This document shows positions 1 to 32,000 of a stretch of 32,000 bases of DNA, piece after piece. Numbering within the stretch: the stretch's first letter is position 1; each line of letters begins with the position of its first letter. The stretch is from Staphylothermus marinus F1 (lineage in GTDB: Archaea; Thermoproteota; Thermoprotei_A; Sulfolobales; Desulfurococcaceae). The notes under the pieces are model-generated. The model was not told the DNA's origin. It worked only from the letters and a program-made list of their open reading frames with translations, and did no database searches. The position numbers and the translations under genes were made by a program. The stretch lies in contig NC_009033.1 of assembly GCF_000015945.1 (NCBI RefSeq), forward strand, positions 630,001 to 662,000. The letters run 5' to 3'.

Positions 1-1214
1 AAGAATGCTTCATAAAATGGCTTATTATTCCTGAAATAGTCTAGCTTATATAGTTCTCTTGAACGGCATTCTTCTCCATCAATATATTTTAGCATTAGCT
101 CAACTATTTCTTTGGGTGGAGGCGAGAGGAAGCTGAACATTTCCCAGTATGGAGAATTCTCTCCTTCTCTTAGTGCTTTAACAAATAATTCATTGCATGG
201 ATTAGTATGATGCATGGTAATGTCTAGTACGATCTTTATTTTTCTACTATGTAATACTTGAACAAGCTTTTCGAAATCCTCCATTGTGCCTAAATACTTG
301 TCTATCGATTTATAGTCGATCGTATCATATCTATGATAGCTTGTGGAGGAAAATATTGGTGTTAAATAAATTGTTTCAACACCTAGATCCTCTAAGTGAT
401 CAATATGTTTCATGATGCCTGCTAAGTCTCCTCCATAATATCCATACTCTCTCGGCACAGTTTTCTTTATCCTATTTGGAGGATCATTATTGGGGTCTCC
501 ATTATCAAAGCTATCAATAAATATTTGATAATACACTGTGCCCATATACCATCTAGGCTTATCTACTCCGGGAATATACTTGGAATTTACGACAATATAG
601 GAAGAATTCTCTGAAACTCCTTCATCGCCATAAAATAATTTCTTATCATTATAGTTGAAGATGAAGCGGTAGCGTAGAATGCTTCTACTAGGTATAATGT
701 ATTGATAAACTATATTGTCTCCAACAACATGTTTTGTTAGGGGTTCTCTTATTTCGTTTCCTAAATCTATTAATGGCTCATTTATTTCTGTTGGAGCTAT
801 GAGTCTAATTATGATTTCGCCATTGAATTTATGAATGAATCCAGATTCTTCTATGTGTATGATTTTATCAAGAGGGTTATCTGGTTCTTTAATAACTAGT
901 TTTGACAAGCATTTTTTATATTCTGGGAAGAACGAGGTGTGTACGCATTTTTTCTCTTCATTATCTGGATCAAGGACGTTTTCAAAATCATTATCTATTT
1001 GAAATCCGTAACCATATTCTCCAGGCCATAGTTTCAAATATACAATACCTTGTTCTTCGATCTTTCTAAGTTTTACGAAGCCTGGATAGAGGCTTGTGAA
1101 TTCTCCTATTAAATAAATATTTTTCGCGTATTGAGGCCAGTGCCTTGTAAACTTGACTATATATCTTCCCTTCCTCCCCTTACCATATATTTCTCTTCCA
1201 ATAATTTTGTACAT
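1..1214 (-). CDS. GH13 alpha-amylase-family glycosidase (cyclomaltodextrinase / maltogenic-amylase-like), N-terminal ~404 codons; C-terminus lies beyond the window start
   Basis: Absent from supplied ORF track (no stop inside window). Manual minus-strand translation from ATG at 1214 (in-frame TAG immediately upstream): MYKIIGREIYGKGRKGRYIVKFTRHWPQYAKN... It contains the GH13 hallmark YGGDLAGIMKHIDHLEDLGVETIYLTPIF and region-I-like KIVLDITMHHTN. The frame stays open to position 1. Confidence 0.85.
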   Translation of the reverse strand, partial: MYKIIGREIYGKGRKGRYIVKFTRHWPQYAKNIYLIGEFTSLYPGFVKLRKIEEQGIVYLKLWPGEYGYGFQIDNDFENVLDPDNEEKKCVHTSFFPEYKKCLSKLVIKEPDNPLDKIIHIEESGFIHKFNGEIIIRLIAPTEINEPLIDLGNEIREPLTKHVVGDNIVYQYIIPSRSILRYRFIFNYNDKKLFYGDEGVSENSSYIVVNSKYIPGVDKPRWYMGTVYYQIFIDSFDNGDPNNDPPNRIKKTVPREYGYYGGDLAGIMKHIDHLEDLGVETIYLTPIFSSTSYHRYDTIDYKSIDKYLGTMEDFEKLVQVLHSRKIKIVLDITMHHTNPCNELFVKALREGENSPYWEMFSFLSPPPKEIVELMLKYIDGEECRSRELYKLDYFRNNKPFYEAF

Positions 1215-1247
1215 CTTCTATACAGCCATTCTAGAATTGTTTCTTTT

Positions 1248-2930
1248 TCATCTTGTTTTCCACCAGATTTTAGATAATATGTATTTTTCTAAATCCTCCA
1301 CAGTAATTATTCCTGCATATTTGCCTTTCTCATATTTTAAGATTAGTGCTTCAACATTATATCTTGATAATAATCTGATTGTTTCTTTAATCGTAATATT
1401 TTTATCGATTACGGGAATAGGATTTACTATATTAGGTGTTATCACTAATTCTTTTGTTTTTATTAGCTTTTTAACATCAATGGCACCTATTGGTGTATGG
1501 TTTTCATCTACGACCGGTATATGGGTATAGTTCGAGTTTATATAGATATGATATGCTTTATCCAATGGTTCCCCGAGTAGTAATGGTATTGGAACACTAT
1601 GTATTGCGTTGTGGATTTTTGCACTTAATATTTTGGGGTCTATTGAGTTAGCTATGTAAGCTACTGTAATTATTCGCTCTATTGATGCTCTTAACCTAGT
1701 TGTTCTCTGTGTTTTATATAGTACAGTGTTCCCTATGAGTTCGCGGACTATGAATGATGATAGAATTGCTGGAAAGATCAATGAATAGCTACCAGAGATC
1801 TCTGTTACTAATATACTTATTCCTAATGGTGCTGTTGAGGCTGCACCATAAAAGGCTGCAATTCCAGCATATACGTATACGAGTGGAGGTAATGATGATA
1901 GGTACCTACCTATAAATGAGTAAAATATTAGACCAGATAATCCTCCAATAAATAGGCTGGGTCCAAAATATCCAGCACTAGCACCTGATCTTATTGTTGC
2001 AGATGTTGCGATCATTTTTAAAAGTATTAACACCAGTAGTATTAGAGGCGCTTTTAAATATATTTTCTCCTCATATATCTTTAAGAACTTATTATAACCA
2101 ATACCTTCAACTTGTGGAACAAAAAACACTGTTATCCCAACTAATGCGGCTAATATGAATACTGGTAATAACTCATTGATCTTCAACATAGTTTTCTTAT
2201 ATTTATCAATAAACCTATCTAGATAAATAAATACATAGACTAGTGCTGTAATGAATAATGATAATAAGAGATAGATCATAATGTTTATAGGTTCTAAAAT
2301 TCTCGTCAACGATATAGTTATCTGCGGCATATAAATGACTTTCCCCATAATCATCGAGGACATAACATAGCCAATAATGCTTGATAAAATAACTGGGACA
2401 ATATACTTGGTTTCTAAATCCCTCCTATAAGGGATCTCTATGGCGTAAAAGAATGCTCCGAGAGGGGCTTGGAAGATGTAGGAGAGAGAAGAAGCTATTC
2501 CAGATAACATTAATGCTTTTCTCTCTGAATAACTAAGTTTTAATCGATCAGAAAGTAATCCTCCAATATATCCGCCAAAATATACAGAAGGCCCTTGTAA
2601 ACCCCCGCTCCCACCCCCTCCAATAGTTATTATTGTTGAGAAAAACTTTGATATAAGATTTGATTTTCTCAATTTACGGAATGGTAAGTGGTACTCATAT
2701 ACGATGTTTTCAACACCAGCGCCCATAGCATGTTTTGCATTAGTAATTCGTAGTATTAGATACCCAGCTATAATGGAGAAGAACGCAGTAAGTGCTAATG
2801 AAATATTAGAATAGACTAGTTTATCTATCACTAAACCATAAGCATCCAATACATAAACAAATCCAGCAACAAACAAACTAGAAATAAAACCCACAATTAG
2901 GGATATAGCTATGAGCTTCAAATTAGGCAA
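1248..2930 (-). CDS. ClC-family chloride channel/transporter homolog with C-terminal CBS-domain pair
   Basis: 560-aa ORF, multi-TM. ClC filter-like motifs GAGVE, GGLQGPSVYFGGYIG, GYFGPSLFIGG and conserved Tyr in SGSYSLIFP. C-terminal ~130 aa has a CBS-pair-like pattern. TTG start at 2930 with in-frame stop just upstream. Confidence 0.85.
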   Translation of the reverse strand: MPNLKLIAISLIVGFISSLFVAGFVYVLDAYGLVIDKLVYSNISLALTAFFSIIAGYLILRITNAKHAMGAGVENIVYEYHLPFRKLRKSNLISKFFSTIITIGGGGSGGLQGPSVYFGGYIGGLLSDRLKLSYSERKALMLSGIASSLSYIFQAPLGAFFYAIEIPYRRDLETKYIVPVILSSIIGYVMSSMIMGKVIYMPQITISLTRILEPINIMIYLLLSLFITALVYVFIYLDRFIDKYKKTMLKINELLPVFILAALVGITVFFVPQVEGIGYNKFLKIYEEKIYLKAPLILLVLILLKMIATSATIRSGASAGYFGPSLFIGGLSGLIFYSFIGRYLSSLPPLVYVYAGIAAFYGAASTAPLGISILVTEISGSYSLIFPAILSSFIVRELIGNTVLYKTQRTTRLRASIERIITVAYIANSIDPKILSAKIHNAIHSVPIPLLLGEPLDKAYHIYINSNYTHIPVVDENHTPIGAIDVKKLIKTKELVITPNIVNPIPVIDKNITIKETIRLLSRYNVEALILKYEKGKYAGIITVEDLEKYILSKIWWKTR

Positions 2931-3006
2931 AACAATCTACCCAATAGCTATGAAGCTCTCTACAAGAAAATAATGATTAATACATAGGAATTTAAACTAG
3001 GAGAAG

Positions 3007-3113
3007 TGGGCCCGCGGGGATTTGAACCCCGGACCTCCGCCTCTCTCAACGGGCCTATACATATTCATACCGCTCGTAAGGGCGGCGTCCTAACCAGGCT
3101 AGACGACGGGCCC
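3007..3113 (-). tRNA. tRNA-Val (anticodon UAC) with ~32-nt intron at canonical 37/38 position; CCA not encoded
   Basis: Reverse complement folds as GGGCCCG/CGGGCCC acceptor, GUCU..GGAC D-arm, CCGCC/GGCGG anticodon stem with loop CUUACG[intron]A, and T-arm CGGGG-UUCAAAU-CCCCG. GC-rich island in AT-rich DNA. Confidence 0.85.
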
Positions 3114-3250
3114 TTCCACAAACAGCTTTATCCATCAATCAAAATAGACTAGAAACTAGGTGATTAAATTTTTTACGCAACAACGAACCAAGACACGTAA
3201 CGGACTATGGTATAGAGTATTAACATGATACTAGGATAAGAAGCATTTTA

Positions 3251-3338
3251 TGGTGCGGGGGGTGGGATTTGAACCCACGCAGGCCTACGCCATCGGGTCC
3301 TAAGCCCGACCCCTTTGACCAGGCTCGGGCACCCCCGC
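3251..3338 (-). tRNA. tRNA-Leu (anticodon UAG), class II with long variable arm, 3' CCA encoded
   Basis: Reverse complement: GCGGGGG acceptor, anticodon stem UCGGG/CCCGA with loop CUUAGGA, variable arm UGGCGUAGGCCUGC, T-arm GUGGG-UUCAAAU-CCCAC, then CCCCCGC-A-CCA. Confidence 0.9.
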
Positions 3339-3420
3339 ACCATTATATTGTTAGTTTATTGATTGGGGTTTAAAGGTTTAGTTTAAGATTTTATTTTCTT
3401 TGTAGTATAGGAATGTGTGT

Positions 3421-3630
3421 TTAGCCTAGTTCTGCTACTATTTCTGCGCGGTCTCTTAGAATGTATGCTTTTCCTCCTGTTGGTTTTACGAGGACTGTTC
3501 CACATACTTTGCATCTTACTGGGAATGTTGCGTGGCTGAATACTACGTTTTCTGCTCCACATACTTTACATATTACTTTTAAGAATCTGCTTCTGGGTTG
3601 GGGGATTAGGATTTTTCTCTTCTTAACCAT
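3421..3630 (-). CDS. rps27e: 30S ribosomal protein S27e (eS27)
   Basis: [47 protein letters not shown]... has a C4 zinc-ribbon typical of S27e. I place the start at ATG 3630, directly after the L44e stop (3633-3635), not at the 93-aa track start, which overlaps L44e. Confidence 0.9.
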
Positions 3631-3632
3631 TT

Positions 3633-3920
3633 TTACCTTGTCACCTCTACTAACTCGTATTTCTTCATACGTATTCCGCGGCGGTGAAGTATGTATCCGC
3701 ATTGTCTACATTTAAGTTTTAAGACAACCTTTTTGGTTACTTTAGCGAATCTTTTCTGTTCAGATTTGCGTTTTGAACCATAACCTTTCTTTTTAGCAGC
3801 GTATCTACGCTCACCTTCAGCAAGGGATCTGCGTTTACCATGCTTATAAATAGTCACTGTATGTGGTGTGTGCGTTTTACATCTCGGACAAAATGTTACT
3901 ATAACCTTTGGTATTCTCAT
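3633..3920 (-). CDS. rpl44e: 50S ribosomal protein L44e (eL42)
   Basis: [22 protein letters not shown]...KCRQCGY: CxxC...CxxC zinc-ribbon, very basic, canonical L44e sequence pattern. GGTGA Shine-Dalgarno-like motif about 8 nt upstream. Confidence 0.92.
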
Positions 3921-4008
3921 ACAATACTCACCCTTCCCCTGCTAATTCTATGTCTCAAACCATGTATTTACCCCAATAAAAACCTAATTATCCATGTTAT
4001 AAGGTTTT

Positions 4009-4551
4009 CTACCATCTCTTATCTTTTACTCCTAGATAATATGCTATGTTATTAGTTATAATATGTAGTGCTAGAATGATTATGAGAGAATACAGTATGT
4101 ATAATGGATAAGATATGAATTCTTCTATGCCTAGAAAATAATAGTATAGAGTAGCCATTAATGCGAAATCCAATTGATCAATTATGGGTAGTGGTTCTCC
4201 ACTAGCAATATTCATTCTCCTCTTAATAAATGAACCGAGTAAATCACCTATTAAAGCAAATATTGAACTCCCTAAACCTATTAATATGTATTCTTCCTCG
4301 CACAAAATAATACCTATACCTATAGATGTGAGAAAACCCATTAAAACACCAACATAGAAGCCTTCCCAAGTCTTGTTTTTACCAAATAAAGGCTTACCAT
4401 CTATGAATATATGGGAGAAATCTATTCTATGAATACCCTTAACTAGAACTGGGGATGCATTAGCTATCATTGGTGATAGATAATATTTTAGAAACCAATA
4501 TATAAAATAATATTCTGGACTAATCATGTACCCACTCAATACCCTCACCAC
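4009..4551 (-). CDS. carS: CDP-archaeol synthase (CarS, DUF46 family) - membrane protein
   Basis: 180-aa polytopic membrane ORF. The FGKNKTWEGF motif and size match my recollection of the CarS/DUF46 family. The start may be the downstream Met (overlap with the upstream ATPase gene). Confidence 0.65.
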   Translation of the reverse strand: MVRVLSGYMISPEYYFIYWFLKYYLSPMIANASPVLVKGIHRIDFSHIFIDGKPLFGKNKTWEGFYVGVLMGFLTSIGIGIILCEEEYILIGLGSSIFALIGDLLGSFIKRRMNIASGEPLPIIDQLDFALMATLYYYFLGIEEFISYPLYILYSLIIILALHIITNNIAYYLGVKDKRW

Positions 4552-5179
4552 TTATTAGAAAATAATATGATTCACCAGAGTATTCCTCAGGCTTAACAAT
4601 ACGAGCCGCTCTCTTAGCATCTTCCCATCCAAGATAAATTATTGTTTTAAACCAATAATCCAAAATATTCATACCACTAGCAACAACCTCGTATTCTTCA
4701 TCTTCATAACCCATTCTAACTTGTGCAGAAGCAAATAAGAACCCGCCACGATCAACCGTGTTTTTCCAAAGCATACCAAGCAATAATCCATACCTAGTAA
4801 TAGATTCCTCCTCAGAAGCTATTACGCGGTAGAGAGAATTAATACTATCAATAAATACTCTCCTAAACTTTAAAATGGGTAGTTTGAAAACAATGAAATC
4901 AAATAATTCATCAAAATCATATATCTCAGTAAAAAATACATTAGCATATTTCTCCGGAGACCGAGCTACTCGGTCATAGTGAAGGGTTTCCTCAGTACTA
5001 ATATAGAGGCATGGATCATTTTTATCAATGCATATATTAGAAGCAATAGTTAATAGAAGAGTAGTTTTACCAGAACCTGCCTCACCAAAAAACAAGACAG
5101 ACCTAGATTCACCTATAACCCTGTCAAGACCCGGATTCCCCGTTACTATTGTTTTCCTCGACAAATAAGCAAACCTCAC
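4520..5179 (-). CDS. RecA-superfamily ATPase (KaiC/RadB/RadC-paralog-like)
   Basis: TGNPGLDRVIGE followed by Walker A GEAGSGKTTLLL and Walker-B-like RRVFIDSINSL. The ~220-aa single RecA-fold size is typical of archaeal Rad paralogs. Confidence 0.7.
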   Translation of the reverse strand: MRFAYLSRKTIVTGNPGLDRVIGESRSVLFFGEAGSGKTTLLLTIASNICIDKNDPCLYISTEETLHYDRVARSPEKYANVFFTEIYDFDELFDFIVFKLPILKFRRVFIDSINSLYRVIASEEESITRYGLLLGMLWKNTVDRGGFLFASAQVRMGYEDEEYEVVASGMNILDYWFKTIIYLGWEDAKRAARIVKPEEYSGESYYFLISGEGIEWVHD

Positions 5180-5313
5180 AACGATTCAACAATAAATGCG
5201 TATTTACTCAGAAAAAATAAAACCATTTTTAATAAATATATCTTCAGGACCATAAGCATAGTGTAAAATGCTCCGCCAATAATGATTGAATAAGATGAGG
5301 TTTTGCAGGAGAT

Positions 5314-5961
5314 TTGATTAGAAGACCACTAGTTATAGCGGTATATGAGCCTAGATGGTTTATACGGGTAATTGATATTTTAAGAAATCGTAGAATAAAC
5401 TACACCGTTTATGACAGGCCAGAGAATCTACCTTATTATAGTGTTTTATATACTGATTATGAAGAGTTTGTACGTGAAGCATCTATTAGGGAAGATATTA
5501 AAATAATATATGATCCAAATGATTCACTTAGAGGTCTGGAAGAATCAATACTGGCTACAATGTTTAAGACCGAGTATAGAGAGGTATCAATAGGCATTGA
5601 TCCAGGTAATAAGCCCTACATAGTAGTTATTGGTGATGGAGAAATACTGTACCATGGATATGTTTCCCTGGATAAAGTTAGCGACCAAATACTAATGTAC
5701 CTATCAAGTATTCCTGCTCATAGAAGAATTGTTAGAGTAGGCGCTGGATATAATGGGTTGGAAATAGCTACAAAACTTAGGAGAAAAATAAATATTAACA
5801 TAGAAATTGTAGATGAGTATGAAACAACTCCTAGAAGCAATAGATCGTCTCAGACAAGCTCCTTGAACAAAAAATTGTTAGAAATACTTAAACCATACAG
5901 GAATAAGGATGCATATGCAGCGTTAAGAATAGCTTTAAGGAAAGGTATTAGAGTTGATTAG
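5314..5961 (+). CDS. Uncharacterised protein with C-terminal YqgF/RuvX-like RNase H-fold nuclease domain
   Basis: 215-aa ORF (TTG start). The motif order IGIDPG...RIVRVGAGYNG...IVDEYETT...KDAYAALRIAL parallels the RuvX pattern D-x-G ... vvGlP ... DERlTT ... D..AA.iIL. The N-terminal ~90 aa is unassigned. Confidence 0.5.
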   Translation: MIRRPLVIAVYEPRWFIRVIDILRNRRINYTVYDRPENLPYYSVLYTDYEEFVREASIREDIKIIYDPNDSLRGLEESILATMFKTEYREVSIGIDPGNKPYIVVIGDGEILYHGYVSLDKVSDQILMYLSSIPAHRRIVRVGAGYNGLEIATKLRRKININIEIVDEYETTPRSNRSSQTSSLNKKLLEILKPYRNKDAYAALRIALRKGIRVD

Positions 5962-5963
5962 GA

Positions 5964-7211
5964 ATGCCTATAGTTGAGCTGAGAAAAAATGAAGCAATCA
6001 AGATATTCGGTCCTGCAGCCATAAACGTTGCTTCCGGAACAGTAGAGGTTCTAGGTAAGAGATTCAATACAAACGATAAATTCATAGTTCACAAGACTAG
6101 AAGCTATATTGTCGTTGCTCTTACTGATTCAAAACTCGACATAAACCTGGGGTCTGAAGCATCTATACAAGCTGTTGAGGAAGATGATCCGTATCATGAA
6201 TGGGTCTCTATAGCTAATGAAATACTTAGTAAAGATTATCGTAAAATCATGGTTATAGGAGGAATTGACTGCGGCAAATCTTCTTTCTCAATATTATTAT
6301 CTAATAAGGCTCTCGACAATAATTTGGAGCCTGCACTAATAGATGCTGATGTTGGACAAGCAGATATTGGTCCTCCAGGCTTTATTTCAATGTCTTATCC
6401 TAAACAACAAGTTATATGGATGAGAACGCTTAAACCTTATAAACTCAGATTTATCGGGGACATTAAGCCTCAACACCATGTAGACTTAATTATTGATAAA
6501 TTAAAGGAACTAATCGATATTGCAGAGAAAGAACATAGAACACCCATAATAATAGATACTGATGGATGGATCGGCGACAGCTACGCATTAATGTATAAGT
6601 ATAGATTAGTAGAAGAAACTAAGCCTGATGCGACAATTGTTATTGGTGAAGAATACTGGGAGTTCTTCGATAAATTATCATTGCTGAGAACACATATTTA
6701 TAAGATCAATGCTCCAAGGATCAGGAAACAACGCAGCCGTGAAGAGAGAAGAGCTTTGAGAAGCGATAAATACCGTGAATTCTTACTGGATTCACAAATA
6801 GTTAAGGTATCATTGAAAAATGTATTGGTAACAAATATGCCTTTGTTCATGGGAAAACCCATTAGTTTAGACTCTCTTAATGTCTCGCCATTAGAAAAAG
6901 TATTATATGCTGCGAAAACTCCTGACACATTATATCTTGTATTATCTGAGCCAGTAAAGCTTCAGGGATTCGATGAACTCAAAACTAGATTTAATGTACA
7001 GAAAATAAGGACATTGATCAGCGGGTTCGAGAAAAACCTTTACGTTGCAATAGTTGATAAGAATGGAGATGAATATCCTGGACAAGTATTGAAGATAGAT
7101 TTCCGAAACGAAACCATACATGTGAAATCCAAATATAGAGTAGAACCTTCTATAATTAGGTTTTCACATATTAGATTAACAGAAGAATATACAGAGCAGA
7201 TCATGGAGTAG
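5964..7211 (+). CDS. Clp1/Grc3-family polynucleotide 5'-hydroxyl kinase homolog
   Basis: P-loop GGIDCGKSSFS followed by DADVGQADIGPPG (Clp1 clasp-like D-x-G-Q). The ~415-aa three-domain size is typical of archaeal Clp1. Confidence 0.7.
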   Translation: MPIVELRKNEAIKIFGPAAINVASGTVEVLGKRFNTNDKFIVHKTRSYIVVALTDSKLDINLGSEASIQAVEEDDPYHEWVSIANEILSKDYRKIMVIGGIDCGKSSFSILLSNKALDNNLEPALIDADVGQADIGPPGFISMSYPKQQVIWMRTLKPYKLRFIGDIKPQHHVDLIIDKLKELIDIAEKEHRTPIIIDTDGWIGDSYALMYKYRLVEETKPDATIVIGEEYWEFFDKLSLLRTHIYKINAPRIRKQRSREERRALRSDKYREFLLDSQIVKVSLKNVLVTNMPLFMGKPISLDSLNVSPLEKVLYAAKTPDTLYLVLSEPVKLQGFDELKTRFNVQKIRTLISGFEKNLYVAIVDKNGDEYPGQVLKIDFRNETIHVKSKYRVEPSIIRFSHIRLTEEYTEQIME

Positions 7212-7217
7212 ATTTCC

Positions 7218-8495
7218 ATGTATATAAACGAGTACTTGTTAAAGCTTGAAAAAGAAGGAAAAGAGTCTATTCATGTAGGAGAACTAAATAGAGAATATGA
7301 ACCCACTAGGATTATCAGTAAGAACAAGGACAAACTAGTATTTTTCTCCTTGAATAATTCAGTTGCTGAATGTTATGCAAATATTCTAAGTAGTAGGAAA
7401 GACTTGTATAGATTGTTTGGGTTAAGTAATGATATCGAAGTATATAATAAGATACTTGATGCACTAAATAATCCTGCAGAACTTGATGTTCGCAGCTTCA
7501 ATGATTATTATAGATCAACCGATTTTGGTTTACAACAACTACCATTTATAAAGTATTATAGGGAGGATGGCGGATACTATCTTACAAGCTCAATTTATAT
7601 CTCATGTATTAATAATATATGTAATGCGAGCTATCATAGAACAATGCTTCTAAGCGATGAAAAAGCTGTTCTACGAATAGTTCCGAGACACTTAGATTAT
7701 ATTGTGAAGAAATACCATGAGAAAGGATATGATGCTCCTGTAGCCATAGTTTTGGGGGTAGATCCATACACTGAGATCGCTGCCGCCACAACTCCTCCAC
7801 TAGGAGTATATGAGGTAGCGGTTGCTGCTAAGCTTTCAGGAGATAACCGTGTTGTCAAAACGCCTATTTACCAAATACCTGTTCCAGCAACAGCTAGTAT
7901 TGTTGTTGAAGGAGTTATTACTCGTGAAACAGCGTGGGAAGGGCCGTTTGTTGATATATTGAGAATACCTGATAAGCGGAGGAAGCAACTAGTTTTCAAA
8001 ATGGAGGCTATATATGTTCATCGAGAAATACCTCCACTATACCATGCTATTGTACCCGGGTTATGGGAGCATATATACTTGATGGGTTTCCCTCGTGAAC
8101 CACTCATATATGATTCGGTGAGGAAAATATCCCCAGGCATTAAAGGTGTTAGGTTAACAATTGGTAGTGGTGGATGGCTCCACGCGGTTGTATCAATACA
8201 TAAATCTAAGCCTGGGGAAGCTAGAAATATAGGTTTAGCCGTGATAAACGGTCATCCAAGCGTTAAACATGTCATAATAGTTGATGATGACATAGACATT
8301 GATGATCCATACATGGTTGAATGGGCTCTCGCTACAAGAGTTAGAGGAAGCGAAGACATTATTATACTGAGAAATATGAGGGGAAGCACACTTGATCCTA
8401 GAGGAAATGATGGAGTAGGTGATAAAGTAGTTATTGATGCAACTAAACCATTTGATGAACCATGGGATAAATACAGGTATGCGGGGATACCATAG
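7218..8495 (+). CDS. UbiD-family (prFMN-dependent) decarboxylase; by context, candidate anhydromevalonate-phosphate decarboxylase
   Basis: UbiD-like blocks SYHRTMLL, PVAIVLGVDPY and EGPFVDIL. It lies immediately upstream of, and overlaps, the AcnX large-subunit gene. Confidence 0.7.
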   Translation: MYINEYLLKLEKEGKESIHVGELNREYEPTRIISKNKDKLVFFSLNNSVAECYANILSSRKDLYRLFGLSNDIEVYNKILDALNNPAELDVRSFNDYYRSTDFGLQQLPFIKYYREDGGYYLTSSIYISCINNICNASYHRTMLLSDEKAVLRIVPRHLDYIVKKYHEKGYDAPVAIVLGVDPYTEIAAATTPPLGVYEVAVAAKLSGDNRVVKTPIYQIPVPATASIVVEGVITRETAWEGPFVDILRIPDKRRKQLVFKMEAIYVHREIPPLYHAIVPGLWEHIYLMGFPREPLIYDSVRKISPGIKGVRLTIGSGGWLHAVVSIHKSKPGEARNIGLAVINGHPSVKHVIIVDDDIDIDDPYMVEWALATRVRGSEDIIILRNMRGSTLDPRGNDGVGDKVVIDATKPFDEPWDKYRYAGIP

Positions 8496-9667
8496 TGTAT
8501 CTTACTCGTGAACAGGAGAGAATGATTAATGGAGAATATGGATGGGTTACTGCTAGAGCGTTAAAAGTAATAGTTAAGGTTGGAGAAGCTCTGGGGGCAG
8601 AAAAACTTATTCCAATAAGTCATGCCCATGTATCAGGCATATCTTATAGTAACATAGGCGACCCCGGCTTATTATTTATTAAAGAACTATATGAGAAGGG
8701 AGGGAGAAGCAGAGTATATACAACAGTGAATCCTGGATGCATAGACTTACTTGGATACTCACGTATAATTAGTAGAGAATACTATGATAAACAACTAGTT
8801 ATTAATAATTTTTTAGAAGGAATGGGGTTTAAACCAACATATACGTGTATCCCATATTTCCATAGAATACCTGGTGTAAACGAGCATTTAGCGTGGGGAG
8901 AGAGCAACGCTGTTATCATTGCTAACAGCTTCTATGGTGCAAGAACCAATAGGGAAGGAGGACCTCTTGCATTAGCAGCCGCTATTACGGGGTATACATA
9001 CTATGCTGGGCTCCACTTGTTAAATAATAGAGTTGCTGAGAAGAAAATAGTTCTTCCAAAACATTTACCCGAAGATTATTATGGTGCATCTGGTTTATGG
9101 ATAGGTGAAAATATTAGAGAAATACCGATATTAGAGAATGCTCCTACGAATATATATGATTTAAAAATACTTATGGCAGCAGCGGCGGCTAGCGGTAGTC
9201 ATGGATTAATTGTTATAGATGGTTTAACACCTAAAGGAACATATAAGATTAGTGATCGTGTTGAGAAAATATTTGTTGAAAAAACTAGTTTAGAGAAATA
9301 CTTGGGTGAAGAGCCAAGCTGTGATCAGAGAATTCTGGGATATGTTGGATGCCCACACCTGCACCCCTCAGAACTATTCTGGCTAGTAAGATATTTGTTA
9401 AAGAAAAGTTCTCCTAGGAGAGACAATGTATTATTAGTATCTATACCGAGGATCTATGCTGAAACATATAGGGATTTATTAGAGCTTCTTAGACTGCGAG
9501 GTGTAGATGTAGCTGTAGGAACATGTCCTATAGTGTCGCGTTTGAAAAACGGCTTTGACTTAGTTGTTACGAATAGTGGTAAAGCAGCTTTTTACCTGCG
9601 TAGACTCCACGGGTTAAAAGTGAGATTGTCTTCTTTCAAGAAGGTTGTGGAGGCTGTTTATAGTTGA
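8495..9667 (+). CDS. Aconitase X (AcnX/DUF521) large subunit; candidate phosphomevalonate dehydratase large subunit
   Basis: MYLTREQERMINGEYGWVTARALKVIVKVGEALGAEKLIPISHAHVSGISY... is the typical DUF521 N-terminus. It overlaps both neighbours (operon). Confidence 0.75.
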   Translation: MYLTREQERMINGEYGWVTARALKVIVKVGEALGAEKLIPISHAHVSGISYSNIGDPGLLFIKELYEKGGRSRVYTTVNPGCIDLLGYSRIISREYYDKQLVINNFLEGMGFKPTYTCIPYFHRIPGVNEHLAWGESNAVIIANSFYGARTNREGGPLALAAAITGYTYYAGLHLLNNRVAEKKIVLPKHLPEDYYGASGLWIGENIREIPILENAPTNIYDLKILMAAAAASGSHGLIVIDGLTPKGTYKISDRVEKIFVEKTSLEKYLGEEPSCDQRILGYVGCPHLHPSELFWLVRYLLKKSSPRRDNVLLVSIPRIYAETYRDLLELLRLRGVDVAVGTCPIVSRLKNGFDLVVTNSGKAAFYLRRLHGLKVRLSSFKKVVEAVYS

Positions 9668-10059
9668 AGCTTTTTCCTGTAAAAATAATTGTTGACGGCG
9701 ACTGTGAAGGAGAACCTGTAGTTATCAATAGAAGTATTAGTTTCTTCGGCGAAGTAGATCCAATTAATGGAATAGTTAGACCCGAAAATATATCTATTAC
9801 TGGGAAAGCTTTAATTTTCCGTGGAAGTAGGGGGTCAACTGTCGGTTCATATATTATTTATGCATTAAGATACTATGGAAAATCACCATCATGCATGATT
9901 GTTGAGAATGCTGAGCCAATATTAATTACTGGATGCGTGCTCTCCGATACTCCTTTATTTGTTACTGACAATTATAATGAACTCACGAGATACGTTATGG
10001 AGAAAACGAGAACTATAGTTCACGAGAAGGGGAGGGGATTCATAGTTGTCAGAGAATAA
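9664..10059 (+). CDS. Aconitase X swivel-domain small subunit (DUF126); candidate phosphomevalonate dehydratase small subunit
   Basis: 131 aa. FRGSRGSTVGSYIIYAL...AEPILITGCVL matches the DUF126 G-S-T-V-G-S pattern. 4-nt overlap with the large subunit. Confidence 0.75.
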   Translation: MKLFPVKIIVDGDCEGEPVVINRSISFFGEVDPINGIVRPENISITGKALIFRGSRGSTVGSYIIYALRYYGKSPSCMIVENAEPILITGCVLSDTPLFVTDNYNELTRYVMEKTRTIVHEKGRGFIVVRE

Positions 10060-10645
10060 TGGTTTCTTCCTCGTACTTGAAGGTATAGATGGAGCGGGAA
10101 AAACAAGTATTGCCTTTAAGCTTAGAGATTTCCTTGTTGAGAAAGGATTTAATGTTCACTATACATACGAGCCCTATAACACATTATATGTTGAAGCATT
10201 AAAGAAAAAATATAATGAATACCGGGATGCATATCTCGACGCACTAACATATGCTGCTGATCGACTAGTCCATATTAGAACAGAAATTCTCCCATATCTT
10301 CGCAGAGGATACATAGTCATATGTGATCGCTACTATTATAGTAGTGCAGCTTATCAATCAGCTCAAGGAGCCCCTATAGAATGGGTTCTCGAAATCAACA
10401 AATACGCTCTCAAACCTGATTTAACCATATACTTAGACGTCGACCCAGCCATAGGGGTTAAAAGGCGAAAAGGGTTAAACACTCGTTTTCCAGAATATGA
10501 AAAACTCGATTTCCTATATAGGGTTAGAGAGAACTATTTATGGCTTGTAGATAAGGGCTATATGGTTCTTGTTGATGCAAATAGAGAGTTCGATAAGGTA
10601 TATCGTGATGTTGAGAAAATAGTTCTTGAACACTTGGTTTTCTAG
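10046..10645 (+). CDS. tmk: Thymidylate kinase
   Basis: FLVLEGIDGAGKTS P-loop, DRYYYSSAAYQ and a LID-like RRKG region. ~200 aa. Confidence 0.85.
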   Translation: MSENNGFFLVLEGIDGAGKTSIAFKLRDFLVEKGFNVHYTYEPYNTLYVEALKKKYNEYRDAYLDALTYAADRLVHIRTEILPYLRRGYIVICDRYYYSSAAYQSAQGAPIEWVLEINKYALKPDLTIYLDVDPAIGVKRRKGLNTRFPEYEKLDFLYRVRENYLWLVDKGYMVLVDANREFDKVYRDVEKIVLEHLVF

Positions 10646-10647
10646 TA

Positions 10648-11019
10648 TTATTTTTCACTAATAAGCTTCTTTATCCTCCTTATACGTTCAAGTACTTCTA
10701 ACCACTCTATAAGCTCTGAGGTTTGAGGAATAGTATTGTTTGAGAGATCGTCGAGGATCAATAATACTTTGTTCTCCAATTTATCCAAAACACTTCTCAG
10801 TGAAAGCTTCTCTTTCACCTCAAGTGCTTCCTCTTCTGTTTTGACCATGTATACTTTTCCATGAACAGGACAAACTATTTCTCCGCTTGGAAGCTTAAAT
10901 AATGGGAGATTACATCCTTTAACAGGACATGTTTCTGCAAGCATTGTTGCACCACTCTTTAATAGCTCAGCCATTTTCTTTACTGGATCTATTTTTCCAC
11001 TCATTTTCTTCACCAACAC
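10648..11019 (-). CDS. Small zinc-ribbon protein (UPF0148 / autoantigen-p27-like family)
   Basis: CPVKGCNLPLFKLPSGEIVCPVHG zinc-ribbon followed by a coiled-coil-like tail. The family assignment is from memory of the pattern only. Confidence 0.5.
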   Translation of the reverse strand: MLVKKMSGKIDPVKKMAELLKSGATMLAETCPVKGCNLPLFKLPSGEIVCPVHGKVYMVKTEEEALEVKEKLSLRSVLDKLENKVLLILDDLSNNTIPQTSELIEWLEVLERIRRIKKLISEK

Positions 11020-11147
11020 TTATAATACTAGTATTTTCTAGTATTCTTTATAGAGGAAAATATTTATTGTCTAATACATGTCGATGATTATTTAGTTTTA
11101 TACTAGTAACATATATCTAGGCAGTATATGGTGGAGGTGTGGTATAA

Positions 11148-11420
11148 ATGGGTGTTAGAATAATGGATAATGAAACCAAGATCAGGAATGCTATGTATAT
11201 GTTAATGAGCATAATTAATGATACAGCTGTTCCAAGAAACATTAGGAGAGCAGCAACTGAAGCATTGAATCACTTACGAAACCCGAAGCTCACACCCGGT
11301 GTTAGAGCTGCTAATGCTATTAGTGTATTAGATTCTATCAGCCAAGATCCAAATATGCCTATTAATACTAGGACGAAGATATGGCAAATAATAGCTATAC
11401 TAGAAACGGTTAGAGACTAA
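11148..11420 (+). CDS. Small helical-repeat protein (UPF0147-like)
   Basis: 90-aa ORF with strong SD GGAGGTG (11133-11139) 8 nt upstream of the ATG. Repeated PRNIRRAA / PINTRTKI helix motifs. Confidence 0.55.
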   Translation: MGVRIMDNETKIRNAMYMLMSIINDTAVPRNIRRAATEALNHLRNPKLTPGVRAANAISVLDSISQDPNMPINTRTKIWQIIAILETVRD

Positions 11421-11454
11421 TGATTCTCTTATCTAGGAAGGGGTTAGTAGGAGA

Positions 11455-12888
11455 TTGTGTACGGGTGTTAGAGTTAGAGGTATTACTGCAACTGCAGTTT
11501 CCAAGATATTATTAGATAAAGGATATAGAATAGTTCAAGCAAGCAATATTATACGTGAAAGATTCAATCTTCCCCTAGACACTTCTCCAGCTGATGTGAC
11601 CGTTAAAGATGCTGATAAGGACGAATTACTAGTACTGGGCTTCTATGGCCACGCTGATAAAGTATACAATGATCTCGTGGATGAGCTAGAGTATTCTTTC
11701 AAATGGGTTTCACCAGTAGGATTACACAGTATACATCTAGGCTTGATTAGGGATAGAGTAGGGGATAAATGCATAGTTGAGATAGGAAACAATGTTAAAG
11801 GAGTGCTTCCCCGGTGTAACATGGATATTGGCAAGAAGGTTTTAGTTGGAGTAGCTAAAGCCCCTATTAAGCCAGGCGAAGAAGCTTTACTAACACGTAG
11901 TATCCGAGTAGTTGGTAAATATGTTTCCATAATATATGGAAAACCTTCACTAACAATATCGGAGCACATACGTGACCATGATAAAAGAGAGTATTTACTA
12001 GCTATTGCCATGTCTAAAATAATGGGTTCAGGGCTAGGAGTTCATTTAAGAAGCAGTAGTCAATATGCTGGAAAAGATGAAATAGAAAGGGAAATAGATG
12101 AGTTAAAACAAAAACTAAGAGAACTACTAGATAAAGCTAAACACATAGAAGATGCTCCCACAATACTTTATGAGGGAGAATTCATAGGTTTAATAGGGCT
12201 AACCAGTCTAGCAAAAGAAAAGCTTGATTCATATAGAGACAAAGTAGTTCCTACAATTACTAGGCATCATAGCCTTAAAAGCTGTGATAATGTTATGAGC
12301 GATATAGTAGATTACTCGGAGATCCTTCTAAGGCACGGCATCTCTAGGAAAATAATATATGATGCATTATCGGACTATATTTTGGAGAAGAACAGGTCTC
12401 TCCCAAAAATAAGAATTATTCATATAAAACCAGATGGAACAACTCATACATTATCTCCAGGAACAATATATGAGATAGTGAAGTCTGAGAAAGGAGTAAA
12501 GATTGTTTTAAAGAGAACATTGAGGAATATAGGAGTCTATGATGGATTAGGCGTGGAGAAGAAGCCTGGAGATATAGATTATATGGTGATCGAGGAGAAC
12601 TCATGGATTATAAGCCATAACTACTACCGCGGAAACGAATGGCTTGGTTCATATATAAACATAAATACACCGCCAGAAATACTTCCTGGTATCATTAAAT
12701 ATCATGATCTATTAATAGATGTTATTGTGAAAAATACTGGTGAAGCACGTATAATTGATGAAGAAGAGCTTAAAACATATTATGAAAAAGAGATTATACC
12801 CGAGAAACTATATGAGAAAGCACTAGAGGTAGCTAAGTCTATTCTGGAAAACCATAGATTGTTAATTTATAGACCGAACCAACAATAG
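11455..12888 (+). CDS. FAU-1 / RNase E/G-like RNA-binding ribonuclease homolog (C-terminal DUF402-like)
   Basis: 477-aa ORF. The N-terminus (RVRGITATAVSKILLDKGYRIVQAS), overall size and S1-like region are as in archaeal FAU-1. Assignment is from pattern memory. Confidence 0.55.
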   Translation: MCTGVRVRGITATAVSKILLDKGYRIVQASNIIRERFNLPLDTSPADVTVKDADKDELLVLGFYGHADKVYNDLVDELEYSFKWVSPVGLHSIHLGLIRDRVGDKCIVEIGNNVKGVLPRCNMDIGKKVLVGVAKAPIKPGEEALLTRSIRVVGKYVSIIYGKPSLTISEHIRDHDKREYLLAIAMSKIMGSGLGVHLRSSSQYAGKDEIEREIDELKQKLRELLDKAKHIEDAPTILYEGEFIGLIGLTSLAKEKLDSYRDKVVPTITRHHSLKSCDNVMSDIVDYSEILLRHGISRKIIYDALSDYILEKNRSLPKIRIIHIKPDGTTHTLSPGTIYEIVKSEKGVKIVLKRTLRNIGVYDGLGVEKKPGDIDYMVIEENSWIISHNYYRGNEWLGSYININTPPEILPGIIKYHDLLIDVIVKNTGEARIIDEEELKTYYEKEIIPEKLYEKALEVAKSILENHRLLIYRPNQQ

Positions 12889-12941
12889 CAACTGGTTATT
12901 CTCCATATAGAAGTATTGTTCTAATAATTTAGTAATTTAGA

Positions 12942-13064
12942 TGGTGCGGGGGGTGGGATTTGAACCCACGCAGGCCTACGCCAGCGGATCTCCCCTGGGC
13001 CGAACCACTATATGTTGGCCCTGTCTTGAGTCCGCCCCCTTTAACCTGGCTCGGGCACCCCCGC
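12942..13064 (-). tRNA. tRNA-Leu (anticodon CAA), class II, with 35-nt intron at 37/38, 3' CCA encoded
   Basis: Reverse complement: GCGGGGG acceptor, anticodon stem GCGGA/UCCGC with loop CUCAAG[intron ACAGGGCC...CCCAGGGGAG]A. The variable arm and T-arm are identical to the tRNA-Leu at 3251-3338. Confidence 0.85.
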
Positions 13065-13195
13065 TTTTCTCCATTATTTTTACTGGTCTATAATCCCATT
13101 TTAATCCTTACCTTTATCGATGATATTGTTTATTTATGGATTTATACAGTATTCACTTGTCGAGGAGTATATGTGTTTTTACATGGTGGATTACT

Positions 13196-14242
13196 GTGGA
13201 ACTACTATATACAGTTAATCCAGGTATTGAGGATATTGCGTCTGAAGAGATTAGAGCTGAGCTAGGCGGTGTTACTAGTTTTGAAAATATGAGTGGGCAT
13301 GTATATCATGTTGTTGATAATGTTAGTTTTGAAGCTATTTATAGGCTTAGAAGCATTAATCGCGCATTCATCTTGTTGTTTAAGAGCAGAATTGGTTCTC
13401 GAACAAATGATTTAATAAAGCTTAGGGAAGAACTGTTTTCTTCTCTTGAAACAATTCATTACTATATAACTCCCTATACATCATTTGCAGTTGATACAGA
13501 ACGTCTAGGTAGTCACGAATATACATCTATGGATATTTCACGTATTGTTGGAGAAATAATTATTAAGAAAGTTGAAGAGAAAACAGGTATTAAGCCAGTT
13601 GTTAATTTGAGAACACCACATATCATAGTCCACGTATTTGTGAAGGATGAGAACTTCTTTCTCGGAGTTTCGCTAACAGGTTCTAGGAGTCTTCATAGGA
13701 GAGGATATAGAATATATGATCATCCAGCAGCTCTTAAACCCACACTAGCATATGCAATGCTAACATTATCAGGTACGAGAGATAAACAAGTAATTGTTGA
13801 TCCAATGTGTGGTGGGGGAACTATTCCTATAGAAGCAGCTCTTCTCCATGAAGAAGCATACATTTATGGATACGATCGAAACCCGAGACATATTAGGGGA
13901 GCGAAACTTAATGCATATGCTTCAGGTGTCTATGGAAAAGTGGTTTTTGGTGTATGGGATGCTAGGAGATTACATGAGATCTTCGATGAACAAGTGGATC
14001 ATATAGTTAGTAATCCACCATACGGCATCCGCTACGGGGATCCAGTAGCTATTAGGAAACTATATAGAGACTTCTTGGATTCAACATATAAATCATTGAA
14101 ACCAGGTGGTCGATTAACTATTATAACAACAGAGTATAATTATGTGTTGAATAAAGCTAACTATATAGGTTTTAGAGTAGTCCATAAGAGAACAGTTCAA
14201 CATGGAGGATTATATCCTAAAATAGTTGTTTTAGAAAAATAG
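13196..14242 (+). CDS. THUMP-domain RNA (guanine-N2) methyltransferase, UPF0020/Trm14-like
   Basis: SAM motif VIVDPMCGGGTIPIEAA and catalytic NPPYG, with a THUMP-like N-terminal half. I prefer the in-frame GTG at 13196 (VELLYTVNPGIEDIA...) over track start 13136, whose extra residues look non-native. Confidence 0.75.
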   Translation: MELLYTVNPGIEDIASEEIRAELGGVTSFENMSGHVYHVVDNVSFEAIYRLRSINRAFILLFKSRIGSRTNDLIKLREELFSSLETIHYYITPYTSFAVDTERLGSHEYTSMDISRIVGEIIIKKVEEKTGIKPVVNLRTPHIIVHVFVKDENFFLGVSLTGSRSLHRRGYRIYDHPAALKPTLAYAMLTLSGTRDKQVIVDPMCGGGTIPIEAALLHEEAYIYGYDRNPRHIRGAKLNAYASGVYGKVVFGVWDARRLHEIFDEQVDHIVSNPPYGIRYGDPVAIRKLYRDFLDSTYKSLKPGGRLTIITTEYNYVLNKANYIGFRVVHKRTVQHGGLYPKIVVLEK

Positions 14243-14352
14243 TGGTTGCCCGTGCTTTATGATGCACGGGCTTCCCCCTCTTGGGTTGGGGCTTCATCCC
14301 TTCACGGAGGGGGCTATCGGGGCTCCACATAGACCACCTAGAGCCCTTCATC
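14243..14352 (-). ncRNA. Candidate structured small RNA module (unclassified); strand unresolved, minus preferred
   Basis: About 60% GC island (66/110 by my count) in AT-rich DNA. Three stems: GCCCGTGC/GCACGGGC (14248-14255 / 14264-14271), CCCCCT/AGGGGG (14274-14279 / 14308-14313) and GGGCTC/GAGCCC (14320-14325 / 14341-14346). The palindromic TATA-like box at 14384-14391 lies upstream in the minus sense. Confidence 0.35.
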
Positions 14353-14383
14353 TGCGTTTTATTAACCATTATATTATAGGGGG

Positions 14384-14391
14384 TTTATAAA
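14384..14391. promoter_or_regulatory. Palindromic TATA-like box TTTATAAA inside repeat copy 1
   Basis: A perfect TTTATAAA conserved in both repeat copies. In the minus sense it sits about 30 nt upstream of the GC-rich module. Confidence 0.4.
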
Positions 14392-14569
14392 GCGAACGCA
14401 TAAACATGAACACTACAAAACTATTATAGTTTTCATAATTTCCAAAACAACCATAATATCCAAATAAGCAAATAGTCTAGAAAATAGTAAAAGGTAAGTT
14501 TAAAATACTCGGTTAAAATCTACAAAAACGATAAAGAATAATGGTTGAATGATTAGGAGATGATGATAT

Positions 14570-15094
14570 ATGCCTCTAAGACCCGCTAGATGCTATACAC
14601 ATTTCAGCGGACCCCCATATACTAGGAGAGAATACATACCAGGCGTACCACAGCCTAAGATCGTGAAGTTTGAAATGGGCAATGTTCATGGAGACTATGA
14701 TTATAGAGCAGAACTAGTAATGATCGAGGCTGGACAAATAAGGCATAATGCATTAGAAGCCGCACGTGTTATGGCTAATAAATATTTAAGCTCAACTGTT
14801 GGAGACCAAAACTACTTCTTAAAAATACGTGTATACCCACACCATGTGCTAAGAGAGAATAAAATGATGGCTTTCGCAGGAGCAGATCGTCTACAAGATG
14901 GTATGAGACAAGCATTCGGAAAACCCATAGGAACAGCTGCTAGAGTTTATCCTGGAACAATAGTAATGGAGGTTAGGGTTAGGAAGGAACATGTTGAACA
15001 TGCTAAAGAGGCTCTTAGAAGAGCAGCTTCAAAACTACCATTACCGGCGAGAATAGTTTTCAAACCATTAAAGCCTGGTTTGAAACCCATATAA
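14570..15094 (+). CDS. rpl10e: 50S ribosomal protein L10e (uL16)
   Basis: [38 protein letters not shown] is the canonical L10e N-terminus. SD AGGAG at 14555-14559. Confidence 0.92.
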
Positions 15095-15131
15095 AATATT
15101 TCTCCTCTACTCCATAACCGAGTAGATCTTT

Positions 15132-16175
15132 ATGAGTGAGAGTTTTTGTGAAAGCTATGAAGTTGATTATCAAGCATTAATCAATATTATTAGGGAAAAG
15201 AATGCTTCTAGGATTTTTATACAAGCTCCTGATGGTTTAAAAAAACTATACAGGTGCATCGGAGAATATATTACAGATAAACTATCCGATATCAAGATAT
15301 ATTATTCGGCATCCCCCTCATTCGGGGCATGCGATATTCCTTTAGAGGAGATAGAGGCTGTAAAGCCTGATCTAATTATTCATATAGGACATAATAAGTA
15401 CCCGTTTCTAAGCAGAAAAATAAACTATGATATAATATATTTGCCGGCATATTATAAGTGGAAGCCTACAAACAATATTATTAATATGTTAATTAATGAA
15501 TTCAAGAAATACAATGTTAAGAGAATAGGGTTGGTAGCATCTATACAACATGTTCACTCATTAGAGGAGGTAGCTGAAAAACTAGAGGAGCACGGATATA
15601 TTGCTTATATTGAAAAACCCGCATATAATGTAATGATGCCTGGCCAGATCCTTGGATGCGAATACTCAGCTGCATTGAGAATATACAGTAAAGTCGATTT
15701 ATACCTAGTGGTTGCAGGTGGGATTTTTCATGCTTTGGGTTTGTCCTTGATTGTTGATAAGCCTGTTATCATACTTGATCCGTATAGGCTACAAGTAATT
15801 AATCCTAGTAGTTACATTAAGCGTTTGAAGGCGAAAAGATACTATGTTTTATCAAAGCTCCGTAACGAATTGATCAGAAATGCTGGTATAATTATTGGTT
15901 CTAGGCCGGGACAATACAGACCTACATTGATCAAATATATTGAAAAGCTCCTAGAAGAACATGGCATTAAATATTACTTGTTTACCTCAACATATCTCAG
16001 CAGAGAACAATTGATCTCCATCGATAATTCGTACAACCTAGACTTATATATTATAACTAGTTGCCCCAGATTACCAATAGATGATTTCAACGACTTCTAT
16101 AAACCCGTAATTACTCCTGGAGAATTAATTATGGTTTTGAAAAATATTGTGGAGAAATATGTTTATCCATGGTAA
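15132..16175 (+). CDS. dph2: Diphthamide synthesis radical-SAM enzyme Dph2 (2-(3-amino-3-carboxypropyl)histidine synthase)
   Basis: FIQAPDGLKK, SFGACDI, GQILGCEY and ITSCPR give three conserved Cys-containing blocks. The ~345-aa size is as in archaeal Dph2. Confidence 0.8.
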   Translation: MSESFCESYEVDYQALINIIREKNASRIFIQAPDGLKKLYRCIGEYITDKLSDIKIYYSASPSFGACDIPLEEIEAVKPDLIIHIGHNKYPFLSRKINYDIIYLPAYYKWKPTNNIINMLINEFKKYNVKRIGLVASIQHVHSLEEVAEKLEEHGYIAYIEKPAYNVMMPGQILGCEYSAALRIYSKVDLYLVVAGGIFHALGLSLIVDKPVIILDPYRLQVINPSSYIKRLKAKRYYVLSKLRNELIRNAGIIIGSRPGQYRPTLIKYIEKLLEEHGIKYYLFTSTYLSREQLISIDNSYNLDLYIITSCPRLPIDDFNDFYKPVITPGELIMVLKNIVEKYVYPW

Positions 16176-16697
16176 AGATTATCTTTCATGTTTACCGTGA
16201 TAGTATGGGATGTGGGGCCTGGGAATATATTCTACACCCGGCCTTTGCTGTATTGCTTGCGGATATAGGTTCATTAATAAATAGACTTCTTGAGGAACAT
16301 CTGTTTTAACAGGCAACCCCAGCTCTTTAGCGTGTTCAACTGTTATTGGGTAATCATGTGTATAATATCCTTCCGTAAGCTTTTTTGCAACTTCAAAAGC
16401 TTTCTCCTCCGGCATCTTATCCTTTAATAACTGAACTATAAACTCCTGTATTTCACGTAGAGCTTTCTCCGCAATATCTGCATAAATTAATGTATCGTCG
16501 CTTGCCTTATCCCCTTTCATCTTAGCTATTTTTATCAAGCTAGGTGCTGGGAATGTTCCCTTAGGTGTTTGTAGCTGGGGATCTAGTGGTCCTAGAACAG
16601 CGTCTGGATCCATTATTGTTTCATCAGCAGCTAACGCTATAAGGGTCCCGCCGCTCATAGCATAGTGTGGTACAATAACTATTTTCTTCCCCTTATG

Positions 16698-16807
16698 TGG
16701 TTGCCCGTGCTTTATGATGCACGGGCTTCCCCCTCTTGGGTTGGGGCTTCATCCCTTCACGGAGGGGGCTATCGGGGCTCCACATAGACCACCTAGAGCC
16801 CTTCATC
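16698..16807 (-). ncRNA. Candidate structured small RNA module (unclassified), second copy
   Basis: Identical to 14243-14352 with the same three stems. Confidence 0.3.
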
Positions 16808-16838
16808 CGCATTTCATTAACCATTACATTATAGGGGG

Positions 16839-16846
16839 TTTATAAA
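16839..16846. promoter_or_regulatory. Palindromic TATA-like box TTTATAAA inside repeat copy 2
   Basis: Conserved counterpart of 14384-14391. Confidence 0.35.
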
Positions 16847-17382
16847 GCAAACCCAACAACCATAACCCTTCTCAAGACAACCATAATTTTCATAGTTCCC
16901 TAAATAACCATAGTCTCTAAATAAGCGAATAGTCTTTTCAGAGCCATAGCTATTTGTGAAGCTGCAAGAACTAATCCTCCGGGTGTGTGGAGGATTAAAG
17001 CTATTGGTTGATTCTCTGGAGTACTACGTATTGCTCTCAATACTGCTTCAGAATCCTCTATATCGATAAATCTATACATTGGTATTCCTAAGAAGCCTAT
17101 TCGTTCCTATCTATGTATCATTGTTATTACTCTCCAACCATATTTCTTCTCCATGCCTCGTATGATCTTCAACCTAGCACTTTGAAGAGACTTGTATTGT
17201 AGTTGTGGATGAATTATTAAATATAATAGTATTAGCCAAAACAGAAAACTGATTATGTCACCATAACCATCCATGTTCTCACCCTTGATAATCTGGGAAA
17301 AACCTCTACCGAGAAGGTATATGCGGGTATATCAATAAATATTTAGTTTAACAAATAGTGTTTCGGCATTGGTGAAAAATAT

Positions 17383-18015
17383 TTGTTAATAAACAAAGCA
17401 AAACTAGAAAGAATACTGAGCAAGTATCCATCTATTAGTAGACCCAAGAAACAATATGAACAATATGAAACCCCCTCATCAATTGCTGCCTCGATGCTAT
17501 GGCATGCTTTTATTAGAAAGGATATAACAGGTAAGATAATAGCTGATCTGGGATGTGGTAATCTAAAACTGGGTTATGGCGCACTTGTTCTAGGAGCAAA
17601 ACTTGTTGTTGGTATAGATATTGATGAATCCCTAGTTAAACAAGCAGAATCAATACTTAGGGATCTGGGCGGAGATTATTTGGCTAAAACACTACTGATA
17701 AATAGTGACATTAGAGATTTATCAATAAACTCTGTGGATACAGTTATTATGAATCCTCCGTTCGGAGTAGTTAGAAGAAACCATGGATTAGACATATTGT
17801 TTTTGAAGAAAGCAATGGAGATTTCAGAATCCATCTATACAATTCATAAATACTCCCCGGGGCTAACTAGGATTATCGAGGAGCTAGCCAGTGCTTTTGG
17901 TTTTAGAATAGTCTATAATGAACAATTATTGTTTCCAATACCAATGTTGTTCGAAACACATAGGAGGAAGATATATAGAGTTAGAGCAATCTTTTACGTT
18001 TTGAGGAGGAAATAG
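17383..18015 (+). CDS. METTL5-like SAM-dependent (N6-adenine type) RNA methyltransferase
   Basis: YEQYETPSSIAASML, DLGCGNLKLGYGA and MNPPFG motifs. ~210 aa. TTG start. Confidence 0.65.
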   Translation: MLINKAKLERILSKYPSISRPKKQYEQYETPSSIAASMLWHAFIRKDITGKIIADLGCGNLKLGYGALVLGAKLVVGIDIDESLVKQAESILRDLGGDYLAKTLLINSDIRDLSINSVDTVIMNPPFGVVRRNHGLDILFLKKAMEISESIYTIHKYSPGLTRIIEELASAFGFRIVYNEQLLFPIPMLFETHRRKIYRVRAIFYVLRRK

Positions 18016-18019
18016 TAGG

Positions 18020-18598
18020 GTGAGGCATGCCATGGAAAGGATTAGGCAGGGAGTACTGGTGTTGCCTGGAGATGTTATAGGTGTGGAAGAAGAATATTTT
18101 CCAGGGCAAGGAGTTTATGTGAACGGTAAAGGATATCTACGCTCCCAACTAATTGGTAGAGTATTAATAGATATTGTTAAGAGAACAATAAATGTTAGGA
18201 ATATTCATGGTAAACCATATGTTCCAAAAGCAGGCGATATAGTTGAAGGAATAGTATCAAGTGTATCAGAAGATCTAGCCTTTATCGATATATATGCTAT
18301 AGAAGAAAAACCTACAAGAACAACTAGTTTTACAGGTATTCTCCACGTATCACAAGCTAGTTCAGAATATATTGAAACAATGTATGATGCAATGAGAATA
18401 GGCGATATAGTCAGAGCACGAGTAATAAATAGCAATCATCCATTCCAGTTAACAACTAAGGAGCCAAGACTAGGAGTGATCGCAGCTTTCTGTACAAAAT
18501 GCGGATCACTATTGAGGAAACAAGATGATAAACTCGTATGTCCTATATGTGGGAATGTTGAGAAAAGAAAAGTTAGTGCATCATATGTTTTTCGGTGA
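18020..18598 (+). CDS. csl4: Exosome complex RNA-binding subunit Csl4
   Basis: N-terminal domain, central S1-like domain and C-terminal zinc-ribbon CTKCGSLL...CPICG. Confidence 0.85.
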   Translation: MRHAMERIRQGVLVLPGDVIGVEEEYFPGQGVYVNGKGYLRSQLIGRVLIDIVKRTINVRNIHGKPYVPKAGDIVEGIVSSVSEDLAFIDIYAIEEKPTRTTSFTGILHVSQASSEYIETMYDAMRIGDIVRARVINSNHPFQLTTKEPRLGVIAAFCTKCGSLLRKQDDKLVCPICGNVEKRKVSASYVFR

Positions 18599-19233
18599 AT
18601 AACTATATGCCTCTTATTAAAAGATTCTTCTATATTCCATGCAAAGGCGATGAATGCTTTAAACTTGCAGAACTTATACGTGAAAAAGCTCCACAAGTAG
18701 AACTTGTAGAGATCGATATTACTGATACAGGCTTATATATAGAAATGTATGGGTATAGAACAGATATTAAAAATGCATGGGAATACATACGTAGACTTGT
18801 TTCATCAGCAAAAGCATCGGAACAATACGGTAAACAGGGTACTAGGAGAATTAAGATCGAATATTTAGTGGAGAAGAAAAAGAAAACTTTTTCACCAGTA
18901 GTCTTATCTGAAATATTAAAGCATAAAGGATTCAAAGCAGATCTAAGCGATTACAAAGACGAAATAGTCACGGATGCACCGCTAGAGGTAATAGAAGAAA
19001 TAATAGATAATATGTGGGATATTCTCGAGAAGATCAAATATGATGTTCGCGGAACAACGACGAAATATTTCGTAACGATTGCTTCTATTCTCACAAATAA
19101 GGATCCTCAAGAAGTTATTATGAAAGCTTATAGTATCGGCTTATTATTTAAAGATGAAGATGAAAAATATAGGTTGAGAAAGGAGTGGAGAAAAGCTATA
19201 AGCGAGTTTCTCAATAAGGTAATGTCTAAGTAA
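18595..19233 (+). CDS. Conserved hypothetical protein between csl4 and rpoL
   Basis: 212-aa ORF overlapping the csl4 stop. No motif that I can assign. The true start may be the ATG at 18607. Confidence 0.5.
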   Translation: MNNYMPLIKRFFYIPCKGDECFKLAELIREKAPQVELVEIDITDTGLYIEMYGYRTDIKNAWEYIRRLVSSAKASEQYGKQGTRRIKIEYLVEKKKKTFSPVVLSEILKHKGFKADLSDYKDEIVTDAPLEVIEEIIDNMWDILEKIKYDVRGTTTKYFVTIASILTNKDPQEVIMKAYSIGLLFKDEDEKYRLRKEWRKAISEFLNKVMSK

Positions 19234-19254
19234 CTATTGCGTGGTGTAGATGAT

Positions 19255-19530
19255 ATGGAGCTTAAAGTATTAAAGAAAACCGATACGGAAATTATTATTG
19301 AGATTATAGGGGAAGACGATACTCTCGGAAACCTAATTGCTAAAGAAGCAATGAAGCATCCTAAGGTAGTATATGCATCTTATAGAATTCCTCATCCTCT
19401 TCAAAACAGGCTTGAAATAATAATTAATGTAGAGCCGGGAGCTAATATCAGTGAAGTATTGCTTGAAATAACTGAGAATATACGTAAATTTTTGAGAGAA
19501 TTCAAGAAAGAAGTAGAGGAAAAACTATGA
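19255..19530 (+). CDS. rpoL: DNA-directed RNA polymerase subunit L (Rpo11)
   Basis: MELKVLKKTDTEIIIEIIGEDDTLGNLIAKEAMKHPKVVYASYRIPHPL is the canonical RpoL pattern. I start at ATG 19255 rather than TTG 19237. Confidence 0.85.
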   Translation: MELKVLKKTDTEIIIEIIGEDDTLGNLIAKEAMKHPKVVYASYRIPHPLQNRLEIIINVEPGANISEVLLEITENIRKFLREFKKEVEEKL

Positions 19531-19590
19531 ATAAGATTAAGCCTGAATCTAGGATCTTAGTATATGCATATAATAATATAACCCATATAT

Positions 19591-19879
19591 ATGCTGTATA
19601 TAGGAGAAATTTTTAGAAGAGCTCAGAATATTTCATACGAATGAAATCTTAGATCATATTCATGGATTAAATAAATTATTCACTAAAGAAGAACTTTCAT
19701 ACTATATAATCTGTAGTGATAATAAATACGAGAAAATATTTCCTAGCCTAAGAATTTTGGAAGGCTCCAACTACATGGTTTTAAAAAACATGTATTGCAA
19801 TATGATTAAGCCCTTCCTTAAATGTTTAGAGTATTTCTCGGCAAAACAAGTTGGTGTGAATTCTATTATACAATGCTAA
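19591..19879 (+). pseudogene. Possible frameshifted small gene (~96 aa if one T of the T5 run 19610-19614 is removed)
   Basis: ATG at 19591 (AT-rich TATA-like ATATAATAATATA about 15-25 nt upstream) is open for only 17 codons. The +1 frame is stop-free for 91 codons (19604-19879) but has no canonical start near its beginning. Confidence 0.3.
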
Positions 19880-19979
19880 TTAAGCATCGCAAGATAATAT
19901 TATTAGGTATTATTTTTATTTTCATAGAGAAGAATAGCAAGAGTATAATCTCTAAAATTACAGTAAGAGATGAGAAAAA

Positions 19980-20327
19980 ATGCCTAAGTTTTGTCCACGA
20001 TGCGGAGGAATTATGAAGCCTGTAAGGAAGGGAGACACATATTATTTAGTATGTACTAGATGTGGATATAGAGTAAAAGCTACGGAGAAGGATCTGAAAC
20101 TTTACCGTATATCTGTTAAGATCGAGCATAGTAATAAGGAGAAAACTGTTGTTGTAGATGAGGAGGAACGATTACGGGGACTACCTATTACTAGAGAAGT
20201 GACTTGTCCTAAATGCGGTTATCATGAGGCATATTATTGGATAGTTCAAACAAGAGCTGCTGACGAACCACCCACAAGATTCTATAAGTGTAGAAGATGT
20301 GGTTATGTTTGGAGGGAATATGAATGA
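19980..20327 (+). CDS. tfs: Transcription factor S (TFS / RpoM-like)
   Basis: N-terminal zinc-ribbon CPRCGG...CTRCGY and C-terminal CPKCG...QTRAADEPPTRFYKCRRCG, the TFIIS-type ribbon with its acidic loop. Confidence 0.9.
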   Translation: MPKFCPRCGGIMKPVRKGDTYYLVCTRCGYRVKATEKDLKLYRISVKIEHSNKEKTVVVDEEERLRGLPITREVTCPKCGYHEAYYWIVQTRAADEPPTRFYKCRRCGYVWREYE

Positions 20328-20494
20328 CAAGGGATAATAGATGTATCGATAGAGAATTATTTGAAAAGTTTCTTGACCAGCTAGACGATATATTGTTGGA
20401 AGCATATTATTCTACTCCCCCATATATAGCTTCGAAAACACTTGTTAAGAGAGCAAAAGAACTTGTCCAATCACTACTTGAAACCCTCGGCTAA
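20324..20494 (+). CDS. Small hypothetical protein (56 aa), translationally coupled to tfs
   Basis: ATGA start/stop overlap with tfs. MTRDNRCIDRELFEKFLDQLDDILLEAYYSTPPYIASKTLVKRAKELVQSLLETLG looks helical and is not low-complexity. It is below the ORF-track length cutoff. Confidence 0.35.
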   Translation: MTRDNRCIDRELFEKFLDQLDDILLEAYYSTPPYIASKTLVKRAKELVQSLLETLG

Positions 20495-20580
20495 ATAAAT
20501 CCTGATAATGGATAAAAATAATACTTTCAACCCCATAATTTTATACTTGGTTACTTATCTAAAAATGAGGTGTTACATTT

Positions 20581-21327
20581 ATGAGGCTTAGATTCGCTGA
20601 TGCTCGTGCTTGGCGTTATGCTATGAACGCTATTGGTAAAATAATAGATGAGGGAGCATATAAGATCCAGGAAAACGGTATTAGGCTCCGAGCTATTGAT
20701 CCATCAAGAATAGTTATGGTTGACTTCTATATTCCCCGCGAAGGACTACTAGAATACGAATTCGATAAAGAAGAAACTATAGGAGTCAATATGGAGGATT
20801 TAACAAAAATTCTGAGAAGAGCTGTTAAAGGAGATGAGCTAGAGCTTCGAACACTAGAGGCTGGAAGATTAGCAGTAATTTTTCTAGGACGTGGAACAAG
20901 AATGTTTATTATACCAAGCCTAGAAACAATCGCTGAAGAATTACCCGAACTAAAAATACCGTTTACAGTTAAAGCCAAAATGTTGCCTTCAACTTTTAGA
21001 GATGTGGTTAAGGAATTAGAGCCTATAAGTGATGCTATAGAGTTTAGAGCTATTAAGGATGAACAGAAAATTATAGCGAAAGCTTCGGGGGACATTGTTG
21101 AAGCGGAAATAGAATTAAGCATTGAAAATGGTGCGCTCATAGATTTTGAGGCTTCAGAAGATGCTAGAGCAATATATACTATAGATTACTTATCAGATAT
21201 CTCCGGAGCATCACAAGCAGCTGAGGAGCTAACATTCGAGTTTGCAACAGCTGTTCCATGCAAAATAGAATATACTCTTCCACAAGAGGGAAGGTTAACA
21301 TTCTATGTCGCGCCAAGAGTCGAGTAA
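20581..21327 (+). CDS. pcn: DNA polymerase sliding clamp PCNA
   Basis: 248 aa with a two-domain PCNA pattern (MRLRFADARAWRYAMNAIGKIIDEGAY...). SD GAGGTG at 20567-20572. Confidence 0.9.
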   Translation: MRLRFADARAWRYAMNAIGKIIDEGAYKIQENGIRLRAIDPSRIVMVDFYIPREGLLEYEFDKEETIGVNMEDLTKILRRAVKGDELELRTLEAGRLAVIFLGRGTRMFIIPSLETIAEELPELKIPFTVKAKMLPSTFRDVVKELEPISDAIEFRAIKDEQKIIAKASGDIVEAEIELSIENGALIDFEASEDARAIYTIDYLSDISGASQAAEELTFEFATAVPCKIEYTLPQEGRLTFYVAPRVE

Positions 21328-22438
21328 TAAGTTTTTCATCAAAAAAATCCTTAGAGAATATTATTCGCGGAAACCATTAGAGGAACCACTGTATATTCAT
21401 AAGAGAGAAATAGCTATTCACAGTCTTGAGGATGAAGCATATATTAGGCATTTATCTTTTCCTTCAATAACTCATTTATATAATTTTATATTAAACGAGA
21501 AAACCCCTCTACATCTCTATTATTCATCAGCATATTATGAATCGCCATCAGTTAATAAAATGGAGCTTAAGGGATGGATAGGATCAGATCTAATGTTTGA
21601 TCTAGACTCCGACCACTATCCAGGATGCGATAAGATCTTATCAATATGCATAGAAGAGAACACAATATATGATGGAAAAATAAAGACGTGCCCAAAAACA
21701 GAATCTAAACCAGTAATTCACCCATTAATTAAAACAGAATGCATTCAGAAAGCATACCGAGACGCATTAAGAATCAAGTATATATTAGAAGACGAGCTTG
21801 GATTAAAAAATATCAAAATATATTTTTCGGGAAACAGGGGATTCCATGTGAAAGTAATCGATGAGAAAATCTGGGATCTAGAAAGTGATGAAAGACGAGA
21901 AATAGCATCTTACATATCACTTGAAAACTTTGATATCAATAAATTATTTCCAGTAATAGGTAAGAGAAAAAAATACGTTATTATCACAAGGAATGAACAT
22001 GGAATAAGAAAGAGAGTCCTAGACTATGTGATCAAAAACAATATAGTTAATGGAAATGAATTATTTATTAAACTCCCCCTAAAACTTCTGGAAGAAACAA
22101 TCAATGACCTAACAATACCTATAGATATAGTTGTTACAATGGATATTTCTAGATTATCCAGGTTCGGAAACTCCATAAATGGAAAATCAGGATTAATAAC
22201 GAAGCTTATAGAGCCATTGGATAATTACGAGTTCGACATAAATGATTTCTGTCCTTGGAGCGGTAATATAGTTGTTAAGCCTCTGATCGATATTTCTGGT
22301 TTACAAGTTTTTGATGAAAAAATTGATTTAAAGAGAGGTGTGAAGAAGATTCTCGATTCGAAGATTGCTGTTTATCTTACTTTAAAAGGTATTGTTAAAA
22401 TAATTAGTGATGAAAAATTGGTGATTAAAAATGTATGA
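21305..22438 (+). CDS. priS: DNA primase small (catalytic) subunit PriS
   Basis: Catalytic motifs DLMFDLDSDH and FSGNRGFHV, plus a Cys-containing insertion. Overlaps the PCNA 3' end. Confidence 0.85.
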   Translation: MSRQESSNKFFIKKILREYYSRKPLEEPLYIHKREIAIHSLEDEAYIRHLSFPSITHLYNFILNEKTPLHLYYSSAYYESPSVNKMELKGWIGSDLMFDLDSDHYPGCDKILSICIEENTIYDGKIKTCPKTESKPVIHPLIKTECIQKAYRDALRIKYILEDELGLKNIKIYFSGNRGFHVKVIDEKIWDLESDERREIASYISLENFDINKLFPVIGKRKKYVIITRNEHGIRKRVLDYVIKNNIVNGNELFIKLPLKLLEETINDLTIPIDIVVTMDISRLSRFGNSINGKSGLITKLIEPLDNYEFDINDFCPWSGNIVVKPLIDISGLQVFDEKIDLKRGVKKILDSKIAVYLTLKGIVKIISDEKLVIKNV

Positions 22439-22928
22439 TGTCTTCCTACGATTGATTAGAGAAGAGATAGGATCAGATAAGATAACATTGATTCATCCAG
22501 CAAAGATCCAGGAATATGAATCATTTATTAAGAATAATATGGGAGACTTAATATATATGAGTAAAGACTCTAAGAAGTTATTTAATAAGGTATTAGAAAA
22601 CATTGTTTATGATGCAGAATTACTTATTAGATTAAGGCTTGCCAAGAAATCTCTTGGAAGCGATCATCCAGATGAAGCTATTGATAAGTTTATATTGGAT
22701 AAAATTAACAGCATAGTTGATTTCGCAAAACTATATATTTCAAAGTTTCTTCTTGGAACAGGTGATAAATTAATTGTTAAGTGTAAGAAAGAATGCTACG
22801 TTGAAAACAGAAAATATATGCCAGGAGACATTGTTTTTATGAAGGCTGAGAAAGCACTTATCAATTATATAGAGGGTAATATAGAGTTATTTATTAATCC
22901 ATATTTGGAACAAATACTACATCAATAA
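22431..22928 (+). CDS. GINS subunit-like protein (Gins15/Gins51-type), by context and helical N-domain
   Basis: 165-aa ORF overlapping the priS stop. From memory, Gins15 is co-operonic with PriS in Sulfolobus. The N-terminal pattern LIREEIGSDKITLIHPAKIQEYESFI resembles a GINS A-domain. Confidence 0.5.
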   Translation: MYDVFLRLIREEIGSDKITLIHPAKIQEYESFIKNNMGDLIYMSKDSKKLFNKVLENIVYDAELLIRLRLAKKSLGSDHPDEAIDKFILDKINSIVDFAKLYISKFLLGTGDKLIVKCKKECYVENRKYMPGDIVFMKAEKALINYIEGNIELFINPYLEQILHQ

Positions 22929-23357
22929 CTGTGATACTAGTAAAACATATGATAGTATCGATAACGATAATAATGAAGCTATGAGAGCTAAATAGATCGA
23001 TAATGTTCTTCTGTCCCTTAACATTCTGAACCCTCTAGGTCTCAGAGATGGTGCAAAGTGTGGTATTAAATAAGCTATGAAAGCGTTCACAAGCATCAAC
23101 ACGGTTATTAATATTGATGTTCCAATATATCTGACACCATATAATTGGGGATTAAGAGAATAGTTTAGGAAGGTTCTATACCAGTTTGGTATAACTATTA
23201 TTGTTATTAGAAACACTATTGCGAGAATAAGCGTGGATACTTTCTCTATTACATACCCATATTCTAATAGATGACCTAGCAACTCCTTTTTTATCCTAGT
23301 CATTCCAACCACACTATCCATCGGTTTATTCCTTACCGGAATAAAATACGATTTCAA
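22917..23357 (-). CDS. Small integral membrane protein (about 4 TM), unknown function
   Basis: 146-aa ORF with several long hydrophobic segments. Convergent with the GINS-like gene, 12-nt tail overlap. Confidence 0.5.
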   Translation of the reverse strand: MKSYFIPVRNKPMDSVVGMTRIKKELLGHLLEYGYVIEKVSTLILAIVFLITIIVIPNWYRTFLNYSLNPQLYGVRYIGTSILITVLMLVNAFIAYLIPHFAPSLRPRGFRMLRDRRTLSIYLALIASLLSLSILSYVLLVSQLLM

Positions 23358-23461
23358 GATTAAAAATAATTGTTTTATCTTATTGAAGGAAACAATTTTA
23401 ATTTATTACGGCTATTTCGTATTTACTAGTTGTTAAGTAGTTGTTTGGAAGAAGGGGATAA

Positions 23462-25516
23462 ATGATGAAGAATAATAGGTTTGTTATTGAAGTGGTTGTA
23501 GGTATTATTTTATTAGCGATCGGTGTTTTTGGCTATATTTGGATTAGTTATTATATGAATCAGTACCGAGATGTTCCTGATGATATGGTTTCATGGTTTC
23601 ATCTACATGTTATCCAGTATTTTAGCGGTGGCCATAATCCTGTATCTGATACTTATCTCAGATTTATTGATGGAAGAAACTTGTTATTGTCTCCAATACT
23701 TTTAGATTTATTTGTTGTGAAAATGAATTTGTCTCCTTGGATGACTGTTGTTATTTTATCACTAGTATATATTTTCCTAGTCTTCACTGTCTCGTATTTA
23801 ATTTCTAAAAATATGTATGTAGCTGGTTTCTCAACGATGTTGTTCAGTTTTATGCCTGCTTTTATTTATTGGTTTAAATATAATATGTTTGGAGCGTATG
23901 TTTCACAGTCTTTATGGCTAGTTGTACCGATACTTCTAGGTTTAGGGCTTAGATATAATCGGTTATACTTAATTGTGTTAGGCAGTATATTGTCTGGAAT
24001 ATTGTGGCTTATGTGGCCTGGTGCTTGGATTATACTTGTGGTGTATTCTATTTATTTATCAGCTCTTATATATAAGGGAACTATTTTTCGTGAATCATTA
24101 TTGACTGGGTTACTGTTACTGGTTTTCTCTCTACCATTAAATGTTTTAACTGGGTTCCTTTATCTTACTGTATATCATATTTTCAGCTTAGTTCTTCTAG
24201 TATCGAATATTGTGATAGGTTATATTGAGTATAGAGTTACACGTGTAGTTGGAGAATATTCTAGGTTTGCTTGGAGAATTATTGGTAGTATAATGGGTTA
24301 TGCTATTGGGTTGGCATCGGCTTTTCTATTACTTGATTTTATTTCTGGTTATGGAGTCTATGAGGATTATTATAGACTTTATAATCCTCTATATGATTAT
24401 GGTATCATAGGGATATTATCTATTATAGCGATCATAGCTGTTGTTCGTAGTCATATACTTGTTGATCTGAAGAATAACTTTTTAGAATTTGTTCTTATAG
24501 CTGGCTTCATTATAGGTTTGATAGCTTCATATTTTGATCCAACGCTCACAGTATTTACTGCATCATGCATAGTGCCATTTGTATCGTTGAGTTTAATAAG
24601 TATTGCATCTTTCTTATCGAGCACGAGTAGAGGCTGGCATAGAGTAGTTTACATAGTTGTCGCTGCATGGATACTGTTTGGAAGCATATTAGGCAATGCT
24701 ATACCCTCATACGCGTTAATAACTACGCCTCCAAGCGTCTATTATGGTGATTTCACATATGAAATCCTCCATAACAAATCAATACCTGAAAGCCCATTAC
24801 TGAAGGCTCTCAGCTATATCATGAATAATACTGATCGGGAATCATTGATTATATCGTATTGGGGATTCAGCTACTGGATTATCGGATATATTGGTGGTAA
24901 AGCACATACTCTTGCAGATTATAAGGGTAGTTTAAGAGGTCAAAGAATTATTTCATGGATTATGATGAGCGATGAAAATACAGCTTATCAATTGATAAAG
25001 AAGCTGATCGGAAACGATAGTAATATAGATGTATATGTACTTGTTTCAGAAGTTGTCAGTATTGAGAAAGGAGGAGCGACACCATTAGCTAATAATGCTC
25101 ATATAGGCAGGCCAATTGTGATCCCCTCTCAAACAACTGGTCAAACACAAGTGTTATATCAGCCAGTAGGTGATATAGCTAGAATACCATTATATTTATC
25201 GCTTATTAACGCCTCTATACAGTCATATCTAGACTATACAAAGGCTAGAGCCTATTTCGAAGTACCTCTTGCATGGAAAGATAATACAAAACAATCACTT
25301 GTAGTCAAATTAGTAGTTGATGCTTTGAGAAGGGAATCATTAAGCGTTATCAATGATGTATTATCTCCTATACCAGTAGAGGGGGTTTCTCCGCCTCAAT
25401 TCTTTAAGCATGTATCAACAATAATGCTTCCACTATACCCTGTCGATACAGGGACAACAACACTTAATGTCACATATATGGTTGCTCTTTATAAGGTTGA
25501 AACAAATATATCATAG
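23462..25516 (+). CDS. STT3/AglB-like oligosaccharyltransferase-family membrane protein with divergent catalytic motif
   Basis: 684 aa, about 13 TM N-terminal region plus a soluble C-terminal domain. First-loop acidic motif VPDDMVSWFHLH. ISYWGFSYWIIGY aligns to the WWDYGYWI block. Confidence 0.55.
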   Translation: MMKNNRFVIEVVVGIILLAIGVFGYIWISYYMNQYRDVPDDMVSWFHLHVIQYFSGGHNPVSDTYLRFIDGRNLLLSPILLDLFVVKMNLSPWMTVVILSLVYIFLVFTVSYLISKNMYVAGFSTMLFSFMPAFIYWFKYNMFGAYVSQSLWLVVPILLGLGLRYNRLYLIVLGSILSGILWLMWPGAWIILVVYSIYLSALIYKGTIFRESLLTGLLLLVFSLPLNVLTGFLYLTVYHIFSLVLLVSNIVIGYIEYRVTRVVGEYSRFAWRIIGSIMGYAIGLASAFLLLDFISGYGVYEDYYRLYNPLYDYGIIGILSIIAIIAVVRSHILVDLKNNFLEFVLIAGFIIGLIASYFDPTLTVFTASCIVPFVSLSLISIASFLSSTSRGWHRVVYIVVAAWILFGSILGNAIPSYALITTPPSVYYGDFTYEILHNKSIPESPLLKALSYIMNNTDRESLIISYWGFSYWIIGYIGGKAHTLADYKGSLRGQRIISWIMMSDENTAYQLIKKLIGNDSNIDVYVLVSEVVSIEKGGATPLANNAHIGRPIVIPSQTTGQTQVLYQPVGDIARIPLYLSLINASIQSYLDYTKARAYFEVPLAWKDNTKQSLVVKLVVDALRRESLSVINDVLSPIPVEGVSPPQFFKHVSTIMLPLYPVDTGTTTLNVTYMVALYKVETNIS

Positions 25517-25543
25517 AGAAAAACGCATAGGAGGGTTATAGAG

Positions 25544-26347
25544 ATGCCTATACCCAGAAAAGAATTACCAAATGTTGGAGAATATGTTATAGCAACAGTT
25601 AAGGAGATCTTTGATTATGGAGCCTATGTTACGCTAGATGAATATAATGGTTTAGAAGCATATTTGCCGTGGAGCGAAGTGGCTTCTAGGTGGGTTAGAA
25701 ATATTCGCGACGTTATACGTGAAAACCAGAAAATAGTTGTTAAAGTGATCCGAGTTAATAGGCGCAGGAAAACTGTTGATGTATCGTTAAAGAAGGTTCC
25801 TGAAAATGAGAAGAGAAGAAAAATGTTGTGGTGGAAAAGATATCTGAAAGCATCTAAGATAGTAGAGCTTGTTGCCGAGAAAATAGGTAAGAGCATTGAA
25901 GATGCTTATAGAGAGGTTGTGTGGAAACTTGAAGACTATTATGGTGATCCATTATTGGGGCTTGAAGAAGCTGTTATCAGAGGACCAGATGCTTTACGCG
26001 AGGCAGGTATTCCGGAAGAATGGATCGAACCATTATATAATGAGGCTCTAAGACATGTTAAAGTCAAGATGGTAAAGATAAGAGGATTAATGTTTCTGAG
26101 AAGCTATGAATCAGACGGTGTTGAGAGAATAAAGAAAATATTGTTATCAGCTAAAGAAATTCTTGATAAAGTAGGAGATAACGTGAAGGGGAGAATATAC
26201 CTATTGGGATCTCCACGATATGTTATAGAGATAATAGCTCCAGATTATAAGGAGGCTGAAAAAGTATTAAAGGAAATATTGACAACCACCGAGAAATTAG
26301 CAAAGGAGTTAAAGGTAGAATTTAGGTTTGAGCGTGAAAGGAAATGA
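25544..26347 (+). CDS. eif2a: Translation initiation factor aIF2 alpha subunit
   Basis: N-terminal S1 domain (LPNVGEYVIATVKEIFDYGAYVTLDEYNGLEAYLPWSEV), then a helical domain and an alpha-beta domain. 267 aa. Confidence 0.9.
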   Translation: MPIPRKELPNVGEYVIATVKEIFDYGAYVTLDEYNGLEAYLPWSEVASRWVRNIRDVIRENQKIVVKVIRVNRRRKTVDVSLKKVPENEKRRKMLWWKRYLKASKIVELVAEKIGKSIEDAYREVVWKLEDYYGDPLLGLEEAVIRGPDALREAGIPEEWIEPLYNEALRHVKVKMVKIRGLMFLRSYESDGVERIKKILLSAKEILDKVGDNVKGRIYLLGSPRYVIEIIAPDYKEAEKVLKEILTTTEKLAKELKVEFRFERERK

Positions 26348-26544
26348 GATGGTTAATGCGTAAATGCATTAGATGCGGCAGATATACTCTTAACCATGAT
26401 CGTTGCCCATATTGTGGCGGAGAACTTATTGTTCCCCATCCTCCAAGATTTAGTCCTGAAGATAAATATGTTGCTTATAGGTTAGAAATGAAAATAAAAA
26501 CTGGGATACTAGACCTAAATAAGATTCCTGTATATGATCCCTGA
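26344..26544 (+). CDS. nop10: H/ACA RNP component Nop10
   Basis: RKCIRCGRYTLNHDRCPYCGGELIVPHPPRFSPEDKY: zinc-ribbon plus the PPRFSPED signature. ATGA overlap with the aIF2-alpha stop. Confidence 0.88.
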   Translation: MRWLMRKCIRCGRYTLNHDRCPYCGGELIVPHPPRFSPEDKYVAYRLEMKIKTGILDLNKIPVYDP

Positions 26545-26687
26545 ACACTTATAGCTTTTGATTTATCCCATCATTATCCCACATAATCATATTATAGTAG
26601 ACGGATAAAATTTATTACCTTGAACAAAAAGACTCTTAACATAGTGTCTTTTATTAGTCTAACCTAACATTGATGGCGTGAGATAAA

Positions 26688-28286
26688 ATGGTCTACCAAT
26701 CAGTTGCGGTTGTAGCAGCCGCTTTAGCCCCATTATTAGCTGTGATTTCCGCATTTATGCTTCCACTTCTTTCATCTTTATTATCTAATAAGAGATCATT
26801 ATTTGCATTTATTTATTCAGAAACCGTATTTCTAATAAATGCATTTCTTACAATACTTGTTTACCTATATATACATGGTACAAATAATATTATCGTATAT
26901 TTATTTGCAGGTTTTCCAGCCCCCTTCGGCATAATATATGAAGTAGATGTTCTTGGTGCTTTCTTCGGCTTATTAATTGGTTTGATCTTTCCATTAATAA
27001 ATATTGTCTCATATAGTTATCTTGAGAGAAGCTCTAAGCATAATGAATGGTATTATACCTTATATCTAGGTTTACAAGCTGGAATGCTGGGAATAGCCTA
27101 TACAGGTGATCTCTTCAACTTATTCGTAATGTTAGAAGTAATGAGTATTACAGCGTATGGTTTAACAGCTTATTTCAGAGAAAAAGGTAAGCCCTTAAAC
27201 GCTACTATTAAGTATGGATTATTCGGAGCTGTCGGATCAACTATTTATTTCTTAGCCGTCGTATTCCTATATAGCGGTATAGGAACCCTGGCTATGCCTG
27301 ATGCAGCCGCTGCTAGTATGGGTTTAAGCTATTTCGGAGAAACTACTGGTTTAGCTCTTAATCCTTTTCCCGTTCTCATATTATTTGCTGGACTAGCTGT
27401 TTGGGCTTTCATGATTGAATCAGCTGTTTTCCCTCATCATTTCTGGTTGCCAGATGCTTATTCTAATATGCCCTCATCCGTTGCCGCGACAATGGCTGCA
27501 GTTGCTGAGGGGATAGGGGCATATGTGATTATAAGAATATTATATGTTATTGTGGGGATTGATAAGGTACTGTGGCTCTTATCTTTGCTAGTAATCCTAG
27601 GCACAGTGAACATTATTGTTGGAGGATACTTGATGGCTGTATCCAGGGATGCTAAAAGGATAATTGCATATAGCACTATTCTCGATATGGGATACGTAAT
27701 GATCGGTATTGGCTTGGCTACCAATATGGGGTTACAATCTGCGCTATTCTATATTCTTGCGCATACAATAGTTAAGCCACTATTATTTATTGCTGTTGGT
27801 GAAGTTGAAGCTGAATACAAGACTACAGATATTGATAAATTAGAGGAGATCGGAGGAGTTGATCCATATATTGCTTCAGCATTATTATTTGGTGGACTTG
27901 CAGTTGTAGGTATACCTCCACTTAACATGTTCTTTGCAAAGTTAATGTTGTTTGAAGCGGTTCTTGATTCAGGAATTTATCCATTACTTATAGTTATCTT
28001 ACTTGGATCAGCGTTATCATTCGTAGGCTTCTCTAGATTATGGTTTGTGGCGATAGGTTATAGGAGGCGCAGTATTGTTGGAAAAATAGCTAGAGCCTCG
28101 TATTCTGCTAAAGTATTGATTATATTATTGGTTTTAGCAACTATATTAACCGGTATTTTCTATAATTACTTAAATGAACAAGTATTGTCTCGGATAGTGG
28201 AATCAATGTTTTCTTCACAGTTTAGATATGAATATGTTAAAACTGCTTATGATTATCTATCTCAAATGCTTCTAAGAGGTGGTTAA
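26688..28286 (+). CDS. MrpD/NuoN(L/M)-type proton-translocating antiporter-like subunit of an Mbx/Mbh-type complex
   Basis: 532 aa, about 14 TM. Antiporter-like blocks include WLPDAYSNMPSSV and AYSTILDMGYVMIG. Confidence 0.8.
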   Translation: MVYQSVAVVAAALAPLLAVISAFMLPLLSSLLSNKRSLFAFIYSETVFLINAFLTILVYLYIHGTNNIIVYLFAGFPAPFGIIYEVDVLGAFFGLLIGLIFPLINIVSYSYLERSSKHNEWYYTLYLGLQAGMLGIAYTGDLFNLFVMLEVMSITAYGLTAYFREKGKPLNATIKYGLFGAVGSTIYFLAVVFLYSGIGTLAMPDAAAASMGLSYFGETTGLALNPFPVLILFAGLAVWAFMIESAVFPHHFWLPDAYSNMPSSVAATMAAVAEGIGAYVIIRILYVIVGIDKVLWLLSLLVILGTVNIIVGGYLMAVSRDAKRIIAYSTILDMGYVMIGIGLATNMGLQSALFYILAHTIVKPLLFIAVGEVEAEYKTTDIDKLEEIGGVDPYIASALLFGGLAVVGIPPLNMFFAKLMLFEAVLDSGIYPLLIVILLGSALSFVGFSRLWFVAIGYRRRSIVGKIARASYSAKVLIILLVLATILTGIFYNYLNEQVLSRIVESMFSSQFRYEYVKTAYDYLSQMLLRGG

Positions 28287-28291
28287 TTATA

Positions 28292-28831
28292 ATGAGTGGA
28301 AAGAAAAAGTTCAAGCTAGGATTCGCTGAATGGGTTAGGAGTAGAAGTATTTGGATGATACATTACTGTTCAGCATGTGGAGCAATAGAGTTGCCACCCA
28401 ATATGATGGCTCCACTAGATGCTGAAAGATGGGGTATTATGCCTGCGCCTTCTCCTAGGCAAGCAGATGTTCTAGTAATAATGGGTTATGTTACGAAGAA
28501 AACCTTAAAGGTCCTGATGAGGCTTTATCATCAAATGCCCGAGCCCCGATATGTTATGGTTGGATGTAACTGTCCAGCAACCGGTGGATTATACTGGGAT
28601 AGCTACTCAACTGTTAAAGCTGTAGATGAATTTTTGCCTGTTGATGTATGGGTTCCAGGTTGTATGCCTAGAGCAGAGGATTGGCTTCAAGGATTTTTAA
28701 AGTTGAGAAAGAAGATCAGTGAGGGCAGAATAGTTAATCCTAGACCGGTGGAGGAGCCTGGAGAACTCGAGGAGCTCATTTATAGAGAGATTGAAATGCG
28801 TGAAAAGATGATGGCTAAAGTAAGGGGTTAA
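28292..28831 (+). CDS. NuoB / group-4 hydrogenase small-subunit-like Fe-S protein (MbxJ/MbhJ-like)
   Basis: YCSACGAIE, SPRQADVLVIMGYVT, GCNCPATGG and PGCMPR provide the ligands of the single [4Fe-4S] cluster. Confidence 0.85.
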   Translation: MSGKKKFKLGFAEWVRSRSIWMIHYCSACGAIELPPNMMAPLDAERWGIMPAPSPRQADVLVIMGYVTKKTLKVLMRLYHQMPEPRYVMVGCNCPATGGLYWDSYSTVKAVDEFLPVDVWVPGCMPRAEDWLQGFLKLRKKISEGRIVNPRPVEEPGELEELIYREIEMREKMMAKVRG

Positions 28832-28833
28832 CG

Positions 28834-29388
28834 ATGGAGATAGATAAGGAGCTTATAGAGAAGTTGCCGGATAAGTATAAGAATAGTTTCTCTATTGAAG
28901 GCACTGATACAGGTAAGCGTATAGAGATAACTATTGAGCCTCAAGACTTGTGCAAGGTTCTTCCAGCTATTAAGGATGCTGGGTATGATCACTTCATCGG
29001 GATAACTGTGATTGATTATCCTGACGAGAATGTTTTCGAGCTTGTATACTTAATAGATTCTATATCTAAGAATGGACAATTAGTAGCTATTAGAACAAAA
29101 TTGCCCAGAGACAATCCAGTTATCGATACTGCATCCTTTATTTATCCTTTAGCATATTATCAAGAAATCGAAGCATACGAGTTCTTCGGTGTAAGATTCA
29201 ATAATCATGATGGTCTCCGTAAATGGATTCTAGAAGATAATTGGCAGGGACCCCCGCCTTTCAGAAAAGATATTGATACAAGAGATATTGTTTTGAAACT
29301 CTACTATGGTGGCAAAAGATATGAAAGACCTGTTCAGAAAAGGAGCCTCGGCGGATATAGCTTAATGGAGAAGGGTGGAGAGAAATGA
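28834..29388 (+). CDS. NuoC-like 30-kDa subunit (MbxK/MbhK-like)
   Basis: 184 aa. The EAYEFFGVRF and HDGLRKW pattern is typical of the NuoC family. Overlaps the NuoD-like gene. Confidence 0.8.
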   Translation: MEIDKELIEKLPDKYKNSFSIEGTDTGKRIEITIEPQDLCKVLPAIKDAGYDHFIGITVIDYPDENVFELVYLIDSISKNGQLVAIRTKLPRDNPVIDTASFIYPLAYYQEIEAYEFFGVRFNNHDGLRKWILEDNWQGPPPFRKDIDTRDIVLKLYYGGKRYERPVQKRSLGGYSLMEKGGEK

Positions 29389-30512
29389 GTAAGGCTAAGG
29401 TTTTAACAGTATTTCTCGGCCCACAACACCCCGGCGCACCCGGTAATGTTGGGTTTAAATTATTGCTTGATGGAGAACGTGTTCTAGACATAGATCTAAT
29501 CCCAGGTTTTCTGCATCGTGGATTCGAGAAGATGATGGAATATCGTAGATGGGACATGGATTTAGTTATGAGTGCTCGTATATGTGTTGAGGACCCTGAT
29601 CATATAGAGCTTACATATACTCATGCAATGGAGCAAATATTCGGTATAGAGCCGCCTGAGAAGGCAAAATATGTTAGAGTAATAGTTGCTGAATTCAGTA
29701 GATTGGCTAGTCATCTCTTATGGATGATGTATTTCGCAGGACCTATTGCTGCTAGATATGCTACATCATGGGCTATTGCGGCTCGTGAAGAAATACTTAA
29801 ATGGTTCGACTATGTTTCTGGGCATAGAATTTATCATCACTATATTTTCCCTGGAGGAGTAAGATGGGATATACCCAGTGATTTCAAGGAGAAGACTCTG
29901 AAAGTTTTGAAGGTGATTAAGCCATTAATAGATGATATAAGAGACGGGTTCTTCTATCACCCAATATTTGAGAAGAGAGCTAGAGATATGGGTAGATTAA
30001 AACCAGGAGATGCTATAAGACTGGGAGCCACAGGTCCTACACTACGTGGAAGCGGTGTTAAATTTGATTTAAGGAAGGTTCTAAAATATGATGCTTATGG
30101 AGAAATAGATTTCGAGATTCCAAGTGGAGAATATGGAGACTCCTATGATCGTGCTCTAGTTAGACTCAGGGAAATGTATATTAGTATGGAGATTATCAGG
30201 CAAGCCGTTGAAAAAATGCCTACAGAAGGACCATATAGGTATAGACTACCAGCTACAATACCAGCCGGCGAGGGTATAGGTAGGGTCGAGAGCGCTAGGG
30301 GAGAATTCTTAGCACACATTCTTCAGAGACCTCCAGGAGCGCGTAGATATTCTAAACCTTTAAGCCCTTACCGGATAAAATTCCGTGGACCAACAATGGC
30401 TCATTTAACAACTGTGTTGAAACACATTGTTCACAACGAGGAAATAACTATAGCTGACTTACCCGTGCTTATTGGAAGCTTTGATCCATGTCCCCCAGAT
30501 ATTGATAGGTGA
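29385..30512 (+). CDS. NuoD / [NiFe]-hydrogenase large-subunit-like protein lacking complete NiFe ligands (Mbx/Mbs-type L subunit)
   Basis: LGPQHPGAPG and GFLHRGFEKMME blocks. N-terminal RICVED (C67..D70) and C-terminal DPCPPDIDR (C369..D372) replace the CxxC pairs. Confidence 0.85.
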   Translation: MSKAKVLTVFLGPQHPGAPGNVGFKLLLDGERVLDIDLIPGFLHRGFEKMMEYRRWDMDLVMSARICVEDPDHIELTYTHAMEQIFGIEPPEKAKYVRVIVAEFSRLASHLLWMMYFAGPIAARYATSWAIAAREEILKWFDYVSGHRIYHHYIFPGGVRWDIPSDFKEKTLKVLKVIKPLIDDIRDGFFYHPIFEKRARDMGRLKPGDAIRLGATGPTLRGSGVKFDLRKVLKYDAYGEIDFEIPSGEYGDSYDRALVRLREMYISMEIIRQAVEKMPTEGPYRYRLPATIPAGEGIGRVESARGEFLAHILQRPPGARRYSKPLSPYRIKFRGPTMAHLTTVLKHIVHNEEITIADLPVLIGSFDPCPPDIDR

Positions 30513-30979
30513 TGGAAATGGTGTTAAAAGCTGTGCTCTTAGGTTTTAAGTATTTGTTTAAAAAACCATATACACGTATGTATCCCTATAAGGAAGAAGC
30601 TTATGTCACGTCTAAGACTAGAGCTAGGCATATACTCTATATGGATAGATGTATAGGTTGTCGTGCATGCCAACTAGCATGTCCAGCTGATGCTATTAAA
30701 ATGTATCATGTTGAAGGAGATTATCCTAAGAATAGGAAGAAGATCTTTCCAGGAATAGATTATAGTAGATGCACATATTGCGGCTTATGTGTTGAAGCAT
30801 GCCCTGTGAACGCATTAGCGATGACTAATTATACTATGGAGCATTTGATAACAGAGGATAAAGCAACAACATTGTATACACCGGAAATGCTGGCTAAGCC
30901 GCCTGAAGGAAAATATGTTATCACGCTGAGCAAAGATACTTGGAAGCCTCCCTTAACTCCTCCACCCAAGAAAAAATAA
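30509..30979 (+). CDS. NuoI-like 2x[4Fe-4S] ferredoxin subunit (MbxN/MbhN-like)
   Basis: CIGCRACQLACP and CTYCGLCVEACP motifs. Confidence 0.85.
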   Translation: MMEMVLKAVLLGFKYLFKKPYTRMYPYKEEAYVTSKTRARHILYMDRCIGCRACQLACPADAIKMYHVEGDYPKNRKKIFPGIDYSRCTYCGLCVEACPVNALAMTNYTMEHLITEDKATTLYTPEMLAKPPEGKYVITLSKDTWKPPLTPPPKKK

Positions 30980-30990
30980 GAGGTGTTGAT

Positions 30991-31284
30991 ATGTCTCTAT
31001 TGCCTCCTCAAGAAATAACGTTGTATCTCTTATCTTTTGCTACTGGATTATTTATTTTGGCATCAATATTTTATTTTATACGGGTAGTTAAAGGGCCTTC
31101 TCTGCCTGATATAGTGTTGGCTGTTGATACTTTATCTTATGATCTAGCTGTTTTCATAGTATTGTTTAGCTTACTATGTAATTCACCGCTACTAGCAGTT
31201 GGAGCATTACCCTTAGTGTTATGGGCTTATCTCCTAGACATGTATGTTTCAAAGTATCTGGTCAAGAGGGAGCTGGGTGATTAG
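30991..31284 (+). CDS. MrpF/MnhF-like small membrane subunit
   Basis: IRVVKGPSLPDIVLAVDTLS pattern, 3 TM. I start at ATG 30991, preceded by SD GAGGTG (30980-30985), rather than at track start 30940. Confidence 0.7.
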   Translation: MSLLPPQEITLYLLSFATGLFILASIFYFIRVVKGPSLPDIVLAVDTLSYDLAVFIVLFSLLCNSPLLAVGALPLVLWAYLLDMYVSKYLVKRELGD

Positions 31285-31286
31285 GT

Positions 31287-31682
31287 GTGGATGTAGGCGT
31301 GGTGTTAGAAGCTATAGCTTACTATGTTGGTTTGGCTCTAATACTGGTTGGAGGAGTACTTGACCTTATAGCTTCAATAGGTATGAATAGGTTTAGGAAT
31401 TTCTATCTCAGACTACATGCCGCAACAATTGGAGCTATTGGTGGAGGATTTTACCCACTTATAGGTTTGGGATTAATAGCATTAACTTTTGACTGGTTGG
31501 GAAATGTGAAGTATTATATTTCAGGCATAGCTTTTACTACAGCATTTTTCCTAGTCTTAACTGCCCCTGTTGGGAGCCATGCACTTGCTCAAGGTGCTCA
31601 TAAGTCTAGGATAGTTATGCCTGAACCCATAATTGCTGATAAGCTTTTAGAAGATGAGGAGAGGGAGGTTGGTAAGCAATGA
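31287..31682 (+). CDS. MrpG/MnhG-like small membrane subunit
   Basis: RFRNFYLRLHAATIGAIGG resembles the MnhG signature (..Y.RLHA..K). 3 TM. GTG start. Confidence 0.7.
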   Translation: MDVGVVLEAIAYYVGLALILVGGVLDLIASIGMNRFRNFYLRLHAATIGAIGGGFYPLIGLGLIALTFDWLGNVKYYISGIAFTTAFFLVLTAPVGSHALAQGAHKSRIVMPEPIIADKLLEDEEREVGKQ

Positions 31683-31978
31683 TACCTAGTGTTCCATTAT
31701 GCTATATTTTATTAGCATTATTCATGACTTATGCATTAATACTTACATACATGACTCTGAAAGCTAAGAATTTAGTAAAAGCAACTATTTATTCTGCTGG
31801 CCAAGCTGTTGCGTATACATTGGCTCTTACATTGTTAGCCGCTCCAGATCTCGTATTAGCCTATGTCGCTGTTGGTGTAGGTATGTATACTGCTTTATTC
31901 CTCTTCATTATTTCGCGTACAGAAGATACGGAGTATGAGTCTTTGAGTGAAGCATTGGAGAAGAGTGGTGGTAAGTGA
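31679..31978 (+). CDS. Small membrane subunit, MbhD / MrpB-N-terminal-like (tentative)
   Basis: 99 aa, 3 TM, overlaps neighbours in the operon. The family call rests on position and hydrophobic pattern only. Confidence 0.45.
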   Translation: MIPSVPLCYILLALFMTYALILTYMTLKAKNLVKATIYSAGQAVAYTLALTLLAAPDLVLAYVAVGVGMYTALFLFIISRTEDTEYESLSEALEKSGGK

Positions 31979-32000
31979 TGGCGGAGAGAAAAGTTTCCGG
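31978..32000 (+). CDS. Start of next operon gene (truncated by window end)
   Basis: A TGATG stop/start overlap followed by MAERKVS... Only 7 codons are visible. Confidence 0.25.

Follow-up and report, generated by a model that had tools for sequence, protein, structure and literature searches.

The genome paper of Staphylothermus marinus F1 (Anderson et al., 2009, BMC Genomics 10:145; PMC2678158) describes 14 copies, some of them truncated, of a putative MITE of about 260 nt, which resembles the DNA upstream of the one-ORF "IS607-family" (TnpB-type) genes Smar_0083, Smar_0767, Smar_1150 and Smar_1546. This MITE disrupts genes and was judged to be recently active (PMC2678158). All IS elements of S. 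marinus have been assigned to the IS607 family, and the sole tnpA of F1 is truncated (PMC2678158). Archaeal elements that have no protein genes and keep IS605-type ends are also known, such as the HqIRS families of Haloquadratum (PMC3119063). PATEs "often encode omega-RNAs" that are used by TnpB in trans, and PATE-like elements have been described in Geobacillus stearothermophilus (PMC10055086). In Sulfolobus, the guide-RNA scaffold at the right end of tnpB elements has two hairpins close to its 3' terminus (PMC10640517), while IS607 ends are short subterminal motifs on double-stranded DNA (PMC6188088).

The stretch of DNA analyzed here (the window, 32 kb) belongs to S. marinus F1, and its uL16 and Dph2 proteins are exact matches of ABN69736.1 and ABN69737.1. 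It carries two direct copies of a repeat, both given on the plus strand. Copy 1 (14243–14475, 233 bp) was delimited by the direct repeat and an empty site in other strains, and copy 2 (16698–16932, 235 bp) by three-frame translations and homologues of the gene that it interrupts. The two copies align with E = 9e-83 (blastn, one against the other); no third copy or fragment was found by blastn in the window, and the window contains no transposase or TnpB gene. An earlier note made from the sequence alone had placed direct repeats at 14243 and 16698, and both starts are borne out. The ends it gave, 14478 and 16935, lie 3 nt too far: the empty site and the intact homologues of the interrupted gene indicate that the last three nucleotides (TCT) are flanking DNA common to both sites by chance.

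Copy 1 is located directly after the ORF of a THUMP-domain methyltransferase (13136–14242, plus strand), whose stop codon TAG (14240–14242) falls at the junction, and 94 nt upstream of the start codon of uL16/L10e. In the related assemblies L001 and L002, which differ from the window by 20 substitutions in about 3.5 kb, this site is empty (...GAAAAATAT|TCTAGAAAATAG...), and the methyltransferase ORF in the empty-site strains is four codons longer (...LEKYSRK*). In L003, copy 1 is present, with a sequence identical to that of the window. The absence of copy 1 from two closely related strains shows that the element has been active recently. Logan contigs break within the GC-rich part of the repeat, as expected of a multi-copy sequence. 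A 21-kb Logan contig, followed for another copy, has a tRNA gene at its far end.

Copy 2, which is also inserted in L001, interrupts a gene for an SDH-family Clp-fold serine protease, now a pseudogene (16179–17274, minus strand). The element separates the AGA (Arg) codon from the CAT (His) codon that follows it, splitting the peptide ALK R|H KGKK exactly; ALKRH is present at the junction in all seven aligned protease homologues, and the intact syntenic gene of L007 reads AAG AGG CAT at this point. Deletion of the 235 bp restores the target exactly. The pseudogene carries a second lesion, a CAG-to-TAG nonsense mutation at 17104–17106. Copy 2 has inactivated this SDH/ClpP-type protease gene, which does not figure among the two disrupted ORFs listed in the genome paper (PMC2678158).

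At both junctions of both copies (14242–14243 and 14475–14476; 16697–16698 and 16932–16933) we found the dinucleotide GT, a candidate 2-bp crossover core. Beyond this GT, no target-site duplication was seen at the copy 1 empty site or in the reconstructed copy 2 target. Neither copy has terminal inverted repeats, as only TGGTTG at one tip faces subterminal CAACCA motifs, and no inverted counterpart exists for the end of the tail (...AAGCRAATAG). The minus-strand 5' flanks of the two insertions are TCTAGAC and AAAAGAC, sharing AGAC at both of the only two sites compared; where the other strains have an empty site, this flank ends in A instead of C.

Thus the repeat is almost certainly a mobile non-autonomous element (MITE or PATE-like) of S. 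marinus F1, and the mobility suspected in the earlier note has been confirmed by the insertion polymorphism between strains and by the interrupted gene. It shares with classical MITEs short length, absence of coding capacity, multiple copies and presence/absence polymorphism; unlike them, the window copies have neither terminal inverted repeats nor target-site duplications. Judging from the text of the genome paper, it is highly likely that the window repeat belongs to the published 14-copy family, as both are multi-copy short non-coding repeats of the same organism, with inverted repeats, gene interruption and recent activity. The published length is about 260 nt, compared to 233 and 235 bp in the window and about 263 nt that would be expected for a copy overlapping Smar_0403. 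In total, there is evidence for at least four copies, namely the pair in the window and those overlapping Smar_0453 and Smar_0403. The paper does not mention a GC-rich hairpin module, a missing target duplication or an RNA (PMC2678158). As an object, the repeat has very probably been known since the 2009 genome paper. The earlier note had stated that derivation from a larger known IS would count against its RNA reading, and the relation of the published MITE to DNA beside TnpB-type ORFs comes close to such a derivation.

The first 110 nt of the element (the module; 14243–14352 in copy 1 and 16698–16807 in copy 2, tentatively assigned to the minus strand) are identical in the two copies (110/110) and fold into hairpins. 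The GC content of the module is 60%, as against 36% in the window. The following stretch of about 45 nt differs by five transitions and retains the palindromic TTTATAAA, and the AT-rich tail has diverged further, with 73% identity and indels; in all this the earlier description proved accurate. The divergence is distributed unequally along the element, with 0 differences per 110 positions in the module and 28 per 125 in the remainder, a contrast that is not due to chance (Fisher p = 7e-9).

The module contains three hairpins. Hairpin 1 (14248–14271) is formed by GCCCGTGC-N8-GCACGGGC (14248–14255 and 14264–14271) and begins 5 nt from the terminus. Hairpin 2 (14274–14313), with the stem CCCCCTC/GAGGGGG (14274–14280 and 14307–14313), encloses a small inner hairpin, and hairpin 3 (14320–14346) consists of GGGCTC/GAGCCC (14320–14325 and 14341–14346) with a 15-nt loop. 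All stems proposed previously are present, although the middle one has 7 bp rather than 6. The predicted fold energies are practically the same on the two strands, −51.6 and −51.3 kcal/mol.

The two further copies, which overlap Smar_0453 and Smar_0403, are known from peptides only. In the Smar_0403 copy, the loop of hairpin 1 is apparently longer by about 28 nt, as deduced from the peptide, while the stem is kept. In the Smar_0453 copy, an Arg-to-Asn change falls in the minus-strand internal loop of hairpin 2 without touching the 7-bp stem; of the two altered bases, one is in a minor inner pair of the plus-strand fold. In hairpin 3, the substitutions and the 1-nt indel seen in these copies are confined to the loop or to inner pairs, so that the outer 6 bp remain unchanged. 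Substitutions that break the stems would have spoken against a structured module; all three main stems are intact in both copies. Together with the invariance of the module against the drifting tail, this pattern of kept stems and varying loops supports the idea of selection on the module as a folded nucleic acid.

The middle region and the AT-rich tail of copy 1 occupy 14353–14475. Direct AACCAT(A) motifs start at 14364 and 14449 in copy 1 and at 16819, 16858, 16879 and 16906 in copy 2, that is, two to four per copy, and the tail repeats are spaced by about 27 nt. The two elements together (468 bp) contain AACCAT 6 times and the rest of the plus strand 21 times, a ca. 19-fold enrichment. As the earlier note had pointed out, the complement of the motif is found at the opposite terminus, where TGGTTG at the GC-rich tip represents an inverted CAACCA. 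The AACCAT(A) motifs of the tail are candidate subterminal repeats for transposase binding. In addition, the element has an internal imperfect inverted repeat of 19 nt (GTGGTTGCCCGTGCTTTAT/ATAAAGCAAACCCAACAAC) that includes TTTATAAA.

The palindrome TTTATAAA (14384–14391 in copy 1 and 16839–16846 in copy 2) is a candidate archaeal TATA box of ambiguous orientation. In the minus-strand sense, it starts 45 nt upstream of hairpin 3. We found no good BRE on either side of it, and neither G-U pairs nor fold energy nor promoter context gave a strand signal for the module. Since the box is palindromic and has no clear BRE, and the module is as stably folded on one strand as on the other, neither strand is favoured. 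Hence, of the minus-strand promoter layout proposed in the earlier note, the TATA-like box stands, while the argument for the strand is weaker than presented. The terminator-like T5 run that had made copy 1 resemble a self-contained sRNA gene in the note is flanking sequence of this copy (GAAAAATAG in the THUMP gene); it is missing at copy 2 and therefore is not part of the element. There is no T-run on the minus strand between the TATA-like box and the element boundary.

We searched for related RNAs, proteins and genomic sequences. No Rfam match was obtained for the element, either in the whole window at gathering thresholds or with 3 kb and the element alone at E ≤ 10; the only Rfam hits overall were two tRNAs and two chance hits. 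This agrees with the earlier failure to recognize a tRNA, C/D, H/ACA, SRP, RNase P or riboswitch pattern, none of which was found there in Rfam 15, nor a tRNA by ARAGORN. RAGATH-18, HEARO and IS605-orfB, transposon guide-RNA families that the literature places in Rfam, did not match the element alone at E ≤ 10, and no group I or group II intron was matched in Rfam. In a collection of genome contigs, from which the F1 genome is apparently absent, no relatives were detected by the terminal hairpin pattern or by the module peptides. A metagenome scan yielded a single chance match, a bacterial terminator hairpin, and neither scans of viral sequences nor blastn against plasmids and phages revealed relatives of the element. 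Protein searches with the module frames returned only the hypothetical proteins Smar_0453 and Smar_0403, with no homologue outside S. marinus. No module frame matched a TnpB C-terminus, the F1 proteins being in the database; this speaks against an ORF overlap, whereas a 3' UTR location would still be compatible with it. Look-ups by exact protein sequence retrieved no record for the ORFs of the element or for Smar_0453 and Smar_0403. A literature search with sequence strings gave nothing relevant. Among the papers searched, none links Staphylothermus and TnpB, and none besides PMC2678158 names Smar_0083, Smar_0767, Smar_1150 or Smar_1546.

Among the described classes, PATEs (derived from IS200/IS605) resemble the window element in the absence of terminal inverted repeats and target duplication, in the near-terminal palindrome, and in the tie to TnpB-type elements with mobilization in trans; moreover, PATEs have been reported with omega-RNAs that need an outside TnpB. 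However, PATEs have palindromes near both termini, whereas here both copies have one perfect 8-bp palindrome, 5 nt from the GC-rich tip. At the tail end, a palindrome is seen in copy 1 only (AAAACTAT/ATAGTTTT, 42 nt from the tip), and this end is instead characterized by the direct AACCATA repeats. PATEs also insert 3' of a fixed motif of 4–5 nt, to be compared here with the AGAC at two of two sites. Furthermore, no Y1 (IS200-type) transposase has been reported in F1, and the putative parents have been assigned to IS607 and not to IS605. The IS607 family, including the archaeal ISC1926 (PMC6188088), likewise lacks terminal inverted repeats and target duplication, has short end motifs, and exchanges strands across a 2-bp sequence identical in donor and target. 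It differs in having GG at the termini and exchange site, where the window copies have GT at all four junctions, and most IS607 TnpBs recognize a G-rich TAM (AGGAG or GAGGG), while the flank motif here is AGAC. An IS110-type bridge-RNA element was considered and rejected: the 2-bp core and the missing inverted repeats are alike, but no such transposase has been reported in F1 (PMC2678158).

The module also resembles TnpB omega-RNAs (reRNAs), such as those of ISDra2 and SisTnpB1 of Sulfolobus islandicus (PMC10640517), in the scaffold of about 110–125 nt reaching up to the transposon boundary, in hairpins located toward the 3' end, and in strong conservation compared to the surroundings. The differences are that the module has no adjoining tnpB, has a promoter-like box of its own, shows no detectable overlap with a TnpB frame, and has no sequence or covariance-model match to described families. 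If the module is an RNA, the guide RNA of a TnpB transposon is the most likely class, and we assign a probability of roughly 45% to the reading in which it is the scaffold of such an omega-RNA, transcribed from the minus strand. Under this reading, the AACCATA repeats of the AT-rich tail and the inverted CAACCA at the other tip would form the cis site for a transposase acting in trans, and the three-hairpin module would be a right-end scaffold inherited from a TnpB-bearing parent. The internal TTTATAAA box would drive minus-strand transcription, which would run out across ...CAACCA(C)| into the flank, so that the DNA beyond the boundary would supply the guide. TnpB could then use the omega-RNA in trans to re-cut vacated sites (5'-AGAC plus flank), by which the element would be kept in place. 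It is conceivable, with somewhat less assurance, that the MITE as a whole constitutes a self-contained, promoter-equipped guide-RNA gene without a protein, which borrows TnpB from the four one-ORF elements and takes its guide from the flank.

In favour of the omega-RNA, the element boundary, fixed by the empty site, is 5 nt past the last minus-strand hairpin (...GCACGGGCAACCA|), a matter of geometry only. The invariance of the module against the drifting tail, with stems intact in the other copies, plausibly points to such a scaffold, and so, plausibly, does the AGAC common to the minus-strand 5' flanks of both copies. On the other hand, according to the genome paper, the similar DNA lies upstream of the tnpB-type ORFs, while omega-RNAs lie downstream, and the proposal would fail if the module were the upstream part. 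The missing match to a TnpB C-terminus also counts against it, many omega-RNAs overlapping the 3' end of tnpB; so do the negative Rfam result, the tentative strand, the GT in place of the GG typical of IS607, and the T5 run of copy 1, which begins 4 nt past the boundary and would shorten the guide. A bolder variant, in which the module occupies the left end of the tnpB elements, upstream of the ORF, with outward transcription opposite to the tnpB strand, seems unlikely.

Several of these observations also fit a plain MITE, in which the module derives from non-coding DNA at the left end, or upstream of the ORF, in the one-ORF TnpB-type elements and has no guide role. It could act as DNA, in transposase recognition or as a barrier to read-through, or be the leader of the parent transcript, and its identity in the two copies could come from recent copying or gene conversion rather than from selection on an RNA. 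The published similarity upstream of four transposase ORFs is in line with this, the module being the most conspicuous part of the repeat and the likeliest to have been picked up in that comparison, as are the lack of an overlap with a TnpB C-terminus, of an Rfam match and of a favoured strand. Still, a 110-nt block of three hairpins far exceeds what known IS605 or IS607 ends need, and the candidate end motifs are in the tail. Stems that are kept while loops vary, even by an expansion of about 28 nt, point to a folded single strand. Moreover, copy 2 is older than the split of the strains and copy 1 is younger, and their tails are very different while the modules are identical, which makes recent copying alone hard to invoke. 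We consider a plain MITE possible, though somewhat less likely than the omega-RNA reading.

The remaining explanations are weaker. The earlier note regarded the module as a small-RNA gene of unknown class on a mobile cassette, that is, a cellular or new RNA unrelated to TnpB, such as a regulator or antisense RNA. The TATA-like box at a suitable distance from a structured GC-rich block of about 110 nt, the lack of a known RNA family and the stronger constraint on the module than on the tail agree with this view, and the folded module is supported; an RNA gene, however, is not established, and the claim of newness fails. The transposon behaviour (insertion polymorphism, disrupted gene), the link that the genome paper draws between the family and TnpB-type IS elements, and the terminator-like T5 at one copy only make a gene of this kind quite improbable, and the absence of relatives outside S. 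marinus in the scans does not fit a conserved cellular RNA. Insertions into genes would be harmless if the element behaved like an intron, of the archaeal bulge-helix-bulge type or self-splicing in the manner of an IStron. In its favour, copy 2 is in the sense orientation to the protease mRNA, given the minus-strand reading of the module, and removal of exactly 235 nt restores the protease frame; but copy 1 is outside any ORF and antisense to the neighbouring gene, and the nonsense mutation in the protease is what one expects of a dead gene. A bulge-helix-bulge structure (two 3-nt bulges, 4-bp helix) does not fit the junctions, where the best register has 4 of 8 pairs, and we consider introns of either type very improbable. 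Finally, ORFs of 43–50 aa cross the module on both strands, and two copies are annotated within the hypothetical proteins Smar_0453 and Smar_0403. Open frames are, however, expected anyway at 60% GC, and the peptides have no homologue outside S. marinus. A 1-nt indel shifts the Smar_0403 copy into another frame and breaks every reading frame, so that none is shared by all copies; hence the module is not protein-coding, and a small protein is hardly credible.

Thus, an apparent unknown RNA gene turns out to be a transposon family very probably present already in the genome paper, and to a large extent the result is bookkeeping. For the organism, copy 1 sets the end of the THUMP methyltransferase ORF, making it shorter than in related strains, and the polymorphism of the element among S. 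marinus strains shows recent activity, although the only recognisable transposase gene of F1 is truncated. If the self-contained guide-RNA gene is real, it would be the first protein-less guide-RNA element among hyperthermophilic crenarchaea; its scaffold would resemble none of the described families, its GT/AGAC target rule would differ from that of IS607, and the bolder variant would mean a novel arrangement of a transposon guide RNA. If the module is a TnpB guide RNA, it would be useful for the study and engineering of these nucleases, extending a known principle rather than founding one: it would provide a compact, heat-stable scaffold of about 110 nt from an organism growing near 90 °C, and the element would be a clean natural guide-only parasite of TnpB.

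Repeat search (pairing 14242-14414 with 16697-16869), pairwise alignment, which carries the similarity on to about 14478 and 16935, and a blastn search of the window with one copy as query (E = 9e-83) all recovered the two direct repeats described in the earlier note; blastn found no similar sequence in the window beyond these two copies. The observation of the repeat is confirmed and sharpened. The first 110 nt of each copy (14243-14352 and 16698-16807, hereafter the module) are identical at 110/110 positions and have 60% GC, as claimed, compared to 36% in the window. Identity falls to 84% over the following 50 nt, where the five transitions noted earlier lie within the first ~45 nt, and to 73%, with indels, over the final ~75 nt, in the AT-rich tail. 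The copies have 0 differences in 110 nt of the module versus 28 in 125 nt of the rest (Fisher p = 7e-9), and hence this difference in divergence is far from chance. The repeat finder and folding also yielded the three stems proposed previously (hairpins 1, 2, and 3 at 14248-14271, 14274-14313, and 14320-14346, respectively). The conserved TTTATAAA, a TATA-like box at 14384-14391 and 16839-16846, and the AACCAT(A) motifs are both present; AACCAT occurs 6 times in the 468 bp of both elements and 21 times in the other 31.5 kb (plus strand).

With the neighbouring uL16 protein as a query, we retrieved three Logan contigs. In L001 and L002, coming from related strains, 82 nt separate the THUMP methyltransferase gene from that of uL16, versus 327 nt in the window. 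The empty site reads ...GAAAAATAT|TCTAGAAAATAG..., and the window reads ...GAAAAATAG[TGGTTG...CAAATAG]TCTAGAAAATAG. Copy 1 aside, L001 and L002 carry 20 substitutions relative to the window over about 3.5 kb, and in the third contig, L003, the site is occupied, with the same sequence as in the window. Therefore, copy 1 (14243-14475) is a 233-bp insertion younger than the divergence of closely related strains. The ends previously placed at 14478 and 16935 were incorrect, as the final three bases (TCT) belong to the flank. At the copy 1 junction (window 14242 / 14475, L001 1289-1290), the occupied allele has G, and the empty alleles of L001 and L002 have T. This G also completes the TAG codon that ends the THUMP methyltransferase ORF; in the empty-site strains, the ORF extends for 4 more codons (...LEKYSRK*). 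It is either an older polymorphism that made GT or a donor-derived base; the latter could follow exchange across a mismatched core.

The gene that copy 2 interrupts (16179-17274, minus strand) encodes an SDH-family Clp-fold serine protease. Across the break, 7/7 aligned homologues have ...ALKRH(K/P/R)G(K/R)K..., and the intact syntenic gene in contig L007 has AAG AGG CAT at this position. These uninterrupted sequences fix the ends of copy 2 at 16698-16932 (235 bp), exactly between the AGA and CAT codons, with neither duplication nor loss of the target. Together with the empty copy 1 site, the split gene bears out the claim that the element is mobile. As L001 carries this insertion too, copy 2 is older than the strain split, and copy 1 is younger. 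The protease gene also has a CAG-to-TAG nonsense change at 17104-17106 (MIHR*E versus MIHRQE in 7/7 aligned homologues), and, having two lesions, is a pseudogene. The genome paper names two ORFs disrupted by the MITE, and this gene is neither of them (PMC2678158). We rejected the possibility that copy 2 is an intron, as no bulge-helix-bulge can be formed across its junctions (best 4/8 pairs) and the host gene carries the nonsense change.

A search of the translated module against the protein database produced only two matches, both S. marinus F1 hypothetical proteins running into other copies of the element: Smar_0453, which reads its copy in the minus sense, and Smar_0403 (P0139), in the plus sense. 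Their differences, back-translated onto DNA, leave the three main stems intact; they affect the loop or inner pairs in hairpin 3, the internal loop in hairpin 2 (minus-strand fold), and the middle region. In the Smar_0403 copy, the peptide indicates a hairpin-1 loop longer by ~28 nt with both stem arms kept; the extra nucleotides are TTTTGG repeats resembling the element's own tail, inverted. As far as back-translation goes, silent changes being invisible to it, the stems are kept and the loops are free to vary. In the loop of hairpin 3, the Smar_0403 copy also shows a 1-nt indel that shifts every reading frame, ruling out a protein-coding module.

The sole sequence that all four junctions of the two copies share is GT (AC on the minus strand). 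The repeat finder found no terminal inverted repeats in the element; one tip is TGGTTG, opposite CAACCA motifs in subterminal positions, and inside the element a 19-nt imperfect inverted repeat extends over both the module and the TATA-like box. IS607-family elements lack terminal inverted repeats and target duplication, share a 2-bp sequence between donor and target, and have short motifs near the ends (PMC6188088). The element is similar in all these respects, with several short motifs in direct orientation towards one end and one in inverted orientation at the opposite tip, but its dinucleotide is GT rather than the defining GG. The IS605-derived PATEs of haloarchaea (PMC3119063) have like features, although the near-terminal palindrome of our element is at one end only. 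Hence, we assign it to neither group. Its behaviour is that of a conservative, site-specific insertion into GT that would rely on an enzyme provided in trans. The window contains no transposase or TnpB gene, and the sole tnpA reported for F1 is truncated (PMC2678158).

The uL16 and Dph2 proteins of the window match those of Staphylothermus marinus F1 exactly. According to the genome paper, F1 has five "IS607-family" elements: four resemble one another closely and have one ORF each (Smar_0083, 0767, 1150, 1546), and in the fifth the first ORF is truncated. The paper also describes 14 copies of a putative MITE of about 260 nt, said to be flanked by inverted repeats, to resemble DNA upstream of the four ORFs, and to interrupt two genes (PMC2678158). 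We infer that our element belongs to this MITE family (probability about 0.85-0.9), as it is the sole repeat family reported in that paper, and the element has at least four copies, breaks short-read assemblies, interrupts a gene, and would be about 263 nt in one other copy. The window's element matched nothing in Rfam, whether gathering thresholds or a cut-off of E <= 10 were applied, including searches with the element alone and against transposon-associated RNA families, and no similar sequence was found in plasmid, phage, and viral collections; a single metagenome match was a chance hairpin. The earlier reading as a small RNA of unknown class finds only partial support; the element is mobile and very probably already described for F1.

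A 21-kb Logan contig, L006, starts inside copy 2 and ends in a tRNA gene (18440-18500 of the contig), not in another element copy, about 21 kb past copy 2 and outside the window; short-read assemblies of this genome break at tRNA 3' halves and at the MITE. A second tRNA-Leu gene (12942-13064, minus strand; anticodon CAA, 35-nt intron after the anticodon loop), whose halves share 86-96% identity with the tRNA-Leu at 3251-3338, was reported neither by ARAGORN nor by the Rfam gathering search. A 107-nt Rfam tRNA match (3007-3113, minus strand; 53 bits), long enough to hold an intron, is absent from the ARAGORN output. The minus-strand tRNA-Leu promoter region at 3344-3378 (CTTTAAACCCC...ATATAATGGT) loosely resembles minus-strand 14355-14393 around the TATA-like box (CTTTATAAACCCCC...ATATAATGGT), which may well be chance, given the AT-rich DNA.

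The module is possibly, at slightly below even odds, the scaffold of a TnpB guide RNA (omega-RNA). Such scaffolds are about 100-150 nt long, structured, and stop exactly at the transposon boundary. The element family is tied to TnpB-type elements, and the tight constraint is on the module only; on the minus strand, 45 nt separate the start of a TATA-like box from the first stem downstream, although the box is palindromic and has no clear BRE. On this strand, no T-run lies between the box and the boundary, but at copy 1 the T5 run would terminate transcription within a few bases of entering the flank. AGAC, where a TAM would lie, is the 5' flank of both copies on the minus strand, which is based on two sites. 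Sulfolobus scaffolds have hairpins near the 3' end (PMC10640517), and bacterial gene-less derivatives keep the guide RNA and depend on TnpB in trans (PMC10055086).

On the other hand, the similarity described in the genome paper is upstream of the ORFs (PMC2678158), no frame of the module found a TnpB C-terminus in the protein database search, Rfam gives no RNA family, and neither strand folds better than the other (-51.6 and -51.3 kcal/mol). A somewhat less probable reading is that the module acts as the left end or otherwise at the DNA level. A new small RNA unrelated to TnpB, closest to the earlier proposal, is improbable, and other readings have a small share.
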